From Patescibacteria group bacterium (lineage in GTDB: Bacteria; Patescibacteriota; Patescibacteriia; UBA9934; GWF2-40-263), in the NCBI GenBank assembly GCA_004297215.1, contig SCUM01000001.1, positions 143,456-207,455 on the forward strand: a stretch of DNA of 64,000 bases, given 5' to 3'. This document shows, in pieces, positions 1 through 64,000 of this stretch. The notes below the pieces were generated by a model, which was not told the DNA's origin, ran no database searches, and saw only the letters and a list, made by a program, of their open reading frames with translations. The position numbers and the translations under genes are program-made. Positions within the stretch are counted from its first letter, which is position 1; each line of letters begins with the position of its first letter.

Positions 1-786
1 CAGCGCCTGCCCCGGCGTGACGGACGCCAGGAAGGATTCCTCTTCGCCAAGCAGGGCATACCCGTCGCCCGAGCGCGCAAGGTCGTGGTAGATGCCAGCG
101 TCGCGGATCGAGAGCGGGATGGGCGGGATCATGTTGAGGAAATACAGCCCGTCCATGGCCGCGACGATGAACAGCGCGGCGCCGGTGAGCTGCAGGTCGA
201 AACGGCGGACGGCGGGCGAGAACCGGGCGATGAGCGAGATGAGCGAAAGCACCGCCACCGTGCTCGCCGCGCCCGCGAGGAGGAACGCCCAGGACTCGAG
301 CGTGTTGAACACGAACGGGAACAGGAGCGAGAAGTATGAGAGCAGCACGAACGCGAACACCACGATTTGCATGCGCGGGCGCAAGAACACGTGGCGTAGC
401 GCCTCGTTCGACGTCATGAGGGCCACGAAGAACGCCATCAACGGCCAGCTGGCCGAAAGCGATCCGCTGTACCAGTAAAACAGGAACGACGAGCTCAAGA
501 GCGCGCCGAACGCGAAGGAAATGGCGAGCGGGCAAGCAAGCCGCGCCGCGCTCCACACGCGCCCCTTGGGCGGTGCCGGCCGCGCGTCGTAGGCGTTCGC
601 GTACGCGATGGCCGCGGCTGCCGCGAGCGCATACGCGCCCAGCACCGAGAGCGTGGTCGTCACCTGCAGCGTGCGAAACGTCACCACGTCCACGAAGAAC
701 CCCGCCACCAGCAGGCCTGGGACCAGAGCGCGTTCGTAACGCTCGAACCAGGAGCGCAGCGTCAAAACAGGAGAAAAGAGGATCAT
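1..786 (-). CDS. Hypothetical polytopic membrane protein. The start codon is at 786 (ATG) and the ORF runs off the window's left edge, so it is partial.
   Basis: Reverse-strand translation from 786 reads MILFSPVLTLRSWFERYERALVPGLLVAGFF... continuously to position 1 with many hydrophobic stretches. It is absent from the ORF track only because no stop lies in the window. Confidence 0.4.
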   Translation of the reverse strand, partial: MILFSPVLTLRSWFERYERALVPGLLVAGFFVDVVTFRTLQVTTTLSVLGAYALAAAAAIAYANAYDARPAPPKGRVWSAARLACPLAISFAFGALLSSSFLFYWYSGSLSASWPLMAFFVALMTSNEALRHVFLRPRMQIVVFAFVLLSYFSLLFPFVFNTLESWAFLLAGAASTVAVLSLISLIARFSPAVRRFDLQLTGAALFIVAAMDGLYFLNMIPPIPLSIRDAGIYHDLARSGDGYALLGEEESFLASVTPGQAL

Positions 787-793
787 GCGCGGA

Positions 794-1354
794 TCATTCG
801 AGGATCTCGGTGTCCTTGAGGCGCGCGCGGATGGCCTCGAGGTCCGGTCGTGACACGTCGTTGCCGCGCAGGTCGAGCAGGCGCAAGTTCGGCAGGTTCC
901 CGAGTTCCATCGGAAGGCCCGTAAGTTCGTTGTCCGACAGGACAAGCGTTTCAAGCAAAGAAAGCTGGCCGATCTCGGCCGGCACGCCCGTCATCGCGTT
1001 GCCGCCCGCGTCGAGGACGCGAAGGTTCCGCAGGTGCCGGATCTCTCCCGGCAGCGCGCCGGTGAGTCGGTTGTCGGACAGGTCCAGTTCAACCAGTCTG
1101 ATGCGGTCGAACACGGACGCGGGGACGCGTTCGAGGCCCTGTCCGCTCAAGTCGAGACGCGTGGCCGATGCCGGTGCGTAGATGCCTTGCGTGTTCGCGG
1201 GGCCCGGGACGGGAACGGAGCACCCGGCGCCAAGCAGCACGATCGCCAAGGCCGGAACGAATGCGTGTGTCTTTTTCATACCCTCAAAGGGTAGCACACC
1301 CGCCCCATCACCGAATCTTGCGGCAACCCTGACGTTTTGATACACTCGCGCCAC
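794..1354 (-). CDS. Leucine-rich-repeat lipoprotein
   Basis: Signal peptide with lipobox (LLGAGC), followed by tandem LxxLxLxxNxL repeats (LDLSGQGLERVP, LDLSDNRLTGALP, LVLSDNELTGLP, LDLRGN). Confidence 0.6.
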   Translation of the reverse strand: MARVYQNVRVAARFGDGAGVLPFEGMKKTHAFVPALAIVLLGAGCSVPVPGPANTQGIYAPASATRLDLSGQGLERVPASVFDRIRLVELDLSDNRLTGALPGEIRHLRNLRVLDAGGNAMTGVPAEIGQLSLLETLVLSDNELTGLPMELGNLPNLRLLDLRGNDVSRPDLEAIRARLKDTEILE

Positions 1355-1358
1355 CTTA

Positions 1359-1410
1359 TTCCGGGGTAGTCTCCGACCCGACGGGTCGTAGACCCGGAGG
1401 GCTCAGCGGC
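1359..1410 (+). repeat. 52-nt repeat copy 1: tRNA-Asn 5'-end mimic (TTCCGGGGTA..GCTCAGCGGC) split by a 32-nt hairpin insert
   Basis: Near-identical to 1665-1716 with 1 mismatch. Its outer parts match tRNA-Asn positions -5 to +19 at 1742-1765. Confidence 0.6.
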
Positions 1411-1420
1411 TGCGCGATGT

Positions 1421-1675
1421 ATGTACTTTGTCTACTTGCTGCAAAGTGAGAAAGACCATCAATATTACATCGGTCAGACGCAGGATCTCTCCATTCGCCT
1501 GGAACAACACAACGCCGGTACCGTACGCTCTACACGACATCGGACCCCTTTTCGCCTGGTCGGTCATGAGACTCATCCGACACGAGCAGAGGCCCGTTGG
1601 CGTGAGTACACTCTGAAACGGAGTGCACACCAACGGAAAAAGTTCATCGAGAAATTAACGCACATTCCGGGGTAG
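1421..1675 (+). CDS. GIY-YIG nuclease family protein (YhbQ/UPF0213-like), 84 aa
   Basis: N-terminal YFVYLLQSEKDHQYYIGQTQDLSIRLEQHN fits the GIY-x10-YIG ... R ... HN pattern of small free-standing GIY-YIG proteins. Confidence 0.75.
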   Translation: MYFVYLLQSEKDHQYYIGQTQDLSIRLEQHNAGTVRSTRHRTPFRLVGHETHPTRAEARWREYTLKRSAHQRKKFIEKLTHIPG

Positions 1676-1716
1676 TCTCCGACCCGACGGATCGTAGACC
1701 CGGAGGGCTCAGCGGC
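1665..1716 (+). repeat. 52-nt repeat copy 2 (tRNA-Asn 5'-end mimic with hairpin insert). It overlaps the last codons and the stop codon of the GIY-YIG ORF.
   Basis: Direct repeat of 1359-1410. The ORF ends ..HIPG-TAG, using the repeat's GGTAG. Confidence 0.6.
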
Positions 1717-1746
1717 ATCGCTGTGTCTCGCACGTGCAAATTACAT

Positions 1747-1821
1747 TCCGGGGTAGCTCAGCGGCAGAGCAGTGGACTGTTAATCCATTGGTCGTGGGTT
1801 CGAATCCCACCCCCGGAGCCA
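1747..1821 (+). tRNA. tRNA-Asn (anticodon GTT), CCA encoded
   Basis: Manual cloverleaf: acceptor TCCGGGG/CCCCGGA; D-arm GCTC-AGCGGC-AGAGC; anticodon stem GTGGA/TCCAT with loop CTGTTAA; T-arm GTGGG-TTCGAAT-CCCAC; discriminator G then CCA. Confidence 0.9.
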
Positions 1822-1954
1822 TGAGCGACTGTGTCTGGCGACCCAGACACGGTCGGTCAATAGAGCATCAAGAAATTGGTGTGCTGCTGACCGATAGAGG
1901 CGACTTCACCGTAAGTAGGGAGAAGGTCATTTAAAAGGAGGTGCCGGAACTTTC

Positions 1955-2545
1955 TTGAATATGGCCAGAAAATGTTTCATCTCGTTTAAGACAGAGGACA
2001 TCGCTTACAAGGAAGCGATACAAAATGACCCCAACATAGACATGATTGATAAGTCTCTGAATGAGGCTATAGATTCAGACGACGAGGATTACATTATGCG
2101 CGCGATCCGTGACCAGTACCTGTCGGACTCCACGGTGACGATTCACTTGATTGGGAACAAAAGTTCCGAGGTCCTCGGTTACGAGGAACAGAAATTCATC
2201 AAGCGAGAACTCCAGGCTTCTCTGTATAACGGAGAGAATAACGCAAGAAGTGGTATTCTCGGCGTCGTGCTTCCGTCCATGTACGAAAGTATCTTTAAGG
2301 GGCCTTTCGAATGTACCACCTGTCGTGAGAGTCATAATTGGGTGATCGTCGGGGACGGGACGACGGTTTCGGAGTTCCATCGCAACTACTACATACAACA
2401 CGACAAGTGCCATCACGCGGAGGATGATCGCTATTGCGTGCTTGTGAAGTGGGACGACTTTCGTCTCAATCCCAACACGTATATCGAACAGGCGTTTCTG
2501 AAGCGAGATCACGCCATCGCGGAAAAGGTGAAGGTGCGCCCCTAA
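1955..2545 (+). CDS. ThsB-like TIR-domain protein (DUF1863-type TIR). The ATG at 1961 may be the true start.
   Basis: N-terminal RKCFISFKTEDIAY resembles the (K)RVFFSFHYQD motif of Thoeris ThsB. The central VTIHLIGNKSSEVLGYEEQKFIKREL...GILGV resembles ThsB VLIGSQTFNRRWCRYEI...GNKIIGI. SD-like AAGGAGGTG lies upstream. Confidence 0.6.
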   Translation: MNMARKCFISFKTEDIAYKEAIQNDPNIDMIDKSLNEAIDSDDEDYIMRAIRDQYLSDSTVTIHLIGNKSSEVLGYEEQKFIKRELQASLYNGENNARSGILGVVLPSMYESIFKGPFECTTCRESHNWVIVGDGTTVSEFHRNYYIQHDKCHHAEDDRYCVLVKWDDFRLNPNTYIEQAFLKRDHAIAEKVKVRP

Positions 2546-2550
2546 TCAAT

Positions 2551-3039
2551 ATGTTCAGACTAAAGAAACGAGAAGCTATGGCAGTTCCCGGCAATACCGA
2601 ACAAGAACCTGATTCCGGGTACGCACGGCTAGAACAGCAAATCAGGTGGTATGACACGAAGTCGCAAAGCGCTCAGCATTATTACAAATGGGCGAAGATC
2701 CTGGAATTCAGTTTTGCGGGACTCATTCCTTTTTTAGCGAGCACATCTTCGTGCATCACTGCTGCATTAGGAATTCTGATTATCGTCCTCGAGGGTTTGC
2801 AACACGTAAACCAATGGTCGCACAATTGGATCACATATCGCTCCACATGCGAGGCACTCCGACATGAGAAGTACCTGTACATTGGCCGTTCAGTTGTTTA
2901 TGCGGGAATGAGCGATGAGGAGGCGAAAAAAGTGCTCGTTGAACGAGTTGAATCTTTGATTTCAACCGAGCACGCAAAATGGATTTCCCAGCAAGATCTG
3001 ACAACAAAAGCCCCCCACAGTGCGAAGAAAGAAGAATAA
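2551..3039 (+). CDS. DUF4231/SLATT-family two-TM protein, a putative membrane effector
   Basis: LEQQIRWYDTKSQSAQHYYKWAKILEFSFAGLIPFLAS...LGILIIVLEGLQHVNQWSHNWITYRSTCEALRHEKYLY is a W..Y...Y..W + 2TM + EKYLY architecture typical of SLATT/DUF4231. The start is 6 nt after the TIR gene stop. Confidence 0.55.
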   Translation: MFRLKKREAMAVPGNTEQEPDSGYARLEQQIRWYDTKSQSAQHYYKWAKILEFSFAGLIPFLASTSSCITAALGILIIVLEGLQHVNQWSHNWITYRSTCEALRHEKYLYIGRSVVYAGMSDEEAKKVLVERVESLISTEHAKWISQQDLTTKAPHSAKKEE

Positions 3040-3064
3040 AGCGTCTGCCCTTGAGTCCTGCTAC

Positions 3065-3250
3065 CTAGACCGCCGGTTCCACCGTTCCATCAGAGATCCT
3101 CATGGTTGATTTGATGTGAGACAGAAGATCTCGTTTCTCCTCCCGGGTCCCTTCCTTCAGAATATATTTTGCGCACGCGTACACATTGATGTCCGGCATG
3201 ATCTCGGCAATCTTTGCGGTCGTGGCGTGGTCGCCAAGGCTGGAGATCAT
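3065..3250 (-). CDS. Small hypothetical ORF (61 aa) between the SLATT gene and mod. It may be non-coding.
   Basis: ORF only. Weak RBS, no recognisable motif. Confidence 0.2.
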   Translation of the reverse strand: MISSLGDHATTAKIAEIMPDINVYACAKYILKEGTREEKRDLLSHIKSTMRISDGTVEPAV

Positions 3251-3332
3251 TTTTTTCTACCCTTTTTACCCACAATCAGGCCTCTCTTTTTTACCTTAAC
3301 TACTGTAAACTTAGGGGGTTCGAAAAACCGCT

Positions 3333-4994
3333 ATGTCTAGACACCAGAAGTACAAAAAATGGGACAAGGAGAAGCTGATCTCGGAGATCTGCCGACTTGA
3401 GGACTGCAAGAAATACGGTTTGGTTTGGGAGGATAAGCCTGAGGATGTGGCGGAGCAATGCAGGGAGCAGTTACCGGTTTTAGAGGAGGTGCCAGAAAGA
3501 GCGCATCTCAAAGATGGATTGCTTGGGACCAATATTTTGATAGAAGGAGATAATTACCACGCACTTTCCGTTTTAAATTACACGCATAAGGGCGCGATTG
3601 ATGTCGTTTATATTGATCCGCCCTATAACACAGGAGCTAGGGACTGGAAATATAACAATGACTACGTCGATATTAACGACGTTTTCAGGCACAGCAAGTG
3701 GCTCTCGATGATGCAGAGACGGCTCCTTCTCTCGAAAGATTTATTAAAGGATGATGGCGTACTAATCGTGACGATCGATAAGCATGAGCAGCCGAGAATC
3801 GTAATTTTACTTGAGGAGCTTTTTCCGGATAAGGAAATAGTCACAGTCGTCATTGAGCACAACCCCAAGGGCTCACCGACACGGCACTTTACGTATACAA
3901 ATGAGTTTGCAATTTTCGTAGTACCAAAGGCGACGAATGTGATAGGAAAAGATCCGACCGAAAAAGTGGACACGCGCAATCTTCGCAGAGCTGGTCGTGC
4001 GTCGACTCGAAAAGAAAGGCCGACGATGTTTTATCCAATTTACGTAAGGAGTGGAAAGGTTATAAGGGTTGGTGATACGCCGGACGCCTCATTTCATCCT
4101 AAAAAAAGAAATGTTGTACAAAAAAATGGTGAAATCGCTATTTGGCCCATCGATGACGATGGTCGAGAGAGGCGGTGGCACTTTGGACTGGATTCGATCA
4201 ATGATTATCTAGACCGCATTGAGGTTCGGCAGTCCAAGGGAGAAATACAATTATTCGTGACGGCTTCGCCCGGGCGATACAAGACTGTATGGCGAGGCGG
4301 CGAATTCGACGCTGGTAAATATGGAACCTCCCTGGTCAGGGACCTGATCGGCGTCGAATTTCCTTACCCAAAATCTGTATTTGCGACGGCTAAGTGTCTC
4401 GAGACCGTTGTACACGGGCGGCCCGATGCTTTAATTTTGGACTATTTTGCCGGCTCTGGAACCACGGGGCACGCGACGCTTTACCTCAACAAAAAGTTTG
4501 GTGGTAACCGGCGATTCATACTCTGCACTAACAACGAAAACGACATAGCAGAGGATATTACCTTTCCGCGACTGATTAAAGTAATTGACGGCCACAAGGA
4601 CCATAAGGATACAACAGGCATACCGGTCAATCTGCGCTACTTCAAAACGACCTTCGTAAAAAAATCAGACGTTTCAGATGATACCCGCCGTGAGCTTGTG
4701 AAACGTTCGATGGAGATGATCTGCGTGAAGGAGGGCACCTTCCAAAAAATTGCAGACAATAAGCAGTTCAAGATTTATCGCGACGTGAATCATGTCACCG
4801 GCATCCTCTACAATCTGGATGCAATATCCGAATTCAAGAAGAAGATTTCGGACCTTGGTCTCTCGGCAAGCATCTACGTATTTTCGTTAACGACGGATAC
4901 GTACGATGCCGATTTCGTAGATTTGGAAGTCAAATACACGCTTTGTCCGATCCCGGAAAGCATCCTCGAGGTCTATCGCAAACTGTTCGCGTGA
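3333..4994 (+). CDS. mod: Type III restriction-modification system methyltransferase (Mod, beta-class N6-adenine/N4-cytosine MTase)
   Basis: DPPY motif (VVYIDPPYNTGARDW) lies N-terminal to the FxGxG SAM motif (LDYFAGSGTTGHA), with a variable region between them. This is the beta-class order typical of Mod. Confidence 0.85.
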   Translation: MSRHQKYKKWDKEKLISEICRLEDCKKYGLVWEDKPEDVAEQCREQLPVLEEVPERAHLKDGLLGTNILIEGDNYHALSVLNYTHKGAIDVVYIDPPYNTGARDWKYNNDYVDINDVFRHSKWLSMMQRRLLLSKDLLKDDGVLIVTIDKHEQPRIVILLEELFPDKEIVTVVIEHNPKGSPTRHFTYTNEFAIFVVPKATNVIGKDPTEKVDTRNLRRAGRASTRKERPTMFYPIYVRSGKVIRVGDTPDASFHPKKRNVVQKNGEIAIWPIDDDGRERRWHFGLDSINDYLDRIEVRQSKGEIQLFVTASPGRYKTVWRGGEFDAGKYGTSLVRDLIGVEFPYPKSVFATAKCLETVVHGRPDALILDYFAGSGTTGHATLYLNKKFGGNRRFILCTNNENDIAEDITFPRLIKVIDGHKDHKDTTGIPVNLRYFKTTFVKKSDVSDDTRRELVKRSMEMICVKEGTFQKIADNKQFKIYRDVNHVTGILYNLDAISEFKKKISDLGLSASIYVFSLTTDTYDADFVDLEVKYTLCPIPESILEVYRKLFA

Positions 4995-4995
4995 T

Positions 4996-7278
4996 ATGAA
5001 ACTCAAGGATTATCAGAAAATCGCGGTAGACAAGCTGCTCTCCATAAGCAAGAAGTTGTTGCAGAAAGAGGGTATGCGCATATGCGTCCTGAAGGCGCCG
5101 ACTGGCTCGGGAAAGACCATCATGGTCGCCGACTTCCTTGATCAGCTCGCCCATGCTCACATCGCCGGCGCATATTCTTTTATATGGATCAGCGGTAACA
5201 AACTTCATGAACAGAGCCGGGCAAAGCTTGAAGGATATCTTTCCGAGAGTCGCTATTCGTTCTCGTATCTCGATGAGGCCAGCGCTGGAAGCTTTTCGGA
5301 AAACGAGATTGTCTTTGTGAACTGGCATAGCCTCACGAGGCAGGACAATGAGACCGGCGAGTATACGAACGTCTTCATGAAGGAGAATGAGCAGGACCGT
5401 GACCTGCCGACCTTCATTCGTAACACCAAGGCGGAGGGGCGCGAGGTCATCCTCATCGTGGACGAGAGCCATTATCATTATTGGAGCAAAAAGTCGCAGG
5501 AGCTGGTCCAGTCCGTCATCGGTCCAAAGCTCATCCTTGAAGTCTCAGCGACGCCGACCAACCAGCCGACCCCGGACGAGCTTTCGAGCGGAGACGCTGG
5601 GTACGTCGCAGTGAAGTACGATGACGTGGTCGCGGAAGGAATGATCAAGAATGAGATTGTCATCAACAAGGATGTCGGTAAGTTCAGCGACATCCAGCGA
5701 TCCGCGGACGAGGTCGTCATTGACGCCGCGATAGAGAAGCAGAAGGAGCTCAAGAAACGGTTCGTCAAGATTGATGTCGACATCAATCCGCTCGTGCTCA
5801 TCCAGTTGCCGAGCGAGAGCCAGACGACGTCCGTGCTCGACAAGACCAAGCTTGAATTCGTCGAGGCGTACCTGAAGAAAAAGCACGGCGTCACTGTCGA
5901 GAACGGCAGGCTTGCCGTGTGGCTTTCGAATCGCAAGGACAACGTCGTGAATGTCGAGATGCCGAACGCCAAGGTCGATGTCATGATCTTCAAGCAGGCA
6001 ATCGCGCTCGGTTGGGATTGCCCGAGGGCGCAGATCCTTGTGATGTTTCGTGAGATTCAGAGCCAGGTGTTCGAGATCCAGACGGTCGGGCGCGTGCTCC
6101 GCATGCCCGAAGCGAAGCACTATGAGGATGAGGAGCTCAATCGAGCGTTCGTCTACACGAACCTGCCAGCAATCACCATCGCTGCTGACGACGCGAGTCA
6201 GCGTTTCTTTCAGGTGCATCCAGCGCATCGCATCGAAGGGTACGAGGCGGTAAAGCTTCCGTCGGTCTATATCGGGAGGACCGACTTCGGCGACCTTACG
6301 CTCTCTTTCCGAAAGCTCTTCATCGAGGAGGCGAACAAGCGTTGTGGCATCGGGAAAGACGACATCATGGACAAGGCCTTCAAGAAGGCCGACAAATTGA
6401 TGGAGCTGTATCCTGAGGAACTGACCCATCCCGTGATCTCGGACGCGGTCGTCGGCAATCTCGACGAGGCAAGGGAGATTGCCGGTGAGAAGGCAGAGTT
6501 CGCCATCCCCGAGGACGAGCTGAAGTATCGCTTCGAACAGTTTGCCAAGATCGCGTCGCTGCCGTATGCGCCGGTGCGCTCGCATACCAAGGTGCAGCAG
6601 GCTATCTACGACTGGTTCGACGGTTACCTCGGATACGAGAAAAGGAGCCGAATCGAAATTCAGCGAGCCGTCGTTTGTTCCGAGGCGAATCAGAAGCTAT
6701 TCGCAGAGATTATCGAGGCCGCAAAGGCTCGCTTCGCCGATATCCGCCGATCTGAACTCGACGGTAAGAAAAGTGAGCAGGCTTACGAATGGGACGTGCA
6801 GGCGATTGAATACTTCAACGAGCGTCACGAACGAATCGCTGTATCGAATTACGCCATGGATAAGTGTTATGTGCTCACAGATCGCTCCAAGCCGGAGAAG
6901 GATTTTGAGCTCACAGTCGCAGCAGCCAAGGGGGTTTTGTGGTGGTACAAGAACGGTGTGAGCAAGCGGGATTATTTTGCGGTGCCCTATGATGACCCGA
7001 AGACGGGTGCTCGTAGGGCCTTCTACCTGGATTATGTTGTCGTCATGAAGGATGGCTCGGTTAGTATCTTCGACACCAAGTCTGGGGTCACGGCGGACAG
7101 CGCCGAAACCGGCGCGAAGTCCGATGCGCTTCAGGCCTACATCAAGAGAAATACGACGAAGAGTAAGAGGATTTGTGGCGGAATCGTCGTTAGTCGTCAA
7201 GATGGGACTTTTGTTTTCGTAGGATCGAAATATACTTCGGATCCGAGAGATAAGGGTTGGGTGCGGTTAGAACTGTAG
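4996..7278 (+). CDS. res: Type III restriction enzyme Res subunit (SF2 helicase with C-terminal nuclease region)
   Basis: Walker A LKAPTGSGKT, DExH ILIVDESHY, motif III EVSATP, motif VI QTVGRVLR. Start is 2 nt after the mod stop (translationally coupled). Confidence 0.85.
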   Translation: MKLKDYQKIAVDKLLSISKKLLQKEGMRICVLKAPTGSGKTIMVADFLDQLAHAHIAGAYSFIWISGNKLHEQSRAKLEGYLSESRYSFSYLDEASAGSFSENEIVFVNWHSLTRQDNETGEYTNVFMKENEQDRDLPTFIRNTKAEGREVILIVDESHYHYWSKKSQELVQSVIGPKLILEVSATPTNQPTPDELSSGDAGYVAVKYDDVVAEGMIKNEIVINKDVGKFSDIQRSADEVVIDAAIEKQKELKKRFVKIDVDINPLVLIQLPSESQTTSVLDKTKLEFVEAYLKKKHGVTVENGRLAVWLSNRKDNVVNVEMPNAKVDVMIFKQAIALGWDCPRAQILVMFREIQSQVFEIQTVGRVLRMPEAKHYEDEELNRAFVYTNLPAITIAADDASQRFFQVHPAHRIEGYEAVKLPSVYIGRTDFGDLTLSFRKLFIEEANKRCGIGKDDIMDKAFKKADKLMELYPEELTHPVISDAVVGNLDEAREIAGEKAEFAIPEDELKYRFEQFAKIASLPYAPVRSHTKVQQAIYDWFDGYLGYEKRSRIEIQRAVVCSEANQKLFAEIIEAAKARFADIRRSELDGKKSEQAYEWDVQAIEYFNERHERIAVSNYAMDKCYVLTDRSKPEKDFELTVAAAKGVLWWYKNGVSKRDYFAVPYDDPKTGARRAFYLDYVVVMKDGSVSIFDTKSGVTADSAETGAKSDALQAYIKRNTTKSKRICGGIVVSRQDGTFVFVGSKYTSDPRDKGWVRLEL

Positions 7279-7396
7279 CTCAGAACGCTGTCTTTACAGC
7301 CTATAATCTCTGTAACCCACGTGCGTCGTTCGGCCCGACGGAATACCCCTGAAAGGTTGCCCAAAATTGAGGTCTGTACCCGTACGTCGAGCCATG

Positions 7397-7426
7397 AAAA
7401 AAGAACAGACTCATCTGTTCTTTTTT
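7397..7426. terminator. Bidirectional rho-independent terminator
   Basis: AAAAAAGAACAGA-CTCA-TCTGTTCTTTTTT: 13-bp perfect stem flanked by an A-run and a T-run. Confidence 0.6.
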
Positions 7427-7564
7427 CATATCTGGGTGGGATTCGGACGGGGAGGGTTTGGGAACCCTGCCGGCAGGCAGGCGTGAGGTTCCCGCCTCTG
7501 CCGGGGGAGGCCCGCGGAGGGGTGGAAACCACTCTGCTCTGCGAACGCTTGTGAGCGCGTGCAA

Positions 7565-7582
7565 AATTCCACCCCGGAGCCA
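7565..7582 (+). repeat. Imperfect direct repeat of the tRNA-Asn 3' end (attR-like)
   Basis: 17/18 match to 1803-1821, with further weak similarity in the downstream 8 nt. Confidence 0.45.
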
Positions 7583-7676
7583 ACGACTTCTCAGCCTTCG
7601 CTAGGATTTGTTCTTTGCGTGGAGCTGTCTGTAATGGGATTTGAGCTGGTATACTGTTTTTAATCAACCTTCCGCT

Positions 7677-8615
7677 ATGAACATCGTGAAATTGTTCAAT
7701 CGCCTCGTCGAGTCCTATCTGTTCGTCGTCGTGATAGCCTTAGTGGCCGGGTTGGCATTTTCGGAGCGCATTTCCATCCTCACGGCGTACACGACGGTAT
7801 TCCTGCAAATCATTTTTTTCCTTTCAAGCCTGAAGCTGGATCCGAAGGCGATAGTGAAAGAGGCGAAGGACGTCAAACTCATCCTGCTGGTGAACGCCTT
7901 CAAGCTCCTCATCCTTCCCGCCGTCGTCTATCTTGTCGCGGCGCGCCTGTATCCATCGATGGCCGTTCCCCTGTTGCTGCTTTCCGCGGTGCCCAGCGGG
8001 ATGACGACGCCCCTGCTCGTGGAGGTGGTCGGGGGGAAACAGGGGTTGGCGCTCGTCCTCACCGTCACCAGTTCTTTGATCGCGCCGCTCACGATCCCGT
8101 TGGTCATCGGGCATTTCGCCGGCACGGCCGTGACGGTAAACGCCTTCGAGATGTTCCAGAAGCTCGTGCAGGTCATCGTCATTCCATTCCTGATCGCGCA
8201 GGCGGTGCGCGCGTTCCTCGACCGCCGGCTTTCGGCGACCTATTTCACGTTCAAGCCGATTTCCATCGTCATCCTCGGACTGCTGATTGCCGGCGCGGTG
8301 GCAAAGCAGGCCTCCGTCATCCTGTCGCATGTCGACATGACCATGTTGATCCTGTTGTGCGTCCTTTTCCTTTTCGTCGCCCTGATGCTTTCCATCGGGT
8401 ACGCCATGGCATACTGGCGCGATTGCTCGGATCGGCTGACGGTCGCCGTCAGCACGGCGTTCATGAATTTCTCGCTCGCCATCTTCCTCGCGGACGCGTT
8501 CTTTCCGGACCCGAACGTCTTGCTCGCGTCCGTCCTCGTCATCTTTCCCTGGGCGATGATGCTGTTGCCCTTCAAGCACGTCGTTCACAGGTTCATCTGC
8601 AAGACGCCGGCGTGA
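7677..8615 (+). CDS. Bile acid:sodium symporter (BASS/SBF) family transporter
   Basis: About 9 TM helices, BASS-like size and hydropathy pattern. ATG at 7677, in frame with the track ORF starting at 7641. Confidence 0.6.
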   Translation: MNIVKLFNRLVESYLFVVVIALVAGLAFSERISILTAYTTVFLQIIFFLSSLKLDPKAIVKEAKDVKLILLVNAFKLLILPAVVYLVAARLYPSMAVPLLLLSAVPSGMTTPLLVEVVGGKQGLALVLTVTSSLIAPLTIPLVIGHFAGTAVTVNAFEMFQKLVQVIVIPFLIAQAVRAFLDRRLSATYFTFKPISIVILGLLIAGAVAKQASVILSHVDMTMLILLCVLFLFVALMLSIGYAMAYWRDCSDRLTVAVSTAFMNFSLAIFLADAFFPDPNVLLASVLVIFPWAMMLLPFKHVVHRFICKTPA

Positions 8616-8745
8616 GGACGTTTTCAGGATAGGGAGTAAAGGCGACCTTCGTGCGCACAGATAGCGATTCTAACGTCGTCCACGACGCGGGCAAAATTAA
8701 CATGACCGTCTACGGGCGACCGTGTCGAGTGAGGCAGGAGTCCGA

Positions 8746-9363
8746 TTAGCACCCCATGTCGCCGTCGATGGGGCAGGCCTTGGAGGCGGGGTTGGCCTTG
8801 GGCGTGCCGGGGTCGGGGCCGATGGTGATGTAGTCGGCGGCCTTGGTGAGCTTCCACTCGTGCTCGTGGTTCCAGCCGGTCCAGTCGTGCTTCCATTCGT
8901 TCCAGCCGATGCCCAGGTGCTTCACGAAGATCCCGCGCTCGGCGAGCATCTTGCCCACCTTGCGGCCGGTCATGCAGGGGATGGAGTAGCAGTAGACGAT
9001 GACGTCCTTCTCCTTCGGCAACGCGGCGAAGGCCTCGGTGATGCGATCGACCTCGTCGTAGGCGGAGGTGTCCTTGTCCTTGTACGCGGGGATGCTGACG
9101 GCGCCTGTGACGTGGCCGAGCGCGTATTCTTCGGCGCTGCGCAGGTCCACGAGCACGAACGAGTCGTCGCCCTTGTCCATCATCTTGCGCAGGCCATGCG
9201 GGCTCACGTGCACGGCGGATTCGGTGCGGTAGAAGTCGGCGATCAGCTCCGCGTCGCTCGCGTGGCGCGCGGGGAGCAGGGAAACGATGCCCCAGGCGGA
9301 ACCGGCGCCCGCGGCGGCGCCCAGGAGCACGGAGACGACGATGGTGAGGATGGCCTTGTTCAT
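8746..9363 (-). CDS. Rhodanese-domain (sulfurtransferase-like) protein with N-terminal signal/TM
   Basis: Rhodanese fold signature: LVDLRSAEEYALGHVTGAVSIP ... VIVYCYSIPCMTGRK (active-site Cys loop). Confidence 0.7.
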   Translation of the reverse strand: MNKAILTIVVSVLLGAAAGAGSAWGIVSLLPARHASDAELIADFYRTESAVHVSPHGLRKMMDKGDDSFVLVDLRSAEEYALGHVTGAVSIPAYKDKDTSAYDEVDRITEAFAALPKEKDVIVYCYSIPCMTGRKVGKMLAERGIFVKHLGIGWNEWKHDWTGWNHEHEWKLTKAADYITIGPDPGTPKANPASKACPIDGDMGC

Positions 9364-9495
9364 ACGGGCTTTCGGCGATTAGGCGGCTCCAGCATACGCC
9401 GTGAGCCCAAAAATCGCCACAGGGAGGAGGTCGGGTCGTGGATGTTGAATAGGTGAAGAGGGTGTATACTTAGAAAAATCATTAACCTTTGGCGT

Positions 9496-9765
9496 ATGAC
9501 CGTCTCTCCAAAGCGTCTCGCGCTTACGTTTGGCCTGTTCGCGGGCCTCGTGCACCTCGTCTGGTCCGTGCTCGTGGCCGTGGGCCTCGCACAGGGGCTC
9601 GTGGACTTCCTCTATGCGGCGCACTTCATGTCGCAGATGCCCTCGAAGGTCGACCCGTTCTCGCTTGGGAACGCCGCGCTGCTCGTGATCTTCAGCTCCG
9701 CGGTCGGCTACGCGGCCGGATGGGTGGTCGCGACCATCTGGAACAAGACCGCAAACGCGAAGTGA
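9496..9765 (+). CDS. Small two-TM membrane protein, hypothetical
   Basis: ORF with two hydrophobic helices. No motif. Confidence 0.35.
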   Translation: MTVSPKRLALTFGLFAGLVHLVWSVLVAVGLAQGLVDFLYAAHFMSQMPSKVDPFSLGNAALLVIFSSAVGYAAGWVVATIWNKTANAK

Positions 9766-9851
9766 CGCGGATCGTCGGGCGCGCGCCGTGAGGGCGCGGA
9801 TTTTACGTTTCGACTTCCGCACGGTATCGTTAGGCCTGAATCGATGATGGT

Positions 9852-11081
9852 ATGTACGGATACATCGCCCTAAAGCTCCTGTCGGCCGTGGTCGGCGCGA
9901 TCGCCCTGGTCCTCATCCTGAGGGGGCTGTTGCTCATCCGCAAGCGCTCCGAACCGGGGACGCGCCTGGCCATCGACGCCGGGGTCGCGGGTCTCGCGCT
10001 TGCCGCCGTCGCCTACGTGGTCGCGAGCGTCCCGCTCCCGCTGAATTTCGCCATGCCGCCCACCATGCACGCGATGACCATGGACCGGAAGCCGGCCTCG
10101 CTGCCGATCCCCGCCATCCTCGACTTCTTGTCCCACCGGGACCGATTCGCGAAGGTGGCCGACGTCGGGAGGGATCCCAACGACGTTCCGGCCCCGGTCG
10201 GGGCACGGGCGCCGCAGACGGTGAAGATCGACGTGCGCGCCAAGGAGGTGATCTCCGAGGTCGCGCCCGGGATCTTCTTCAACTACTGGACGTACGGCGG
10301 CCAGGTGCCCGGGCCCATGTACCGCGTGCGCGTGGGCGACACGGTCGAGACGACCCTTGCCAACGACCCGACGAGCCTGCACCCGCACAACATCGACCTC
10401 CATGCCGTGACCGGTCCCGGCGGCGGCGCGTCGGTCACCAACGTGCAGCCCGGGGAGACCAAGGCGTTCCGGTGGCTCGCCAAGCATCCGGGGCTGTACG
10501 AGTACCACTGCGCCATGCCCAACGTGAGCACGCACAATTCCCACGGCCAGTACGGGCTCATCCTCGTGGAACCCGAGGGCGGATTCGCACCGGTCGACAA
10601 GGAGTTTTACCTGATGCAGGGGGAGCTCTACACCATGGGCGGGATCGGGAAGAAGGGGCTCATGGCGTTTGACACGCAGGGGCTCATCGACGGGACGCCC
10701 AGCTACGTCACCTTCAACGGCAAGGTGGAGCAAACCCCGCGCATGAAAGCGCGCGTAGGCGACCGCATCCGCCTGTTCGTGGGCAACGGCGGGGTAAACC
10801 TGGTCTCGTCGTTCCACGTGATCGGGGAGGTGTTCGACACGGTGTATCCCGAAGCGGCGATCGGCGAGGGTTCCGCCGTCTTCAAGAACGTGCAGACCAC
10901 GGCCGTGCTACCCGGAGGCGCCGCGATCGTGGAGTTCACGGTCGACGTCCCTGGGAAATACCTGATGGTCGACCACGCGCTCGCGCGCATGAACAAGGGC
11001 GCCTGGGCCGTGCTCGAGGTGGAGGGCGAGGCGAACCCCGCCGTATTCACCGCCCTGGAACCGGAGACTGCGGCCCAGTAA
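9852..11081 (+). CDS. nirK: Copper-containing nitrite reductase NirK (multicopper oxidase type)
   Basis: HNIDLHAVTGPGGGA and YEYHCAMPNVSTHNSHGQYGLILVEP match NirK type-1/type-2 Cu ligand motifs. N-terminal TM anchor. Confidence 0.85.
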   Translation: MYGYIALKLLSAVVGAIALVLILRGLLLIRKRSEPGTRLAIDAGVAGLALAAVAYVVASVPLPLNFAMPPTMHAMTMDRKPASLPIPAILDFLSHRDRFAKVADVGRDPNDVPAPVGARAPQTVKIDVRAKEVISEVAPGIFFNYWTYGGQVPGPMYRVRVGDTVETTLANDPTSLHPHNIDLHAVTGPGGGASVTNVQPGETKAFRWLAKHPGLYEYHCAMPNVSTHNSHGQYGLILVEPEGGFAPVDKEFYLMQGELYTMGGIGKKGLMAFDTQGLIDGTPSYVTFNGKVEQTPRMKARVGDRIRLFVGNGGVNLVSSFHVIGEVFDTVYPEAAIGEGSAVFKNVQTTAVLPGGAAIVEFTVDVPGKYLMVDHALARMNKGAWAVLEVEGEANPAVFTALEPETAAQ

Positions 11082-11103
11082 GGCATTCGTTAGGAACGGA
11101 AAC

Positions 11104-11133
11104 AAAAAAGCCCCGCCGATGGCGGGGCTTTTC
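11104..11133 (+). terminator. Rho-independent terminator after nirK
   Basis: AAAAAAGCCCCGCC-GAT-GGCGGGGCTTTTCT. Confidence 0.7.
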
Positions 11134-11366
11134 TCCGCTTTACGCGGCGGCTTCCGTGGAAGGGGCCGGGGCGGCCGGAGACTCCTCGGTCGGCTTCTGG
11201 GTCTCGTCGGCGGCCGCGGCGGGCATGTTGGTGTCGTCCATAGGAGTCGTTGTTCGCGGATTAGGTGCTAAATATAGCTTAAAAATCGTACCTTGTCAAT
11301 AGAGATACGATTTGGATGGAGGCTCGTTGCCAAAACAAAAGAAATCCGCTATGCTTCGCCAATTCT

Positions 11367-11741
11367 ATGTATAAACCCCATCACGGCAAGCACGGCGGCG
11401 GATTCGGCGGCGGCAAGAAGTTCGGCGGATCTCCGTCGTGGAAGCGCGGCGGCGCCGACGAACGGGGGTTCGTGCGACCGGACCTGCACGACGCCACCTG
11501 CGGCAAATGCGGCGCGCCCTGCAAGGTGCCGTTCCGACCGAACGGATCCCGGCCCATCTACTGCCGCGACTGCTTCAAGAAGGATGACGCGTCGGAGCCG
11601 AAGCGTTTTGAGAAGCGTCCGTTCGGCGACAAGCCGTACCGCTCCACCCCGCATGCGTCAGGCGGGAACATCGAGGCGCGGCTTAAGGCGATCGAGGACA
11701 AGCTGGATGCTATAATCGAGGCGCTCGAGGACGACATGTAA
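11367..11741 (+). CDS. Gly-rich, basic CxxC...CxxC zinc-ribbon protein, hypothetical. The track ORF begins at 11316; the ATG at 11367 is preferred.
   Basis: GKHGGGFGGGKKFGG low-complexity N-terminus, then ATCGKCGAPCKVPFRPNGSRPIYCRDCF zinc ribbon, and a C-terminal helical tail. Confidence 0.5.
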   Translation: MYKPHHGKHGGGFGGGKKFGGSPSWKRGGADERGFVRPDLHDATCGKCGAPCKVPFRPNGSRPIYCRDCFKKDDASEPKRFEKRPFGDKPYRSTPHASGGNIEARLKAIEDKLDAIIEALEDDM

Positions 11742-11752
11742 GACGCGGAAAC

Positions 11753-13204
11753 ATGGACCACGGAAACGTCATCATCCGGTTCGAAGGGGTGACCTTCGGA
11801 TACGACAAGGAAAAGCCCATCCTCAAGGAGGTGGATTTTTCGGTGCGCGACGCGGCCAAGATCACGGTGATGGGGCAAAACGGGGCGGGGAAGTCCACGA
11901 TCTTCAAGCTGCTCACCGGCGAACTCAAGCCCGACAAGGGACAGATTCACATCACGAACGGGTCAACGATCGCCATCGCCACGCAGGTGATGCCAAAGGA
12001 ATGCCTGGAGATGACCCTGCGCGAGTTCTTTGCCCGCGCCTACGCCGAAAAGAGATATGACCTCGACGGCCGCATCAAGGAGGCGCTCGACGCCGTGAAC
12101 CTCGATGCCGAGTACGACCGGATCGTGAAAAGTTTCTCCGGCGGCCAGCAGGCGCGGCTTCTTCTCGCCTACGCCATCATCCAGGACCCCGACATCCTGC
12201 TGCTCGACGAACCGACGAACAATCTCGACGCGGCCGGGATCGAACACCTCACCGGATTCCTGATGTGCTACCTGAAGACGGTGCTGGTCATTTCCCACGA
12301 CGCGGAGTTCCTCAATTCGTTCACGGAAGGGGTGCTCAACCTCGACGTGCACACGGGGAAGGTGGAGCGCTACGAGGGGAACTACTTCAACGTGGTGGAA
12401 GAGATCGCCGCGCGGGTGGAGCGCGACCGCATGCAGAACGCGCGCATGCTGAAGGAGATCCAGGATCGCAAGGACAAGATCAACTTTTTCAGCCACAAGG
12501 GGGGCAAGATGCGCGCCTTGGCGGCCAAGCTCAAGGAACAGGTGATCGAGGCCGAGGAGAACATGGTGGACGTGCGCCGCGAGGACCGCACGATCCGCGA
12601 TTTCGCCATTCCAACGCAGGACTTCACCGAACCCATGGTGACGATCACTTCCATCCGCGTCATCGAGCGCCACGAGCCGCGCCGAGCGCAGGTGAACGTC
12701 CTGTTGCGCAAGCGCCAACGCCTGCTCGTGAGTGGCCCGAACGGCATCGGCAAGAGCACGTTGCTGCGCAGCCTGGCCGAGGGGACCGACGAAGGAAGCT
12801 CCATCACCGCCGGCGTGAAGGTGGGCTATTACCGCCAGGATTTTTCCGGACTGGACTTCGATTCGACGGTGTACAAGTCGCTTGAGGAGATGATGGACGT
12901 GCCTGACAACGAACGGTTGCGCGAAGTGGCCGCGCAATTCCTGCTCACCGGCGAGCTGCTCCTCAACAAGGTCGGGTCGCTCTCGGAAGGGCAGAAGGGG
13001 CTTTTGAGCTTCGCGCGGTTCGTGCTGCAGCAGCCGGGACTGCTCATCCTCGACGAGCCCACCAATCACATCAACTTCCGCCACCTGCCCGTGATCGCCA
13101 AGGCGCTCGACGCCTTCGACGGCGCCATGATCATGGTGAGCCACGCCCCGGATTTCGTGAGCAAGATCAGCTTCACCGAGACGCTCGACCTGGGAGCCCT
13201 CTAG
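11753..13204 (+). CDS. ABC-F family ATPase (tandem ABC domains, no TM), a translation-factor type
   Basis: Two Walker A motifs (GQNGAGKST, GPNGIGKST), two signature motifs (FSGGQQARL, LSEGQKGLL), two Walker B motifs (LLLDEPTN, LILDEPTN) and an inter-domain linker. Confidence 0.8.
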   Translation: MDHGNVIIRFEGVTFGYDKEKPILKEVDFSVRDAAKITVMGQNGAGKSTIFKLLTGELKPDKGQIHITNGSTIAIATQVMPKECLEMTLREFFARAYAEKRYDLDGRIKEALDAVNLDAEYDRIVKSFSGGQQARLLLAYAIIQDPDILLLDEPTNNLDAAGIEHLTGFLMCYLKTVLVISHDAEFLNSFTEGVLNLDVHTGKVERYEGNYFNVVEEIAARVERDRMQNARMLKEIQDRKDKINFFSHKGGKMRALAAKLKEQVIEAEENMVDVRREDRTIRDFAIPTQDFTEPMVTITSIRVIERHEPRRAQVNVLLRKRQRLLVSGPNGIGKSTLLRSLAEGTDEGSSITAGVKVGYYRQDFSGLDFDSTVYKSLEEMMDVPDNERLREVAAQFLLTGELLLNKVGSLSEGQKGLLSFARFVLQQPGLLILDEPTNHINFRHLPVIAKALDAFDGAMIMVSHAPDFVSKISFTETLDLGAL

Positions 13205-13704
13205 CGGACGCTGACGACCCGGACGATTCCCGACGGCCCTTCGACCTCGTCGCCCGCGACGTGTCCCATGAGCGCGGCCCCTAGCGGCGAGAGGTAGGAA
13301 ATGCGACCCCGAGAGGGGTTGCTTTCTTGTGAGCCGAGGATCTCGTACGTGGAAGCCTTGCCGTTCATCTCGACGTCCACCGTCGTCCCGATGCGCACGC
13401 GGCCGTCGTCCGTGCCGCTTTCGATGGGGATAGCGTGCTTCAGGCGTTCTTGCAGCGAGAGGATGCGCCCGTTCACTCGCCGCAGGTGCGCCTTGGCCGC
13501 CTGGTATCCGGCGTTCTCCGAGAAGTCGCCCATCTCGCCGGCGCGGCGCACTTCCGCGGCGGCCTTCCCGCGCTCGTCCTTGATGAGGCGTTCCAGCTCG
13601 TCCTTGAGACGCGATATGGCCTGCGGGGTGAGGAACCGGTCGGGTTCGCCCTGAAGGGCTTCGCGCTGGGTTTCGGATTTTCGCTTCGGGACGCGCATAG
13701 GCAT
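13201..13704 (-). CDS. greA: Transcription elongation factor GreA
   Basis: N-terminal coiled coil (LTPQAISRLKDELERL..) and C-terminal FKBP-like domain (SPLGAALMGHVAGDEVEG..). The stop overlaps the ABC-F stop convergently by 4 nt. Confidence 0.85.
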   Translation of the reverse strand: MPMRVPKRKSETQREALQGEPDRFLTPQAISRLKDELERLIKDERGKAAAEVRRAGEMGDFSENAGYQAAKAHLRRVNGRILSLQERLKHAIPIESGTDDGRVRIGTTVDVEMNGKASTYEILGSQESNPSRGRISYLSPLGAALMGHVAGDEVEGPSGIVRVVSVR

Positions 13705-13722
13705 TTGCTATACTAACGCCAT

Positions 13723-14178
13723 ATGACATTTGCCACCATCGACAAGCGCGTGATCGGTATTGCCCTTCGGTTCCGGGATTCCGCCGGGTTCCTGGCGCTC
13801 GGCATCGTGTACGCCTGGTTTGGGATCCTCAAGGTGCTAGGAATCTCGCCCACGAGCCCGCTCGTTCTGGCGCTCCTCGACAAGACCATGCCTGGAATCT
13901 CGCCCGACACCTTCATGCTCGCGTTCGGCGCGTTCGAAACGGTCATCGGCCTCCTGTTCCTCTTTCCGGTGGCCGTACGCCTCGTGGTGGCTCTCATGGC
14001 CGCCCACATGGCGATGACCGTGCTCCCGCTCGCGCTTTTGCCAGGCATGACCTGGACCGGACCGTTCGTTCCCACCCTCGAAGGGCAGTATATCCTCAAG
14101 AACCTGGTGCTTCTCGCGTTGGCCCTCACCATGGTGGCCGCCACGCCCCCCTTGGCAGAGGGAAAATCGCGGACTTGA
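13723..14178 (+). CDS. Small 4-TM membrane protein (DoxX/DUF417-like), hypothetical
   Basis: Hydropathy and size only. Confidence 0.35.
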   Translation: MTFATIDKRVIGIALRFRDSAGFLALGIVYAWFGILKVLGISPTSPLVLALLDKTMPGISPDTFMLAFGAFETVIGLLFLFPVAVRLVVALMAAHMAMTVLPLALLPGMTWTGPFVPTLEGQYILKNLVLLALALTMVAATPPLAEGKSRT

Positions 14179-14296
14179 CGGCCCCTAAGGGATGCCGTAG
14201 CATCCAGCTTGCAACGTAACGCTCGGCGGGGAGATCAGTCGAATTTCCGCAAAGAGGCCTGACGTGCGGATAATTCAACCGAACGCAATATCCACT

Positions 14297-14494
14297 ATGT
14301 TGGGTACCATCAAGCGCGTGACGGACAAGGGATTCGGGTTCATCACCCCGGACGGCGAGGAGAAGGACGTCTTCTTCCACATGTCTTCCCTGGTCGACGT
14401 GCAATTCGATGAGCTGCGCGTCGGCGACAAGGTCTCCTTCGAGACCGAGGACTCCGACAAGGGTCCTCGCGCCGTCAACGTGACTCGCGCCTAA
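14297..14494 (+). CDS. Cold-shock protein (CspA family). ATG at 14297, inside the track ORF that starts at 14264.
   Basis: GTIKRVTDKGFGFITPDGEEKDVFFHMSSL...GDKVSFE..GPRAVNV is the classic RNP1/RNP2 CSD. Confidence 0.85.
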   Translation: MLGTIKRVTDKGFGFITPDGEEKDVFFHMSSLVDVQFDELRVGDKVSFETEDSDKGPRAVNVTRA

Positions 14495-14503
14495 CGGCGC
14501 ACG

Positions 14504-14530
14504 AAAACCGCCCCGCACGGGGCGGTTTTC
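14504..14530. terminator. Bidirectional rho-independent terminator between csp (+) and the lipoprotein gene (-)
   Basis: AAAACCGCCCC-GCAC-GGGGCGGTTTTC. Confidence 0.7.
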
Positions 14531-14538
14531 TGTTCTCT

Positions 14539-14997
14539 CTAATCCTGCGGGGCCCAGATCACGAGGATCGACGTGAGACCCTCGTCGCCCGGGGACGCGG
14601 TCACCGAGAGGGCAGCGTCGCCCTTCTCGTAGGCGCGCATGTCGGATCCGTTCACGGCGAAATTCCCGGACTTCTCCCAGCCGTCGCCGACGAGCTCCTG
14701 CTCGTACCAGCCGGATGCGGCCGCTACGGCGTCGGGCGTGGTAAGCATGAGCGAGGCGCCCTGCCGGCCTTCCTGGGCGGAGGTCATGGCGGTCACGACC
14801 GTGGCGCCCGGATACATGGGGATGTCGGCGGGGAAATCGGCCGGGATGCTCACGCCGTTGCCAACCTGCACTCGGGTCCCGGCGCCGTCGTCGTAGGTGG
14901 TGGTCCCGGTGAGCGGGTTGGTGGCCGTGCTCGCTCCACAGCCGGCGCCAACGAGGATGAGGGCGGCGAGCGGGAGCGTCGCGACGAGGCGTTTCAT
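14539..14997 (-). CDS. Lipoprotein, hypothetical
   Basis: Signal peptide plus lipobox LVGAGC. No other motif. Confidence 0.5.
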   Translation of the reverse strand: MKRLVATLPLAALILVGAGCGASTATNPLTGTTTYDDGAGTRVQVGNGVSIPADFPADIPMYPGATVVTAMTSAQEGRQGASLMLTTPDAVAAASGWYEQELVGDGWEKSGNFAVNGSDMRAYEKGDAALSVTASPGDEGLTSILVIWAPQD

Positions 14998-15081
14998 ACG
15001 TGGGAAGCGTTATGGATCGGATGCGGACATGGTAACGTATTCCTTGACGCGCGCAAGCAACCGTGGTAGCGATAAGGGACT

Positions 15082-15555
15082 ATGAACATGCAAAAGGACC
15101 GTCTGTTCTACGCGATCATCGGCCTGTTGACCGCCCTTGGCGCCTTCTACGGCTTCTCCGCGTCCCCGGAGGCGGAAACGGCGAAGGATGCCTCCCCGGA
15201 AGCGGTGCCGGCCGTCATCACGGCGCCGGCCGAGCCTGTCGCCGAGCCCGAGAAGGCCGTGGCGAAGCCCCCGGCCGCGCCCGCGACGCTCACCTATGAG
15301 CGCGCGCTTGAGCTGTATGGGAAGTACCGCATCCAGTTCGTGAGCTGCCACGGCAATCCCGGACAGATGACGCTCGGCAAGGGCGCCAAGCTCATGCTCG
15401 ACAACCGCGACAAGAAGGCGCACACGGTGAAGGTGGGATCCGTCTCGTATCGGCTCGCCTCCATGGGGTTCGCCATCGCCACGGTCCGCGAGGTCGGGAC
15501 GCTCAACGTCACCTGCGACGGCGGCGGGGCCGCGACGGTCGAGGTCCAGCCGTGA
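15082..15555 (+). CDS. Secreted/anchored hypothetical protein with a Pro/Ala-rich linker
   Basis: N-terminal TM/signal, PEAETAKDASPEAVPAV...PAAPA linker, globular C-terminus. Confidence 0.45.
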   Translation: MNMQKDRLFYAIIGLLTALGAFYGFSASPEAETAKDASPEAVPAVITAPAEPVAEPEKAVAKPPAAPATLTYERALELYGKYRIQFVSCHGNPGQMTLGKGAKLMLDNRDKKAHTVKVGSVSYRLASMGFAIATVREVGTLNVTCDGGGAATVEVQP

Positions 15556-15621
15556 GTGAAGGACCAAGGTCAGAAGGTTTTGAAAGGACCAAAGGAAACG
15601 TGAAAGGTCGAAGGATGAAGG

Positions 15622-16044
15622 ATGAAGGTTTCAGCCTTGGTTCTTTTGAGCGTTCCGTTTACACTTCCCCTCATGTCCGTCTCCCCATACGCCCCCCAGG
15701 GTCTCGAGCGGTTCAAGCACCGCGCCAGGCACCTCGTCACGTCGCGGCTTTCGCATTTCAACCGGTTCTACGGGTTTGCCTGGAAGCGCGTGTCCATCCG
15801 CGACCAGAAGAGCCGCTGGGGGAGTTGCTCCAGCAGCGGGACGCTTTCGTTCAATTGGCGGCTCGCCGTGCTGCCCGAGCCGCTCGCCGATTACGTGATC
15901 GTGCACGAGCTGTGCCACCTCAAGCACCTCGACCACTCCTGCGCCTTCTGGGACCTCGTCGCCCGCGCCATTCCGGACCATCATCATCACCGCCGTGCCC
16001 TCCGGCTCATCGAACGGCAATTCCAGTATGAGCAGGCTCCCTAA
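15622..16044 (+). CDS. YgjP/DUF45-like (M48-related) zinc metallohydrolase, N-terminally short
   Basis: WGSCSSSGTLSFNWRL...YVIVHELCHLKHLDHSCAFWDLV matches DUF45 (HExxH). In-frame stops lie just upstream, so the protein is shorter than the E. coli homolog. Confidence 0.5.
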   Translation: MKVSALVLLSVPFTLPLMSVSPYAPQGLERFKHRARHLVTSRLSHFNRFYGFAWKRVSIRDQKSRWGSCSSSGTLSFNWRLAVLPEPLADYVIVHELCHLKHLDHSCAFWDLVARAIPDHHHHRRALRLIERQFQYEQAP

Positions 16045-16930
16045 GCCGTTCATCGACCGTCTCGAAGCGCAGTTCGGCAAGCCTGCCACCGACGGGATCC
16101 TCGCCGCGTTCAAGGACCCGCGTCGCCCCACCTTCCGCGCGAACGCGCTGAAGATCGCCGACGACGAGCTGATGCGCCTCCTGCGCGAGGACGGCATCCA
16201 GTTCGAGCGCGTCAAGGACGTGCCGCACGCGTTCGCCGCCAAGAACCGGACCAGCCCCGAGCTGCTCGAGAGCTACCTGGCCGAGCAGGGGAAGATCTAC
16301 CTCCAGGGCATTGCCTCGATGATGCCGGCGCTCGTGCTCGATCCCAAGCCGGGGGAAACGGTGCTCGACCTGTGCGCCGCGCCCGGGAGCAAGGCCACGC
16401 AGATGGCCGCGATGATGGAGGGAAGGGGACGGCTGGTGGCCGTCGAAGAGGATCCAGTGCGGTTCCAAAAGCTGCAGAACACCGTCTGGATACAGGGCGC
16501 GAAGTCCGTGGAAGCGCGCCATGCGGATTCCACCCTGCTCTATCACGAGGAGCCACAGACGTACGACAAGGCGCTCGCCGACGTCCCGTGCTCGGCCGAG
16601 GGGCGCATCACCCTGCGCGACGCGCGAAGCTACTCATTCTGGTCGCAGAAGAACATCACGATCCATGCCAAGCTCCAGCGCCGCCTGCTGCGCTCCGCCG
16701 CGCGTTGCCTTAAACCGGGCGGCACCCTCGTCTATTCCACCTGTACGCTCGCGCCGGAGGAGAACGAGGAACAGGTCGCGTGGTTCCGAACGGAGTTCCC
16801 CGAGTTCGCGCCCGTGGATTTCGACCTTCCCTTGTCTGCGGTGCGCCGCCCCGGCAAGGGGATGGCCGTCGTGTTGCCCACGAAGGAGCACGAGGGATTT
16901 TTCGTCGCCAAGCTCCGCAAGGCCGCGTAG
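16028..16930 (+). CDS. RsmB/RsmF (Nop2/Sun) family rRNA cytosine-C5 methyltransferase
   Basis: SAM motif VLDLCAAPGSKATQ and catalytic DVPCSAEG. ATG at 16028, inside the track ORF that starts at 15995. Confidence 0.8.
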   Translation: MSRLPKPFIDRLEAQFGKPATDGILAAFKDPRRPTFRANALKIADDELMRLLREDGIQFERVKDVPHAFAAKNRTSPELLESYLAEQGKIYLQGIASMMPALVLDPKPGETVLDLCAAPGSKATQMAAMMEGRGRLVAVEEDPVRFQKLQNTVWIQGAKSVEARHADSTLLYHEEPQTYDKALADVPCSAEGRITLRDARSYSFWSQKNITIHAKLQRRLLRSAARCLKPGGTLVYSTCTLAPEENEEQVAWFRTEFPEFAPVDFDLPLSAVRRPGKGMAVVLPTKEHEGFFVAKLRKAA

Positions 16931-16942
16931 ACTGCCTCTCGT

Positions 16943-17929
16943 ATGAACCGCTACGTCGAGCTGAAGGCGAAGGACAATACGGAACTCGGGCACCAGCTCG
17001 GCGAGATCTTTCACGACCGCCTCAAGGCCAAGCTCGAACGAGTGCGCGGGGCGGAGTGGAATCGAAAGCGCAAGATCGCCTTGCCGCATTGGGCGGTCAC
17101 GAAGCGTCATTTTCCCGCCTATGCCGACGAGCTCGTCGCGTACGCGCGCGCGGCCGGCCTCGGGTGGCAGGACCTGTGGACGTTCAACCTGGAAATCGGC
17201 ATGGACGCGGAACGCTGCACCAGCATGGTCACGAATCGCGGGAAGCTCATCGGGCATGTCGAGGATTTCGACCCGTCGAGCGTCGACGACCTGTTCCTGA
17301 TCCGAAAGACCGTCGGGCGGACGACCGTGCTCGACCTGAATTATTTCCATACGCTTGGCGGGAACGCCGCGAGCGTCAACTCCCATGGCTGGGCGCAGCT
17401 CGTCAACACCCTCCACGGCCCGACGCGGCGCGCCGGCATTCCCCGGAACGTGATCGCGCGTTGGCTTTCGGAAAGCCAAGATCCCGAACGCGACGCGCGT
17501 CGGCTTGGCCGCCTGCCGCGCATGGACGGATACGCGCACACGTTCGTCCACGCGGACGGACGCGCCTTCAGCCTCGAGGTCGCCGCCGAGGCCTTTTCGT
17601 TCTCGAAGGCATCCTCGCCGTTCGTCCACGCCAACCATTACCTGTCTTCGCTCGCCGCCCAGGAAACGTTCCGTTCGGCGAGTTCGACCGATCGGTTCGA
17701 GGTGGCGACGTGCAAGCTCAAGCCGCGCATGACCGTGGACGCGATAAAGAAGCTGATGGGCGATCAAAGCCGCGGGAAAGGAAAAAGCATCCTCAACGAT
17801 GACACCATCGGAAAGATGGTCGTCGATTTCAAGCGTCACGAGGCGCAGGCATGGTTCAAGGCCGCGCCGCGCAAGGGATACCTGGCCGTGCCGCTGAATT
17901 TTCTCGATAAAAAGACCGCCTTGTCGTAA
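16943..17929 (+). CDS. Hypothetical protein, possibly a peptidase C45/Ntn-hydrolase (acyltransferase-like) fold
   Basis: A Cys-Thr (ERCTSMV) at the position expected for an autoprocessed nucleophile; overall size. Weak call. Confidence 0.35.
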   Translation: MNRYVELKAKDNTELGHQLGEIFHDRLKAKLERVRGAEWNRKRKIALPHWAVTKRHFPAYADELVAYARAAGLGWQDLWTFNLEIGMDAERCTSMVTNRGKLIGHVEDFDPSSVDDLFLIRKTVGRTTVLDLNYFHTLGGNAASVNSHGWAQLVNTLHGPTRRAGIPRNVIARWLSESQDPERDARRLGRLPRMDGYAHTFVHADGRAFSLEVAAEAFSFSKASSPFVHANHYLSSLAAQETFRSASSTDRFEVATCKLKPRMTVDAIKKLMGDQSRGKGKSILNDDTIGKMVVDFKRHEAQAWFKAAPRKGYLAVPLNFLDKKTALS

Positions 17930-17963
17930 GGCGGTCGGCTTGTCCCGAGACGGCGGCGCGCCA

Positions 17964-18527
17964 TCAGTTGACGTCGTTATCATCGGGATCTTTCGCGTCT
18001 CCATCCACGGCCGTGACGGCGACGGCGAGGAGCACGTGCGCGTATTCCTTGTGGAAATACGCGCCGGTCACGCCTTGGACGAACCCGCTTTCCTCCTGCC
18101 TGATCGTGCGGGCGAAGATGTCCACGAAGCTGCGCGCGACGACGGCGAGGAACGCGCGGGCCGCCCCCGTCTCGTTCCCGCGCACGGTCTCGTCGATGCG
18201 GTGCGCGACCGTGGCGCTGAGGCACGCCTGCAGGCACCCGCAGGCCGAGGCATGCTTGGTGTGCGATTCGAGCACGCCCGTGAGCGCGTGGACGACCTCG
18301 AGGTCCTTGAGTTCGAGGATCGCCTCGGCCAAGGGGCGCGCCTCGGCGCGGAAGCACTCGGTGAGCACCGCGACGAGCTTCTCGGGATCGGTGGGGATCC
18401 CGGAGGCCACGCCCTTGGCGAAGTGCCGGCACAGTTCGTGATGTTCGTCCGGCGTGAGCGCCGTTTTCTTCTTCTCCGTCAAGGTTCGCTGCCTTTCCGG
18501 CCGAGACGTTCGACCGCCGGGCACCAT
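17964..18527 (-). CDS. Hypothetical His-rich protein (possible metal-binding). Start assumed at the internal Met.
   Basis: ORF only: HHELCRHF, HTKHASACGC, YFHKEYAHV motifs. Divergent from rlmN. Confidence 0.3.
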   Translation of the reverse strand: MVPGGRTSRPERQRTLTEKKKTALTPDEHHELCRHFAKGVASGIPTDPEKLVAVLTECFRAEARPLAEAILELKDLEVVHALTGVLESHTKHASACGCLQACLSATVAHRIDETVRGNETGAARAFLAVVARSFVDIFARTIRQEESGFVQGVTGAYFHKEYAHVLLAVAVTAVDGDAKDPDDNDVN

Positions 18528-18622
18528 ACGCGAAAACAGGCCTCCTGTCAATGGGCGTCGGGAAGGGAACGGGCGTTGACCGCGGCCGGATTCGCGCCTA
18601 TCCTGCGCCAAGAACAAGAAGC

Positions 18623-19730
18623 TATGCCCATCGCTTCACGAACCGAACGCCTGAAGGCCGTCCTCGTGGGCGTGCCGGCGTTTCGTGCGACCCAGGTCGA
18701 GGAGGCGCTGTTCCGTCCGGACATTTCCGGATGGGCGGACGTGAAGAATCTCCCGAAGGCGCTGCGCGAGCGGCTCGTGGCGGAGGTGCCGTGGATGACG
18801 CTCGGGGAAGGGCCGATGCTTACGAGCAAGAAGGGGGACACGTTCAAGGCGGCGCTCGAGGTGGAGGGCGGCCCTTCGACAGGCTCAGGACAGGGCAAGC
18901 GCATCGAGACGGTGTTGATGGCGAACGCGCGCGGGCAGTGGACCGTGTGCGTTTCCGCGCAGGTGGGATGCGCCATGCGCTGCGCCTTCTGCGCCACGGG
19001 CAAGATGGGGCTCACGCGCAGCCTCACGGGCGACGAGATCGTTGACCAGTACCGTTTCTGGCGGCGGTTCCTGCACGAGCGCCCCGAGCTCCAGCCGCGC
19101 ATCAGCAACATCGTGTTCATGGGGATGGGCGAGCCGCTCGCCAACTACGAGGAGGTGAAGCGCGCGATCCGCATGATCCTGCGGCACACGGACATCGGCG
19201 AGACGCACATCGTGGTGTCCACCGTGGGCGTGCTCCCGCGATTGAAGCAGATCCTCACCGACAAGGATTTCCCGCCGGTGCGCATCGCGCTGTCGCTGCA
19301 CAGCGCCATCGCTGCGACGCGCAAATCCATCGTCCCCACGTCGTACGATAACTTCCTCCAGACGGTCACGGAGTGGACGCGCCAGTACTTCGAGGCGTTC
19401 CCGGCGCGCCGCCGCCACCTCACCTTCGAGTATGTGATGCTCAAGGGCGTGAACGATGACGACGCGCACGTGGAGGCGCTCACGCGTTACGCCAATGAGG
19501 CGGGCAAGGTGCGCATCAATCTCATCCCGTACAACTTCACGGGCGGCGAGTTTTCCCGCAGCGATGACGACCGCGTGGGCGCGTTCGTGAAAAGCCTTGA
19601 GCGCGCCGGCGTGCTCGTCACCGTGCGCCGCACCATGGGCGACGACATCGCCGCCGCCTGCGGCCAGCTCATCACCGATCCCAAGCCCGCGCCCACGGGA
19701 GGCAAGCCGGAGTACGCGGATGCGGAATAG
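18623..19730 (+). CDS. rlmN: 23S rRNA (A2503-C2) methyltransferase RlmN (radical SAM)
   Basis: CVSAQVGCAMRCAFCATG (CxxxCxxC) plus MGMGEPLANY and a conserved C-terminal region. Confidence 0.9.
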
Positions 19731-19769
19731 GCCGCCTCTGCTATACTCCATGCATTAACGGACAGACCT

Positions 19770-20702
19770 ATGCGCCTCGGATTCGTCGGGCTCGGGAAAA
19801 TGGGCGGGAACATGGTGGAGCGGATGCTCGAGCGCGGGCATCGGCCGGTGATCTTCGCCCGCACCAAGGCGACCGTGCGCCGCTATGTGGAGAAGGGGGC
19901 GAAAGGCGCCGGGTCGCTCGCGGAGATGATGCGATCGCTCGGGACCGGGAAGCGCCTGGTGTGGATCATGGTCCCGCACGCCGCCGTTGACGGGGTGCTC
20001 GACGAGCTCATCCCGCTGCTCAAGCGCGGGGACACCGTGGTGGACGGCGGCAATTCGCCCTGGACGAAATCTGTGGAGCGTTCGGCACGCCTCAAGAAGC
20101 GCGGCATCGCCTTTCTCGACATCGGGGTCTCCGGCGGGCCTGCTGGGGCGCGTGACGGCGCCTGCCTCATGATCGGCGGCCCGGCTCCGACGTATCGCAA
20201 GCTGCACAGGCTGTTCGTGGACCTGTCCGTGAAGGACGGCGAGGCGCATCTGGGCCCCTCGGGCGCCGGACATTTCGCGAAGATGGTGCACAACGGGATC
20301 GAGTACGGGATGATGCAGGCGTTCGCCGAGGGGTTCGACGTGCTGCGCAAGAAAAAAGCGTTCCGCTTCGACCTCCGTCAAGTCGCGGGGCTGTACGGAC
20401 ATGGCAGCGTCGTGACCTCGCGCCTGAACGGCTGGCTGGAGGACGGGTTCAAGACGTTCGGGACCACTCTCAAGGGCGTGTCCGGCTCCGCCGTGGGAAC
20501 TGGCGAAGGGAAGTGGACCGTACAGACCGCGAAAACGCTCGGGGTCAGGACCCCGGTGATCTCCGCGTCCGTCGCGGCGCGCGTGGCAAGCATGAAGAAA
20601 CCGAGCTTCCAGGGGCAGGTGGTGATGGTGATGCGCAACCGGTTCGGCGGTCATGACCCGAACCCGAACCCTTCGACTTCGCTCAGGATCAAGAAGCGCT
20701 GA
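19770..20702 (+). CDS. gnd: 6-phosphogluconate dehydrogenase (decarboxylating), short-chain YqeC-type
   Basis: Rossmann LGFVGLGKMGGNM and GGNSPW...DIGVSGG substrate loop. About 310 aa. Confidence 0.85.
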   Translation: MRLGFVGLGKMGGNMVERMLERGHRPVIFARTKATVRRYVEKGAKGAGSLAEMMRSLGTGKRLVWIMVPHAAVDGVLDELIPLLKRGDTVVDGGNSPWTKSVERSARLKKRGIAFLDIGVSGGPAGARDGACLMIGGPAPTYRKLHRLFVDLSVKDGEAHLGPSGAGHFAKMVHNGIEYGMMQAFAEGFDVLRKKKAFRFDLRQVAGLYGHGSVVTSRLNGWLEDGFKTFGTTLKGVSGSAVGTGEGKWTVQTAKTLGVRTPVISASVAARVASMKKPSFQGQVVMVMRNRFGGHDPNPNPSTSLRIKKR

Positions 20703-20703
20703 T

Positions 20704-21954
20704 ATGGCCGGCATCGCCCTCATCGTGTTCGGAGGCACCGGCGACCTGACCCAGCGCAAGCTCTACCCCTCGCTGTACCATCTCGCGCAGCGCGGCCGGT
20801 TGCCCAAGGGATTCTCGTTGTACGGCGTCTCGCGCAAGACGCTGACGGACAAGGAGTTCCGGCGAAACATCGAGCGGGACATCCGCGCGTTCGCGCATGG
20901 GAAGATCGACGAGAAGGCCGTGGCACGGGTCACGGGCGCCGCGCATTACCTTTCCGCGGACCTGAACCATCGCGAAGGGTACGAGCGTCTCGAGGCGCGC
21001 CTGAAGCCGGGCACGCTCCGGCTGTTCTATCTCGCCCTTCCGCCCCGGCTGTTCACGCCGATCGTGGAACATCTCGACCGGTGCGGCATGGCGCGCGCCC
21101 TGGGAGCGGCGCGCTCGCGGGTGATCGTGGAGAAGCCGTTCGGCTACGATTACGCCTCCGGCAAGAAGCTGGAACGCGTCTTGAGCGCCGCGTTCGACGA
21201 ACCGCAGATCTTCCGCATCGACCATTATCTCGGCAAGCAGGCGGTGCAGGACCTGCTTGCGTACCGCCGCGGGCATCCGGCGTTCGAACGCTCGCTCGAC
21301 GCAGGGCACGTCGCGGCCATCCGCATCGATGCGCTCGAGCCGGGCGGGCTTGAGATGCGCGGACCCTATTACGACGGCGCCGGATCCATCCGCGACATGA
21401 CGCAGAACCACCTGCTCCAGCTTCTGGCGTTCATGACCATGAAGCTGCCGAGGACTTCGTCCGCCGCGACCATCCAGTCCGCGCGCGCGAAGGTGCTGAA
21501 GGCGGTCCGGCCGTTCCGTAATCGCGTAGACCTGTTGATCGGACAATACCGCGGCTATCACTCGGAGCCAGGCGTCGACAAGGACTCGAGGACGGACACG
21601 TACTCGTCGCTCGTCTTCGAGGTGAACGACGCGCGGTGGAAAGGGGTCCCGATCCTCGTCCGCACGGGAAAACGGCTGACGCGCAAGCTCACGGCGGTCA
21701 CGATCGAGTACAAGCCGAAACAGGGGAAGCGTCACGTTTTCCAGCTCGATCCCCATCCACACGTGGCGAACGAGATGGGAGATTACGAACGGCTTCTCCT
21801 CGCCGCTTTCGATGGGGAGCGCGAACTGTTCGTGAGCGCGGCGGAGGTGCTCAATTCCTGGAAAGCCGTGGACCCGTTCCTGAAGGCGGCCAAGCGGACG
21901 AAGCCCATCCTGTACCGCAAGGGTTCGCTCGGCCCCAAAGGAAAAACCGCCTGA
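20704..21954 (+). CDS. zwf: Glucose-6-phosphate 1-dehydrogenase
   Basis: ALIVFGGTGDLTQRKLYPSLY NAD(P) motif and RIDHYLGKQAVQDL active site. ATG at 20704, inside the track ORF that starts at 20653; it abuts the gnd stop. Confidence 0.9.
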   Translation: MAGIALIVFGGTGDLTQRKLYPSLYHLAQRGRLPKGFSLYGVSRKTLTDKEFRRNIERDIRAFAHGKIDEKAVARVTGAAHYLSADLNHREGYERLEARLKPGTLRLFYLALPPRLFTPIVEHLDRCGMARALGAARSRVIVEKPFGYDYASGKKLERVLSAAFDEPQIFRIDHYLGKQAVQDLLAYRRGHPAFERSLDAGHVAAIRIDALEPGGLEMRGPYYDGAGSIRDMTQNHLLQLLAFMTMKLPRTSSAATIQSARAKVLKAVRPFRNRVDLLIGQYRGYHSEPGVDKDSRTDTYSSLVFEVNDARWKGVPILVRTGKRLTRKLTAVTIEYKPKQGKRHVFQLDPHPHVANEMGDYERLLLAAFDGERELFVSAAEVLNSWKAVDPFLKAAKRTKPILYRKGSLGPKGKTA

Positions 21955-21970
21955 CGATCAGGCGGTTTTC
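21942..21970. terminator. Rho-independent terminator after zwf
   Basis: AAAACCGCCTG-ACGAT-CAGGCGGTTTTC. The stem includes the zwf stop codon. Confidence 0.65.
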
Positions 21971-21971
21971 G

Positions 21972-22097
21972 TTACTTCTTCGCGGCGGCCTTCTTGCCGA
22001 GCTTGGTGAGGCGGATGGCCTTCTTGCGGCGGCGCGCAATGATGTTTTCCTTGCGTGCGGCCTTCCACATGGTGCGATGGACTTTGCGGAGACCCAT
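21972..22097 (-). CDS. Small basic 41-aa protein (MGLRKVHRTMWKAARKENIIARRRKKAIRLTKLGKKAAAKK), possibly a ribosome-associated micro-protein
   Basis: Not in the ORF track (under 60 aa). Very Lys/Arg-rich. No good SD. Confidence 0.25.
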   Translation of the reverse strand: MGLRKVHRTMWKAARKENIIARRRKKAIRLTKLGKKAAAKK

Positions 22098-22200
22098 AGG
22101 AGGATTCATTAGCAATGCGCGGAGTTTACCGACAAACCCCGGTTTGGTCAATGTTGCGCGGTTTTTGCGACGGGACTAAGGTTGGCCAAACCATATCCCT

Positions 22201-23688
22201 ATGAACATCACCGTGCGAAAAGGGGCCCTGCCCGAGGAAAAGGTGGACGTGCTCGTGGTAGGCGCCTTCATGCATAAGGACGGTTTCACCGGGGAAGCGG
22301 CCAAGCTCGATGAGGCTTTGGACGGCCTTCTTGCGGCCGAGGCGAAGGACCATGCCTTCAAGGGGAAGGCGGGCGAGACCCTGTCCGTGCGCATCGGGGA
22401 CTCCATGAAGGCGAAGCGGCTCGTCATCGTCGGCCTTGGCGAACCAGAAGCCTGCTCAGAAGAGTCCGTCCGTGAGGCGGCTGCCGCCGGGTTCAATCGT
22501 GCCAGGAACAGCGCGGCCAGGCGCGTCGCCTTCGTGTTGTTGGGAGAGGGGAAGGTGTCGGCGCGAGCTGTCGGAAAAGCAATGGCGGAAGGGATCCGAC
22601 TGGGCTCGTACGCGTTCGAACATTACAAGAGCGAGAAGTCCAAGCTGAAGGTGGACGAGGTGGTCATCCTCACCGGGAATGCTCGCGATGCGAAATCGGC
22701 GGAAGACGGGGTGATGCTTGGCGAAATCTACGCCGCGGCCACTTCCCGCGCGCGCGACCTCGTGAACTCCCCGAGCGCGCACATGTCGCCGAGGGACCTG
22801 CTGCTTGCCGCGCAGGAGGCGGTGAAGGGCCAGAAGGGCGTGCGCATCAGGTCCTACGACAAGGCCGCGCTCGCGAAGATGGGCGCGGGCGGCATCCTGG
22901 GCGTCGGGCAGGGATCCGACCATGATCCGGTTCTCGCGCACATGAGCTACAAGCCCGCCGGGGCGAAGAAGCGCGTCGCGCTCGTGGGCAAGGCGATCAC
23001 CTTCGATTCCGGCGGCCTCTCCCTCAAGTCGGCCGGAAACATGGAGACGATGAAACTTGACATGGCGGGAGCCGCCGCCGTGATCGGGGCGTTCTCCGTG
23101 ATCGCGAAGCTCGGCGTCAAGGCCGAGGTGCACGGGATCTTCGGCGCGTGCGAGAACATGCCAAGCGGCAAGGCGATCCGCCCGGGGGACGTGGTGAAGA
23201 CATTGAACGGCAAGACGATCGAGATCCGCAACACCGACGCCGAAGGGCGCGTGACCCTCGCCGACGCGCTCGCCTACGCCGCAAGGCTCAAGCCCGACCT
23301 CATCGTGGACATCGCCACGCTCACGGGCGCGGCCGTCGTCGCGCTGGGCGATGACATCACGGCGCTCATGACCAACGACGAAAGGGCCGGGGCGAAGGTG
23401 AAGGTCGCCGCCGCGGGCGCCGGCGAATCGGTGTGGGAACTCCCGCTCGAGAAGCGCTACCGCGATGACGTCATCTCCGACATCGCCGACTACAAGAACG
23501 ACGGCCCGCGCTCCGGCGGCGCCATCACCGCCGGGTTGCTGCTCAAGGAATTCGTGAACGACATCCCGTGGGTGCACCTCGACATCGCGGGCCCGGCCTT
23601 CGCCGAAAAGCCGCGCAACGCCTACACGCGCAAAGGCGGCACGGGCCACGGCGTTCGGACGCTGCTGGAATTGCTCCGAAACGCCTGA
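22201..23688 (+). CDS. pepA: Leucyl aminopeptidase (M17)
   Basis: NTDAEGRVTLADAL metal-binding motif, AITFDSGGLSLK, DIAGPAF. Confidence 0.9.
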   Translation: MNITVRKGALPEEKVDVLVVGAFMHKDGFTGEAAKLDEALDGLLAAEAKDHAFKGKAGETLSVRIGDSMKAKRLVIVGLGEPEACSEESVREAAAAGFNRARNSAARRVAFVLLGEGKVSARAVGKAMAEGIRLGSYAFEHYKSEKSKLKVDEVVILTGNARDAKSAEDGVMLGEIYAAATSRARDLVNSPSAHMSPRDLLLAAQEAVKGQKGVRIRSYDKAALAKMGAGGILGVGQGSDHDPVLAHMSYKPAGAKKRVALVGKAITFDSGGLSLKSAGNMETMKLDMAGAAAVIGAFSVIAKLGVKAEVHGIFGACENMPSGKAIRPGDVVKTLNGKTIEIRNTDAEGRVTLADALAYAARLKPDLIVDIATLTGAAVVALGDDITALMTNDERAGAKVKVAAAGAGESVWELPLEKRYRDDVISDIADYKNDGPRSGGAITAGLLLKEFVNDIPWVHLDIAGPAFAEKPRNAYTRKGGTGHGVRTLLELLRNA

Positions 23689-23709
23689 TCCATGTGCCGC
23701 AGGCAGAAT

Positions 23710-23735
23710 GAAAAACGGGCAAGAGCCCGTTTTTC
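23710..23735. terminator. Bidirectional rho-independent terminator between pepA and the peroxiredoxin gene
   Basis: AAAAACGGGC-AAGA-GCCCGTTTTTCG. Confidence 0.7.
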
Positions 23736-23747
23736 GTCGATTTCGTC

Positions 23748-24308
23748 TCAAGCCTTCCCGAGCGTCTTGCCGCCCTTCTTCCAATCCATGGGGCAAAGTT
23801 CGCCCGTCTGAAGCGCCTCGAGGACACGGAGAGTTTCGTCGACGGAGCGGCCCACGCCGAGGTCGTGATAGAGCGCGTAGCGGAGGATCCCTTCGGGGTC
23901 GATGATGAACGTCCCGCGCAGGGCGATGCCCTTGTCCTGGAGCAGTACGCCGTAGTCGCGGCTCACGCTGCGGGTGATGTCGGAAAAGAGGGGATAGTTG
24001 AGGTCACCGAGCTCCTTGAGCCAAGCCCGGTGCGAGTGTACCGAGTCGGTCGACCCGCCGAGCACGACGGCATCCAGTTTTTGAAATGCGTCATGCGCAT
24101 GCGAGAACGCGGTGATTTCGGTGGGGCACACGAAAGTGAAATCGAGCGGGTAGAAGAAGAGCACGACCCACTTGCCTTCGTATTGGTCGAGGTCGATCGT
24201 GACGAACTTCCCACCCTTCTCGACAGCCTCCACCTTGAAGTGCGGAGCACGGCTTCCCACCTGGGCCATCTGTGGGGCGTGCATGTCATCTTGCGTTTCG
24301 TGTGCCAT
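23748..24308 (-). CDS. 2-Cys peroxiredoxin (AhpC/TSA family)
   Basis: GKWVVLFFYPLDFTFVCPTEI peroxidatic Cys motif and a resolving Cys near the C-terminus. The true start may be Met14. Confidence 0.9.
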   Translation of the reverse strand: MAHETQDDMHAPQMAQVGSRAPHFKVEAVEKGGKFVTIDLDQYEGKWVVLFFYPLDFTFVCPTEITAFSHAHDAFQKLDAVVLGGSTDSVHSHRAWLKELGDLNYPLFSDITRSVSRDYGVLLQDKGIALRGTFIIDPEGILRYALYHDLGVGRSVDETLRVLEALQTGELCPMDWKKGGKTLGKA

Positions 24309-24312
24309 AGGA

Positions 24313-24939
24313 TCAGGAAAAGGAAATCTTAGACGCCTTCTCGTACACCTTATTCGCGGCGTCCCAGTTCAAGTTCTTCCAAAAGTCGGCGATGTAGGCC
24401 TTGCGGTCGGCGCCGTAGTCGATGAAATAGGCGTGCTCGTACACGTCGAGCACGATGAGCGGGATCGCGCCCCATACGCCGCCCTGGTTGTGGGCGTCCG
24501 CTCCGTAGATCTTGAGGCGGGCAAGGTGCGTGTCCCAGGCGAGCACCACCCAGCCGCGCATCGCCATGCCCGTGGCGGTAAAGAAGGCGACGAACGTCTC
24601 CATCGACCCCCACTTGGCGACGATGGCGTCCGCCAACGCGCCGGACGGTTTCCCGTCCCCACCGAGCACGTTGAAATAATGCTCGTGCAAATAGACGCCG
24701 TTGGTGGCAAACGTCTCGCCGTCGCGCAGGGCCCGCAGGTCGGAGTAACTCTGGTTTGCGGCTTCAAGCGTCGCGGCGGCGGTCGAAGCGGCTTTCAGCT
24801 TCTCGCCTACCTCTTTCATCTTGTTCACGTACCCCGCGTACAGCTTGTCGTGGTGGATCTGCATCGTCTTCTCGGTAATGCCCGTCAGTTTCGTAGCGAA
24901 CGGGAGAGGTTTCGCTTCGTAGGTTCGCGCGGAAGGCAT
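24313..24939 (-). CDS. Fe/Mn superoxide dismutase
   Basis: HHDKLYAGYVN, DVYEHAYFIDYG metal ligands. Lies 4 nt upstream of the peroxiredoxin gene, so the two are probably an operon. Confidence 0.9.
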   Translation of the reverse strand: MPSARTYEAKPLPFATKLTGITEKTMQIHHDKLYAGYVNKMKEVGEKLKAASTAAATLEAANQSYSDLRALRDGETFATNGVYLHEHYFNVLGGDGKPSGALADAIVAKWGSMETFVAFFTATGMAMRGWVVLAWDTHLARLKIYGADAHNQGGVWGAIPLIVLDVYEHAYFIDYGADRKAYIADFWKNLNWDAANKVYEKASKISFS

Positions 24940-24996
24940 ATGGACGGATGGCGTTAACGCGCTACTATGGTAGCCGTTGTGCGTTGAGCGTCAATC

Positions 24997-26001
24997 ATGC
25001 CTAAAGGAAAGGACATCGGCTGGTGGTCGGCATTGCTCCTCGGGGCGTTCCTCGTGGCGTTTTGGCAATACCGCGCGGCGCGCGTCCCGGGCGATGCGCC
25101 GGCGGCGGCCATGCATCCGAGCGTCACGGTCCCAGGTTCGGCGACGACATCGATCGATGATCCGGAGTACGAATCCGTCGTCTCGGCCGACCAGTACCTG
25201 AAGGACGACGGGGAGGGGTTGGCCCTCGATCTGGACGGCAAACGCCGGTTCTATCCGTTCCAGGTGCTCGTGTGGCACGGGGCAGTCAACGATCCAGCGC
25301 TCCCGGTCCTCGTCACCTATTCGCCGCTTGCCGGCACCTCCGGCGTCTTCGACCCGCGCGTCGACGGGGCCGTGAAGGCGTTCGACGTGACGGACATGCT
25401 GCGCGACAGTTCGCCGATCATCCTCGATCGCGAATCGCATGCCGCCGAAGCCGAGGGACAGCCGCGGATCCCGACCGCGGTGATGACCTGGAAGGCGTGG
25501 CGCACCGCGTTCCCGGACGGACTGGTGCTCGCGCGCCCCGGCGGGACGGACCATGACTACACGCGCGATCCGTTCCTGGAGTATCGCAAGACGGCGGCCC
25601 TGTGGTACCCGGTGGAGCCGAAGGATCCGCGCCTGCCCATGAAGGAACGCGTCGTCGGCATCGCCTCCGCGGGAACGGCCAAGGCCTTTCGGACCAGCGA
25701 CGTCGGGCGGCTGCTGATCATCGAGGACGAGGTCGGCGGCCTCCCCGTGCTCATCCTGTTCGACAAGACGCGGGAGACGATCACGGCGTTCGATCGGCGC
25801 GTCCTGGATGCCACGCTCACGTTCACCCTCGATGACGACCGCGGCATCGTGGATGCACAGAGCGATTCCGTCTGGAGCGCGCGCGGCATCGCCACGCGCG
25901 GTTCGTCGAAAGGGACGCATCTCGCCCCCATCGCGCTGCAACCCGCCTACTGGTTTTATTGGGCGGCAACCCATCCCGGCACCGACCTATGGCAACCTTA
26001 G
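24997..26001 (+). CDS. Membrane-anchored hypothetical protein (DUF3179-like)
   Basis: N-terminal TM, then a globular domain with YSPLAGT... Family assignment is from memory only. Confidence 0.35.
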   Translation: MPKGKDIGWWSALLLGAFLVAFWQYRAARVPGDAPAAAMHPSVTVPGSATTSIDDPEYESVVSADQYLKDDGEGLALDLDGKRRFYPFQVLVWHGAVNDPALPVLVTYSPLAGTSGVFDPRVDGAVKAFDVTDMLRDSSPIILDRESHAAEAEGQPRIPTAVMTWKAWRTAFPDGLVLARPGGTDHDYTRDPFLEYRKTAALWYPVEPKDPRLPMKERVVGIASAGTAKAFRTSDVGRLLIIEDEVGGLPVLILFDKTRETITAFDRRVLDATLTFTLDDDRGIVDAQSDSVWSARGIATRGSSKGTHLAPIALQPAYWFYWAATHPGTDLWQP

Positions 26002-26681
26002 GAACGCTCTACGTCGTGGCCACGCCCATCGGCAACCTGTCCGACCTCTCCGAACGCGCAAAGGCGACGCTCGCTTCGGTTGATGCCATCTTGTGCGAGG
26101 ACACGCGCGTCACGTCCAAATTGCTTTCCGTCATCGGCGTCGCGAAGCCGCTCGTGGCCTTTCACCAACATTCCGACGCGCGCAAGACGCACGACGTCGT
26201 CCGTCGGCTGTCGGCGGGAGAATCCTTCGCGCTGGTCACGGACGCCGGGACGCCGGGCATCTCTGACCCGGGCGGGATGCTGGTCGAGGCCGTCGTGAAG
26301 GAGTTGGGCGACGCGGCGAAAATCGTCCCGATCCCCGGTCCGTCGGCGGTCATCGCGGCGCTGTCCGTGTCGGGTTTCCCGGCCGACCGCTTCACGTTCC
26401 TTGGGTTCCCGCCGCACAAGAAAGGGCGACAGACGTTCTTCAAGGAGCTCGCCTCAACGGAGGGGACGGTCGTGTTTTATGAAAGCACGCATCGGATCAT
26501 GAAGTGCCTGGAGGAGCTTGATGGGCTTGAGGAGCTTAAGGAGCGACGGCTTGTCGTCTGCCGTGAACTCACGAAGCTGCACGAGACGACGTATCGTGGG
26601 ACGGCGGCGGAGGTGACAGAACGGTTGAAAGCGACTAGTATTCGGGGCGAATTCGTGGTCGTCATCGGACCAAGTGCGTAG
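25989..26681 (+). CDS. rsmI: 16S rRNA (C1402-2'-O) methyltransferase RsmI
   Basis: GTLYVVATPIGNLSD...ILCEDTR...TDAGTPGISDPG tetrapyrrole-MTase-fold motifs. Confidence 0.85.
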   Translation: MATLGTLYVVATPIGNLSDLSERAKATLASVDAILCEDTRVTSKLLSVIGVAKPLVAFHQHSDARKTHDVVRRLSAGESFALVTDAGTPGISDPGGMLVEAVVKELGDAAKIVPIPGPSAVIAALSVSGFPADRFTFLGFPPHKKGRQTFFKELASTEGTVVFYESTHRIMKCLEELDGLEELKERRLVVCRELTKLHETTYRGTAAEVTERLKATSIRGEFVVVIGPSA

Positions 26682-26752
26682 TGAGTAGTTGGTAGTACGT
26701 AGATTTTCTACGTTCTATGTCCTACGCACTACCACCTACCAACTACGCACTA
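26679..26752. promoter_or_regulatory. ~74-nt imperfect palindrome / nested hairpin between the rsmI stop and the metG start
   Basis: Left arm TAGTGAGTAGTTGGTAGTACGTAG, inner hairpin ACGTAG-ATTTT-CTACGT, right arm CCTACGCACTACCA(CCTACCA)ACTACGCACTA. Confidence 0.5.
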
Positions 26753-26757
26753 TCGAT

Positions 26758-28275
26758 ATGTCCAAATTCTACCTCACGACGCCGATTTACTACATAAACG
26801 GCGCTCCGCACGTCGGGCACGCCTACACCGGAATCATCGCCGACGCGCTTGCCCGCTACCGCCGCATGCGTGGGGACGAGGTGTTTTTCTTGACGGGCAC
26901 CGACGAGAACAGCCAGAAGAACGTCGAGGCCGCGGAGAAAGCCGGAAAGAAGGATGACATCCAGGGGTATTTGGACACCATGGCGGCCACCTGGCAGGAA
27001 ACGTTCGACGAGCTGGGGTTCACGAACGACCGGTTCATCCGCACCACCGAGGCGGCGCATGCGAAGGCCGTCGAGAAGTTCTGGAAAGCGGTCGAGGCGA
27101 AGGGCGACATCTACGAGGGCGAATACGTCGGCCTCTACTGCAAGGGGTGCGAGGCGTTCTATACGGAAACGGACCTCGTCGACGCGAAATGCCCGCTCCA
27201 TAAGACCGCCCCCGAATCCATCAAGGAGAAGAACTATTTCTTCAGGCTCACCAAGTACCGCGATGCCTTGCTCGAGCATATCGGCAAGAACCCGGATTTC
27301 GTCGTCCCCGCCGCGCGCCGCAACGAGATCATGAGCTACATCCGTGATTTCATGAAGGACGTGTCCATCTCCCGCTCAAGCATGAAGTGGGGGATTCCCG
27401 TGCCCGGCGACGAGACGCAGCGCGTGTACGTGTGGTTCGACGCGCTCATCAACTATCTCACCGGCGTCGGGTACGGCACCGACGAAGCCGCGTTCAAGAA
27501 GTGGTGGCCAGCCGACCTGCACCTGGTGGGGAAGGACATCATCAAGTTCCATTGCGCGCTGTGGCCCGCGATGCTCATGAGCGCCGGGCTGCCGCTGCCC
27601 AAACGCGTGCTTGCGCACGGGTTCTTCACGATCGACGGCGAGAAGATCTCCAAGTCGCTTGGCAACGCCATCGATCCGGTGGCCGTCGCGGGCGAGTACG
27701 GCGTTGACGCGCTGCGGTACTTCCTGTTCCGCGAAATCCGCCTGGGCGAAGACGGCGATTTTTCCCTGACGCGCCTTGCGGCCCGCTACGACGGCGATTT
27801 GGCGAACGAGCTTGGCAATCTCGTGCACCGCGTGCTCACGATGACCGAGAAATACTTCGACGGGTCGGCGCCCCAGCGAGCCGACGGATTCCTCGCCGGC
27901 GCCTGGGACGGCTACCACGCCGCCTGGGAGGAGCTGCGCACACACGACGCGCTTGATGTCGTCTGGAGCCTTGTGCGCCAAAGCAACCAGCTCATCGAGG
28001 AGCGCGCGCCGTGGCAGCTTGCCAAGATGGGCGAGACGAAGCTCCTCGGGGACACGATGTACGCGCTCCTCGAGACGCTCCGGCACATCGCCTGGATGCT
28101 CTACCCCTTCATGCCAGAGACGGCAGAAAAGATGTTCGCGAAGCTCGGTCTCGCCGCCCCCAAGGAGTTTACGCAGCCGTTTGAAACGGCTTGGGCCTGG
28201 GGCGAACTCGTCCCGGGTGCTAGGATTGAGAAGGGAGAACCGTTGTTCCCGCGTAAGGAAAGGAAGGAGGCCTAA
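26758..28275 (+). CDS. metG: Methionyl-tRNA synthetase (short form, no C-terminal tRNA-binding extension)
   Basis: HIGH motif (PHVGHAYT), KMSKS variant (EKISKSLGN), anticodon-binding helical domain. ATG at 26758, inside the track ORF that starts at 26689. Confidence 0.95.
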   Translation: MSKFYLTTPIYYINGAPHVGHAYTGIIADALARYRRMRGDEVFFLTGTDENSQKNVEAAEKAGKKDDIQGYLDTMAATWQETFDELGFTNDRFIRTTEAAHAKAVEKFWKAVEAKGDIYEGEYVGLYCKGCEAFYTETDLVDAKCPLHKTAPESIKEKNYFFRLTKYRDALLEHIGKNPDFVVPAARRNEIMSYIRDFMKDVSISRSSMKWGIPVPGDETQRVYVWFDALINYLTGVGYGTDEAAFKKWWPADLHLVGKDIIKFHCALWPAMLMSAGLPLPKRVLAHGFFTIDGEKISKSLGNAIDPVAVAGEYGVDALRYFLFREIRLGEDGDFSLTRLAARYDGDLANELGNLVHRVLTMTEKYFDGSAPQRADGFLAGAWDGYHAAWEELRTHDALDVVWSLVRQSNQLIEERAPWQLAKMGETKLLGDTMYALLETLRHIAWMLYPFMPETAEKMFAKLGLAAPKEFTQPFETAWAWGELVPGARIEKGEPLFPRKERKEA

Positions 28276-28776
28276 ATGTCCCTCGTAGACGTCATCCTCA
28301 TCTTCATCGTCGGCGGATTCACGATGTTCGGCCTGTTCTTCGGGCTCGTTCGCACGCTCGGCGGGCTCATCGGGACGATCGTCGGCATGGTGGTGGCCTC
28401 GCGACTGGTGGGGCCGGTGTACGACCGGTTCGGTTGGCTCATGGGCGGGGGAGGGACCGGCAAGGTGGTGGCATTCCTGATCGTATTCTTCGTCTTCGGG
28501 CGCATCTTCGGGCTCGGGTTGTGGCTCCTTCGCACCGTGTTCGGCTGGTTCGCCTGGATCCCGCTCGCCGGGCTCGTGGACAGGATCCTCGGCGCCGCGT
28601 TCGGCCTCATCGAAGGGATCGTGTTCGTGAGCGTCGCCTTGTTCTTCGCGCTGCAGTTCCTGCCGGACGACGCCGTGAAGATGGCGCTGTCCGCCTCCAT
28701 CGTGGGGAAGGGGATGCTCGCGATCGTGGCCGCCCTTCAGGTGATCTTCCCATCCAGCCTCAAGGCCGCCGGCTGA
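28276..28776 (+). CDS. cvpA: CvpA family membrane protein
   Basis: 4-TM, Gly-rich, size and pattern of colicin V production protein. Starts 1 nt after the metG stop. Confidence 0.7.
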   Translation: MSLVDVILIFIVGGFTMFGLFFGLVRTLGGLIGTIVGMVVASRLVGPVYDRFGWLMGGGGTGKVVAFLIVFFVFGRIFGLGLWLLRTVFGWFAWIPLAGLVDRILGAAFGLIEGIVFVSVALFFALQFLPDDAVKMALSASIVGKGMLAIVAALQVIFPSSLKAAG

Positions 28777-28777
28777 T

Positions 28778-29683
28778 ATGCTCGTGGATGCGCACTGCCA
28801 CGTGCATTTCCGCGGATATGGGGAGGAGAAGGGCGATGTCGTCCGGCGGGCGCGCGACGCCGGCGTAAAAATGATTACCGTCGGAACGAACCTCGCGACG
28901 AGCCGCGAAGCGTTGGCGTTCGCCGAGGGCCAGGACGACGTCTGGGCGACCGTCGGCCTGCATCCTAACCACACCACCGCTTCGCCACATCACGACGAGG
29001 AGGAGCTCGCGTCCGCGCCCCCCACGGAAGGGGAGCGGTTCGACGCCGACGCGTTCCGCGTCCTCGCGTCGCATCCCAAGTGCGTCGCGATCGGCGAATG
29101 CGGATTGGACTACTATCGGCTCGCAGGGGACGCGTCCGAGGCGAAGGCCCGGCAGACGGCCGCGGTTCGCGCGCAATTCGACCTCGCTACGGAGGCAGGC
29201 AAGCCGGTGGTCATCCACTGCCGCGATGGTTCGACGCCGCTCACCACAGGTGCGCACGCCGACCAGCTTGCGCTCATCAGGGAGTACGTCGCGGACGGGA
29301 AGTTGTCCCGTCGCGGTGTCATCCACTGTTTCACCGGCACATTAGAAGAGGCGCAAGCCTATGTCGCCGCCGGTTTTCTCATTTCGTTCACGGGCATCAT
29401 CACGTTCCCGCCCAAGGCGAGCTATCTCCCCCTTGGTAAGGGGGAGCATGAGGGGGTCGCGCTCTCTGCCTTGCAGCGAGTCGTCCAGGCGCTCCCGCTC
29501 GAATCCATCCTCGTCGAGACGGATTCCCCCTATCTCACCCCGATCCCATTCCGCGGAAAACAAAACGAACCGGCCCATGTCCGTTTTGTCGCAGAAAAGA
29601 TCGGCCAACTGAAAAACCTCCCTTTCGAGGAGGTCGCGCGCGCGACGACGGAAAACGCCCATCACCTCTTCAGTCTATCCTGA
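28778..29683 (+). CDS. tatD: TatD family metal-dependent hydrolase/DNase
   Basis: LVDAHCHVHF, GECGLDYY, HCRDG, HCFTG, ETDSPYL motifs. Confidence 0.85.
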   Translation: MLVDAHCHVHFRGYGEEKGDVVRRARDAGVKMITVGTNLATSREALAFAEGQDDVWATVGLHPNHTTASPHHDEEELASAPPTEGERFDADAFRVLASHPKCVAIGECGLDYYRLAGDASEAKARQTAAVRAQFDLATEAGKPVVIHCRDGSTPLTTGAHADQLALIREYVADGKLSRRGVIHCFTGTLEEAQAYVAAGFLISFTGIITFPPKASYLPLGKGEHEGVALSALQRVVQALPLESILVETDSPYLTPIPFRGKQNEPAHVRFVAEKIGQLKNLPFEEVARATTENAHHLFSLS

Positions 29684-29718
29684 GGGCCTTGTCCGCCTGA
29701 GGCCTTCACGCCTGCGCC
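29684..29718. repeat. Dispersed repeat family copy a (GGCCTTGTCCGCC...TGAGGCCTTCACGCCT)
   Basis: Shares the CCTGAGGCCTTCACGCCT core with copies at 33648, 36139 and 58771. Its first half is the reverse complement of GGCGGACAAGGCC. Confidence 0.6.
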
Positions 29719-29789
29719 GTCCACAATAAAAGAGCCCCCGGTCGCGACAGATGTCGCTTCCAGGGGCCGTGCTGCCTGTGACGTGCTAC

Positions 29790-30986
29790 CTAGTGCACCG
29801 TCGGAGGCTTCTCGGCCTCTGTGACGGGAGGTGCGGACTCGGCACCGTCCCCCGTGTCGAACCCCGCGAGATCGGGATCCACGGCCGGTGACGCAGCCGC
29901 CGCCTCTGCGGCTGCCGGCGCTTCGGGCGGAGCTGCTTCTGCCTTCTGCTTCTTCAGCTTCGCCTCGATCTCGCCGATCAGGGCCTTGAGCGCCTCGTAC
30001 TGGTTCACGAGACGCTCGCGAGGCACCCTCATCCCACGATGCTCGAACTCCTTCCGCCTCTTGCCCGGCTCGTAGCGCGAGAGGTTCTTCATGGCCCGCG
30101 CGAGGACCTCATCGGAAACGCCGTGGCCGATGTCGAGCAGGTCCCGGAGCGCCGGACGCGGGAATGCCTCGCCGCCGGCCCTGATCGCATCCTTCACCTC
30201 GATGGCGTCGGAGGCATCAGGCTGCTTCACGAGCGGCACGATATCGGCGATGATCTCGTGCAGCATCTCGCGATGCAGGAACACCGTCATGACGCCCTTG
30301 CAGTGCAGGTCGGCCTCCTTCACCCGCACGACCTTCCCGAACGGGATGAGCGCCACCGCGTCCCGGATGGGCACGTTCTCCTGACCGTACGTCTGCCCAT
30401 GGAACAGGAGCGTCATCTGCGGCGGGCTCTTCGGGTTGAGGTCCTGGAACTCGCCCCGCGCCCGCGCCTCATGCAGGTTGGCCGGGACGGCATACGCCGT
30501 GCTCCAGCCGCGTTTCCAGGCGACCAGCATCTTGCGCGGCTTGCCGTCGGCGTACGTCTCGCCCTTCATGCGCAACTCGCTGGCAAGCAGCACGACCGTC
30601 GGGCATGGGACCCGTGAAAGCACGTACCCGCCGAGCCGGACCAGGGTCCCCGTCTCGTCGATGCGTTGCCTGGCGGCCGTCTCCGTGGCCTCGATGCCGT
30701 AGCAGTGGTCGTCCTTCCTGATCCCGAACGCCTCGTCGTCCGCCTCGGCGACGAAGGTGACGGCCTCGCGCACCGTCACGGTCTCGACCACCTCCATCTT
30801 GGCCTTCTTGTCGTAGTGCTTGCGCTCTTTTTGCACATCGTGAAACATCTCCTCGTCGACGGTGATGGCCTTGATGTACGTCCTCGAACTGAACACGAGG
30901 GTCATCTCCACGATGTAGTCCGGGTTGGAAAGGCCGACGCTGGCGTAAATCTTCCCTTGCTCTTCGAGCTCGTAGGGGAACTTCAT
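29790..30986 (-). CDS. Hypothetical protein (398 aa) with a C-terminal coiled coil and Ala/Pro-rich tail. No recognisable domain.
   Basis: Long ORF with good codon usage. Divergent from the next gene. Confidence 0.5.
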   Translation of the reverse strand: MKFPYELEEQGKIYASVGLSNPDYIVEMTLVFSSRTYIKAITVDEEMFHDVQKERKHYDKKAKMEVVETVTVREAVTFVAEADDEAFGIRKDDHCYGIEATETAARQRIDETGTLVRLGGYVLSRVPCPTVVLLASELRMKGETYADGKPRKMLVAWKRGWSTAYAVPANLHEARARGEFQDLNPKSPPQMTLLFHGQTYGQENVPIRDAVALIPFGKVVRVKEADLHCKGVMTVFLHREMLHEIIADIVPLVKQPDASDAIEVKDAIRAGGEAFPRPALRDLLDIGHGVSDEVLARAMKNLSRYEPGKRRKEFEHRGMRVPRERLVNQYEALKALIGEIEAKLKKQKAEAAPPEAPAAAEAAAASPAVDPDLAGFDTGDGAESAPPVTEAEKPPTVH

Positions 30987-31184
30987 GGCTCAGGCTCCTT
31001 CGCGTCCGTGATCGAGCGCGGCCACCATGGCACACGCTCGCAAGGACTTCGGAAGGTATCAGAAAAACGCGGTCTTGTCAATCTGAACCGACGGAAGGAA
31101 TTCCGAAGGATATTGACGATTTCGAGATTTTTTGCTACGGTCTTGGGTCTACGTCAACCGGTTTTGACAGAGAGGAGGTCTGCC

Positions 31185-32165
31185 GTGGACGAAATCGAAC
31201 GAATCAGTGCGTGCAAGACGATCATTTACTTGCTGATGGGAAAGCAGGTATCGGACGAGAGGCGAAGCGCTGCCGCCGGGCTGCTTCCGGAGGAGGCGTG
31301 GGTTGATACGCTGCTCCTCAACGAAGTCGCCGACCATGAACAGGCGATGGAGAAGGCGAAACGAGCCATCGCCATCATCGTGTGGGCTGGCAAGCTGAAG
31401 GCGGGCAAGGTCCCGCTCACGCCAAAGAATGTTCAGCTCATCGGCGAGAAGCTGGCCGCGGCGGGGTGCGGGGGGGATCTCGAGGCGTGCGAGATCATGG
31501 CGCTCGAGACCATGCTCGCCGAGCCGCCTTCAAAGGAGCCCACGCTTCCCGCCGACGCCCTGGACGACGAGGACGACGATGAGGACGAGTCGGGCGAGGA
31601 CGAGGACGGAGGCGACGATGCGGGTGACGACGCGGACGAGGATGGATCGGACGAGGGCGACGCCGATGATGCGGATGCCTCGACCGCTGACACGTCGACG
31701 CCGCTCACCCAGGCACCGATCGTCACCGGCCTCGGCCGCCGTCCGTCGTCCAGGCACGACAACGGCGACGAGAAGGAACGCGATCGCGTGAAGGACGTGA
31801 AGCAGGACGCCGACAAGCCGGCGAACGGTCCTGCCTACCGGATCTGCGGCGACCTCACGGTCCCGCCGCCCGTGCCCGGCGACCCGTTCTCGTTCCACGA
31901 CGGCGAGCTGTGCCTGAACGAGCGATGGAAGCACCTGCGTTCCATGATCGTCGCGGCCGTCGAGCTGTTCCAGTCGACGGTCGAAGGGGAGCGCGAGGTC
32001 GGCAGGAAGGCCCTGATCGACCTGCCCGCGAATCTCGACAAGCCCGAGTGGAGCGCCTACTACGGCCCGCGCGTGAGTGAGGCGGGGCGGAAGATGCTCA
32101 AGCACGTCTCATCGTGCTTGGACCTCAACCCCGCCCAGCCGGCAGCAGCCGCCCCTGTCATCTGA
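31185..32165 (+). CDS. Hypothetical protein with a long poly-acidic (D/E-rich) linker. GTG start at 31185 after a GAGGAGG SD.
   Basis: SD AGAGGAGG lies 7 nt before the GTG. Low-complexity DDEDDDEDESGEDEDGGDD region. C-terminal globular part with CGDL...C..ERW. Confidence 0.45.
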   Translation: MDEIERISACKTIIYLLMGKQVSDERRSAAAGLLPEEAWVDTLLLNEVADHEQAMEKAKRAIAIIVWAGKLKAGKVPLTPKNVQLIGEKLAAAGCGGDLEACEIMALETMLAEPPSKEPTLPADALDDEDDDEDESGEDEDGGDDAGDDADEDGSDEGDADDADASTADTSTPLTQAPIVTGLGRRPSSRHDNGDEKERDRVKDVKQDADKPANGPAYRICGDLTVPPPVPGDPFSFHDGELCLNERWKHLRSMIVAAVELFQSTVEGEREVGRKALIDLPANLDKPEWSAYYGPRVSEAGRKMLKHVSSCLDLNPAQPAAAAPVI

Positions 32166-32285
32166 CAGCGGGCGGAAGTTCCTTCGCCGCTGATGCGTCT
32201 CAGGATGACCGAACCCTCTGCGGATTCGGTCATTTTTCATTCCATTGACTCGCGAACGGGTTCCCCATATACTTCCGGCGTCTTT

Positions 32286-32555
32286 ATGACGAACGATCAG
32301 GCCTATATCCGGCTTGCCATGCGGATTTTCGCTGATTTCGGCGTCAGTACCGCGGTGCCTGCCGTATTGGCCGCGCTTGGAGGGAAATGGCTGGACGCCC
32401 GGTACGGGACCGCCCCGAAACTTCTCATCGCCTGCCTGGCCGCCGCCCTCGCCCTGACCGCCCTGACGATCGTCCGCAAGGCCCGCCGATACTCGGCCGA
32501 ATACCAGCGCCTGATCGCTTCCGAATCGAAGGCTCCTCCTTCGCCTGAATCCTGA
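32286..32555 (+). CDS. AtpZ/AtpI-like small membrane protein preceding the atp operon
   Basis: Two TM helices, position upstream of atpB. ATG at 32286, inside the track ORF that starts at 32193. Confidence 0.5.
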   Translation: MTNDQAYIRLAMRIFADFGVSTAVPAVLAALGGKWLDARYGTAPKLLIACLAAALALTALTIVRKARRYSAEYQRLIASESKAPPSPES

Positions 32556-32560
32556 ACCTT

Positions 32561-33364
32561 GTGCTCGTTCCTGCCGCCGCAGAACCCATTTTCCACATCG
32601 GGAGCTTCCCGGTCACCAACGCCCTGATCAACGGGTGGATTGCGGCCGGGTTTTTCGTGGGCCTGGCGTTCATGCTGCGCTCGCGCTCGGCGCTCGTGCC
32701 GACGGGGGTCCAGAACGCGGCGGAGACGGTCGTCGAGGCCGCCCTTGGGGAAGTGCAGAAGGTGACGGGCGACCGGGAACGTGCCCTGCGGTTCCTGCCC
32801 ATCGTCGGGACCCTGTTCGTATTCATCCTGTTCTCCAACTGGATCGGCCTGCTTCCGGGCAGCGGTTCCGTCGGGATGTGGCAGGTGCATGGCGGAGAAA
32901 ACCTGCTCGTCCCGGTGATGCGCGCGGCCACGAGCGACCTCAACTTCACGCTCGCGATCGCCCTGTTCGCCGTGCTCGCCTCGCACCTGTTCGGCCTGCG
33001 CGCGGTAGGGCTCGGCACGCACGTCGGCCGATTCATCCAGATCCCCGGCCTCATCAGGTCGTTCTCGAAGGGACCGATGGCCGTGATGGTGGCGCTTATC
33101 GAGTTCGCCGTCGGCTTGCTCGAGATCGTCTCGGAATTCGCCAAGGTCGTGTCGCTGTCCCTGCGCCTGTTCGGCAACGTGTTCGCGGGCGAGGTGCTGC
33201 TCACGGTGATGCTCGGGATCTTCGCCTATGGCCTGCCTATCCCGTTCCTGTTCCTGGAACTCCTGGTCGGCATCATCCAGGCCACGGTGTTCGCCATGCT
33301 GACCCTCGCGTACCTTACGGTGATGACCACGCCGCCCTCGCATGGGGAAGAGGGCGCGCACTGA
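32561..33364 (+). CDS. atpB: F0F1 ATP synthase subunit a
   Basis: SLSLRLFGNVFAGEVLL with the conserved Arg, 5-6 TM. Confidence 0.9.
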   Translation: MLVPAAAEPIFHIGSFPVTNALINGWIAAGFFVGLAFMLRSRSALVPTGVQNAAETVVEAALGEVQKVTGDRERALRFLPIVGTLFVFILFSNWIGLLPGSGSVGMWQVHGGENLLVPVMRAATSDLNFTLAIALFAVLASHLFGLRAVGLGTHVGRFIQIPGLIRSFSKGPMAVMVALIEFAVGLLEIVSEFAKVVSLSLRLFGNVFAGEVLLTVMLGIFAYGLPIPFLFLELLVGIIQATVFAMLTLAYLTVMTTPPSHGEEGAH

Positions 33365-33417
33365 TTGTCGGTTGCCGCCTCTCAACCGAAAACGGCTGGG
33401 AGGCGCTAACTCGATAA

Positions 33418-33647
<230 letters not shown>

Positions 33648-33648
<1 letters not shown>

Positions 33649-33713
33649 GCCGAAGGCCGCAGGCGGACAAGGCCCCAGGGCTGCCCTGAGGCCTTCACGC
33701 CTGAAGCCTTCCA
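33648..33713. repeat. Dispersed repeat family copy b (GGCGGACAAGGCC-CAGGGCTGCCCTG-AGGCCTTCACGCCT)
   Basis: Immediately after the atpE stop. Contains an internal CAGGGC/GCCCTG hairpin. Confidence 0.6.
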
Positions 33714-33726
33714 TCCAAAACCCATT

Positions 33727-34245
33727 ATGTCTGAACCTACCGGCGGACTCGCGACCTTCGGGATCGACGGCCGCATCCTCCTCGCCCAGCTCATCAACTT
33801 CCTGGTGGTGCTGTTCGTGCTCAAGCGGTTCGCTTGGGGGCCGATCGCGGCGCGTCTGGATGCGAGGTCGAAGAAGATCGAGGAGGGGATGAAGGACGCC
33901 GAAGAGGCGGCGAAGCGGCTGAAGTCGGCCGATGCGGAACGCGCGTCGATGCTTTCCGCGACGAGATCGGAAGCGTCGGCCATCGTCGAGAAGGCGCGCG
34001 CGGACTCCGAGGCCATGCGCGCCGAACTCATCGCCAGGGCGAAGGGCGACGTGGAACGCGTCGTCATGGGCGGCAAGGCGCAGCTGAAGGCCGAGCAAGA
34101 GGCGATGAAGGCCGAGCTCAAGCGCGACGTGGCGGAATTCGCGGTGGAGGCGGCCAGGCGCATCCTGGCCGAAGGCGTCAGCAAGGAATCGTCCGAACGC
34201 CTCTCCTCCGAGATGGTCGTGGCGTGGGCCAGGAAGGAGGTATGA
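33727..34245 (+). CDS. atpF: F0F1 ATP synthase subunit b
   Basis: N-terminal TM plus a long charged helix. Confidence 0.85.
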   Translation: MSEPTGGLATFGIDGRILLAQLINFLVVLFVLKRFAWGPIAARLDARSKKIEEGMKDAEEAAKRLKSADAERASMLSATRSEASAIVEKARADSEAMRAELIARAKGDVERVVMGGKAQLKAEQEAMKAELKRDVAEFAVEAARRILAEGVSKESSERLSSEMVVAWARKEV

Positions 34246-34631
34246 AGGCGAACCCCAAACAGCTGGCCGCCACGCTTCTTACGGCGGCCGAAGGGAAGTC
34301 CGGGGCGGCGCTCGACGAGACGGTCTACGCCTTCCTCGAGATGATGCATGGGCGGGGCGAGCTCCATCGGACGCGGGAGGTGATGCGCGCCGTGGACACG
34401 CAGTGGCGCAAGCGCTATGGGGTGTCACGGGTCTCCGTGGAATCCGCGCATGCGCTCCCGGTGAAGGTCCAGCAGGCCGTGGACAAGCTCGCGAAGGGCG
34501 CGGATGTCTTCTTCTCGATAGACCCCTCGCTCATCGGCGGCGCGCGCGTGCGGGTGGACGACCTGGTGATCGACAACACCGTGCTCGGCAGGGCCGACCG
34601 ACTCAAGCGGCAATTGATGGAACGCATCTGA
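34242..34631 (+). CDS. atpH: F0F1 ATP synthase subunit delta (short)
   Basis: ATG overlaps the atpF stop (ATGA). C-terminal [23 protein letters not shown] is the OSCP/delta signature. Confidence 0.8.
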
Positions 34632-34632
34632 T

Positions 34633-36138
34633 ATGGCAACCAAAGCAGACATCCTGAACAGCCTCAAGGAGCAGCTCGCTTCCTTCCAGTCCGGCATGCA
34701 GGAAAGCCAGGTCGGCACGGTGCTCTCCGTCGGGGACGGCGTGGCGCGCCTTTCGGGCCTTTCCAGGCTCCAGGCTTCCGAGATGATCGAGTTCCCGGGA
34801 GGCATCCTGGGCGTCGCCCTCAACCTTGAGGAAGACACGGTGGGCGCCATCGTGATCGGCGACAGTGCGCGCATCAAGGAGGGCGACACGGTGAAGGCGA
34901 CCGGGCGCATCCTCTCGATCCCGATTTCCGATGCCGTGCTCGGGCGCGTCATCGACCCGCTGGGGAACGCCAAGGACGGCAAGGGCGTCATCCGCGCCGC
35001 GCAGTTTTTCCCGATCGAGAAGATCGCCCCGGGCGTGATGACGCGCCGCAGCGTGGGCGTGCCGCTCGCCACCGGCGTGAAGGCGGTCGACGCGCTCATC
35101 CCGATCGGTCGCGGCCAGCGCGAACTCATCATCGGCGACCGCCAGACCGGCAAGACCGCCATCGCGGTCGACGCCATCATCAACCAGAAGGGGACCGGGG
35201 TGAAATGCATCTACGTCGCGATCGGCCAGAAGGAGTCCAAGGTCGCGAAGATCGTGGCCAAGCTCGAGGAGGCCGGAGCGATGGAATACACCACGGTCGT
35301 GGTGGCCGGCGCGTCCGACCCGGCGGCCTACAGCTTCGTGGCGCCCTACTCCGGTTGCGCCATCGGCGAATACTTCATGGCAAAGGGCGAGGACGCGCTC
35401 GTGGTGTACGACGACCTGTCCAAGCACGCCTGGGCCTACCGCGAGATCTCGCTGCTCTTGCGCCGCCCGCCGGGCCGCGAGGCCTACCCGGGCGACGTGT
35501 TCTACCTCCACTCCCGCCTGCTCGAGCGCGCGGCGCGCCTTGACGAGAAGAACGGCGGCGGCTCGCTCACCGCGCTGCCCATCATCGAGACGCAGGCCGG
35601 CGACGTGTCCGCCTACATCCCGACCAACGTGATTTCCATCACGGACGGGCAGATTTACCTCGAGACAGACCTGTTCTACCGCGGCATCCGCCCGGCGCTG
35701 AACGTCGGGTTGTCCGTGTCGCGCGTGGGCTCGGCCGCGCAGACCAAGGCGATGAAGAAGGTGGCCGGCCGCCTGCGCCTGGACCTCGCGCAGTTCCGCG
35801 AGCTCGAGGCGTTCGCGCAGTTCGCCACGGACCTCGATGAGAAGACGCGCAGCCAGATCGAGCGCGGCCGGCGCCTCACCGAGATCCTCAAGCAGCCGCA
35901 ATACCAGCCGATGCCGTTTGAGGAGCAGGTCGCGGTCATCTACGCCGTCACCAACGGCCATTTCGACGCGATCCCCGTGGCCGACATCGCCGAGACGGAA
36001 AAGAAGTTCCACGCGTTCATGCGCTCCTCCGGCGCCAAGGCGCTCGCGGCCCTGCGGGAAAAGAAGGCCATCGACGACGAGGTCGAGGCGGGCCTCAAGG
36101 CGGCGATCGCGGATTTTATTGAAACGCTAAAGGCATGA
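34633..36138 (+). CDS. atpA: F0F1 ATP synthase subunit alpha
   Basis: [10 protein letters not shown]-loop, full-length conservation. Confidence 0.95.
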
Positions 36139-36205
36139 AGGCCGCAGGCAGACAAGGCCGCAGGGAAGCCCTGAGGCCTTCACGCCTAACGCCTTAACGC
36201 CTCCT
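36139..36205. repeat. Dispersed repeat family copy c (GGCAGACAAGGCC-GCAGGGAAGCCCTG-AGGCCTTCACGCCT)
   Basis: Between atpA and atpG. Confidence 0.6.
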
Positions 36206-37123
36206 ATGGCCGTCCAAACCCGTTCAATCAAGCGTCGCCTCAAGTCGGTGCGCAACACGCGCAAGATCACCAAGGCGATGGAACTCGTGGCCGCGAGCAA
36301 GATGCGCAAGGCCGTGAGTTCGGCGTTGGGCAGCCGTCCGTACGCGAAGATCGCCTGGGAGACCGTGCGCTCGATTTCCGAAGTGGTGGACGTGAGCCTG
36401 CACCCGCTGCTCATGCCGCGCGTGGGGAAGCCGGAAAAGGCGCTGCTCGTGCTCATCACCTCCGACCGCGGGCTCGCCGGCGGGTTCAACAGCAACGCCG
36501 TGAAGCATGCCCTGTCCGAAGTCCGCAAGGCCGGCGTCTCGTCCGTGTCGGCCGTGTGCGTGGGACGGCGCGGGGCCGAGGCCGTGAAGCGGGCGGGGTA
36601 TCCGGTGCTCGCGAGCTTCGTGGACGTCACCAACAAGCCCACGTTCCAGGACATCCTGCCCATCGGCAAAGTGGCCGTGGAGGAATACCTGGCAGGGCGG
36701 TGCGACACCGTACTCATCGCGTACACGGATTTCGTGAGCGCCCTCACGCAAAAACCCGCGGTGCTTGAGCTGTTGCCCTTGGTCGATGAGGCGAGGAAGG
36801 CTCCGGGCGGCAAGGCCGCAGGAGAAGCTGAAGCCTTCACGCGTGAGGCCTCGAGGCCTTCCGACTTCACCTTTGAACCCTCACCGCAGGCCGTGCTCGA
36901 CGCGTTGCTCCCGAGGATCGTCGAGGCGATGACCTACCAGGCCGTGCTCGAGTCGGCCGCGAGCGAACACTCGGCCCGCATGATGGCCATGCGCAGCGCC
37001 ACGGACGCCGCTTCCGAAATGATCGACGACCTGAATTTCACCTTCAACCAGGCACGCCAGGCGGGCATCACGCAGGAGATCGCGGAGATATCAAGCGGCA
37101 AAGCCGCCTTGGAAAGCCAATAG
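36206..37123 (+). CDS. atpG: F0F1 ATP synthase subunit gamma (carries a repeat-derived insertion at 36809-36870)
   Basis: MAVQTRSIKRRLKSVRNTRKITKAMELVAASKMRKA N-terminus and C-terminal QAGITQEIAEI. Confidence 0.9.
   Translation: MAVQTRSIKRRLKSVRNTRKITKAMELVAASKMRKAVSSALGSRPYAKIAWETVRSISEVVDVSLHPLLMPRVGKPEKALLVLITSDRGLAGGFNSNAVKHALSEVRKAGVSSVSAVCVGRRGAEAVKRAGYPVLASFVDVTNKPTFQDILPIGKVAVEEYLAGRCDTVLIAYTDFVSALTQKPAVLELLPLVDEARKAPGGKAAGEAEAFTREASRPSDFTFEPSPQAVLDALLPRIVEAMTYQAVLESAASEHSARMMAMRSATDAASEMIDDLNFTFNQARQAGITQEIAEISSGKAALESQ
36809..36870 (+). repeat. Diverged copy d of the dispersed repeat, located in-frame inside atpG
   Basis: CAAGGCCGCAGG...GAAGCCTTCACGC...GAGGCCTCGAGGCCTTCC. It encodes the extra segment GGKAAGEAEAFTREASRPSD between the conserved LLPL and FEPS blocks of gamma. 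Confidence 0.5.
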
Positions 37124-37125
37124 CC

Positions 37126-37180
37126 GTCAGCCATTAGCCATTAGTAATATTTAGCGACTATCCATAAGCTGACGGCTGAC
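37126..37180. other. Long hairpin between atpG and atpD (10-bp stem AGCCGTCAGC/GCTGACGGCT, 35-nt AT-rich loop)
   Basis: Perfect inverted repeat; the loop TAGCCATTAGTAATATTTAGCGACTA is itself palindromic. Confidence 0.5.
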
Positions 37181-37193
37181 GGCTAGTGGCTAA

Positions 37194-38582
<1,389 letters not shown>

Positions 38583-38589
38583 CCCTTTT

Positions 38590-39033
38590 ATGTCCCTCTC
38601 CCTGAAAATCGTCACGCCCGAACGGGTGGCCTACGAGGCCACCGTGGATTCGATTACCGCGATGACGCAGGACGGGGAAATCACGGTCCTGCCCGGTCAT
38701 GCGCCCCTCGTGAGCGCGCTGCGGCCAGGCGAAGCCAGGGTGAAGGTCGGCGCCGACGAATCGTTCCTCGCGCTCTCCACCGGCTTCCTGCAGGTGCGCC
38801 CCGACAACGAGATCGTGATCATCGCCGACCACGCCGAGCGCATGGAAGAGCTCGAGCTTGAGGCCGTCAAAGCTGCCAAGGAACGCGCCAAGGCGCTCAT
38901 GGAAGAAAAGCGCCACATCGACGACGTCGCGTTCGCGGGCGCCGCCGCGCTCATGGAGCGTGAGCTGGCCCGCGAAAAGGTGGCCCTGCGCCGACATCAC
39001 GCCCGTGGTCCGCACATCGAAAGCCAGCCATAA
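38590..39033 (+). CDS. atpC: F0F1 ATP synthase subunit epsilon
   Basis: N-terminal beta-sandwich (LKIVTPE..) plus a C-terminal helical hairpin. Confidence 0.85.
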   Translation: MSLSLKIVTPERVAYEATVDSITAMTQDGEITVLPGHAPLVSALRPGEARVKVGADESFLALSTGFLQVRPDNEIVIIADHAERMEELELEAVKAAKERAKALMEEKRHIDDVAFAGAAALMERELAREKVALRRHHARGPHIESQP

Positions 39034-39035
39034 AA

Positions 39036-39063
39036 AACGGGGCCGAAAGGCCTCGTTTCGTTT
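39036..39063 (+). terminator. Rho-independent terminator after atpC
   Basis: AACGGGGCC-GAAA-GGCCTCGTTTCGTTT. Confidence 0.6.
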
Positions 39064-39142
39064 GGACTAACGGTTGACAAAATCGCCAAAACATGATATT
39101 TGTTCAACGCTTATGATCCTCTAAACAGGACGGGGTGGCATC

Positions 39143-39562
39143 GTGCCAGCAATCGTTAAACGTACTTCTGGATACGTAGTTGAACGGCTAGATTTGCGTG
39201 CGACGTGGGATACTGCCTCAGAAGTATCCGCGCTCCTCAAACGACTGAGGGGGTTGAAAATCTACAAGAAGTCGCTCGTGTATTGCGGATTCGACGCGTC
39301 CTGGATAAACCGGATTCAGGACAACCATCCTGCAGTGATGTCGAGGCGATCCACCTTCTGTTCGACGGAAAAAGACCTGCTCGATGGCGACGAGTTGGAA
39401 AGCGCGCTCTATTACGCGCACGGACATCCCCGACCTTGCATGGCTGTCTATGACAGCGCAAGGCTACAACAGGATCCAGGACACCGCGCCCTATATTTCT
39501 TCAAAGAGGAGTGTGGCGGCTACCACGGGGCCTTGATCGCGTTATTTGTTCTCGGAGGATAG
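39143..39562 (+). CDS. Hypothetical protein in a lower-GC islet
   Basis: ORF only. Local GC is clearly lower than the flanks. Confidence 0.35.
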   Translation: MPAIVKRTSGYVVERLDLRATWDTASEVSALLKRLRGLKIYKKSLVYCGFDASWINRIQDNHPAVMSRRSTFCSTEKDLLDGDELESALYYAHGHPRPCMAVYDSARLQQDPGHRALYFFKEECGGYHGALIALFVLGG

Positions 39563-39595
39563 CTCGGAGCGGCTCAGCAATGGGCCGCTCTCTTT

Positions 39596-39934
39596 TTATT
39601 CTGCCTCTTCCGGCGGGAGCGTCTTTTCGATGCGTTTCGCGTGTGCGCGGGCGCCGGCCATTTGCTTGCGTTGGTCGGCCTCATGCTTCTTGAGCTTTTT
39701 TCGGACATCATCCTTCACCCGCATGCGCAGGATGGTGTCGTACCCGCTCGCGACATGAGGCTGCAGCTCGGGGGCCGCCTTGGCGATCGCCTCCTCAAGG
39801 GCTTGGGTCTCCCCTGAGCCTGTCGAAGGGTCGCCTTCGGCAGAATTGGCCTTCAGGATGGCCTGCAACGCCATCCAGACGCGCTCGGTATATCCCGCGG
39901 CGCGTCTCTCGAATCCATACTCGGAATCCCACAT
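39596..39934 (-). CDS. Hypothetical helical protein
   Basis: ORF only. Confidence 0.35.
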   Translation of the reverse strand: MWDSEYGFERRAAGYTERVWMALQAILKANSAEGDPSTGSGETQALEEAIAKAAPELQPHVASGYDTILRMRVKDDVRKKLKKHEADQRKQMAGARAHAKRIEKTLPPEEAE

Positions 39935-40032
39935 ACTCCTTCATGGTATCACGGCCGCCCCCCCAGGGGTTGACTTTTTGCCCACAATAGGTTAGGTTGT
40001 CAGCGGATCGGTCAACCTGTCCCCCCCAAGTC

Positions 40033-40049
40033 GGCGGAACGCTTCCGCC
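40033..40049. promoter_or_regulatory. Perfect 7-3-7 inverted repeat GGCGGAA-CGC-TTCCGCC upstream of the UvrD-like helicase gene. Candidate operator.
   Basis: Direct inspection. Lies ~155 nt upstream of the ATG at 40205. Confidence 0.3.
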
Positions 40050-40204
40050 CCGATCCCGCTCCCCGAGCAGGGTGAGCGCGTGCGCACGTGTCGACCCGCT
40101 TCGGCGAAATCTCCCCCCGATTTCGTCGACCGGAAGACGCCTCGCGCACCTGAGAGACCTTGCAATAGGCCTCTCATTTTTATTTGTGCTACCATGCGGC
40201 CGAT

Positions 40205-43198
40205 ATGGGATCCGACCGGCTTTTGCATGGGCTGAACGATGAGCAGGCCAAGGCCGTGCGGCATGGGGAGGGGCCGCTGCTTATCGTAGCCGGGGCCGGG
40301 ACGGGGAAGACCACTGTCATCACCAAGCGCATCGCCTGGCTCATCGAGACGGGAGCGGCAAGGCCCGAGAATATCCTCGCGCTCACGTTCACGGACAAGG
40401 CGGCGGGGGAAATGGAAGAGCGCGTGGACCAGCTGCTGCCGTACGGGTACGTGGACCTGCAGATTTCTACTTTCCATGCGTTCTGCGAAAAGCTGCTGCG
40501 CGACTACGGGACGGAGATGGGATTGCCGCGCGATTTCAAGATGCTCACCGAGATCGATTCCTGGCTGCTTGCCCGCCAGCATTTCGATCGATTTGACCTC
40601 GAACATTATCGGCCGCTGGGGAATCCGACGAAATATCTGCGTGGTCTCCTTTCGCATTTCTCCCGCTGCAAGGATTCAGCCGTCAGCCCGGAGGAGTACC
40701 TCAAGTTCGCCGAGGAGAAGCGGGCGAACCTTGATTCCGCGAATTCGGATGAAGAGGCGACGAACGAGATCCGGCGGATTTCCGAATTGGCCAAGGCATA
40801 TCACACGTACCAACAGATCCTCATCGAGAACGACTCGCTCGATTTCGGCGACCTTATCGCCTATGCGCTTCGCCTTCTCCAAACGCGCCCGAACGTCCTG
40901 AAAGCCGTGCGTGCCAAGTATTCGTTCGTCTTGGTCGACGAGTTCCAGGACACCAACCTCGCGCAGTACGAGCTGGTGAAGCTCATCGCGGCGCCGAAAA
41001 ACAACCTCACGGTGGTGGGCGACGACGACCAGGCGATCTATTCGTTCCGCGGGGCGAGCCTCGAGAACATCCTCACGTTCGAGAGCGATTACCCGAAGGC
41101 GGCGCGCGTGGTGCTCACCGACAACTACCGCTCGGTGCAGACGATCCTCGACCACGCCCACCGGTTCATCCAGGCAAACAACCCGAACCGTCTTGAAGCA
41201 CGCGCCGAAGGGGGGCTGGACAAACGCCTGAAATCCGCACGAACGGACGCGGGGGCGGTCGAACACGTTCATTGCACGACCGTCGAAGAAGAGGTCGGTG
41301 AGGTTGCGCGACGCATCCTGGCCCTCAAGGAAAAGGATCCGGAGCTCAATTGGAACGACGTTGCCATCCTCACGCGCAGCAACGACGCGGCCCTGCCGTT
41401 CATCGCGGCGCTCGATCGTCGCCGGATCCCGTACCTGTTCTACGCGCTGCGCGGGCTGTACGTGAAGCCGGCCGTGCTCGACGTGGTGGCGTTCCTGCGC
41501 GTGCTCGACAACCCGTTCGACAGCCCCAGCTTCTACCGCGTGCTGTCGCATCCGAATTTCGGCATCCCGCATGTGGCGCTCGTCGAACTTTCGCACGCGG
41601 CGAATAGGAAAGGGAAGTCGCTGTACGAGGCGTGCCAGAACGCCCGCGCGTGGAGCGGACTCGATGCGGACGATCTCGGCAAGGTCGACGCGCTGCTGGC
41701 GCTCGTCCTGCGTCTTCGCCCGGAGGCGACAAGACGGAAGGCGTCGGAGCTGTACGTCCTCGTCGCGCGCGAGGCCGGATACGTGGAGCACCTGAACGCG
41801 CTGCCGGACCGTGCCAAGGCCGAGGCGTTCGCATTCCTCGAGCAGTTCTACCGGCGCATGAAGGCGTTCGAGGAGCGGCACGAGAACCCGGTGCTCAAGC
41901 ACTTCCTCGAGGAGTACAAGCACGAGCGCGACGCCGGCGAGGAAGGGGCGCTCGCGCCGGACGTCGAGAGCGGCCCGGACAACGTGCGCGTGATGACCGT
42001 GCACGGGTCGAAGGGGCTCGAGTTCAAGCATGTGTTCGTGGTGAGCCTCATCGACCGTAAGTTTCCCACGGACGTCCGACGCGACGCGATCCCGCTCCCG
42101 GAGGGACTCGTCCCGGCCACGCACGGGGAAGGGGAGTGGCACCTTGAGGAAGAACGCCGCCTGTTCTATGTCGCGATGACGCGGGCGAAGGAAGGGCTCT
42201 ATCTCACCTCGGCCGACGATTACGGCGGCGCGCGAAAACGCAAGGCGTCCCGTTTCCTGGCCGAGCTCGGCCTTACGCAGACGCAGCCGCGACGGATCGC
42301 CGCGAAGGAGATGTTCGACGCGGACGAGGATGCCGGCGGGGTCGTCCTGTCCGAAACCGCGGTAACGATCCATGTCCCGAAACATTTCTCGTTCTCCCAG
42401 CTCGTCGCGTTCCGTTCATGCCCGCTCCAATACAAGTTCGCGCACATCCTCAAGATTCCCGTGTTCGGCAAAGGGACCTTCTCGTTCGGGAAGACGATGC
42501 ACAACACGTTGCACAAATATCTGCAGGCATGGCTGGAACGGACGAGCGTGAAGCAGGAGTCGCTCTTCGCGACGAACGCAAGCTATCCCTCTCCTTTCGA
42601 AGGAGAGGGCATGGGTGAGGTAGGCGTGCCGTCCGTGCCCGTTCCGTTCGAAGAGATGATGGCGATGTACGAGGAGTCCTGGATCGATGACTGGTATCGT
42701 GACGACGCTGAACGTGAAAAATACCGAAAGGAGGGTAAGGCCTCACTCAAGACCATCTTCGGGCAGTTCGAAGCGCGACGGCCGTTGCCGCACATGTTAG
42801 AACAGGCGTTCACCCTGAAGGTAGGTGACATCACCCTTAAGGGTCGCATCGACCGCATCGACGCGCTTCCCGAAGGCGGCTACGAGATCATCGACTACAA
42901 GACCGGCACGCCGAAGACGGAAGAGAAGATGGACAAGGGCGACCGCGAACAGCTGTATCTCTATCAGCTCGCCGCGCAAGAGTTGCTCGGGCTCGAGGTG
43001 AAGAGGCTGACCTATCACTATCTCAAGGACCACTCCCAAGTGTCGTTCCTCGGCACCGCGGACGACCTGCTCACCCTGCGCGAAGACATCGTGGACCGGG
43101 TGAACCGCATCAAGGCGAGCGCGTTCACGGCGACGCCGAACCAGTTCACCTGCGCCACCTGCGACTTCCGCGACATCTGCGAATTTTCTCAAGCGTGA
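40205..43198 (+). CDS. UvrD/PcrA-type SF1 helicase fused to a C-terminal RecB/Cas4-like PD-(D/E)xK nuclease with Cys cluster
   Basis: Walker A GAGTGKTT, motif II VLVDEFQDTN, motif VI VAMTRAK. The C-terminus has CPLQY...IDYKTG...Y..QL.LY...C.TCDFRDIC (AddB/Cas4-like 4-Cys). Confidence 0.8.
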   Translation: MGSDRLLHGLNDEQAKAVRHGEGPLLIVAGAGTGKTTVITKRIAWLIETGAARPENILALTFTDKAAGEMEERVDQLLPYGYVDLQISTFHAFCEKLLRDYGTEMGLPRDFKMLTEIDSWLLARQHFDRFDLEHYRPLGNPTKYLRGLLSHFSRCKDSAVSPEEYLKFAEEKRANLDSANSDEEATNEIRRISELAKAYHTYQQILIENDSLDFGDLIAYALRLLQTRPNVLKAVRAKYSFVLVDEFQDTNLAQYELVKLIAAPKNNLTVVGDDDQAIYSFRGASLENILTFESDYPKAARVVLTDNYRSVQTILDHAHRFIQANNPNRLEARAEGGLDKRLKSARTDAGAVEHVHCTTVEEEVGEVARRILALKEKDPELNWNDVAILTRSNDAALPFIAALDRRRIPYLFYALRGLYVKPAVLDVVAFLRVLDNPFDSPSFYRVLSHPNFGIPHVALVELSHAANRKGKSLYEACQNARAWSGLDADDLGKVDALLALVLRLRPEATRRKASELYVLVAREAGYVEHLNALPDRAKAEAFAFLEQFYRRMKAFEERHENPVLKHFLEEYKHERDAGEEGALAPDVESGPDNVRVMTVHGSKGLEFKHVFVVSLIDRKFPTDVRRDAIPLPEGLVPATHGEGEWHLEEERRLFYVAMTRAKEGLYLTSADDYGGARKRKASRFLAELGLTQTQPRRIAAKEMFDADEDAGGVVLSETAVTIHVPKHFSFSQLVAFRSCPLQYKFAHILKIPVFGKGTFSFGKTMHNTLHKYLQAWLERTSVKQESLFATNASYPSPFEGEGMGEVGVPSVPVPFEEMMAMYEESWIDDWYRDDAEREKYRKEGKASLKTIFGQFEARRPLPHMLEQAFTLKVGDITLKGRIDRIDALPEGGYEIIDYKTGTPKTEEKMDKGDREQLYLYQLAAQELLGLEVKRLTYHYLKDHSQVSFLGTADDLLTLREDIVDRVNRIKASAFTATPNQFTCATCDFRDICEFSQA

Positions 43199-43202
43199 AC
43201 GT

Positions 43203-43535
43203 ATGGCATTCGATGCGTTGAAGGATCTCCTCCCGGGCGCGATGAACCGCGGGCATATCGCCGAGCAGGTCGCGATCGCGCGGGCGCTTGAAGGGGCGAA
43301 CCGCGCGATTGCCGCGGCGCTTCCGGCCGGGCGCGACGGGGACGCCCGCGCCCTGTCGCTTCGCGACGGGGTGGTCATGATCGCCTGCCTGAACGCGCCG
43401 GCGATGCGGCTCATCTCGCGCATCGAGCGCGACGTGGTGGCCGGGGCGCTGAAGGAAGCGCCCAAAAGCGACATCCACGGCATCCGCGTCCGTCTCGTGC
43501 AACGGATCTCCGCCTCCGGAGATATGATAGGATGA
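43203..43535 (+). CDS. DUF721/DciA-like protein (possible replicative-helicase operator)
   Basis: Size ~110 aa, LSLRDGVVMIACLNAPAMRLISRIERDVVAGALK..IRVRL pattern. Confidence 0.45.
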   Translation: MAFDALKDLLPGAMNRGHIAEQVAIARALEGANRAIAAALPAGRDGDARALSLRDGVVMIACLNAPAMRLISRIERDVVAGALKEAPKSDIHGIRVRLVQRISASGDMIG

Positions 43536-43542
43536 GTGCCGT

Positions 43543-43926
43543 ATGACCTTACGCGGCTACCTCGCCGTCATGGCGCTCGCCTCGGTCGCGGCGTGGCTCT
43601 CGTGGATCATCGTGCTCGTGGCCATCGACCCGTCGCAGGCGGGCACGCTCGGATTCGTGTTCTTTTACCTCACCCTTGCGGCCGCGCTCATCGGTTCCAT
43701 CGCCACGCTCGGCGCGGCCGTCCGCGTGTGGGCGAGGCGCGAGGAGCTTGCCGCCCGGCACGTGTCGAAGTCGCTCCGGCACGGGCTGTTCGTCACGGCG
43801 CTCGTCATGCTGTCGCTTCTCCTGCTTCCGAAAGGGTTCCTCACCTGGTGGACCGCCACCTTGCTCATCATCTTCTTTTCCTTGCTCGAACTCGCGTTCG
43901 TTTCGGCCCAAAAGGGGAGGGGATAA
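43543..43926 (+). CDS. Small 3-4 TM membrane protein, hypothetical
   Basis: Hydropathy only. Confidence 0.35.
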   Translation: MTLRGYLAVMALASVAAWLSWIIVLVAIDPSQAGTLGFVFFYLTLAAALIGSIATLGAAVRVWARREELAARHVSKSLRHGLFVTALVMLSLLLLPKGFLTWWTATLLIIFFSLLELAFVSAQKGRG

Positions 43927-43984
43927 CGGGTGCATACGCGCCCTTGTGCCTAACCCCGGGCTTGGCTAAGCTTCGGGCGGGATT

Positions 43985-45037
43985 ATGCTGAACCGGTTGC
44001 TCGGACGCTTCTCCAAGGACCTCGGGATCGACCTCGGCACGTCGAATACGTTGGTGTACTCGCAGGAGCGCGGCATCGTCATCAACGAGCCGTCGATCGT
44101 GGCCGTGAACGTCCGATCGAACCAGATCCTCGCGGTCGGGCGCGACGCCAAGGACATGCTCGGCAAGACCCCGCCGCACATCTCCATCACTAAGCCGCTT
44201 TCCAAAGGGGTCATTTCCGATTTCGAGGTCACGGAAAAGATGCTCAAGTACTTCATCGACCAGGTGCACAAGGAATCCTTCACCATCGTCCCGAGGCCGC
44301 GCGTGGTGATCGGCGTGCCGCTCGAAACCACCGAGGTGGAACGCAAGGCGATCGAGGACGCGGCGCTCTCGGCCGGCGCGCGCGCGGTGTTCATGGTGGA
44401 AAACCCGCTCTTGGCCGCCATCGGCGCGCGCCTCCCCATCACCGATTCGGTCGGGACCATGGTGGTGGACGTGGGCGGCGGCACCACGGAGATCGCCGTC
44501 ATGTCGCTTTCCGGCATCGTGACCTGGAAGTCCCTTCCCGTGGCCGGCGAGGAGATGAACAAGAACATCATCCAGTACGCCCGTGACGTCTTCAGCCTGC
44601 TCCTGGGGGAGCGCAACGCCGAGCAGGTCAAGATCCGCGTGGGCACCGCCATCCCGCCCGCCGACGGGCCGCTCACGCTCGAGATGCGCGGCCGCGACCT
44701 GGTGACCGGCCTCCCGAAGGAGATCCTCGTGAACGACGGGCAGGTCCGCGAGGCGCTTCGCCGCAGCATCTCCACCATCATCGAGAACGTGAAGGCGACG
44801 CTTGAGGTGACCCCGCCCGAACTGGTGTCGGACATCTATGAGCGCGGCATCGTGCTCACGGGAGGCGGCGCGCTCCTGCGAGGGCTGGACGTCCTGTTGA
44901 GCCGCGAGGCCGCCATCCCCGTGCGCGTGGCGGAGGACCCCCTGACCTGCGTGGTGCGCGGGGCAGGGGCGTTGCTTGACGACGAGACGCTCCTCAAGGA
45001 CATCGCCATGCCGTCGAGCCAAGGTCCGGTGAGCTGA
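43985..45037 (+). CDS. mreB: Rod shape-determining protein MreB
   Basis: Actin-fold motifs DLGTSNTLVY, MVVDVGGGTTEIAV, IVLTGGGALLRGLD. Confidence 0.95.
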   Translation: MLNRLLGRFSKDLGIDLGTSNTLVYSQERGIVINEPSIVAVNVRSNQILAVGRDAKDMLGKTPPHISITKPLSKGVISDFEVTEKMLKYFIDQVHKESFTIVPRPRVVIGVPLETTEVERKAIEDAALSAGARAVFMVENPLLAAIGARLPITDSVGTMVVDVGGGTTEIAVMSLSGIVTWKSLPVAGEEMNKNIIQYARDVFSLLLGERNAEQVKIRVGTAIPPADGPLTLEMRGRDLVTGLPKEILVNDGQVREALRRSISTIIENVKATLEVTPPELVSDIYERGIVLTGGGALLRGLDVLLSREAAIPVRVAEDPLTCVVRGAGALLDDETLLKDIAMPSSQGPVS

Positions 45038-45042
45038 TCCCT

Positions 45043-45798
45043 GTGAGACGTGAAACGTCGCGCCTCATCCGCTACGCGTTCGTCGCCGCCGCCCTGGGAG
45101 CGGCCGCGATCTGGTTCCGGACCCCGCTGGAACGGATGGCCTCGGCGGCCGTCGCCCCGCTCGCCCGCTCGGGGCGCTGGATCTCCGGGTCGATCGAGGA
45201 GGACGAGATCGGGAAGCTCGAGGCTCGGGTCGCGTCGTTATCGACCGACCGCGCCGAGCTGGAACTCCTGCGCGACGAGAACCTCCGGCTGCGCGACCGC
45301 CTCGCCTTTCAGGAACGCACGCGATTCAACGCGGTCCAGGCCACCATCGTCCTGCGAGACGCCTCCCGGCCTACGCGCCGGTTCGTCTTGGATCGCGGGG
45401 CGGATGACGGGGTGGCCCCGGGCGCGGCCGTGGTCGCGGGCAACGGCCAATACGTGGGCAAGGTCGTAGGGGTCACGGCCGCCACCGCGACGGTGGCGGA
45501 GGCGACGGCGCCTGGGGAAAAGACCGCGACCACCCTCCTCAACCTCACCCGGACGATCGGGCTTTCGGAGGGGGACGGCTCGTCATTGCTCACCATGCGC
45601 TTCATCCCGCACGACCAGGCCATCGCCGTGAACGACCTGGTGGTCACCTCCGGGCTCGAGGACCACGTGCCCGCCGGGCTGGTGGTGGGGGTGGTGAACG
45701 CGGTCACGGACGATCCCACCTCGCCGTTCCAGGACGCGGTCGTCGAGCCGATCGTCGACCTCAGGCGCGAGACGTCGCTCGCCATCCTCGTCGACTAG
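45043..45798 (+). CDS. mreC: Rod shape-determining protein MreC
   Basis: N-terminal TM plus coiled coil (LRDENLRLRDRL) plus beta domains. Position after mreB. Confidence 0.8.
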   Translation: MRRETSRLIRYAFVAAALGAAAIWFRTPLERMASAAVAPLARSGRWISGSIEEDEIGKLEARVASLSTDRAELELLRDENLRLRDRLAFQERTRFNAVQATIVLRDASRPTRRFVLDRGADDGVAPGAAVVAGNGQYVGKVVGVTAATATVAEATAPGEKTATTLLNLTRTIGLSEGDGSSLLTMRFIPHDQAIAVNDLVVTSGLEDHVPAGLVVGVVNAVTDDPTSPFQDAVVEPIVDLRRETSLAILVD

Positions 45799-45802
45799 GC
45801 CT

Positions 45803-46318
45803 GTGCCGCGCATCGTGCTCTCGGCGGCCATCGCGACCCTCCTCTTCCTCGTCGAACGTTCGCTGTTCGGCGCGCTTCCGGATCCCTTCCCGCGCACCCC
45901 GCTCGTGCTTGCCTGCGGGACGTACCTCGTCCAGCACCTGGACCTGCGCGACGGAGCCGCCTGGATCATCCTCTCCGGACTCCTCAGCGACGTCATCGGA
46001 CTCACCGCGCCGGGGGCCGTCCTTGCAGGCGCGGTGGCGGCCGCCACCTGCCTGACGTTGTCCCGATCGGTATTCACCAATCGTTCCTTGTACGGCATCG
46101 TCGCCTGCGGCGCCTGCACGATGATCGCCTGGGCCGTCACGTACGCGTCCCTCCTGGCGATCCAGGGAGCGCTTGCCCATGCCCCAAGCGGCTGGGCCGA
46201 CCCGATCCTCGGCCTTCCGAGCACGCTCGTGCTCGGGACGGTCATCCTCGCCTTCCTCTTCCGCCTAGCCAAGCGCCTTCGCGGAGCCCTTTCCTCCGCC
46301 ATCATGCTGAATCGATGA
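45803..46318 (+). CDS. mreD: Rod shape-determining protein MreD
   Basis: Polytopic, ~170 aa, gene order. Confidence 0.65.
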   Translation: MPRIVLSAAIATLLFLVERSLFGALPDPFPRTPLVLACGTYLVQHLDLRDGAAWIILSGLLSDVIGLTAPGAVLAGAVAAATCLTLSRSVFTNRSLYGIVACGACTMIAWAVTYASLLAIQGALAHAPSGWADPILGLPSTLVLGTVILAFLFRLAKRLRGALSSAIMLNR

Positions 46319-46331
46319 CTTCACGCATGCT

Positions 46332-48278
46332 ATGGTCCCGACGTCCCTGCGTAACGATGACCCGTCCCACCCGTTCCGCCTCCAGGAGGACGGCCGGTTT
46401 GGGCGGGTCGGCGCGGCCGAAGGGATCGGGCAGGACGCCGGCATCCTCCTCGAGCACGCCACGGCCGGGGAGGGAATCTCGCGCGTCGGCACGTCGATCC
46501 CGTCGCGACGCTATGTCGGCGCCGCGACAGGCGCATCCATCCTGCTGATCGGCCTGCTCGCCCGATGCGTGGACCTGCAAGTGGTGCGGGCCGCCGCCTA
46601 CCGCGCGCTGGCCGAGGGCAACCGGGTCCAGGAACGCGTCACCGACGCCCCGCGCGGCATCGTGGCCGACCGCCACGGGAACGTCCTCATCCGGAACGTG
46701 TCATCGTTCATGCTCACCCTCACCGCCTCGGCGCTCCCGACCGACGAGGCGCAGCGCGACCTGGTGCTGTCCCGCGCCGCGGAGCTTGCCGGGGTAACGA
46801 GGACGGACATCGACCTGCTCCTTTCGGACGCCTCGCGCACGGACCTCCCCGTGCCCGTGCGTCGCGGCATCCCTTACGAGTCCGCCATGCGCCTTGCGGT
46901 GGAAACGTCGCGCCTTCCCGGCTTCGCGCTCGACACCTCGATCTCCCGCCAATACGACACCGACGCAAGCTCGCTCTCCCATGTCCTCGGGTATGTCGGA
47001 CGGATGGACCAGGGAGAGCTTGACGCGCACCCCGGATATCGCCGGACCGACGACATCGGCAAGGCCGGGATCGAACGCGGGGCCGAGGCGCTGCTGCGCG
47101 GCCTCCCGGGCCGCCAAGTCGTGGAGGTGGACGCGCTTGGCAACGAGCTGACCCTCGTTTCCGACGTGCCAAGCGTCCCGGGAGCCAACCTCATCCTCGC
47201 GATCGACGCGGATCTCCAGTCCCTCATAGAACGGCGCCTGGAAGAGACCTTCGCGCGCAGCGGCACGTCCCGGGCGTCGGTGGTCGCGCTCGATCCGCGT
47301 TCCGGCGCCGTTCGCGCGCTCGTGAGCCTCCCTGCCTACGACAGCAACAGCTTCGCGCTTGGCATCAGCCACGCCGAATATGAGCGCCTCGTCACGGACG
47401 AGGACCAGCCGCTGTTCCCGCGCGCGGTTTCCGGAGAATTCCCGAGCGGGTCCGTGTTCAAGCCGTTCGTCTCGTACGCGGCGCTGAAAGAAGGGGTGGT
47501 GGACGAACGCACGAGTTTCCTGTCCACCGGCGGGATTTCCATCGGGCCGTGGTACTTTCCGGACTGGAAGGCCGGCGGACACGGCACGACCGACGTCCGC
47601 AAGGCGATCGCGGACTCCGTCAACACGTTCTTTTACGTCGTCGGCGGCGGGCTCGACCAAGTGACGGGGCTTGGCGTGGAACGCATCACCGATTACGCCA
47701 GGATGTTCGGATTCGGCAAACGGACGGGCATCGAGCTGCCCGGCGAGGCGGACGGGTTCCTCCCGACGAAGGAGTGGAAGCTGGAAACCAAGGGGGAACG
47801 ATGGTTCGTCGGAGACACCTACCACCTCTCGATCGGACAGGGCGACCTGCTCGCCACCCCGCTTCAGGTCGCCGCGGCGACGGCGGCGATCGCCAATGGC
47901 GGACGGACGGTGCGTCCGCATCTCATCGAAGGCGTCGACGGTCCGACCGTCCCCGGGCAGGCGATCTTCGCCTCCCGCGTGCCGTCGCAGACATTCGATC
48001 CGGCCCTGGTGCGCGTGGTCCAGGAAGGGATGCGCCAAGGGGTCACCAAAGGCAGCTCGAGGGGCCTCGCGGGCATGTCCATCGCGCTTGCGGGAAAGAC
48101 CGGGACGGCCCAGACGCCGGGAGACAACCCCACGCATGCCTGGTGGACCGGTTACGGCCCGTACGGCAGCCCCACGCTCGCGGTCACGATCCTCATCGAG
48201 CATGGAGGGGAGGGGTCGAGCGCGGCGATCCCGATCGCCCGGGACATTTTCGACTGGTGGAGCGTGAACGGGGAGTGA
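46332..48278 (+). CDS. mrdA: Penicillin-binding protein 2 (class B transpeptidase)
   Basis: SxxK (SGSVFKP), SxN, KTG (AGKTGTAQ) motifs. Position after mreCD. Confidence 0.85.
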   Translation: MVPTSLRNDDPSHPFRLQEDGRFGRVGAAEGIGQDAGILLEHATAGEGISRVGTSIPSRRYVGAATGASILLIGLLARCVDLQVVRAAAYRALAEGNRVQERVTDAPRGIVADRHGNVLIRNVSSFMLTLTASALPTDEAQRDLVLSRAAELAGVTRTDIDLLLSDASRTDLPVPVRRGIPYESAMRLAVETSRLPGFALDTSISRQYDTDASSLSHVLGYVGRMDQGELDAHPGYRRTDDIGKAGIERGAEALLRGLPGRQVVEVDALGNELTLVSDVPSVPGANLILAIDADLQSLIERRLEETFARSGTSRASVVALDPRSGAVRALVSLPAYDSNSFALGISHAEYERLVTDEDQPLFPRAVSGEFPSGSVFKPFVSYAALKEGVVDERTSFLSTGGISIGPWYFPDWKAGGHGTTDVRKAIADSVNTFFYVVGGGLDQVTGLGVERITDYARMFGFGKRTGIELPGEADGFLPTKEWKLETKGERWFVGDTYHLSIGQGDLLATPLQVAAATAAIANGGRTVRPHLIEGVDGPTVPGQAIFASRVPSQTFDPALVRVVQEGMRQGVTKGSSRGLAGMSIALAGKTGTAQTPGDNPTHAWWTGYGPYGSPTLAVTILIEHGGEGSSAAIPIARDIFDWWSVNGE

Positions 48279-49097
48279 TCAGGAACCTCGGACGCGGCCG
48301 ACGATCGCGCAGGCCGCGAACAGTCCGGAGGCCGCGAGCACGATGGGGGCGCCGGAAGGCAGGTCGAATCGGATGGAGGCGAACAGGCCGAGGATCATCG
48401 CGAGTTCCGAGAGGAGGACGGTCATGATGAGCGTCCCGCGGAAGGTGCGCGCCACCTGCCTCGCGGCGGCGGACGGGATGATGAGGAGCGCCGACACGAG
48501 GATGAGGCCGACGAGCTTCACGCCGAACACGATCGCGGCGGCGAGGGACAGGTAGAGGAGCAGCGTGTGCAGCCGGACGTTGACCCCGCTGACCGCGGCG
48601 GATTCCTGCGAAAGGGAGAGGAACGTGAGGGAGCGGCGCGCATGGATGACCCAGGCGCCGATTCCCAACGCGGCAAGCGCGGTGAGGGCGAGGTCGCCGC
48701 CGCCCACGGACAGGATGCTGCCAAACAGCGCTTCCTCAAGCGCCTCGAAGTCCTGCGCGCCGCCCAGCGCGCCGAAGAGCACGATGCCGACGGCCATGCT
48801 CGTCGTGAATAGGATCGCGAGGATCGTATCTGACGGGAGCCTCGTCGAACGTTCGAGGCGGTACATCGCATAGGCGATGCACAGTCCCCAGGCAAGGGCG
48901 ACGGGAAGCGCTGACACGCCGCCGATGACCGCGACCGCTACCCCGGCAAGGGACGCGTGGCCGATCCCTTCGCCAAACAGCGCCATGCGCTTCAACGCGG
49001 CGAACACCCCGAGCGTGCCGATGAGCGGCGCGATGATCATGCCTGCGGCGAACGCGCGGGAGACCGGGTCGGCGAGGACGAAGGAAAGCGGTTCCAT
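48279..49097 (-). CDS. znuB: Metal (Zn/Mn) ABC transporter permease (ABC-3 family)
   Basis: 8-TM ABC-3 pattern, conserved HA(S/A)LAG. Confidence 0.75.
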   Translation of the reverse strand: MEPLSFVLADPVSRAFAAGMIIAPLIGTLGVFAALKRMALFGEGIGHASLAGVAVAVIGGVSALPVALAWGLCIAYAMYRLERSTRLPSDTILAILFTTSMAVGIVLFGALGGAQDFEALEEALFGSILSVGGGDLALTALAALGIGAWVIHARRSLTFLSLSQESAAVSGVNVRLHTLLLYLSLAAAIVFGVKLVGLILVSALLIIPSAAARQVARTFRGTLIMTVLLSELAMILGLFASIRFDLPSGAPIVLAASGLFAACAIVGRVRGS

Positions 49098-49100
49098 AGG

Positions 49101-49868
49101 TCATGAGCCTCCGTGATGCGGATGGCGCTGATGTTCGTAGACGTCGGTATCCTGGCCGAACAGCTCGCCGACGTTCTTGCGCGTGAGGACCTCTTTCGGG
49201 GGACCGGCGCACAGCAGCCGCCGGTTGAGGCACAGGACGTCGTCGACGATGCGGGCGATCACGGAGATATCGTGGCTCACGATGAGCACCGTCGTCTTGT
49301 GCTCCTTGTTCAGGTGCCGGATCACGTCGTAGAACGCCGATTCGCCGGCCGCGTCGACCCCGGTGGACGGCTCATCGAGGATGAGCAGTGGCGGGTTGTT
49401 GAGGATCGCCTGGGCGATGAGCACGCGCTGGAGCTGCCCGCCGGAAAGCGAGCCCAGACGCGCGTCGAGGACGGAGAACGGGAGCCCGACGTCCGCGATC
49501 GCCTGGTCCGCCGAGCAGCTCGTACAGGCGGGCTGGCGGGAGAGCGCCATGAATTCGCGCACGGTGATCGGAAATTCGATGTCGAACGCGAAGCGCTGGG
49601 GGACATATCCGATATCCCCGTGCATGTCATGGGGATGGCGGCCGAAGACGGCGATGGACCCCTTGGTAACGGGCTGCAACCCGAGGATGGCGCGCAGCAT
49701 CGTGGTCTTTCCGGAGCCGTTGGGGCCGATGAGCGCCGTGATGACGCCTTCGCGCACCTCGAAGGAGACGTCTTCCACGGCAGGGGTGCTCCCGAAGGAT
49801 ATACTCACGCGTTCCGCCTTGATGGCCGGCACGTGCCTATGCGAGCGGCTGTGCGAGTGGATGGACAT
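49101..49868 (-). CDS. znuC: Metal ABC transporter ATP-binding protein with a His-rich N-terminus (HSHSRSHRH)
   Basis: Walker A GPNGSGKTT, signature LSGGQLQRV, Walker B LILDEPS. The ORF could extend to 49907. Confidence 0.75.
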   Translation of the reverse strand: MSIHSHSRSHRHVPAIKAERVSISFGSTPAVEDVSFEVREGVITALIGPNGSGKTTMLRAILGLQPVTKGSIAVFGRHPHDMHGDIGYVPQRFAFDIEFPITVREFMALSRQPACTSCSADQAIADVGLPFSVLDARLGSLSGGQLQRVLIAQAILNNPPLLILDEPSTGVDAAGESAFYDVIRHLNKEHKTTVLIVSHDISVIARIVDDVLCLNRRLLCAGPPKEVLTRKNVGELFGQDTDVYEHQRHPHHGGS

Positions 49869-49946
49869 AGTCCGGTCCATTATCGGCAAACATCCGCCTC
49901 TGGTCAATCTTCCGCGTCCCGCTGGCGGATGCTATCATCAACGCCC

Positions 49947-51065
49947 ATGAGGCGCCTTCCCGTCATCTTCCTGCTTTGCCTGTCCTGTATCGCCCTCTCG
50001 CGCGCCGTCTTGGCGCAGCAGGACGGCACGCCGCCGGAAAGCCGCGACACGCAAGCCACGGTCACGCGGATCCTCGACGACAAGGTCGTGGACGGCAACC
50101 GTCAGATGAGATTCGAGGCGCAGGACGCCGGCGGGGCGTCGTACGAGGTTGACACCTCCTCGTCGTACACCGAAGGGCTTCGCTACGACGTCCGACCCGG
50201 CGACCGCGTGTTGCTGGTGCTGCTCCCCAACGAGGGAGGCGGATACGACGCCCAGCTTGCCGACGTGATACGGACGCGCGGCCTCCTGATGATCGTGGCG
50301 CTTTTCGCGCTGCTGACCGTGGCCGTGGGGCTCATGCGCGGATTCACGTCCCTCGTGGGCCTGGCGGTCACCATCGGCATCCTGTTCGGCCTCGTGCTCC
50401 CGCGCATCCTCTCCGGCGGCGACCCGGTCCTTACCACGGCGCTCGGCGGGGCGGGGATCCTCGCCGTCAACATGCATCTCTCGCACGGGTTCAGCCGCCG
50501 CACGTTCGTCGCCTTCCTCTCGACCGTCCTCTCGCTCGGCTTGGCCGTGGTCTTTGCCCGCCTGTTCACGGCCTGGGGACGGCTTTCCGGGATGGGATCC
50601 GAGGAGGCGGCATTCTTATCCTGGCAGATGGGCGCGGGGTGGGACGCGCATGGGATCCTCCTTGCCGGCATGATCCTCGGCGCCGTCGGGGTCCTCGACG
50701 ACATCGCCGTCACCCAGACGGAGGCGGTGGCCGAAATCGCGCAGGCGAATCCGTCGCTTTCGCCGCGCGAGCTGTACGTGCGCGCGATGCGCGTCGGCCG
50801 TCATCACATCGCCTCCACCGTGAACACCCTCGTGCTCGCGTATGCGGGCGCTTCGCTGCCGCTCCTGCTCCTGTTCCTCAATTCTTCCGTGAGCTACTCG
50901 CTGTTCGCCAATACCGAAGTCGTGGCCGAACAGGTGGTCCAGACGCTGGCCGGCACCGCGGCCTTGGTCCTTTCCGTCCCGATTTCGACCTTCCTCGCGA
51001 GCCGTCTTGCGGCCTCAAATGACGGTGTGCATAAGGAACTTGACGGCCACCGCCACGCCGGGTAG
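49947..51065 (+). CDS. YibE/F family membrane protein
   Basis: Signal/TM plus an extracytoplasmic domain plus ~7 TM. ATG at 49947, inside the track ORF that starts at 49113. Confidence 0.5.
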   Translation: MRRLPVIFLLCLSCIALSRAVLAQQDGTPPESRDTQATVTRILDDKVVDGNRQMRFEAQDAGGASYEVDTSSSYTEGLRYDVRPGDRVLLVLLPNEGGGYDAQLADVIRTRGLLMIVALFALLTVAVGLMRGFTSLVGLAVTIGILFGLVLPRILSGGDPVLTTALGGAGILAVNMHLSHGFSRRTFVAFLSTVLSLGLAVVFARLFTAWGRLSGMGSEEAAFLSWQMGAGWDAHGILLAGMILGAVGVLDDIAVTQTEAVAEIAQANPSLSPRELYVRAMRVGRHHIASTVNTLVLAYAGASLPLLLLFLNSSVSYSLFANTEVVAEQVVQTLAGTAALVLSVPISTFLASRLAASNDGVHKELDGHRHAG

Positions 51066-51136
51066 TCTTTTCCCAGACAGAGAAAGACCAATGGCTCGTG
51101 GCCGATTTTCGGCCGCGAGTTGTTTTCACCCCACCT

Positions 51137-51589
51137 ATGCCCACCTACCTCTCCAAGGAAAAACTGAAGGAAATGGAAACCGAGCTCGAAACGCGTCGGA
51201 TGGTCACGCGTAAGGAGATCGCCTCCCGGTTGGAAGCGGCCAAGGAGCTTGGCGACCTGTCCGAGAATTTCGAATACCATGAGGCAAAGGACCAGCAGGC
51301 GCTCAACGAGACGCGCATCGTGGACCTTGAGGGAATGGTCAAGGACGCCGTGCTAGTGGAGCAGAAGTCCGGCGGAGAAATCGAGCTCGGATCCAGGTTC
51401 GTGGCGGAAGTCGCCGGCAAGGGCCGGGAATTCGAGATCGTCGGCAGCAACGAGGCCGATCCCATGGCCGGGAAGATCAGCAACGAATCGCCGCTCGGCC
51501 AGGCATTCATCGGGCGCGGGGCGGGGGAGGAGGTCGAGGTCGCGGTCCCGTCCGGCACCATCTCGTATCGCATCGTCGACGTCCGTTGA
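51137..51589 (+). CDS. GreA/GreB family transcription elongation factor (second paralog)
   Basis: LSKEKLKEMETELE..LGDLSENFEYHEAKDQQ.. plus C-terminal SPLGQAFIGRGAGEEVEV. Confidence 0.85.
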   Translation: MPTYLSKEKLKEMETELETRRMVTRKEIASRLEAAKELGDLSENFEYHEAKDQQALNETRIVDLEGMVKDAVLVEQKSGGEIELGSRFVAEVAGKGREFEIVGSNEADPMAGKISNESPLGQAFIGRGAGEEVEVAVPSGTISYRIVDVR

Positions 51590-51595
51590 TTCGCG

Positions 51596-51624
51596 TTGAC
51601 AACGCAAGGCGTGAACGATAAAAT
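51596..51624 (+). promoter_or_regulatory. Sigma70-like promoter for lysS (TTGACA-17-TAAAAT)
   Basis: -35 TTGACA 51596-51601; 17-nt spacer; -10 TAAAAT 51619-51624. Followed by leader hairpin AATACGGC-GAGATTGA-GCCGTATTTT. Confidence 0.55.
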
Positions 51625-51651
51625 ACGGCGAGATTGAGCCGTATTTTCCGT

Positions 51652-53118
51652 ATGATCGAAGAAGAAGCCGTCCGGCGCGAACGCCTCAAGGTCCTGCGTG
51701 AGGCGGGCGAGGATCCCTATCCGCCCCGCGTCACGCGCACGCATGAGATCGCCTCCTATCTCGCGCGATTCGCGTCGTTCGAGGCGTCTCGTGAACGCGT
51801 CACGCTGGTCGGCCGCATGAAGACCATCCGCAAGCATGGCGGACTCACGTTCGCGCAGCTGGAAGACGGCAGCGGCATCGTGCAGGTGGCGCTGCGCCGC
51901 GACGTGGTCGGGGAAGCGCGCTACGCGTTTTTCCACCAGGTGGCCGACATGGGGGATTTCCTCGAAGCTGCCGGGACGGCATTCGTCACGAGGAAGGGGG
52001 AGAAGTCGCTCGACGTGACCGCCTGGCGCATCATCAGCAAGAGCCTCCTGCCCATGCCGGAAAAATGGCACGGGCTTTCCGACGTCGAGATCCGCTATCG
52101 CAAGCGATACCTCGACCTCATCGCCAATCCGCACGTCCGATCGATCTTCAAGACCCGCGCCACCGTCGTGAAGGCGATGCGCGACTATCTGGACCGACAC
52201 GGGTTCCTCGAAGTGGAGACGCCGGTTCTTCAGGCGGTCCCGGGCGGAGCCGCGGCGCGGCCGTTCGTCACGCACCACCACGCGCTTGACATCGACATGT
52301 ACCTGCGCATCGCGCCGGAGCTCTATCTCAAGCGGCTCGTCACGGGCGGGTACGAACGCGTGTACGAGGTCGCCCGCTGCTTTCGGAACGAGGGGATCGA
52401 CCACGCCCACAATCCCGAGTTCACCCAGATCGAGGCGTACGCGGCGTACATGGATTACGTGGAACTCATGGCGTTCGTGGAAGGGATGGTGTTCGACGTC
52501 GTGAAGGCGTGCGGATTGGATCCGGCTGCCGTCCCGTTCCAAGGGAACGTCCTTGACTTCACTCCGCCCTGGCCGCGCCTCACCTTCCGCGACGCGCTCC
52601 GGCAATTCGCGGACCTCGACATCGAGGCGTTTCCCACGCGCGAGGCGATCGCCAAGGAGGCGCTGCGCCTTGGCGTGCCGGTCGCGACCGCCGACGGCCA
52701 CGCCACCATCATCGACAACGTCTACAAGCACCATGTGCGCACCAAGATCGTCCAGCCGACGTTCCTGATCGATTATCCGGTCGAGATCTCGCCGCTGGCC
52801 AAACGCAAGCCCGAGGATCCGCGATACGTGGAGATGTTCCAGCTTGTCTACGGCCCGGGCGTGGAGAACGTGAAGGCGTTCACTGAGCTCAACGACCCGC
52901 TCGACCAGGAGGAGCGGTTCCGGCAGCAGGACGAGGCGCGCGCGAAGGGTGACGCCGAGGCCCAGCACGGGGACAGCGATTTCGTGGAGGCGCTCAAGCA
53001 CGGCATGCCGCCGACGGCCGGATTCGGCATCGGGATCGACCGCCTCACGGCGACCCTCGCCGACGCGCACGCCCTGAAGGAGGTAATCCTGTTCCCGACC
53101 ATGCGGCCGGAGCATTGA
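51652..53118 (+). CDS. lysS: Lysyl-tRNA synthetase (class II)
   Basis: N-terminal OB domain, class II motifs 1/2/3 (FRNEG, GFGIGIDRL). Confidence 0.9.
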   Translation: MIEEEAVRRERLKVLREAGEDPYPPRVTRTHEIASYLARFASFEASRERVTLVGRMKTIRKHGGLTFAQLEDGSGIVQVALRRDVVGEARYAFFHQVADMGDFLEAAGTAFVTRKGEKSLDVTAWRIISKSLLPMPEKWHGLSDVEIRYRKRYLDLIANPHVRSIFKTRATVVKAMRDYLDRHGFLEVETPVLQAVPGGAAARPFVTHHHALDIDMYLRIAPELYLKRLVTGGYERVYEVARCFRNEGIDHAHNPEFTQIEAYAAYMDYVELMAFVEGMVFDVVKACGLDPAAVPFQGNVLDFTPPWPRLTFRDALRQFADLDIEAFPTREAIAKEALRLGVPVATADGHATIIDNVYKHHVRTKIVQPTFLIDYPVEISPLAKRKPEDPRYVEMFQLVYGPGVENVKAFTELNDPLDQEERFRQQDEARAKGDAEAQHGDSDFVEALKHGMPPTAGFGIGIDRLTATLADAHALKEVILFPTMRPEH

Positions 53119-53124
53119 CCGCCT

Positions 53125-53982
53125 ATGCGCAGCCGGAGGATCAGGTTGTCCGACCGCCTGTCTCGCGACCGTTTCCGGTCGCGACGGTTCGAGAACCCGT
53201 ATTTCCGGCGCACGAAACGGGGAGACCGAAAGGGATGGCTGGTCGGCCTCTGCGTCCTCCTGGCCGTCATGGGCATCCTCGGCGCCGCCGGATACGTGTT
53301 CGCCTCGTCACGGTTCGATATCGGTGACGTTTCCGTCGAAGGATGCAGGACGATCCCGACGGACGCCGTCTCGGCCATCGTGCGGTCGCACATGGATGAG
53401 CGGGTGCTGCTCGTGCTGCACCGGCGTAACCGGTTCCTGTTCGATCCGGCCGTCGTCCGGACCGACATCCAGGCGGCGTTCGACCTGGCATCCCTCGAGA
53501 TCTCGAGGGATGGGGGCCACGTGACGGTCCGGCTCGAGGAAAAGGTGTCCCGGCTCGTCTGGAAAAGCGCGGATGCCCGTTTCCTCGTGGATCGCCAAGG
53601 GACCGTGATCCGCCCGATTGCCGACGGGGAAGACCCATCCGCCGGAGCGGACCGGCCGCTGCCGATGCTCCTGGACGTGAACCGGGGCGCGGCGACCGTC
53701 GGGACGGCCGTGCTGACCCCAGACGAGGTGGACGGGATTTTCGCGTTCCACGAGCAACTCACGCGGTCCGGCATCCTGTTTGGCACCACGCGCGTGGACC
53801 GCCTGGCGGGGAAGTGGGTGAGCGTGGACACCGCGGACGGGTACGGGATCCTGTTCGACCCGCTTTCGGACATCCAGGCGCAGACGGACAACCTCAACGC
53901 GGTCCTGCGCGACCAGGTGAAGGATCCGTCAAAGCTCCAATACATCGACCTGCGATTCGAAGATCACGTCTACTTTAAGTGA
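53125..53982 (+). CDS. ftsQ: FtsQ/DivIB-like cell-division protein (TM plus POTRA)
   Basis: Basic N-terminus, single TM, POTRA-like domain. Confidence 0.5.
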   Translation: MRSRRIRLSDRLSRDRFRSRRFENPYFRRTKRGDRKGWLVGLCVLLAVMGILGAAGYVFASSRFDIGDVSVEGCRTIPTDAVSAIVRSHMDERVLLVLHRRNRFLFDPAVVRTDIQAAFDLASLEISRDGGHVTVRLEEKVSRLVWKSADARFLVDRQGTVIRPIADGEDPSAGADRPLPMLLDVNRGAATVGTAVLTPDEVDGIFAFHEQLTRSGILFGTTRVDRLAGKWVSVDTADGYGILFDPLSDIQAQTDNLNAVLRDQVKDPSKLQYIDLRFEDHVYFK

Positions 53983-53983
53983 T

Positions 53984-55279
53984 ATGGACTACCTTCGATA
54001 CGACGATGGCAACATGTTCTCTTCCGCCAGCGGGGAAGGAGGGGTGCGAACGCACGAGGTGGGCGAACTGCACGATCGGCTTATGGCCGCGCACGCGAGG
54101 CTCGAGGGCCTGCGACGCGACGCGACGCAGGGGTTCATGGACCTGCCGGGCGCCACCGACGGCCTACGGGCGTCGCAAGAGGCGGCGCATCGCGTGACGC
54201 GCGACTTCTCCTGCCTGCTCGTGATCGGCATCGGCGGATCCGACCTCGGCGGGCGCACGCTGGTGCAGGCGCTGGGCGATCGGGAGAAGGGCGTCCCGGT
54301 CAAATTCCTCGCCTCGCCGGATCCTGACGCCGTCGCCCCGATCCTCGACGATCCGGATTTTCTCCGAGACGCCGCCATAAGCGTCGTGTCCAAGTCCGGC
54401 TCCACGCTTGAGACCGCAGCCGTCTTCTTCGCCGTGCGCGACGCGCTCATCCGCGCCGTGGGCGAAAAAAACCACGCTCGGCACGTCTTCGTGACGACGG
54501 ACCCCACGGACGGTCCGCTGCATCGCCTCGCGAAGGAACGAGGATATGGAATCCTCCCGCACCCGCTCAACGTCGGGGGACGGTTCTCCCTGTTCTCCCC
54601 GGTCGGACTGTTTCCGGCCCTGTGCGCCGGAGCGGACGGCAACGGCGTGCTGGAGGGCGCCCGCTGGCTCGAGGATCATCGGCGCGAGAAGGGGCCGGAT
54701 TCGATGCCGGCGCGGTTCGCGGCGCTGCAGTATCTCGCCATGACCGCAAGGTCGCAGCCGATTCACGTGCTCATGCCGTATGCGGCCCGCCTCCAGGCGT
54801 TCGCCTCATGGTACAGGCAGCTGTGGGCGGAATCCCTCGGCAAGCGCAAGGGGAACCGCGGCGTCGGTCCCACCCCGGTCGCTGCCCAGGGACCGGTCGA
54901 CCAGCATTCCCAGGTCCAGCTGTATGCAGAGGGGCCCAGGGACAAGACGGTCACGTTCATCGAGACGGGACGGTTCCGCCGCGACGTGCGCGTGCCGGCG
55001 GATCTCCCGGACCCCTTCGGCTACCTTTCGGGAAAACCCTTCGACGAATTGCTGAGAGCAGAGCGTGGAGGGACGGCCGAGTCACTCGCGCACGCCGGAC
55101 GGCCGAACGGGACCTTGCACATCCCGTCGATAGAGGCAGGTCCGGTCGGAGCCCTCGCCCAGTTCTTCATGACCGCGACGGCCTATATGGGCGAACTGAT
55201 GGGCGTGGACGCGTATGACCAGCCGGGCGTAGAAGCGGGCAAGATGGCCGCACGTCACATCATCGAAGGGATCCTATGA
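53984..55279 (+). CDS. pgi: Glucose-6-phosphate isomerase
   Basis: SIS motifs VIGIGGSDLG, SKSGSTLET. Bacterial/archaeal short PGI. Confidence 0.85.
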   Translation: MDYLRYDDGNMFSSASGEGGVRTHEVGELHDRLMAAHARLEGLRRDATQGFMDLPGATDGLRASQEAAHRVTRDFSCLLVIGIGGSDLGGRTLVQALGDREKGVPVKFLASPDPDAVAPILDDPDFLRDAAISVVSKSGSTLETAAVFFAVRDALIRAVGEKNHARHVFVTTDPTDGPLHRLAKERGYGILPHPLNVGGRFSLFSPVGLFPALCAGADGNGVLEGARWLEDHRREKGPDSMPARFAALQYLAMTARSQPIHVLMPYAARLQAFASWYRQLWAESLGKRKGNRGVGPTPVAAQGPVDQHSQVQLYAEGPRDKTVTFIETGRFRRDVRVPADLPDPFGYLSGKPFDELLRAERGGTAESLAHAGRPNGTLHIPSIEAGPVGALAQFFMTATAYMGELMGVDAYDQPGVEAGKMAARHIIEGIL

Positions 55280-55692
55280 GATTGACCGTCTTTCGCTCCG
55301 CGGCCGTGATGGCAGGCGTATTCCTGATCCACTTGCTCCTTTCCAGGGCATTTGACATGTACGATCGATTTCCGAATTTCGACATCCCCATGCATTTCAT
55401 CGGCGGATTCGTGGCCGGCATGGTTGGAATCGCCCTGCACGTCAGGCTCTCGGGAAGGGGACACGCGCGAAACGCGTCCTATCCCGTGGCGTACCACGCG
55501 CTGTTCGTCCTTGGCATCGTGATGGCGATCGCCGTCGGTTGGGAATTCCACGAGTTCGTCCTTGACTGGTACAACCGTGAAGACGTCAGTTGGCGCCTGA
55601 CGCAGCCGTCAATCGCCGATACGATGCTCGACCTGCTGATGGGCGCCATCGGGGGACTCATGAGCGTCCTCGCGTTCAGGAAACAACTATAG
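55276..55692 (+). CDS. Hypothetical 4-TM membrane protein
   Basis: ORF plus hydropathy. Confidence 0.4.
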   Translation: MRLTVFRSAAVMAGVFLIHLLLSRAFDMYDRFPNFDIPMHFIGGFVAGMVGIALHVRLSGRGHARNASYPVAYHALFVLGIVMAIAVGWEFHEFVLDWYNREDVSWRLTQPSIADTMLDLLMGAIGGLMSVLAFRKQL

Positions 55693-55763
55693 CGGAGAAC
55701 GGCGGGTTCAGAATCCCTAATGCGTCGTATAAGATATATTGTACGACACATCATCCCTTCCGA

Positions 55764-55979
55764 TCAAAGGGCGGCCAGCAGACTCGTCCCGTACGCAAGC
55801 GCCAGCATCCCTGCCCCGATGAGGAAGACGGAACTGAACACGAACACGAGGACTTGGACCAAGGAATCCTCTTTCGCGACCCCGATGAACATGGTCGCGC
55901 TGATGAACAGGAACAGTCCCAACGGCACGGCGACGAAGAGCCAGCCGACGATTTTCACGATCAAACTGATGGATGGCAT
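55764..55979 (-). CDS. Small 2-TM membrane protein
   Basis: ORF plus hydropathy. Confidence 0.35.
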   Translation of the reverse strand: MPSISLIVKIVGWLFVAVPLGLFLFISATMFIGVAKEDSLVQVLVFVFSSVFLIGAGMLALAYGTSLLAAL

Positions 55980-56028
55980 AACGCCACATTCAAATCGTAA
56001 GGAGGCTTCGTTGTCAAGACGCCCTTCC

Positions 56029-57297
56029 CTACGGTTTCGAGATCATGAAAGGCATCGGGTCCACGGGAATTCCCCCCTTACGGACTTCGAAATGCAGGTG
56101 CGGGCCAGTGGACAGCCCGGCTCCTGACGTCCCCGGCATCCCTCCGGACAGGCCGATCGTCTCTCCGCGAGCCACGAATTGGTCCGCCTTCACCTTCACC
56201 TTGGAAAGGTGGGCGTACAGCGTTGCCAGGCCGTTCCTGTGGATGACCATCACGTAGTTGCCGTACATGCTCCCCACGCGCGTCCAGGCCACATAGCCGG
56301 GAGAAGCGGCCCCGACGGGGGTCCCCTGGGGCTGCGGGATGTCCAGGCCGGAGTGCTCGAATAAACGTCGGAACGGATAGGTCGGGTCATGGAACAGCGT
56401 GGAAATGCCCCGATACCCCGCATCGACGGGCCAGGACATCACGGAACTGTCCCCGACGATATCGGTCGCATCGAGCTTTTCCTGGATATCGCCCTGCAAG
56501 GCGGCGATCTGCTGGGCCACGTACGCCTCTTCCTCGCGCAGGCTTGCGACGATGGCGCGGAATTGCGCTTCCGAGGCCTGGCTTTCGGCCAACAAAGATT
56601 CTTTCGCCCCTTTTTCGAGCTCGAGCTGCCTTCGATTGGCAAGCAGCGTCTCTTGGATCGACGCGAGCCGGGCCCTCTTCCCCTCTTGATCCGTCCGGGC
56701 GACCAGGAGCTGGTCCCGTTCGGCGCGGGCGCGCTCCAGGGCGGAAGCGAGCTCCTCATTCACGTCCGCGAGCTGCTGCAGCCGGTCGAACAGGTCGGCG
56801 ACCGACTCGCTCGAAAAGAGCGCCTGCAGCAACACGTCCCCGTCGGACGAATCCATGGAACGGATCAGTTCGGCCATCAGGAGCTTTTGGCGCTCCAGCT
56901 GGGATTCGTGCGCCCTGACCTGCTTGTCGAGGACCTGCACCTGCGCCGCGACCAGGTCCAGCTCGACCATGTTCCCCTCGATATCGAGTTCGGTCTTCGC
57001 CGCCCGATTCTCAAGAAGGCCGATCTGGTCGTCCAGGCTGGCGGCTTCCGACTCCTTCTTGGCGATTTCCGCCTTATACGCGCTGATCCTGTCGTGCAGG
57101 CCGTCGACGGACGCCTGTTTGTCCTTGATTTGCCCGTTCAGTTGGTTGATTTCGGCCGCGACCGTCGGATCGTCTACCGTGGACGTCTCAAACGTCGCCG
57201 ACCGACCGGTTCCGATACGCAAACACGCGGCGAACGCGAGCGCCGCGAAGACGGATAATCCCGTGAGCTTGATGGAATCCCTCCTGTGACCTGTCAT
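56029..57297 (-). CDS. Coiled-coil M23 (LytM) family peptidase (EnvC-like)
   Basis: Long N-terminal coiled coil plus C-terminal M23 motifs (HxxxD ... GPHLHFEV). Confidence 0.8.
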   Translation of the reverse strand: MTGHRRDSIKLTGLSVFAALAFAACLRIGTGRSATFETSTVDDPTVAAEINQLNGQIKDKQASVDGLHDRISAYKAEIAKKESEAASLDDQIGLLENRAAKTELDIEGNMVELDLVAAQVQVLDKQVRAHESQLERQKLLMAELIRSMDSSDGDVLLQALFSSESVADLFDRLQQLADVNEELASALERARAERDQLLVARTDQEGKRARLASIQETLLANRRQLELEKGAKESLLAESQASEAQFRAIVASLREEEAYVAQQIAALQGDIQEKLDATDIVGDSSVMSWPVDAGYRGISTLFHDPTYPFRRLFEHSGLDIPQPQGTPVGAASPGYVAWTRVGSMYGNYVMVIHRNGLATLYAHLSKVKVKADQFVARGETIGLSGGMPGTSGAGLSTGPHLHFEVRKGGIPVDPMPFMISKP

Positions 57298-58769
57298 GCG
57301 GAAAGTAGGTCAATGGCTTTTTTCAGACGCTGGAGCGTTTCCGCCTTCCCAAGCACCCAGGCGTACTCAAACGGGCTTGGCGACGCGCTGCGGCCGCTCA
57401 GGGCCACGCGCATGGGCCAGAGCATGTTGCCGTTCGACAATCCTTTATCCGCAATATACCGCTTTACGGCCGTTTCTATCAACGCGACGGAAGAGAACTC
57501 GGATTCGGGAAGCGATTCGATGAGCGTTCGCGCCGCGGTCAGGTTTATCAAAGCGTCGGCCTGATCCGCCTTCTTCCAGACGAGCATTCCCGGGTCATAC
57601 GCCGGAAGCTTCGCAAAAGATTCGACGGCGTCGACAATCCCGGCGAGCGTCACGAGTCGATTACGCTCGACCGCGCAGATCTTGAGGAGGGTGTTCGCAT
57701 CAGTCCCCTTCCCTGCGGCGATCAGGAAAGGCAGGCAAAGCGCCATGAGTTCCTCCGGCGACTTGCGACGGATGTATTGGCCATTCATCCAGTCCAGCTT
57801 TTCGGGATTGAAGACGCCTCCTGACGAATTGACCTTCTCCAGTTCAAACCCCGCCTTGAGTTCCTCGATTGAATACAATTCTTGTTCGCCGCTCGGGTTG
57901 AACCCGATGAGCGCCACAAAATTCAGGAGCGCTTGCGGCAAATAACCCTTCGCAAGATAGTCCTCGACCGCGACGTCGCCCTGTCGCTTTGAAAGTTTTG
58001 ATCGGTCAGCGTTCAGGATGAGCGGGAGATGCGCGAACGTCGGCACTGTCCAGCCGAACGCCTTGTAAAGCATCACATGCTTGGGCACGCTTGAAATCCA
58101 TTCCTCGCCACGGATCACATGCGTGACGCCCATCATGTGGTCATCCACGACGTTGGCGAGATGATACGTGGGAAATCCGTCGCTCTTCACGAGCACTTGG
58201 TCGTCCACTTCCCTGTTATCGATCTCGATACGGCCGCGGATGGCATCGTCGATGACTGTCGTCCCTTCGGGGATTTTCAGACGGATCACGAACGGTTCGC
58301 TTGCAGACATCTTTTGCTCAACCTCTTCCTTCGACAGGGAGAGGCAATGCCGATCGTACTTCGTGGTGAGTTTTGCGAGCTCCTGCTGCTTGCGTAGCGA
58401 ATCCAGACGGTCCTTCGAGCAAAAGCAGCGGTAGGCGACCCCCTTTTCGACCAGGATCCGGGCATGGTCATCGTGAATCGCCTTGCGCTCGCTCTGGATA
58501 TACGGCCCGTTTTGTCCCTTCTCGACCACCTTCCCGGACGCATCGAGTACCGGACCTTCGTCATAATCCAATCCTACGGCGGCCATCGTCTTGATAAGGG
58601 CCTCGACCGCGCCAGGAACAAGGCGTTCGCGGTCCGTGTCTTCGATGCGCAGGACGAACTTCCCGCCATGTTTGCGGGCAAACAGCCAGTTATAGAGCGC
58701 CGTGCGCAAGCCGCCGACATGCAGGTAGCCGGTGGGCGACGGCGGAAAGCGGGTGACGATGATCGGCAT
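57294..58769 (-). CDS. gltX: Glutamyl-tRNA synthetase
   Basis: PSPTGYLHVGG (HIGH), KLSKR (KMSKS). Start 4 nt inside the M23 gene end. Confidence 0.9.
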   Translation of the reverse strand: MPIIVTRFPPSPTGYLHVGGLRTALYNWLFARKHGGKFVLRIEDTDRERLVPGAVEALIKTMAAVGLDYDEGPVLDASGKVVEKGQNGPYIQSERKAIHDDHARILVEKGVAYRCFCSKDRLDSLRKQQELAKLTTKYDRHCLSLSKEEVEQKMSASEPFVIRLKIPEGTTVIDDAIRGRIEIDNREVDDQVLVKSDGFPTYHLANVVDDHMMGVTHVIRGEEWISSVPKHVMLYKAFGWTVPTFAHLPLILNADRSKLSKRQGDVAVEDYLAKGYLPQALLNFVALIGFNPSGEQELYSIEELKAGFELEKVNSSGGVFNPEKLDWMNGQYIRRKSPEELMALCLPFLIAAGKGTDANTLLKICAVERNRLVTLAGIVDAVESFAKLPAYDPGMLVWKKADQADALINLTAARTLIESLPESEFSSVALIETAVKRYIADKGLSNGNMLWPMRVALSGRSASPSPFEYAWVLGKAETLQRLKKAIDLLSA

Positions 58770-58770
58770 A

Positions 58771-58836
58771 GGCGGACAAGGCGTTCAGGCATTGACAGGC
58801 CTCGAGGCCTAGGGGCCTGAGGGCCTTTCACGCCAG
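58771..58836. repeat. Dispersed repeat family copy e (GGCGGACAAGGC...GGCCTCGAGGCC...CCTGAGGGCCTTTCACGCC)
   Basis: Between gltX and the WecB-like gene. Confidence 0.55.
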
Positions 58837-59582
58837 AGAATCCTATCCCAAATCACGAGGACCGGGAAGACGACGACGGCACGCAAAATCCGACCGATCC
58901 GACGCGGTTCCTGGATGAGCCGCCATGCCCATTCCATGCCCAGGCGACGCATCCAGGCCGGAGCTCGTCGGATGCGTCCTGAAAGGAACGCGAACGTGCC
59001 GCCGACTCCGATCGCGACTCGGACGGAGGGCAGCTTCGACAGGTGATCCGCAATCCATCGCTCTTGCTTCCCGTGGCCGAACGCCACGGCGAGGACGGCA
59101 GGCGCGAATGCCTGCACCCGTTCGACGAGATCAGCCGGTTGTCGCCAGGCCCCGTCCGCATCCCGGATGACCTGTCCGGGGTCGAGGGATATGACATCTG
59201 CGCCAGGAAACCGTCGAAGGGCCGCCTGGGCCGCGCGTTCACCCTCTTGAGGACCGCCCCCGAGGAACACCACTTTGAGCCGGCGCTCCGATGCGGCCGA
59301 CAATAGGGCCTCAAGCGCGTCCACGCCGGTCATCCGGGTCACGGAGTGACCCAGAAGCCAGGAGGCCGCCCACTGCACCCCTGCCCCATCGGCAAGGATG
59401 ATCGCGGAGCGGCTGATAAGGTCGCCTAGTGACCGTTCGGTCCGCGCCGCAAGCGCCATTTCCGGGTTGAGCGTCACCGCCTGCGATGGGTGGTCGCCAT
59501 CAAGAAGGCGGAGCAAGTCGCCTTTGGGATCCTTGACGGATAGCCGTAAGAGGTCGATGCCGAACCATCTCATGCCCGACAT
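58809..59582 (-). CDS. WecB/TagA/CpsF family glycosyltransferase
   Basis: MRWFGIDLL..AVTLNPEMAL...LADGAGVQWAS..KVVFLGGGP pattern. Confidence 0.75.
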   Translation of the reverse strand: MSGMRWFGIDLLRLSVKDPKGDLLRLLDGDHPSQAVTLNPEMALAARTERSLGDLISRSAIILADGAGVQWAASWLLGHSVTRMTGVDALEALLSAASERRLKVVFLGGGPQEGERAAQAALRRFPGADVISLDPGQVIRDADGAWRQPADLVERVQAFAPAVLAVAFGHGKQERWIADHLSKLPSVRVAIGVGGTFAFLSGRIRRAPAWMRRLGMEWAWRLIQEPRRIGRILRAVVVFPVLVIWDRILWRERPSGP

Positions 59583-59596
59583 CTTACAGGTTCCGA

Positions 59597-59636
59597 TTGA
59601 CAAGGCGAATTAGCACTCTATAATGGTGAGTGCTAA
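59597..59636 (+). promoter_or_regulatory. clpB promoter (TTGACA-16-TATAAT) overlapped by a perfect CIRCE element (TTAGCACTC-N9-GAGTGCTAA, 59610-59636), the HrcA operator
   Basis: -35 at 59597-59602, -10 at 59619-59624. 9-bp perfect inverted repeat with 9-nt spacer, ending 2 nt before the clpB ATG. Confidence 0.8.
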
Positions 59637-59637
59637 T

Positions 59638-62286
59638 ATGCTTCCCAATAATTTCACCCTCAAGTCCCAAGAAGCGCTCCAGGCCGCCCACCGCATCGCG
59701 GTGGAAAACGGGCAGCAGGCTCTCGAACCGCTCCATGTCCTTGCGGCATTGCTCGCGCAGGACGACGGCGTGGTCCCGGCGATCGTCAATAAGGTGGCCG
59801 GAGACCGGGCGGCGCTGCGTGCCCACGTGGATGATGCGATCGATGCCCTGCCGAAATCCAAGGGGCAGCGCATGCAGGCGAACGGGCAGCCCCAGGTATT
59901 CCTCACCCCGGAAACGGCCGAATGCCTGTCAGGCGCCGCGAACAAGGCAAAGCAATTCAAGGACGAGTTCATTTCCACCGAACATCTCCTGCTCGGCCTG
60001 ATGACGTCGAAGAGCGCCGGTCCCCTTCTCGCCCAAGCGGGGATTTCGGAGGAAGGCGTGATGCGCGCGCTCAAGGACATCCGCGGGAGCCAGCGGGTCG
60101 ATTCGGCGGAGCCTGAAGCCAAATACCAGGCGCTCAAGAAATACAGCCGCAACCTCACCGATGCCGCGCGCGCCGGCGAGCTTGATCCCATCATCGGCCG
60201 CGACGCGGAAATCCGCCGCGTGATGCAGGTGCTGTGCCGGCGCACCAAGAACAACCCGGTACTCATCGGCGAAGCGGGCGTCGGCAAGACGGCCGTCGTG
60301 GAGGGCCTCGCGCAGCGCATCGTAAGCGGCGACGTGCCGGAGCTCCTGAAGGACAAGGAGGTGGTGTCGCTCGACATCGGTTCCATGGTGGCCGGGACGA
60401 AATACCGCGGCGAGTTCGAGGACCGCCTCAAGGCGGTCACGAAGGAGATCGAGGAGAGCGGCGGGAAGATCGTGCTGTTCATCGACGAGCTGCACACGCT
60501 GGTTGGCGCCGGTACGACCGAGGGCGGCAGCCTCGACGCGAGCAACCTACTCAAGCCGGCGCTCGCCCGCGGCAAGCTGCGCGCGATCGGCGCGACGACC
60601 ACGAAGGAATACCAGCGCCATATCGAGAAGGACCCGGCGCTCGAACGGCGCTTCCAGCCGGTGGCCGTCGACGAGCCCTCGGTGGAAGATACGATCGCCA
60701 TCCTGCGCGGCATCAAGGAAAAATACGAGATCCACCACGGCATCCGCGTGAGCGACCCTGCCATCGTGTCCGCGGCCACGCTTTCGGACCGCTACATCAC
60801 CGACCGCCGCCTTCCGGACAAGGCGATCGACCTCATCGACGAGGCAGGCTCGGCGCTGCGCATGCAGATCGATTCCATGCCCGAGGAGCTCGACGTGGTG
60901 AAGCGCGACCTGATGCGCCTGGAAATCGAACGCAAGGCGCTTGAGAAGGAAGAAGACAAGGAATCCAAGGCGCGTCTGTCCGAAATCGAACGCCAGATCG
61001 CGGACATCCGTGAGAAGGCTGACGCGCTTGAGGGCCGTTGGAGGAACGAGAAGGATAAGATCGGCGAGATGCGCACGGTCAAGGAAGAACTCGAGTCCTT
61101 GAAGCTCGCGGCCGATGCGGCTGAACGCAAGGGGGCTCTCGATGTGGTGGCTGCCATCCGCTACGGCCAGATCCCCGACGCGGAGCGCCGCCTGAAGCTG
61201 GCCGAGGACCAGCTGCACGCGCTCCAGGCCGAACGCGGCATGCTCAAGCAGACGGTCACGGAGGAGGAGGTCGCGTCCGTCGTGTCGCGCTGGACGCACG
61301 TGCCCGTGTCCAAGATGCTCGAATCCGAGCTTACCAAGCTGGCGCGCATGGAGGAGGAGCTGCGCAAGCGCGTGGTCGGCCAAGAAGAAGCCGTCACCGC
61401 GGTCGCGAATGCCCTGCGCCGCTCCCGGGCCGGCATCGCCGAGGAGAACCGCCCGATCGGCAGCTTCATTTTCCTGGGTCCGACCGGGGTGGGAAAGACG
61501 GAATTGGCCCGTGCGCTCGCCGCGTTCATGTTCAACGACGAGTCCGCTCTCGTGCGTCTCGACATGTCCGAGTACATGGAGCGCCATGCCGCGAGCAAGA
61601 TCATCGGTTCCCCGCCCGGATACGTCGGGTACGACGAAGGCGGCCAGCTCACCGAAATCGTCCGCCGGCGCCCCTACTGCGTGATCCTGTTCGACGAGAT
61701 CGAAAAGGCGCACCCGGACACCTTCAACCTGCTCCTGCAGATCCTCGATGACGGGCATCTCACCGATTCCAAGGGTCGCAAGGTGAACTTCAAGAACACC
61801 GTGATCATCATGACCAGCAACCTGGGGTCCGACCTGATCCTGAACGCGGGCAAGGAAGGCGGCGCCATAGGGTTCGCGGACGAACGTCCGGCGGACGGCG
61901 GTGATTCGGCCGAGGTCAAGGAACGGGTCATGGCGCTCCTCAAGGATTCCTTCCGTCCGGAATTCTTGAACCGCGTGGACGAGATCATCATGTTCCATTC
62001 CCTCGCTGAGGAGGAAATCGGGCAGATCGTGGAGCTGCAGCTCGCCCGCGTGTTCGACCGGCTAAAGAAGCAGCGGGATATCGCCCTGACCGTGTCCCCG
62101 GCCGCCAGAAAGCTGCTGGCAGCCAAAGGCTACGACCCGTCGTATGGCGCCCGGCCCCTCAAACGGGTCATCCAGAGCCTTATTCTCGACCCGCTTTCGC
62201 TCATGCTCATCAAAGGCGAGGTGGCCGAAGGAGCGAACCTCACGATCGGGGCGAAAAACGACGAGATTGCCATCAAGAAGGAATAG
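59638..62286 (+). CDS. clpB: Chaperone ClpB (two AAA+ modules with M-domain coiled coil)
   Basis: [10 protein letters not shown] and [10 protein letters not shown] Walker A motifs, long middle coiled coil, C-terminal [10 protein letters not shown]. Confidence 0.95.
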
Positions 62287-62290
62287 CAGG

Positions 62291-62318
62291 GAAAGCGGCC
62301 TTCATCGGCCGCTTTTCG
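62291..62318 (+). terminator. Rho-independent terminator after clpB
   Basis: AAAGCGGCC-TTCATC-GGCCGCTTTTCG. Confidence 0.75.
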
Positions 62319-62366
62319 ATTTTCGATAATTTGGCTGAACACAGCATAAATATCCATCGTCCCCCC

Positions 62367-62395
62367 TTGACAAAATGCCCAAAAAGTGGTATATT
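62367..62395 (+). promoter_or_regulatory. Strong sigma70-like promoter with extended -10 (TTGACA-17-TGgTATATT)
   Basis: -35 at 62367-62372; -10 at 62390-62395 preceded by TG. Confidence 0.65.
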
Positions 62396-62401
62396 CGTTG
62401 C

Positions 62402-62554
62402 GTCGAAAATGATTCGACATTAGAGCGATGGTCCGAAAGGACCCAGGGAGTTCGAAGGCCCTGCCGCTCGCAAACCGAATCTTGAGGAGAGAGATAGGAC
62501 CTGTTTGTAAGAGACCTGTCTCTGCTGTCTAACAAACTGGTTTTTTATATCCCT
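62402..62554 (+). promoter_or_regulatory. ~150-nt structured leader ending in an intrinsic terminator (GTTTGT..ACAAAC plus T6 at 62503-62546) 9 nt before the start codon. Riboswitch/attenuator candidate.
   Basis: Hairpins GTCGAA-AATGAT-TCGAC, GGTCC-GAAA-GGACC, CAGGG-AGTTCGAAGG-CCCTG, then a terminator hairpin with a U-run. The downstream gene has no SD. Confidence 0.45.
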
Positions 62555-63064
62555 ATGACGATCTTCTCCACCATTCTCGCGACCCTCGTCTTCATCGGCG
62601 TTTCGGCTTCCCCGGTCCCCTTGGACCAGGCCCCTGCCCGCCAAAGCCTCGGCGACGGCGGGGCGACCCCGGCGTTTACGCCGGTGCCCGTGGCGGAGTC
62701 CGCCTCCGAGGTCGGTCCGGACCTGTCCGAGATCGTAAAGCCGGCTCCCAAGCCGAAGGCGATCGGCCGCAAGGTCACCGTCACGGCCTACACCTCGGAG
62801 CCCCGCCAGACCGACTCCACGCCGTGCATCTCCGCGGATAACTCCGACATCTGCGTGAAGTACGCCGCGGGCGAAAAGATCTGTGCCACCAACGACCACC
62901 CCATGCACGCCAAGCTCCATATCGAGGGGTACGGCGAGTGTACGGTGCGTGACCGCATGAACAAGCGCTACACCGGCACCGGCCGCGTGGACATCTACCT
63001 CGGGATGGACACCCCGGCCGCCCGCGTGTGGGGCGCGAAGTTCGTGAACGTGTCTCGGATCTAA
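62555..63064 (+). CDS. 3D-domain (MltA-like/YuiC-like) secreted cell-wall protein
   Basis: N-terminal TM/signal; KVTVTAYTSEPRQTDSTPCISA ... GECTVRDRMNKRYTGTGRVDIYL matches 3D-domain conserved Asp positions. Confidence 0.7.
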   Translation: MTIFSTILATLVFIGVSASPVPLDQAPARQSLGDGGATPAFTPVPVAESASEVGPDLSEIVKPAPKPKAIGRKVTVTAYTSEPRQTDSTPCISADNSDICVKYAAGEKICATNDHPMHAKLHIEGYGECTVRDRMNKRYTGTGRVDIYLGMDTPAARVWGAKFVNVSRI

Positions 63065-63203
63065 CCGGGAACGCCGAGGGCCATCGCTCTCGGCCCTTCC
63101 CTTCGGAGGCGAAGCAAGCGCTTAGCCTCCAAAGACGAAGGTTCGACATCCGCGATTCTTTCCCAATCCAAAAACAACGCAGAAACAGATCCTGGAGGGT
63201 CGC

Positions 63204-64000
63204 ATGGCAGATAAAAAGAGTCCTTCCGTCTCCTTTGGAGACGTGCTCGGAGTGGTCGCCCTCGCGATCGTCTTGTTCGTCGTGGTGGGAAAAGGTTGTT
63301 TCCCGGACACGGCCAGGGCGGCGACCATGACAGAGCAGGCGACGGCTTCGGCGCCTGCTCGTGTGCCGATGCAGTGGCACAACATGTTCTACTCCGTCTC
63401 GGCCTATTCGCCCAGCGAAGACGAGACGGACTCGACACCCTGTGAGTCCGCAGACGGGACGAACCCGTGCGAGCTGTACGCCCTCTACGTCGCGACCGAC
63501 GGCGAGGAGGGCGAGCTCACCTGCGCACAAAATGAACTCCCGTTCGGAACGCCCATGGACATCCCTGGGTATGGTCCCGAACACCTGCAGGAGAACGGGT
63601 TCGGACGATGCGTCGTCCATGACCGCATGAACGAACGGTTCAACGGCAAGTACCACCTCGATGTCTTCTTCCCCACCAAGGAAGAGGCGCTGAAGTGGGG
63701 CAGGCAGACGCGGAGGGCCGTTTACTGGACCCCCGTCTCCAGTGATGACGGCACCGGTTGGGCCTGTCCGACCGAAGAACAAGAAATGACGTCCGGCTGG
63801 GGCATGCGCAAGCTCAAGCAGCGAAAGCATGCCAAATTCCACCTAGGCATGGACCTAGAGGCGGACGCGGGCGACAAGACGTTCGCGGTCACGGCCGGGA
63901 AGGTGACCCATGCCGGAAGCTTCGGCGATTGTGGGCAGACGATCGACGTCACCCATGATGACGGAGTGATGACGCGCTACTGCCACCACGCAAGCCTGAC
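63204..64000 (+). CDS. 3D-domain plus M23-peptidase fusion protein (partial, continues beyond the window)
   Basis: SD GGAGGG 7 nt upstream. YSPSEDETDSTPCESA...GRCVVHDRMNERFNGKYHLDVFF (3D), then TSGWGMRK..HLGMDLEA..THAG (start of M23). Not in the track because no stop lies in the window. Confidence 0.7.
   Translation, partial: MADKKSPSVSFGDVLGVVALAIVLFVVVGKGCFPDTARAATMTEQATASAPARVPMQWHNMFYSVSAYSPSEDETDSTPCESADGTNPCELYALYVATDGEEGELTCAQNELPFGTPMDIPGYGPEHLQENGFGRCVVHDRMNERFNGKYHLDVFFPTKEEALKWGRQTRRAVYWTPVSSDDGTGWACPTEEQEMTSGWGMRKLKQRKHAKFHLGMDLEADAGDKTFAVTAGKVTHAGSFGDCGQTIDVTHDDGVMTRYCHHASL

Follow-up and report, generated by a model that had tools for sequence, protein, structure and literature searches.

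Why should a very small nuclease gene lie between two hairpin-interrupted copies of the beginning of a tRNA gene? The question is raised by a 64,000-nucleotide stretch of a Patescibacteria group contig (hereafter the window), in which an 84-residue GIY-YIG open reading frame (ORF) stands upstream of a tRNA-Asn gene. The answer that we favor, and consider reasonably likely, is that this arrangement is one, reiterated, example of a recurring selfish, homing-like cassette of nuclease gene and hairpin, which probably leaves the tRNA preserved and probably uses the tRNA promoter for its nuclease gene.

A repeat search of the window returned two direct repeats of 63 nt (1358–1420 and 1664–1726, 92% identity), and within them lies the 52-nt core that an initial annotation had described on either side of the ORF, with a sole mismatch, G/A at 1387/1693. 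That annotation had treated the core as one entity, made of 5 nt of flank, tRNA nt 1–9, a 32-nt hairpin and further tRNA sequence. The tRNA 5′ end and the hairpin stand, but the division does not: 4 nt of flank and nt 1–10 precede a 31-nt insert, and the supposed entity is instead two things, a shortened duplicate of the tRNA's 5′ portion and, set into it, a separate, widespread palindrome of 31/32 nt. Removal of 32 nt from either repeat exactly restores tRNA nt 1–19, and the insert is best framed as a 31-nt unit between a duplicated G10 (Table 1). Each truncated copy, which we call a decoy, comprises 5′ flank and nt 1–19, with weaker similarity continuing to about nt 28. The sequence ACATTCCGGGGTAG occurs at 1662–1675 and 1743–1756, with a 12/14 copy at 1356–1369; GCTCAGCGGC occurs at 1401, 1707 and 1756; and the 29-nt hairpin core has exactly two sites in the 64 kb with 3 mismatches tolerated, for an expectation of 0 from shuffles. 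The intact tRNA-Asn(GTT), located by ARAGORN and by Rfam (73.5 bits, model positions 1–71), is contiguous and uninterrupted. An Rfam search of 1200–2000 at E ≤ 10 matched this tRNA alone and no intron, scans of 1150–2000 detected neither a sigma-70 promoter nor an intrinsic terminator, and no attR-like repeat of the tRNA 3′ end is present within the window.

Table 1. Features of the tRNA-Asn locus in window coordinates
Feature	Position	Strand	Remarks
Decoy copy 1, segment a	1356–1369	+	Flank ttat (2/4 match to acat) and tRNA-Asn nt 1–10 (TCCGGGGTAG)
Palindromic mini-element, copy 1	1370–1400	+	Core 1371–1399; T + CTCCG ACC CGACG GGT CGTAG ACC CGGAG + G
Duplicated G10 around mini-element copy 1	1369 and 1401	+	
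Decoy copy 1, segment b	1401–1419	+	tRNA nt 10–19 exact (1401–1410), then 5/9 vs nt 20–28
GIY-YIG mini-nuclease ORF	1421–1675	+	84 aa, catalytic domain only, predicted UPF0213/Slx1-like
Decoy copy 2, segment a	1662–1675	+	acat and tRNA nt 1–10; holds ORF stop TAG 1673–1675
Palindromic mini-element, copy 2	1676–1706	+	Core 1677–1705; 1 mismatch, GGT to GAT, weaker stem
Decoy copy 2, segment b	1707–1725	+	tRNA nt 10–19 exact, then 6/9 matches
Spacer, decoy copy 2 to tRNA flank	1726–1742	+	No significant similarity to ORF
Intact tRNA-Asn(GTT) with 4-nt flank acat	1743–1821	+	tRNA itself 1747–1821

Could this arrangement be of no general significance, the product of a single local duplication or of faulty assembly? 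Slippage can make repeats near tRNA genes, and MAGs can be mis-assembled. However, run SRR8426588 as assembled independently by Logan (L229) matches window 1236–1795 at 100% identity, so the region is no MAG-assembly artefact, and the same architecture is found on dozens of unrelated contigs; we regard this reading as refuted. The second decoy and hairpin of the window are without a recognizable ORF. Separately, we asked whether 1717–1746 is what remains of another GIY-YIG ORF, since deleted, an idea that is unsupported because its local alignment score of 16 is close to the shuffle mean of 15.3.

The palindrome has the consensus CTCCG-N3-CTACG-N3′-CGTAG-N3-CGGAG, the triplets of which covary. 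A scan of a genome collection for this pattern gave at least 120 loci. Among the matches listed, 38 have all four constant blocks, and of these N1=rc(N2) holds in 32, N3=rc(N2) in 30 and both in 29, the chance of triplet complementarity being 1/64. When 22 distinct cores are compared, pairing is about 95% in each of the two alternative 6-bp stems, with 15–17 double changes and a covariation score reached by 0/500 shuffles. Further copies, which the initial annotation had proposed to look for, exist in other genomes: the element is present in MAGs of Patescibacteria, Omnitrophota and Planctomycetota, and is multicopy in some. For example, one Planctomycetia MAG has identical hairpins on several contigs (L034, L039, L046, L076). 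In Planctomycetia and Omnitrophota MAGs the hairpin mostly stands without a GIY-YIG gene beside it, and on viral contigs the pattern was matched only by non-complementary chance hits inside coding regions. As DNA, the element folds into a hairpin of imperfect pairing from which 7 nt protrude as a single-stranded tail. Its insertion points lie in loops and junctions of the tRNA cloverleaf (10/11, 13/14, 19/20, 21/22, the anticodon loop and 53/54) or in the loops of other hairpin copies, with hairpins nested within hairpins at L013, L040 and L103; insertion after GGTAG or GG is preferred, and just 1 nt is duplicated. In L001–L010, a full tRNA-Asn directly 3′ of the ORF carries the hairpin at 53/54, and excising it in silico gives the complete tRNA-Asn; this is the only one of about 45 distinct sites at which the hairpin sits in a complete tRNA. 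The hairpin is a discrete, mobile element that has been inserted cleanly in decoys. The initial annotation had named, as a finding that would count against it, a REP element with only chance similarity to the tRNA; a dispersed, REP-like hairpin it is, but the resemblance to the tRNA reflects true identity of sequence.

What kind of nuclease accompanies it? The GIY-YIG assignment is borne out by a Pfam match (PF01541) over residues 1–70 at 48.3 bits, against a cut-off of 22.6 (E = 1.3e-12). Across 16 module ORFs with 43–66% identity to the window protein, Y5, Y16, G18, R26, H30, N31 and E62 are invariant, and by analogy to I-TevI and UvrC we take these conserved residues to have catalytic roles. 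An I-TevI-type architecture is absent; PF01541 is the sole match, and TIGR01453 reaches 17.6 bits vs a cut-off of 56. The closest by sequence are the UPF0213 proteins 1zg2 (3.6e-9) and 1ywl (3e-4). With the predicted structure (pLDDT 95), Foldseek ranked 1zg2 (UPF0213 BH0048) first and then Slx1 (TM 0.65–0.68), placing UvrC and I-TevI, at E about 0.6, below Slx1. By sequence and fold, the best matches are thus Slx1 and UPF0213 (YhbQ, BH0048, EF2693), and the ORF product is predicted to be a single-domain, UPF0213/YhbQ-like protein of a Slx1-related clade. Slx1 is a structure-specific nuclease of branched DNA that partners Slx4 in genome maintenance. The UPF0213/YhbQ-type family is very large and has no known role; our profile search gathered 14,571 clusters (50% identity, E ≤ 1e-3), and the exact window protein is not on record in the protein index. 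The literature searched describes neither mobility nor tRNA linkage for UPF0213 proteins, which agrees with the earlier view that the behavior seen here is unexpected for such genes. The final codons, I-P-G-stop, are encoded by the second decoy, the stop being its nt 8–10; the claim that the second repeat supplies the stop codon is thus correct, and the codon is tRNA-derived.

Might this protein be a transposase-like enzyme of the 31-nt palindrome, analogous to REP/RAYT or IS200/IS605? The hairpin would then enter loops of folded DNA as single-stranded DNA, and the tRNA fragment duplications would be collateral of breaks at the palindrome. The tailed, imperfect hairpin with covarying stems, the choice of cloverleaf loops, junctions and other hairpins' loops, the GGTAG or GG preference with 1-nt duplication, the RAYT-like pattern of a gene adjoining one copy with many solo copies elsewhere, and a fold related to a structure-specific nuclease would all suit such an enzyme. 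Both systems share with ours a short, multicopy, imperfect palindrome, one copy beside a small nuclease gene, and insertion with little or no target duplication and a short sequence preference. However, their enzyme is an HUH Y1 transposase, whereas the module encodes a GIY-YIG protein and has no HUH gene inside it; additionally, a single hairpin usually flanks the module gene rather than two inverted ones, and the target 5′ end is duplicated. We know of no prokaryotic GIY-YIG transposase; neither strand-transfer chemistry nor a DNA-binding domain is evident in a catalytic domain of 84 aa; and hairpin-rich genomes are not known to encode the nuclease clade. Nor would a transposase by itself account for the intact target copy that invariably adjoins the ORF. 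We judge this explanation quite unlikely. MITEs are marked by terminal inverted repeats, a fixed-length target duplication and descent from an autonomous IS; the 31-nt unit is itself a palindrome with a 1-nt duplicated G, and no parent IS was recognized for it.

Are hairpin and nuclease truly associated? Among the matches listed, a GIY-YIG ORF lies within 150 nt of 10/35 hairpin loci vs 1/85 chance-hit loci (Fisher p = 1.4e-5). Starting from the protein instead, we evaluated 66 non-redundant genes, obtained by a profile locus search from a narrower alignment of module proteins; in 25 of the 66, a tRNA on the same strand begins between −25 and +40 nt relative to the end of the ORF, and in 16 of these 25 the ORF ends inside the tRNA. 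Because the ORF reads into the intact target, tRNA U8-A9-G10 is often its stop codon. The tRNA identities at modules are nine (Asn, Pro, Val, Lys, Glu, Ala, Trp, Ser and Phe). The earlier proposal of a small cassette tied to the tRNA gene is supported, and similar 5′ copies do occur at other tRNA genes. A common order, namely a truncated hairpin-bearing target copy, the GIY-YIG ORF and an intact target copy, is shared by more than 25 independent loci, whose targets are the nine tRNA identities, a protein gene (its N-terminal 41 codons being duplicated at L127) and DGR variable-region ends, three of which have hairpin and ORF. Hairpin-bearing upstream decoys are found in the window, at L064, L126, L149, L152, L171, L060, L098, L123, L147, L095, L192, L207, L175, L222, L197 and L212, and at others. 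The usual module has a single such decoy and an ORF that runs directly into the intact tRNA; the hairpin precedes the ATG by 7–62 nt, its relative placement being constant in most modules. The bracketing of the ORF by two copies, although true of the window, is therefore exceptional among modules, a tandem reiteration found also at L173. Protein clade is tracked by hairpin family, and targets are intermixed inside the CTCCG clade; the tRNA-Asn module L152, for instance, is closest to the DGR module L158, at 70%. Architecture, recurrence across many targets and lineages, and co-inheritance of hairpin type with nuclease clade are plain from these loci.

These data bear on another reading, in which the neighbors are unrelated: the hairpin would be an independent REP/MITE-like repeat that accumulates where it is harmless, e.g. 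in dead tRNA fragments, and the GIY-YIG gene an ordinary free-standing homing endonuclease or transposon-like insert whose entry made the fragment, the hairpin playing no part in what the nuclease does. Many solo hairpins do stand without a GIY-YIG gene close by and are multicopy in one Planctomycetia MAG, and the single locus with a hairpin in a complete tRNA fits purifying selection on where a hairpin survives. The clade L180–L184, moreover, does with a different terminal structure, 12–14-nt inverted repeats and 8–11-bp target duplications, which looks more like cut-and-paste transposition. Mere neighbors would not be expected to keep the fixed spacing before the ATG or the linkage among the matches listed, nor should hairpin family co-vary with nuclease clade though the targets change; and hairpin and ORF jointly reach the ends of DGR variable regions, sites that offer no dead fragment. 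On balance we find unrelated neighbors unlikely.

How, then, might a selfish nuclease/hairpin cassette move? We picture the module as four parts: a truncated decoy of the target gene's 5′ part (tRNA-Asn in the window); the 31-nt palindrome within it, between the duplicated G and upstream of the start codon; the gene for a catalytic-domain-only GIY-YIG nuclease of the putative UPF0213/Slx1-like clade; and the intact target gene. Hairpin and ORF would form the mobile core, entering conserved loop-forming DNA, such as tRNA genes, other hairpins and DGR variable-region ends, by a break-and-repair process of homing-like or Campbell type. This entry would duplicate or bring along the target's 5′ part, so that the tRNA would remain intact, and the nuclease gene would end up in the tRNA 5′ leader and so be open to transcription from the tRNA promoter. 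The Slx1-like nuclease may recognize the hairpin as a DNA structure, with a putative cut site at the hairpin or a few nucleotides 3′ of it, and a hairpin interrupting the direct repeat could hinder precise loss of the cassette. In the window, unequal recombination between the ACATTCCGGGGTAG repeats may have reiterated the decoy and hairpin. The initial annotation's suggestion of a possible relic of the nuclease's putative target site stays plausible. In favor of the model, the decoy at L126 has the same sequence as the window's and differs from L126's own tRNA.

Several observations constrain this picture. Between 0 and 28 nt of flank are duplicated, including host-specific sequence in L002, which speaks for duplication in situ; a homology arm simply carried along fails to explain this, and our model offers no mechanism for it. 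Were the intact tRNA the target, there would also be no obvious protection for the resident intact copy. The many hairpins of Planctomycetia and Omnitrophota MAGs that lack a GIY-YIG neighbor, the cut-and-paste look of L180–L184, the spacer at 1726–1742, which the model does not explain, and the failure to detect a consensus promoter upstream weigh against it too. Neither 10 contigs of the L002 locus nor the surroundings of orthologues of an LRR neighbor yielded an empty allele; an exact search with the LRR protein recovered only L229, the window's own sequence, and the LRR orthologues at 66–68% (L230, L231) adjoin no tRNA, so synteny is not conserved. With no empty-versus-filled pair among these, we infer mobility from distribution.

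Does the module act instead as RNA? It might be a tRNA-like 5′ UTR or processing signal, or a protein-dependent mini-intron cut from pre-tRNA by the GIY-YIG enzyme. The acceptor 5′ strand in the window is able to pair with the hairpin 3′ half, the ORF would be co-transcribed with the tRNA, and in L001–L010 the hairpin sits at 53/54 of a full tRNA-Asn directly downstream of the ORF. The z-score of the 53-mer fold is only −1.4, however, and there is no Rfam match. The pairing is peculiar to Asn and ACC-type hairpins and absent at Pro, Phe, Lys, Trp and Glu modules; as it is not conserved at other targets, the functional tRNA mimic implied by the initial annotation is rejected as a general feature. 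Decoys also lack the tRNA 3′ half, a hairpin in a complete tRNA being confined to the one site mentioned earlier, and the GIY-YIG enzymes known to us act on DNA. We consider an RNA-level role very improbable.

One of the closest known systems is SegB of phage T4, a free-standing GIY-YIG homing endonuclease gene in a tRNA gene cluster (PMC2330249). SegB-type genes share with the module the GIY-YIG fold and a small selfish ORF among or beside tRNA genes, and their presumed spread by break-induced recombination with flank co-conversion would fit the diverged, seemingly foreign decoys of L126 and L127. Unlike them, the module encodes an 84-aa protein without a DNA-binding domain, resides in bacterial chromosomes (CPR and other uncultured lineages) rather than phages, and has an obligatory hairpin, a duplicated truncated target copy and an ORF that ends inside the target gene. 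Tycheposons integrate at tRNA genes, where part of the tRNA sequence remains as an attachment-site copy (bioRxiv 10.1101/2020.12.28.424599), and like these and other tRNA islands the module is inserted between a partial and a full-length tRNA and keeps the tRNA functional. Unlike tRNA islands, it has no tyrosine or serine recombinase, repeats the 5′ rather than the more usual 3′ part of the tRNA, over 8–45 nt, interrupts the partial copy with a palindrome and measures about 0.3 kb (390 nt in the window, with the GIY-YIG gene as its only ORF). Of the island genes downstream, TIR, SLATT and a restriction-modification pair of type III were searched, and none matched an integrase domain. Group I introns sit at position 35/36 of tRNA-Asn/Asp in Patescibacteria (PMC13011429), and the module shares their phylum and tRNA hotspot; at L002 and L095, intron-containing tRNA-Asn genes adjoin it. 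Unlike those introns, the 31-nt element is no ribozyme and sits in non-functional copies, and the window tRNA is uninterrupted.

We found no description of the module or the hairpin sequence in the published literature. If our favored reading is right, one UPF0213 clade would behave as a small, self-contained selfish cassette, tied to a definite cis element and to a definite lifestyle inside essential tRNA genes, and the family would gain a testable candidate function, structure-specific cleavage of the 31-nt palindrome. Such cassettes would also explain stray tRNA 5′ fragments and CPR tRNA genes missed by standard predictors, and may represent a new gene-mobility mechanism in genome-reduced bacteria without classical transposases. 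Their repeated placement in DGR cassettes also points to hairpin and nuclease as candidates for recognizing the DGR target. More tentatively, and as a proposal that we ourselves think doubtful, the palindrome and its 80-aa Slx1-like GIY-YIG partner could be a new class of prokaryotic mobile element, structure-guided, rebuilding tRNA genes and having a DGR role. The nuclease would recognize DNA structure, not sequence, and its targets would be the loops that single-stranded DNA forms on folding, in tRNA-gene cloverleaves and in other hairpins; by rebuilding the essential tRNA genes that it enters, the element would persist in them. At several CPR DGRs the pair lies exactly at the variable-region 3′ end, where it could provide a target-nicking nuclease, for a step to which we know of no assigned enzyme, together with the target-site hairpin.

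A compact module, in which a decoy copy of a target's 5′ part with its palindrome is followed by a GIY-YIG ORF and then by the intact target gene, recurs at many targets and in many lineages. In the window, it lies in a Patescibacteria MAG of high GC (about 64%; 842-kb contig). The initial annotation described a GIY-YIG mini-gene between two 52-nt repeats that mimic the 5′ end of tRNA-Asn; both repeats are present with one mismatch in the 52-nt core, and the Pfam match and the position of the stop codon bear out the GIY-YIG assignment and a stop supplied by the second repeat (see table). Each repeat comprises 4 flank nucleotides and tRNA nt 1-10, then a 31-nt palindromic unit, hereafter the hairpin, between the duplicated G10, and finally tRNA nt 10-19 with a further 9 nt that give 5-6 matches. 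An artefact is ruled out by an identical independent assembly (Logan, SRR8426588; 100% over window 1236-1795) and by the same architecture at many other loci. The double unit is explained most simply as reiteration by unequal exchange between ACATTCCGGGGTAG repeats, a reading that leaves a 17-nt spacer before the tRNA flank unaccounted for; similar tandem reiteration is found in L173 (L-numbers denote loci retrieved from genome and metagenome collections).

Coordinates of features in the window and of cassettes with a diversity-generating retroelement (DGR)
Feature	Locus	Position	Remark
Direct repeats, 63 nt, two copies	window	1358-1420, 1664-1726	92% identity; upstream of tRNA-Asn
Hairpin core, 29 nt, two copies	window	1371-1399, 1677-1705	no other copy in 64 kb; 0 expected
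GIY-YIG ORF, 84 aa	window	1421-1675	between repeats; Pfam GIY-YIG 1.3e-12
ORF stop TAG	window	1673-1675	nt 8-10 of second tRNA-like copy
tRNA-Asn(GTT)	window	1747-1821	
ThsB-like TIR protein	window	1955-2545	island
DUF4231/SLATT protein	window	2578-3039	island
Type III restriction-modification Mod	window	3333-4994	island
Type III restriction-modification Res	window	4996-7278	island
DGR with palindrome and GIY-YIG ORF	L011/L153	2890-3600	
DGR with palindrome and GIY-YIG ORF	L158	100-2317	
DGR with palindrome and GIY-YIG ORF	L161	1200-3911	

A protein-first metagenome scan returned 80 loci with 66 evaluable non-redundant genes, and for 25 of the 66 a same-strand tRNA starts between −25 and +40 nt from the ORF end. 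The ORF ends inside the tRNA in 16/66, most commonly at U8-A9-G10 (C-termini IPG*, IRG*, YGV*, LGE*, HLGL*, LVGG*), and others of the 16 stop in the D-loop (APSSIG*, VARSSNG*); nine tRNA identities are represented (Asn, Pro, Val, Lys, Glu, Ala, Trp, Ser, Phe). The decoy, which precedes the ATG, reproduces the 5′ part of the same tRNA in three segments: 0-28 flank nt through tRNA position k, usually identical to the intact copy; a hairpin; and the following 5-20 nt, with frequent small indels, before an AT-rich spacer. Some decoys are foreign to the local tRNA; for example, that of L126 equals the window decoy in flank, tRNA-derived and hairpin-triplet sequence and has 2 differences from L126's own tRNA. 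The duplicated stretch in L127 is the start of a protein gene (41 codons), with ortholog-like divergence. Additionally, orphan 3′ tRNA fragments that begin in the anticodon stem, and whose anticodon loop holds a hairpin, closely follow the intact tRNA of a module in L060 (4460-4560), L168 (tRNA-Pro) and L188 (tRNA-Trp); the L060 orphan comes from a different tRNA-Pro gene, since its acceptor strand mismatches the module's tRNA.

The hairpin has the consensus CTCCG-N3-CTACG-N3'-CGTAG-N3-CGGAG. Scanning genomes at one per species gave at least 120 loci; all four constant blocks occur in 38 of the matches listed. Among these, with no triplet filter, N1=rc(N2) holds in 32/38, N3=rc(N2) in 30/38 and both in 29/38, against a chance of 1/64; this is the unbiased figure, because the 22 distinct cores were pre-filtered for complementarity. 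Pairing in those cores reaches ~95% for each of the two alternative 6-bp stems, with 15-17 double changes, and 0/500 shuffles attain the covariation score. In groundwater metagenomes, ORF homologues are accompanied by a closely similar hairpin, with compensating changes, directly upstream of the ATG. Folded as single-stranded DNA, the 32-mer (31-nt unit plus one flanking G) forms an imperfect hairpin of 25 nt that leaves a 7-nt tail, symmetrically on both strands. Inserts invariably measure 32 nt, with one base ambiguous (31-nt unit plus duplicated G), are commonly preceded by GGTAG or GG, and lie at loops or junctions of tRNA sequences (10/11, 13/14, 19/20, 21/22, anticodon loop, 53/54) and in three cases in the loop of another hairpin copy (L013, L040, L103). 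The hosts of the hairpin include Saccharibacteria, Kuenenbacteria, Kerfeldbacteria, Parcubacteria, Paceibacterota, Omnitrophota, Planctomycetia and a few others, with binning errors possible. This distribution points to a palindrome that is probably mobile in its own right.

Is the hairpin, then, an independent REP-like hitchhiker? Among the matches listed, 10/35 true hairpin loci have a GIY-YIG ORF no more than 150 nt away, versus 1/85 chance-hit loci (p = 1.4e-5). At the corresponding position, other nuclease clades bear hairpins of other types: at tRNA-Trp CCCCGCCC-TTCGCGAA-GGGCGGGG, and at tRNA-Glu double hairpins of the CACCC type. Hairpin family tracks protein clade while targets intermix within the CTCCG clade, and therefore hairpin and ORF are co-inherited while targets change. 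We infer that the two form the mobile core. In a further GIY-YIG clade, which lacks the CTCCG palindrome (L180-L184, 2440-2790), the ORF unit is bounded on each side by inverted repeats of 12-14 nt (ACCCAGAAATGGGT or CACACAGAACTA), and 8-11 nt of the tRNA (nt 1-8/11 of tRNA-Val or tRNA-Ala) are duplicated, a signature that looks like that of a transposon.

The window protein shares Y5, Y16, G18, R26, H30, N31 and E62 invariantly with the other module ORFs in a set of 16 (43-66% identity to it). Among proteins of known structure, its nearest kin are BH0048 and EF2693 of UPF0213, and the AlphaFold model (pLDDT 95.1) best matches 1zg2 and next Slx1, a nuclease of branched DNA, ahead of UvrC and I-TevI. 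Profile searches found no DNA-binding domain in the window ORF. The wider family holds 14,571 clusters at 50% identity; some database representatives (P0013, P0027, P0046, P0105) either measure 150-215 aa and match in two stretches or are extended N-terminally by 20-70 aa, and may represent modules in tandem or gene calls that continue across decoy and hairpin.

How might such a module arise? Insertion into an essential tRNA gene would be viable only with an intact copy rebuilt, placing the ORF in the tRNA 5′ leader. The Slx1-like nuclease may recognise the palindrome as a structure and make a break, which could drive homology-assisted insertion of a homing-like or Campbell-type kind, and the palindrome would split a direct repeat otherwise able to delete the cassette. 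The weak points of this model are the duplicated flank length, which varies between modules and is host-specific in sequence in L002, and the many solo hairpins without a gene; it also offers no account of how the resident intact tRNA would be protected. A further weak point is that no empty allele was found in 10 contigs of the L002 locus or near LRR orthologues. Besides the independent hitchhiker, rival readings are that the GIY-YIG protein is a RAYT-like hairpin transposase, or that the module acts at the RNA level.

The module resembles REP/RAYT and IS200/IS605 hairpin elements but lacks an HUH enzyme; free-standing homing endonuclease genes of the GIY-YIG type, T4 SegB amid tRNA genes being an example (PMC2330249), but lacks a DNA-binding domain; tRNA-integrating elements, which leave partial tRNAs (bioRxiv 10.1101/2020.12.28.424599), but lacks an integrase; and the group I introns at 35/36 in Patescibacteria tRNA-Asn, a known intron hotspot (PMC13011429), but lacks a ribozyme. 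No published description of the module or hairpin sequence was found in literature outside subscription journals. We rate the module among selfish nuclease cassettes, with a small but real chance that it represents a mobile element of a new, structure-targeting class.

Hairpin and ORF also occur, with no target duplication, in three independent CPR-type DGR cassettes, ordered as variable-protein gene end (..GFRCAR*, CCGGTAG), CTCCG palindrome, GIY-YIG ORF, bAvd, then TR and RT. The palindrome there occupies the place expected for DGR target-recognition hairpins. In L011, an additional UPF0213 gene, of the ordinary kind, lies between TR and RT.

Directly after the CCA end of the window tRNA lies a 17-nt inverted repeat (TGAGCGACTGTGTCTGG / CCAGACACGGTCGGTCA, 1822-1859), not scored as a terminator because it has no T-run, and a low-GC (48-55%) island spans 1822-7300; neither a tRNA 3′-end repeat nor, among the genes checked, an integrase was found there. 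In one Planctomycetia MAG (L034, L039, L046, L076), identical hairpin copies recur across contigs, up to 3 per 8 kb, in clusters that resemble BIMEs; in these loci and in L112, L125, L135, L141, L143 and L146 the palindrome sits within larger mosaic repeats (flanks e.g. ggcgccgt..ggaagaatc) alongside GC hairpins. In-silico excision yields a complete tRNA-Asn at one locus only (L001-L010), the hairpin lying elsewhere in truncated copies. There (e.g. L002 3279-3385), the 32-nt palindrome interrupts a full-length tRNA-Asn at 53/54, where the T-stem meets the T-loop, an arrangement conserved across several groundwater samples (10 contigs). Two tRNA-Asn genes missed by ARAGORN (L002 3466-3757; L095 about 2545-2945), both adjoining GIY-YIG modules, carry ~220-330-nt inserts after nt 35, which are group-I-intron-sized and agree with the 35/36 introns of PMC13011429; in three variants of the L001-L010 locus (L003, L007, L010) a DDE transposase region takes the place of the neighbouring intron-containing tRNA-Asn.

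Follow-up and report, generated by a model that had tools for sequence, protein, structure and literature searches.

A two-system defence island directly 3' of tRNA-Asn in a Patescibacteria genome, probably layered on an older scar of the tRNA locus

Islands integrated at tRNA genes (Islander-type islands), of which the Yersinia high-pathogenicity island at tRNA-Asn genes is an example, consist of compositionally deviant foreign DNA directly 3' of an intact tRNA, with an accessory-gene cargo and a downstream fragment that copies part of the tRNA 3' end. Small-genome bacteria of the candidate phyla radiation (CPR) are thought to be poor in defences and mobile elements. Integrase-poor chromosomal hotspots and defence islands have also been described (Oliveira et al. 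2017, PMC5635113; Hochhauser et al. 2023, PMC10121019). The locus analyzed here shares the layout of Islander-type islands listed above, but it has no integrase, its attR-like fragment is also found in a relative without cargo and carries the tRNA upstream flank, and its best-fitting cargo junction is a 9-bp repeat only. With the integrase-poor hotspots it shares a small cluster of unrelated defence systems at a recurrent tRNA-side insertion point, a modular content and the lack of a mobility gene, whereas its host is a small-genome Patescibacteria metagenome-assembled genome (MAG) and the hotspot is known from a handful of metagenome contigs. As for the cargo, a pair of TIR and SLATT genes has been named type VII Thoeris and was defined with defence and phage-dependent production of cADPR, as measured by expression and LC-MS (bioRxiv 10.64898/2025.12.03.692087).

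The window, i.e. the whole stretch of DNA analyzed, comprises 64,000 nt of contig SCUM01000001.1 of a Patescibacteria MAG (GCA_004297215.1, forward strand, 143,456–207,455); coordinates below are those of the window, and features lie on the + strand unless stated otherwise. An intact tRNA-Asn (GTT) gene at 1747–1821 (ARAGORN; Rfam tRNA, 73.5 bits) is the left border of the island. GC content was 50.7% over 1822–7582 and 64.0% in the rest of the window, where same-sized windows ranged from 61.3% to 68.3%, and the tetranucleotide distance of 1822–7582 gave z values of up to 15, confirming the lower-GC region that an earlier note on this DNA had placed after tRNA-Asn. GC3 of the island genes was 0.50–0.71, compared to 0.77 for the flanking LRR gene and 0.84 for the flanking SBF gene, a host gene of the bile-acid/Na+ symporter family on the right side (7677–8615; Pfam SBF) which has 100% identity to EPO34_00740 (NCBI) from a Patescibacteria MAG. 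The break itself therefore stood, but not its extension to 7582, as the low-GC stretch stops near 7430 and the following DNA is host-like (69% GC over 7441–7560, 69.7% over 7446–7564).

Partial duplications of the tRNA are present on either side of tRNA-Asn. On the upstream side, a 63-nt direct repeat (family D1) occurs as repeat A (1358–1420) and repeat B (1664–1726), which are 92% identical to each other; repeat A combines a tRNA-Asn 5'-end copy (ATTCCGGGGTAG) with a palindromic insert of 31 nt, found only twice within the window, and the D-arm-like GCTCAGCGGC. Between them lies a small GIY-YIG nuclease gene of 84 aa (1421–1675; Pfam GIY-YIG, 48 bits), whose GC3 of 0.55 is atypical of the host and whose stop codon falls inside the tRNA-5'-end copy of repeat B. 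GIY-YIG-type frames adjoin tRNA-Asn also in metagenome contigs L016–L023 and, by eye, in L015, where a frame running off the contig end likewise terminates in the real tRNA.

The cargo of the low-GC block starts with a gene for a ThsB-like TIR protein of 194 aa (1961–2545; Pfam ThsB_TIR PF08937, 36.3 bits; PADLOC ThsB, 54.9 bits), also called as a gene in L004, followed 32 nt downstream on the same strand by that for a SLATT_1/DUF4231 membrane effector of 153 aa (2578–3039; NCBIfam SLATT_1, 101 bits; Pfam DUF4231, 66 bits). A ThsB-type TIR followed in the same operon by an adjacent small SLATT membrane protein (ThsH) is the gene arrangement of type VII Thoeris, so the pair is type VII Thoeris-like as judged from domain content, with putative signalling and defence activity. 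Further downstream is a Type III restriction-modification (R-M) pair of the EcoP15I kind, in which the methyltransferase Mod (553 aa, 3333–4994; Pfam N6_N4_Mtase PF01555, 78 bits; PADLOC MTase_III, 232.5 bits) bears an N6/N4 methyltransferase domain and is directly followed, in mod-then-res order with a 1-nt gap, by the restriction/helicase subunit Res with a superfamily-2 helicase (760 aa, 4996–7278; Pfam ResIII PF04851, 62 bits; PADLOC REase_III, 57.8 bits). A 61-aa ORF divergent from mod (3065–3250, − strand) gave no match in Pfam, NCBIfam or PADLOC, and its AlphaFold2 model (three helices and a beta-hairpin, pLDDT 68) gave no significant match to PDB folds. The Pfam, PADLOC and NCBIfam matches thus bear out the claim that the cargo is solely defence, and the island is predicted to give the cell two anti-phage defences that work independently, restriction of unmethylated DNA by Mod-Res and TIR signalling to the membrane effector.

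The cargo is modular, as the Mod-Res pair travels without TIR-SLATT elsewhere. The nearest relatives of Res showed 82% and 78% amino-acid identity, and the closest Mod-Res relatives adjoin tRNA-Asp with neither a tRNA-end repeat nor TIR-SLATT; a part of the cargo genes (Res 82%) is therefore found without the repeat, an observation that the earlier note had named as one that would speak against its interpretation. DNA homology of these relatives to the window is limited to 3347–3830 and 4426–7261. The middle third of Mod (3830–4426) could not be aligned to them, and since the central target-recognition region of Mod differs from that of the nearest relatives, the specificity of this Mod is probably different.

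Genes for mobility were absent, in agreement with the reported lack of an integrase and an excisionase. Stop-to-stop pieces of 7240–7700, 1800–1990 and 3030–3340 gave no Pfam match at E<=10, neither an integrase nor a remnant of one was found, no tyrosine recombinase was seen in the 64 kb (nothing meaningful by tblastn with a Xer probe), none of the ORFs matched a recombinase domain of Pfam, and neither a transposase nor its remnant was found by Pfam in the ORFs and stop-to-stop pieces. Compared with the Islander definition, the locus has the intact tRNA at one end and lacks the tyrosine or serine integrase.

The tRNA 3' end recurs at 7565–7582 (AATTCCACCCCGGAGCCA); the alignment of this copy to AATCCCACCCCCGGAGCCA (1803–1821) has 17 identical positions, a single mismatch and a single gap. 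When the whole window was scanned with a 180-nt query (tRNA plus flanks), this repeat was unremarkable (score 26; chance matches 27 and 25). In a test with the final 19 nt of the tRNA as anchor, performed on host windows of both strands over 56 kb of host DNA, the observed score was 14, the best elsewhere was 11, and 0 of 22,390 host windows reached 14, indicating that the repeat is not due to chance. The repeat claimed earlier is real, whereas the similarity said to run on for 8 nt downstream came down to a shared CGACT and was not significant. In addition, 7535–7570 resembles the stretch from the repeat B tail through the spacer into the first tRNA bases (1707–1750) with a local alignment score of 26, which was reached by 0 of 2000 shuffles and 1 of 2071 real windows. 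Since a collapsed second tRNA copy would give such upstream-flank-like bases before the repeat and an attR would not, the 18-nt repeat has the appearance of a second, collapsed tRNA-Asn copy with its own upstream flank.

This repeat closes a module of ~190 nt (7395–7582), which lies to the right of the cargo and is GC-rich like the host. The module begins with a 16-bp hairpin between an A-run and a T-run (7395–7430, a two-way terminator given no strand; −19.7 kcal/mol, z = −5.5), followed by GTGGGATTCG (7436–7445), an inverted copy of the tRNA T-arm that occurs in the window here only, plus as the reverse complement inside the tRNA, and by a GC-rich hairpin region (7446–7534). Within the module, an element of ~150 nt runs from the inverted T-arm to the tRNA 3'-end mimic. 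The 75-nt tRNA-Asn gene is identical in metagenome contigs L013, L014 and L015, which have a GC content of 44–55% and greatly different neighbour genes and serve as comparators for the tRNA locus only. None of these cargo-less contigs is from a close relative or has the SBF flank, and as no genome near enough to have it was found, there is no true empty site for this lineage.

In the contigs with the identical tRNA, the hairpin terminator and GTGGGATTCG directly follow the tRNA. Window 7389–7446 (GAGCCA, terminator, GTGGGATTCG) is collinear with the bases right after the tRNA in L015 and L013, where GTGGGATTCG has the same relative position and the hairpin at 7395–7430 has its positional homologue in the tRNA-Asn terminator (score 29 against L015; 17.3 +/- 2.3, maximum 28, in 500 shuffles; score 93 between L015 and L013 for the same stretch), indicating that the cargo separates the tRNA from its own terminator. 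L015 also repeats 20 nt of the tRNA 3' end without a mismatch, as the counterpart of 7565–7582, 144 nt past GTGGGATTCG, and the corresponding spacing from GTGGGATTCG to the repeat end is 146 nt in the window; L013 has no tRNA 3'-end repeat within 1.85 kb. Between the window and L015, the interiors of the modules do not align; folding gave z = −2.7 for 7432–7582 and −4.9 for the L015 counterpart. The GC content of the module interior tracks that of the host in three organisms (interior/host: 0.697/0.641 in the window, 0.624/0.555 in L015, 0.473/0.445 in L013; cargo, 0.503). Because the tRNA-end repeat is present also in a relative without the block, 7565–7582 is probably an older scar of the tRNA locus and not the attachment site of the cargo itself.

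The edge of the cargo is better fitted by a 9-bp direct repeat, GAGCCATGA, than by the fragment at 7565–7582. It has only two copies in the 64-kb window, at 1816–1824 (6 nt of the tRNA end and the next 3 nt) and at 7389–7397, on either side of a low-GC cargo of 5.57 kb (~1825–7388); the right copy, our proposed right cargo junction, aligns with the GGAGCCA-plus-terminator arrangement of L015, and a strong 13-bp hairpin lies at the left cargo end directly 3' of the tRNA (1822–1860; −28.2 kcal/mol, z = −5.6). A Logan contig with the island extends to 7696 without a break at 7389 or 7582, supporting neither boundary. Strains of another CPR population diverge exactly past the tRNA-Asn 3' end, indicating that this junction is a recurrent insertion point.

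On balance, we favour a region of two layers, an older resident module and a recent foreign cargo. The older layer would be the module at 7395–7582, common to relatives with the identical tRNA and composed of the tRNA hairpin terminator, the inverted T-arm, GC-rich hairpins and the stub of a second tRNA-Asn (the upstream flank followed by TCC and ACCCCGGAGCCA). The recent layer would be the cargo with TIR-SLATT, the 61-aa ORF and Mod-Res, inserted precisely at the junction of the tRNA CCA end and the tRNA terminator and flanked by GAGCCATGA. As the cargo encodes no recombinase, we infer that it may have entered either by short-core recombination by an enzyme acting in trans, or as taken-up DNA that recombined at the conserved tRNA gene and was joined on the other side through short homology. 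Equally, a site-specific event could have had the 9-bp repeat as its short core, and 1822–7582 as a whole could have come in as a single unit through recombination of tandem tRNA copies. A decayed, fixed island, as proposed before, remains plausible in this form, and we regard the locus as a defence island of an ordinary kind at a tRNA flank, overlying an older scar.

It is rather unlikely that 1822–7582 is a single tyrosine-integrase island with the tRNA as attL, 7565–7582 as attR and an integrase deleted later, in which case the 165-nt structure of L015 would be a further-decayed remnant of the same island family. Williams is said to have described T-loop-targeting integrases in 2002. The repeat is real and specific, and its identity begins in the T-loop as such integrases would give (see also the Islander database, PMC4383910); displaced tRNA fragments commonly mark island ends (PMC9897764), and the exact 20-nt repeat of L015 is in the same register. 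Against this, there is no integrase or remnant, the GC content of the ~140 nt leading up to the repeat resembles that of the host, the tRNA is cut off by the cargo from the homologue of its terminator, a copy of the tRNA upstream flank comes just ahead of the repeat, which is unexpected for an attR, L015 has the repeat without the cargo, and the Mod-Res relatives lack the repeat. Of the attL/attR reading in the earlier note, foreign low-GC DNA directly 3' of tRNA-Asn was upheld, but 7565–7582 as the attR of a 5.8-kb block was not.

More doubtful is the idea that the post-tRNA module is not a scar but a functional element that would recruit or anchor incoming DNA as a structured RNA or a DNA recombination site, possibly assisted by double-strand breaks of the GIY-YIG nuclease, so that the tRNA-Asn flank would possibly be an integrase-independent capture site. 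The end motifs and their spacing are kept despite a diverged interior, both versions fold with a long closing stem, a C-to-T change in the window keeps the pairing as G-U, and both the GIY-YIG-type frames and the partial tRNA duplications beside tRNA-Asn would suit such a role; however, the examples are two full and one partial only, two sequences are too few for covariation, no Rfam family was matched, L013 lacks the 3'-end repeat, and GIY-YIG cleavage of the locus is purely hypothetical. We give marginally less credence still to a broader proposal, in which this flank in these Patescibacteria would capture defence cassettes from unrelated donors with the same tRNA independently of an integrase, through the GIY-YIG nuclease, the flanking partial tRNA copies and the ~150-nt element, by break-induced or homology-anchored insertion. 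Finally, 9 bp is a common target-duplication length in the IS4/IS10/Tn5 families and the low-GC block lies between exact direct repeats of this length, but DDE-type transposition, with GAGCCATGA as target-site duplication and the cargo as a defective transposon, is very improbable, as the cargo ends show no terminal inverted repeats (score 11, shuffle mean 15.3) and both transposase and remnant are absent.

The two-layer reading carries a practical warning: since the repeat here is common to a cargo-less relative, a tRNA-end repeat near a composition break is not necessarily the attachment site of the adjacent cargo. If the module and the GIY-YIG gene were active in insertion, they would offer a testable route for integrase-free gene capture. 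A clean two-system, recombinase-less island beside a tRNA shows that CPR genomes follow the hotspot logic of well-studied bacteria.

A single tRNA-Asn(GTT) was placed at 1747–1821 by ARAGORN and Rfam, and the DNA following it differs strongly from the host DNA, whose GC content is about 64% (1822–7582: 50.7% GC versus 64.0% for the rest of the window, in which same-sized windows never fell below 61.3%; tetranucleotide distance from the host profile up to z = 15). The same was seen in GC3, which was 0.50–0.71 for the island genes versus 0.77 and 0.84 for the flanking LRR lipoprotein and SBF genes, respectively. The compositionally distinct island described in the earlier note was thus borne out, as was, more generally, its proposal that foreign DNA became fixed at a tRNA; low GC out to about 7582 was found only in part, since the low-GC block ends near 7430 and 7441–7560 has 69% GC. 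The SBF protein (7677–8615) and the Res protein of the island are 100% identical to NCBI EPO34_00740 and EPO34_00735, respectively, of a metagenome-assembled genome of the Patescibacteria (candidate phyla radiation).

The cargo encodes a ThsB-type TIR protein (1961–2545, plus strand), a SLATT_1/DUF4231 protein (2578–3039, plus), a 61-aa ORF of no family (3065–3250, minus), and Type III Mod (3333–4994, plus) and Res (4996–7278, plus), in agreement with the TIR-SLATT and Type III RM content noted before. Judged by domain content, both systems are members of known families. TIR-plus-SLATT operons have been named type VII Thoeris in a December 2025 preprint, which gives canonical cADPR as their signal (bioRxiv 10.64898/2025.12.03.692087). 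The 61-aa ORF was modelled by single-sequence AlphaFold2 as three helices and a beta-hairpin (pLDDT 68), and the model gave no PDB fold match at E<1; an excisionase (Xis-like) role for it is conceivable. In blastn against plasmids and phages the cargo yielded only short matches at the level of conserved motifs (about 110–250 nt per aligned piece); at 1970–2220 the TIR gene showed weak DNA-level similarity (66–69%) to hypothetical genes of two Streptococcus prophages, Javan235 and Javan616.

Neither the ORFs nor the stop-to-stop pieces of non-coding DNA gave a recombinase domain at E<=10, and no tyrosine recombinase was found in the 64 kb with an Xer-type probe, whose weak match falls in an ORF assigned by eye as 6-phosphogluconate dehydrogenase-like. 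The reported lack of an integrase therefore stands, and these searches gave no integrase remnant either.

The extent of the cargo could be narrowed by the 9-mer GAGCCATGA, which occurs only twice in the window, at 1816–1824 (the last 6 nt of the tRNA and 3 nt more) and at 7389–7397 (directly before a terminator), and therefore delimits the cargo to about 1825–7388 (5.57 kb). A search for an empty site through the SBF right flank returned relatives of only 46–48% identity with no tRNA-Asn nearby, and the closest SBF homologues (82% and 62%) had no synteny past the gene itself. Exact-protein look-ups of SBF, the GIY-YIG protein and a 409-aa ORF found no record, and that of the rhodanese returned solely an adjoining Logan contig from the same sample. 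Two Logan contigs of run SRR8426588 are exactly equal to 1792–7696 and 7667–10860. The break on the left fits a branch after the tRNA end, of the kind that the presence of this tRNA in other organisms would produce, and that on the right lies 10 nt before the SBF start codon. The two contigs overlap by exactly 30 nt (7667–7696, ending 20 nt into the SBF gene), implying an assembly-graph branch at 7666/7667 or 7696/7697, the candidate causes being a SNP and variation among strains upstream of SBF. The first contig continues without a break through 7389 and 7582, and this sample therefore shows no empty-site variant.

Scanning metagenome contigs for the exact 75-nt tRNA-Asn gave three, L013, L014 and L015. 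In L015 the tRNA is followed directly by a hairpin terminator, then by TATTTCAG-GTGGGATTCG, in which GTGGGATTCG is the tRNA T-arm in reverse complement, by about 100 nt of GC-rich hairpins, by 20 nt that copy the tRNA 3' end exactly (GAATCCCACCCCCGGAGCCA) and by a second terminator of the same design, with no cargo. L013 carries the tRNA, the terminator and the GTGGGATTCG element, and then an IS200-like Y1 transposase gene, and L014 stops 2 nt past the tRNA. The same architecture as in L015 was found at 7389–7582, that is, GAGCCA, a 16-bp terminator hairpin flanked by A- and T-runs, CATATCTGG-GTGGGATTCG, GC-rich hairpins and an 18-nt repeat; the first 58 nt are collinear with L015 (score 29 versus 17.3 ± 2.3 for shuffles), and GTGGGATTCG to the repeat end spans 146 nt versus 144 nt in L015. 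The GC content of the module interior goes with that of its host in each of the three organisms, the two values being 0.697 and 0.641 in the window, 0.624 and 0.555 in L015, and 0.473 and 0.445 in L013; that of the cargo is 0.503. Most simply, these sequences are read as a resident module and a cargo that was inserted so as to separate the tRNA from its own terminator. An older resident module with a recent cargo is, on balance, the explanation we favour, with modest confidence.

The element of about 150 nt (7432–7582; L015 6403–6555, minus strand), which starts with the inverted T-arm GTGGGATTCG and finishes with the tRNA 3'-end copy, folds into two or three hairpins enclosed by a stem of 9–10 bp (z = −2.7 in the window and −4.9 in L015). 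An internal hairpin, ACGCAAACTGCTTTGCGT, is identical in L013 and L015, and is adjoined by the Y1 transposase gene in L013.

The 18-nt repeat AATTCCACCCCGGAGCCA (7565–7582) agrees with the tRNA 3' end at 17 positions, with a single mismatch and a single gap. A broad scan using the tRNA plus flanks as a query gave equally high chance scores elsewhere in the window, and its matches at about 19.3 kb and 26.1 kb were put down to chance on inspection. With the scan tied to the final 19 nt of the tRNA, the observed score was 14 and the best elsewhere was 11 among 22,390 host windows, indicating that the repeat is real; the weaker similarity proposed for the 8 nt downstream was not significant. A single integrase-type island of 1822–7582, as read in the earlier note, would take this repeat as its att site. 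We consider it unlikely; that assignment is probably wrong, because L015 has an exact 20-nt tRNA-end copy and no cargo. The 36 nt before the repeat (7535–7570) resemble 1707–1750, the tail of an upstream repeat, spacer and first tRNA bases (score 26, reached by 0/2000 shuffles and 1/2071 real windows), and the right-hand element can therefore be described as upstream flank, then TCC, then ACCCCGGAGCCA. By its sequence it looks like a second tRNA-Asn copy minus its interior, which a deletion between ATTCC and ATCCC may have removed; another, low-GC CPR population (L016 type) has tRNA-Asn genes in tandem, with their upstream flanks repeated as well.

The architecture shared with L015 also raises a functional capture module, which we regard as improbable. 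At E<=1, Rfam contained no family for the module or for the 63-nt repeats upstream of the tRNA, and viral collections gave no match to the tRNA 3' half or to the tRNA-end-plus-GTGGGATTCG pattern. Transposition is very improbable, the cargo having no inverted repeats at its ends, the left of which opens with a strong 13-bp hairpin.

With an older module and a recent cargo, the cargo could have entered by a site-specific enzyme acting in trans on the short core, or as taken-up DNA recombined via the tRNA gene as an anchor, with a short-homology join at the other end; this tRNA-Asn gene is identical across organisms of 44–64% GC. The whole 1822–7582 unit might instead have entered by recombination between tandem tRNA copies. 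If excised, the circle junction would read ...GTACGTCGAGCCATGAGCGACTG... for the cargo alone and ...CCCCGGAGCCATGAGCGAC..., joined from 7582, for the whole unit.

The closest Res proteins (82% and 78% identity) lie on contigs that have Mod-Res without TIR-SLATT, whose DNA is homologous to the window only at 3347–3830 and 4426–7261, namely both genes minus central Mod. In these contigs (L007–L009), where the DNA around the cassette has about 70% GC, Mod-Res starts <=8 nt from the terminator of a tRNA-Asp gene, and no repeat of the tRNA-Asp 3' end was found around it in L007. The cargo is therefore modular; judging from these contigs, a related R-M cassette landed independently beside another tRNA without an att-like repeat. 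The central third of Mod (3830–4426) is unalignable at the DNA level to the closest relatives, both ends and Res being 69–77% identical, which is consistent with a swapped target-recognition domain of different methylation specificity. A LAGLIDADG-domain ORF (L007 708–1447, also in L008 and L009) runs into the start of tRNA-Asp, paralleling tRNA-Asn in the window with a homing-endonuclease-type gene upstream and an R-M cassette downstream.

Upstream of tRNA-Asn, an 84-aa GIY-YIG gene (1421–1675, GC3 0.55) lies between 63-nt direct repeats (1358–1420 and 1664–1726), each composed of a tRNA-Asn 5'-end copy ATTCCGGGGTAG, a 31-nt palindromic insert and the D-arm-like GCTCAGCGGC. Its stop codon is inside the tRNA-start copy. 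The L015 frame that precedes the tRNA, GIY-YIG by eye only and running off the contig end, likewise ends inside the real tRNA (...IPG*). The insert TCTCCGACCCGACGGGTCGTAGACCCGGAGG (1370–1400 and 1676–1706) is 27/31 identical, by hand alignment, to the reverse complement of a 31/32-nt T-arm insertion in tRNA-Asn of L016–L023 (L016 8331–8362), one difference being a compensatory G-C to C-G change in a small hairpin. This 104-nt insertion-bearing tRNA-Asn scores 48 bits with the Rfam tRNA model and is missed by ARAGORN, and a 62%-identical GIY-YIG gene lies just upstream of it. A possible interpretation of the 31-nt insert is a tiny element, mobile or intron-like, that is associated with the GIY-YIG gene. 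In L016 (8465–8775) and in L019 and L021–L023, a second tandem tRNA-Asn with the same upstream flank has its anticodon loop interrupted by a group I intron (Rfam 84.8 bits), and the L016-type strains diverge immediately beyond the 3' end of the first tRNA-Asn, continuing with either this intron-bearing copy or a DDE transposase region.

Taken as a whole, the locus belongs to a familiar kind of small defence island at tRNA flanks. It differs from classical tRNA-integrated islands in that no integrase was found, and resembles the integrase-poor hotspots of other bacteria (PMC5635113, PMC10121019). Its main points of interest are the host group and the tRNA-Asn locus, which is scarred, carries a conserved post-tRNA module and is associated with a GIY-YIG gene.

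What the first reader, a model, noticed from the sequence alone, without database searches (positions are those of the whole stretch)
1955..3039. ThsB-like TIR protein paired with a SLATT (DUF4231) two-TM protein: a Thoeris-like module lacking canonical ThsA
Gene 1 (1955-2545) has the N-terminal FISFKxED motif and the central IGNKS...W..YE block characteristic of Thoeris ThsB/DUF1863 TIR proteins. Gene 2 starts 6 nt later and has the W..Y/2TM/EKYLY architecture of SLATT (DUF4231), a domain proposed to be a nucleotide-activated membrane-perturbing effector. No SIR2/Macro-SLOG ThsA is present. The pair therefore looks like a compact TIR sensor/signal-generator plus membrane effector. TIR-SLATT linkage has been predicted bioinformatically, but to my knowledge it has not been characterised as a defence system. 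It sits in a low-GC island next to a Type III RM, a typical defence-island context.
Basis: partly seen in the sequence, partly recalled or inferred. Interest (0 to 1): 0.85.

Follow-up and report, generated by a model that had tools for sequence, protein, structure and literature searches.

The report
TIR plus SLATT: type VII Thoeris
The two genes are a real TIR-enzyme and membrane-effector pair of the kind described in late 2025 as the anti-phage system "type VII Thoeris", here carried with a restriction system on a small island in a Patescibacteria genome, so it is a new example of a known system and not a new kind.

Summary
Gene 1 (1961-2545) is a ThsB-type TIR protein with an invariant putative catalytic Glu (E83). 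Gene 2 (most likely 2578-3039) is a 153-aa SLATT/DUF4231 protein with a two-helix membrane hairpin. They lie 5-32 nt apart on one strand, inside a 5.8-kb low-GC island at tRNA-Asn that also carries a type III restriction-modification system.

The pairing recurs well beyond chance. Of 65 genome loci found through the SLATT protein, 56 have a TIR gene within 1.5 kb.

Its novelty claim is out of date. Yirmiya et al. (bioRxiv, Dec 2025) defined TIR+SLATT as type VII Thoeris (ThsB+ThsH), showed defence for three systems, and identified canonical cADPR as the signal.

This instance is an untested sub-variant. Its TIR clade is not one of the tested ones. It also pairs with type VIII (TPR-S) effectors, which are cADPR-responsive too. 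Its effector is a single-module SLATT, whereas close relatives of one validated ThsB pair with a tandem SLATT.

Verdict: new member of a known kind, modest interest. A side lead: in some Acidobacteriaceae genomes a SLATT relative sits between a lysozyme gene and a TIR gene.

The parts
1747..1821 (+). tRNA-Asn (GTT); left boundary of the island (attL-like)
   Evidence: ARAGORN; Rfam tRNA at 73.5 bits. GC falls immediately downstream.
1961..2545 (+). thsB-like gene: 194-aa ThsB-type TIR protein. An in-frame TTG at 1955 is an alternative start. A GGAGG ribosome-binding site lies at 1937-1941.
   Evidence: Pfam ThsB_TIR E 7e-9. PADLOC ThsB E 3.5e-15. 100% identical to P0121. Foldseek match to ThsB structures 9vyl and 8wcf. 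HMM against PDB hits 9vyl at 3e-8.
2207..2209 (+). Codon of Glu83 (KRELQAS), the putative catalytic glutamate of the TIR domain
   Evidence: Invariant in 27 homologues. Aligns with the Glu of the 'WEI' motif of the NAD-bound ThsB structure 9vyl. That this position is catalytic rests on general knowledge of TIR NADases, not on a test here.
2312..2437 (+). C-terminal insert of the TIR protein with four conserved cysteines (C118, C121, C150, C159); possibly a zinc-binding or sensing module
   Evidence: C118, C121 and C150 are invariant and C159 is at least 90% conserved. A CxxC is also present in 9vyl in the aligned region. The function is inferred.
2578..3039 (+). thsH-like gene: 153-aa single-module SLATT/DUF4231 membrane effector. 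ATG 2551 is an alternative start.
   Evidence: DUF4231 E 2.6e-18. NCBIfam SLATT_1 at 101 bits, above the cut-off of 41. 100% identical to P0001. AF2 mean pLDDT 82.6, four helices.
2689..2805 (+). Hydrophobic helical hairpin (about residues 38-76), the predicted two-transmembrane segment of the SLATT domain
   Evidence: Kyte-Doolittle 19-residue windows reach 2.16. AF2 helices H16-54 and H58-78 are separated by a 3-residue turn.
3065..3250 (-). 61-aa ORF of unknown function between the Thoeris pair and the restriction-modification genes; called as a gene in a public assembly
   Evidence: ORF list. Gene call in L155. No Pfam, PADLOC or NCBIfam hit.
3333..4994 (+). Type III restriction-modification methyltransferase (Mod)
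   Evidence: PADLOC MTase_III E 2e-69. Pfam N6_N4_Mtase E 1.3e-21.
4996..7278 (+). Type III restriction enzyme (Res) helicase-nuclease subunit
   Evidence: Pfam ResIII E 8.6e-17. PADLOC REase_III E 1.3e-16.
7394..7429 (.). Perfect 16-bp inverted repeat with a 4-nt loop, downstream of res; possible terminator
   Evidence: the repeat finder pair I2. The function is inferred.
7565..7582 (+). Degenerate direct repeat of the last 19 nt of tRNA-Asn (attR-like); right boundary of the roughly 5.8-kb island
   Evidence: AATTCCACCCCGGAGCCA against AATCCCACCCCCGGAGCCA: one substitution plus one deletion. It is the only such site in the 64-kb window. 1 of 1000 block shuffles of 1823-12000 gave a match.

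Best explanation
A two-gene, type VII Thoeris-like abortive-infection module on a horizontally acquired tRNA-Asn island.

Proposed mechanism:
1. The ThsB-type TIR protein stays inactive until phage infection.
2. It then uses its conserved glutamate (E83) to convert NAD+ into a cyclic ADP-ribose signal, most probably canonical (N1) cADPR.
3. The signal binds the conserved cytoplasmic face of the 153-aa SLATT protein.
4. The SLATT protein oligomerises through its two-helix membrane hairpin and breaches the membrane, stopping growth of the infected cell and phage replication.

What is shown here: domain identities, conservation of the catalytic residue, gene adjacency, recurrence of the pairing, and the island context.

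What is inferred from published work on other members: the phage trigger, the identity of the signal, oligomerisation and membrane damage.

The confidence given (0.65) is for the full statement including cADPR. For the general scheme of a TIR-made nucleotide signal gating a SLATT membrane effector, I would say about 0.85.
For: Domain identities:
- TIR.
- SLATT.
- E83 is invariant.

Gene arrangement: the two genes are co-directional, 5-32 nt apart, with no terminator-like site between them on the + strand.

Recurrence of the pairing:
- Among 65 genome loci found through the SLATT, a ThsB-type TIR lies immediately upstream in 33.
- A TIR_2-type protein lies within 1.5 kb in 23 more. Ten of ten checked with Pfam contain a TIR_2 domain.
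- The same pair, window-type TIR plus short SLATT, occurs in Saccharibacteria, Paceibacterota, Omnitrophota and Acidobacteriota MAGs. It also occurs in the lysogeny region of Enterococcus phage IME197, with the TIR 59% and the SLATT 39% identical.

Literature: TIR+SLATT is type VII Thoeris. Three systems defend, their TIRs make cADPR only after infection, and exogenous cADPR (but not 2'- or 3'cADPR) arrests cells carrying the system.

Links to validated members:
- A TIR 62% identical to the validated Pseudohongiella ThsB sits directly upstream of a short SLATT that is 54% identical to the window's (L014).
- TIRs 38-44% identical to the Bacillus licheniformis-cluster ThsBs pair with short DUF4231 proteins 40% identical to the window's.
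- The short SLATT profile aligns to the N-terminal module of the tandem SLATTs that follow 83-90% homologues of the Pseudohongiella ThsB (hhalign 92%, E 6e-7).

Support for cADPR as the signal:
- Of 80 TIR-anchored metagenome loci, all with a TIR at least 63% identical to the window's, 26 pair it with a SLATT and 46 with a TPR-S protein.
- The paper's Table S1 lists TIRs of this clade, 66% identical to the window's, as 'CMP hydrolase - Type VIII'. Type VIII also responds to cADPR.
Against: - No experiment exists for this protein pair or for any TIR of its clade paired with a SLATT.
- The tested type VII TIRs come from other clusters (2734565194, 2713147196, 2727267812).
- The window's TIR falls in cluster 2741407742. 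That cluster also holds the type VI E. coli TIRs, which are 35% identical to the window's and belong to a type that signals with 2'cADPR.
Close relatives of one validated ThsB pair with a 294-aa tandem SLATT_3+SLATT_1 protein. It has no BLAST-level similarity to the window's 153-aa protein (E 0.03).
- Pfam SLATT_1 is marginally below its gathering score.
- No solved structure resembles the SLATT model, so the pore or oligomer mechanism is untested by structure.
Confidence: 0.65

Rival explanations
1. Same TIR-to-SLATT signalling architecture, but the messenger is not canonical cADPR. It could be 2'cADPR as in type VI, 3'cADPR, His-ADPR, N7-cADPR or an undescribed ADPR derivative. That would make this a functionally distinct subtype.
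For: The TIR belongs to the paper's cluster 2741407742 together with type VI TIRs; type VI signals with 2'cADPR. The effector is a single-module SLATT only remotely related to the tandem SLATTs next to Pseudohongiella-like ThsBs. SLATTs mostly co-cluster with their TIR class: the nearest neighbour has the same label for 17 of 20 window-type pairs. That leaves room for co-evolved specificity.
Against: The type VI TIRs are only 35% identical to the window's. TIRs 66-73% identical pair with type VIII-like TPR-S effectors, a cADPR-responsive class. Short SLATTs stay 47-58% identical across very different TIR partners. One of those partners is 62% identical to a validated cADPR producer. This suggests a shared ligand.
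Confidence: 0.2
2. No second messenger is involved. The TIR is itself the effector, an NAD+-depleting NADase. The SLATT protein acts as a membrane anchor, sensor or antitoxin-like partner. Alternatively, the pair acts as an addiction module that stabilises the island.
For: Many bacterial TIR proteins kill by NAD+ depletion (general knowledge). The pair travels with a restriction-modification system on a small island that has no integrase, a setting where addiction modules are common.
Against: The same TIR clade is found with at least four unrelated partner families: short SLATT, tandem SLATT, TPR-S proteins and an alpha/beta-hydrolase fused to TPR-S. That is the signature of a diffusible signal with interchangeable receptors. 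In the tested type VII systems the effector is activated by added cADPR alone.
Confidence: 0.07
3. The SLATT protein is primarily a holin-like lysis or membrane protein, and the TIR linkage in this genome is incidental or decayed, so the pair does not work as a defence system.
For: In five Acidobacteriaceae loci a SLATT relative 46-56% identical directly follows a GH24 'phage lysozyme' gene. This recalls holin-endolysin cassettes.
Against: Four of those five loci also carry a TIR_2 gene flanking the lysozyme-SLATT pair. L028 has a TIR-like hit too, but it lies only just under 1.5 kb beyond the lysozyme. The window has no lysozyme. Both window ORFs are intact with all family-invariant residues.
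Confidence: 0.04

Closest known systems
Type VII Thoeris (ThsB + ThsH; Yirmiya et al., bioRxiv 2025, 10.64898/2025.12.03.692087)
   Same: A two-gene operon of a ThsB-type TIR and a SLATT-domain membrane protein, with no ThsA, found in defence islands. The window's SLATT family pairs with TIRs related to validated ThsBs: 62% identical to the Pseudohongiella ThsB and 38-44% to the B. licheniformis cluster.
   Different: The TIR belongs to a cluster (2741407742) not among the tested type VII TIRs and carries a four-cysteine C-terminal insert. The effector is a single 153-aa SLATT module. Near-identical relatives of the Pseudohongiella ThsB pair with a 294-aa tandem SLATT_3+SLATT_1. The host is a Patescibacteria MAG. 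Signal and defence are untested.
Type VIII Thoeris (ThsB + ThsI, 'CMP hydrolase' + TPR; same paper)
   Same: It shares the TIR clade. TIRs 63-73% identical to the window's sit next to roughly 400-aa TPR-S proteins in 46 of 80 metagenome loci. The paper's Table S1 labels two such TIRs as type VIII. Type VIII also uses cADPR.
   Different: There is no TPR-S/ThsI gene in the window. The effector is a membrane protein, not a predicted nucleotide hydrolase.
Type II Thoeris (ThsB + Macro-domain two-transmembrane effector; His-ADPR signal)
   Same: A TIR signal generator plus a small membrane-spanning effector that kills by membrane disruption (as summarised).
   Different: There is no Macro domain. 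The SLATT fold and the likely signal differ.
Type VI Thoeris (ThsB + DUF6650; 2'cADPR signal)
   Same: The TIR is a distant relative, 35% identical, in the same cluster, with a similar length and Cys-containing C-terminal region.
   Different: The effector family is different: there is no DUF6650.
SLATT effectors of CBASS and retron/RT-SLATT systems (Burroughs et al. 2015; Rousset et al. 2021/2022)
   Same: The same effector superfamily, proposed to be a nucleotide-activated membrane-perturbing two-transmembrane domain.
   Different: No CD-NTase or reverse transcriptase lies next to it. The signal generator is a TIR.
Prophage TIR-SLATT neighbourhoods (Staphylococcus phages SN8/SN10, Enterococcus phage IME197; noted by Iyer, Burroughs, Aravind et al., Viruses 2022, PMC9503650)
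   Same: Homologous pairs. The IME197 TIR is 59% and its DUF4231 39% identical. The SN8 DUF4231 is 40% identical.
   Different: Gene order is reversed (SLATT then TIR). The pairs sit in phage lysogeny modules beside the integrase, not on a tRNA island with a restriction-modification system.

Membership tests
Type VII Thoeris | ThsB-type TIR-domain protein | tested here: met
   Pfam PF08937 at 36.4 bits, above the cut-off of 21.2. PADLOC ThsB E 3.5e-15. Foldseek 9vyl_A (ThsB with NAD) E 1.8e-8 and 8wcf (EcThsB) 8e-4.
Type VII Thoeris | Catalytic glutamate of the TIR NADase/cyclase site is present | tested here: met
   E83 is invariant in 27 homologues and aligns to the Glu of 'WEI' in 9vyl. Its catalytic role is assumed from knowledge of the family.
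Type VII Thoeris | Adjacent, co-oriented effector with a SLATT domain and transmembrane helices (ThsH) | tested here: met
   NCBIfam SLATT_1 at 101 bits, above 41. DUF4231 at 66.8 bits, above 24.7. Hydrophobic hairpin at residues 38-76. Intergenic gap of 5-32 nt.
Type VII Thoeris | Effector is homologous to an experimentally validated ThsH | tested here: inconclusive
   The validated ThsH sequences could not be retrieved. Indirect evidence:
- A short SLATT 54% identical to the window's follows a TIR 62% identical to the validated Pseudohongiella ThsB.
- Homologues of that ThsB at 83-90% identity pair instead with a tandem SLATT. It is related to the window's protein only at profile level (hhalign 92%).
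Type VII Thoeris | The TIR-SLATT pair is conserved across genomes and lies in defence or mobile contexts | tested here: met
   56 of 65 SLATT-anchored genome loci have a TIR within 1.5 kb. The pair lies next to a type III restriction-modification system on a tRNA island and occurs in prophage lysogeny modules.
Type VII Thoeris | Signal is canonical cADPR, produced only on infection, and activates the effector | not testable with these tools
   Needs LC-MS and toxicity assays. The only indirect support is that this TIR clade also pairs with type VIII-like effectors.
Type VII Thoeris | Confers phage resistance | not testable with these tools
   Needs plaque assays.
Type I Thoeris | ThsA effector with SIR2 and SLOG domains | tested here: not met
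   The island's genes are TIR, SLATT, a 61-aa ORF, Mod and Res only. The top-listed families for the rest of the window are housekeeping.
Type II Thoeris | Macro-domain transmembrane effector | tested here: not met
   No Macro hit for gene 2 or its neighbours.
Type VIII Thoeris | ThsI effector (nucleotide-hydrolase-like domain plus TPR-S) | tested here: not met
   No TPR-S protein in the island, although the TIR clade is shared with such systems.
CBASS with SLATT effector | CD-NTase (SMODS) cyclase adjacent to the effector | tested here: not met
   The neighbours are a TIR, a 61-aa ORF and restriction-modification genes.

The most novel reading that the evidence does not exclude
The window's pair may represent a distinct, untested Thoeris subtype. 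It combines a TIR clade that carries a four-cysteine insert with a single-module SLATT. The subtype circulates among Patescibacteria, other uncultured lineages and a temperate Enterococcus phage.

Its signal or trigger could differ from the three validated type VII systems. Its SLATT family may act as a nucleotide-gated, holin-like gate. The lysozyme, SLATT and TIR_2 gene clusters in Acidobacteriaceae hint at this: opening the membrane there would release a signal-less endolysin.
Probability: 0.2. Interest if true: 0.55.

Novelty: new member of a known kind. Interest (0 to 1): 0.3.

Why it matters
It shows that a sequence-only reading can pick out a real signalling defence module. It also shows that the module now has a name and a mechanism, so it should not be reported as a new system.

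What this instance adds is modest but usable:
- It places a type VII-like Thoeris on a compact island, with a restriction-modification system, in a reduced Patescibacteria genome.
- It documents that one tightly conserved TIR clade is exchanged between SLATT (type VII) and TPR-S (type VIII) effectors. That is independent genomic support for a shared messenger.
- It separates single-module from tandem SLATT effectors.
- The lysozyme-SLATT-TIR arrangement seen in Acidobacteriaceae suggests a testable idea for how SLATT effectors kill.

Tried and rejected
1. I tried to obtain the validated ThsH sequences.
   - The paper's Table S1 is truncated before the SLATT rows, and Table S3 before any type VII entry.
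   - A protein search with the Pseudohongiella TIR domain returned only hits of 90% identity or less.
   - tblastn of the B. licheniformis TIR against plasmids and phages gave relatives of 49% identity or less. The best, on a Planococcus plasmid, has no SLATT nearby.
   - Homology to validated ThsH therefore remains indirect.

2. Direct BLASTP of the window's SLATT against tandem SLATTs is not significant. Only profile-profile comparison links them.

3. A Foldseek search of the SLATT model against the PDB found only generic helical bundles, all with E above 0.4. No structural precedent exists.

4. My first TIR profile was too narrow. It missed the Pseudohongiella-type and TIR_2-type partners, which made the pairing look like only 32 of 65 loci. 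BLAST with Table S1 sequences, jackhmmer and Pfam checks corrected this.

5. I looked for an RNA gene in 7150-7750, where the ORF translations looked RNA-like. Nothing credible turned up. The inverted T-arm-like match at 7434-7448 is unexplained.

6. The consensus promoter scan found nothing above chance upstream of gene 1.

7. I considered type I and type II Thoeris, CBASS and retron-SLATT systems. I rejected them because ThsA, a Macro domain, a CD-NTase and a reverse transcriptase are all absent.
Full report
**1. What is in the sequence**

Two co-directional ORFs occupy 1955-3039.

Gene 1:
- It most likely starts at ATG 1961, giving 194 aa. That product is 100% identical to a public protein from a Patescibacteria MAG, which NCBI names, misleadingly, 'molecular chaperone Tir' (P0121).
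- It matches Pfam ThsB_TIR (36.4 bits, cut-off 21.2) and PADLOC ThsB models (E 3.5e-15).
- An AlphaFold2 model (pLDDT 72.5) finds ThsB crystal structures as its only significant PDB matches: 9vyl_A with NAD at E 1.8e-8 and 8wcf at 8e-4.
- In an alignment of 27 homologues, Glu83 (KRELQAS) is invariant. It aligns with the Glu of the 'WEI' motif of 9vyl, the position of the catalytic glutamate in TIR NADases (general knowledge).
- The C-terminal half carries four conserved cysteines: C118, C121, C150 and C159.

Gene 2:
Homologues are about 150 aa and begin at the position equivalent to ATG 2578. The public gene call also uses 2578, giving 153 aa (P0001).
- It matches DUF4231 (66.8 bits, cut-off 24.7) and NCBIfam SLATT_1 (101 bits, cut-off 41). 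Pfam SLATT_1 is just below threshold.
- The AlphaFold2 model (pLDDT 82.6) is four helices. Residues about 38-76 form a hydrophobic hairpin.
- No solved structure resembles it.

**2. Context**

The pair lies immediately after tRNA-Asn (1747-1821). It is followed by a 61-aa ORF of unknown function on the other strand, then a type III Mod (3333-4994) and Res (4996-7278).

GC is 0.45-0.57 across 1500-8000, mostly below 0.55, against 0.60-0.70 outside.

The last 19 nt of the tRNA recur at 7565-7582 with one substitution and one deletion. This is the only such site in the window, and it appeared in 1 of 1000 shuffles. That delimits an island of about 5.8 kb with no integrase.

A Logan assembly contig (L155, 5,905 bp) is identical to window 1792-7696, almost exactly the island.

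The remaining genes of the window are housekeeping: ATP synthase, GluRS, PBP, UvrD and others.

**3. Is the pairing real?**

The SLATT protein has more than 1,000 database relatives and the TIR more than 2,800.

A scan of one genome per species with the SLATT alignment gave 65 loci.
- In 33, a ThsB-type TIR lies directly upstream on the same strand. Nine are the 194-aa window type, in Saccharibacteria, Paceibacterota, Omnitrophota, Acidobacteriota and unclassified MAGs. Most of the others are shorter ThsB-type TIRs of about 130 aa, mainly in Alphaproteobacteria. One is a Pseudohongiella-type TIR.
- In 23 further loci (Acidobacteriota, Actinomycetota, Methanothrix) a TIR_2-domain protein lies within 1.5 kb. 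It stands alone or is fused to PD40 propellers, NHL/Vgb-like repeats or a beta-helix. Ten of ten checked by Pfam were TIR_2.
- In total, 56 of 65 loci link this SLATT family to a TIR.

Temperate phages carry the pair too. Enterococcus phage IME197 has a window-type TIR (59% identical) and a DUF4231 (39%) between an Abi gene and the endolysin, about 2 kb from the integrase. Staphylococcus phage SN8 has a short TIR plus a DUF4231 (40%) just upstream of the integrase. These are the neighbourhoods noted earlier by the Aravind group (PMC9503650).

**4. What is known**

Yirmiya et al. (bioRxiv, 3 Dec 2025) surveyed TIR clusters in defence islands and named TIR+SLATT 'type VII Thoeris' (ThsB + ThsH).
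- Systems from an Alteromonadales scaffold, Pseudohongiella nitratireducens and Bacillus licheniformis protected against phages.
- Their TIRs produced canonical cADPR only after infection.
- Added cADPR, but not 2'- or 3'cADPR, arrested growth of cells carrying the Alteromonadales and B. licheniformis type VII systems.
- AlphaFold3 predicted a membrane-spanning ThsH oligomer with positively charged inter-protomer pockets.
- Types VII and VIII together occur in about 2% of genomes.
- A 2026 preprint uses type VII Thoeris as a cADPR reporter.

**5. How this instance relates to the validated ones**

The tested type VII TIRs belong to clusters 2734565194, 2713147196 and 2727267812. The window's TIR belongs to cluster 2741407742.
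- In the accessible part of Table S1, that cluster holds type VI TIRs, which are 35% identical to the window's; type VI signals with 2'cADPR.
- It also holds two TIRs labelled 'CMP hydrolase - Type VIII', one of which is 66% identical to the window's.

A TIR-anchored scan of metagenomes (80 loci, all at least 63% identical) shows this clade next to several partners:
- short SLATTs in 12 loci;
- tandem SLATT_3+SLATT_1 proteins in 14;
- roughly 400-aa TPR-S proteins in 46, many of them near-duplicate gut contigs;
- an alpha/beta-hydrolase fused to TPR-S in at least one locus, and a second TIR_2 protein in two.

Interchangeable partners for one conserved TIR are what a diffusible messenger predicts. 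Both SLATT (type VII) and TPR-S (type VIII) effectors are reported to respond to cADPR, so cADPR is the most likely signal here. This is an inference.

On the effector side:
- Homologues of the validated Pseudohongiella ThsB at 83-90% identity are followed by 294-305-aa tandem SLATT proteins.
- A 62% homologue (L014) is followed by a short SLATT 54% identical to the window's.
- The short family aligns to the N-terminal module of the tandem proteins only at profile level (92% probability).
- Short SLATTs tend to cluster with their TIR class, yet remain 47-58% identical across classes.

I could not obtain the validated ThsH sequences, so direct homology to a tested effector is unproven.

**6. 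Mechanism, with its status**

Shown here:
- a TIR fold with a conserved active-site Glu;
- a two-helix membrane SLATT protein with highly conserved cytoplasmic motifs (RLEQQI-WYD-KS, YRSTCEALRHEKY, ERVESLISTEH-KW);
- operon-like spacing;
- recurrent linkage of the two families;
- an island context with a restriction-modification system.

Inferred from the literature:
- phage-triggered conversion of NAD+ to cADPR;
- binding of the signal to the cytoplasmic face of the SLATT protein;
- oligomerisation and membrane permeabilisation, leading to abortive infection.

Rivals:
- a different ADPR-derived signal (0.2);
- a non-signalling NADase or addiction module (0.07);
- a holin-like or decayed function (0.04).

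**7. Verdict**

This is a real feature, correctly read in functional terms. It now falls under a named and experimentally supported system.

It is a new member, arguably a sub-variant: a Cys-insert TIR clade, a single-module SLATT and a Patescibacteria host. It is not a new kind. Interest is modest (0.3).

The most interesting by-products lie outside the window. They are the effector swapping of this TIR clade and the lysozyme-SLATT-TIR_2 clusters in Acidobacteriaceae. The latter suggest that SLATT effectors may act like signal-gated holins.

Noticed in passing
L024, L025, L026, L028, L042 (around 3250-5700 in each locus): In five Acidobacteriaceae MAGs a SLATT relative (46-56% identical to the window's) directly follows a signal-less GH24 'Phage_lysozyme' gene on the same strand. 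In four of them a TIR_2 protein of 335-440 aa flanks the pair on the opposite strand: convergent after the SLATT in L025, L026 and L028, upstream of the lysozyme in L024 and L042 (in L042 it lies only just within 1.5 kb of the SLATT). This lysozyme, SLATT and TIR arrangement suggests a signal-gated, holin/endolysin-like kill mechanism.
   Followed up: partly
L046, L052, L053, L054, L063, L064 (Methanothrix and Methanosarcinales): Archaeal SLATT relatives (40-45% identical) are followed on the same strand by 470-600-aa proteins. The two checked with Pfam (L046, L054) are a TIR_2 domain fused to a right-handed beta-helix; the others were found by jackhmmer only. This would be a TIR-SLATT module in methanogens with a fused putative sensor.
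   Followed up: partly
L066-L145 (metagenome loci anchored on the TIR): One tightly conserved TIR clade (at least 63% identical) is found with short SLATT, tandem SLATT, TPR-S (type VIII-like), alpha/beta-hydrolase+TPR-S and an extra TIR_2 partner. Human-gut contigs carry TIR, TPR-S and a second short TIR in that order.
   Followed up: partly
window 1747-1821 and 7565-7582: The 3' end of tRNA-Asn is repeated in degenerate form 5.7 kb downstream. The repeats bracket a low-GC island carrying the Thoeris pair and a type III restriction-modification system, with no integrase.
   Followed up: yes
window 1792-7696 (= L155): A 5,905-bp contig from a public Logan assembly (SRR8426588) is 100% identical to this stretch, almost exactly the island. 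Its ends may reflect assembly-graph breaks caused by island-free variants.
   Followed up: partly
window 2312-2437 (TIR residues 118-159): Four conserved cysteines (CxxC ... C ... C) lie in the C-terminal insert of this TIR clade. A CxxC is also present in the related solved ThsB 9vyl. The insert may be a zinc site or a sensing module.
   Followed up: no
window 7394-7448: A perfect 16-bp hairpin (7394-7429) is followed by a 15-nt segment (7434-7448) that is the reverse complement of the tRNA-Asn T-arm region. Neither ARAGORN nor Rfam finds an RNA gene here.
   Followed up: partly
window 1400-1775: Short copies of the tRNA-Asn 5' part lie upstream of the tRNA, overlapping the end of a GIY-YIG nuclease gene (1421-1675): ACATTCCGGGGTAG at 1662 and 1743, and GGCTCAGCGGC-like at 1400, 1706 and 1755. 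They may be scars of earlier rearrangements.
   Followed up: no
window 1930-1949 and 3478-3497: A 20-nt direct repeat (85% identical) contains the GGAGG ribosome-binding site of the TIR gene. The second copy lies inside the mod ORF. Its significance is unknown.
   Followed up: no
window 3065-3250 (- strand): A 61-aa ORF between the SLATT gene and mod is called as a gene in the public assembly but has no family match in Pfam, PADLOC or NCBIfam.
   Followed up: partly
window 1961-2545: NCBI names the identical protein 'molecular chaperone Tir', a mis-annotation that confuses the TIR domain with the Tir chaperone.
   Followed up: no
L141 5398-7581: Downstream of a window-type TIR plus TPR-S pair lie a patatin-like phospholipase, a 209-aa ORF and a TIR 70% identical to the validated Alteromonadales type VII ThsB. 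This is a multi-effector, multi-TIR defence cluster.
   Followed up: no
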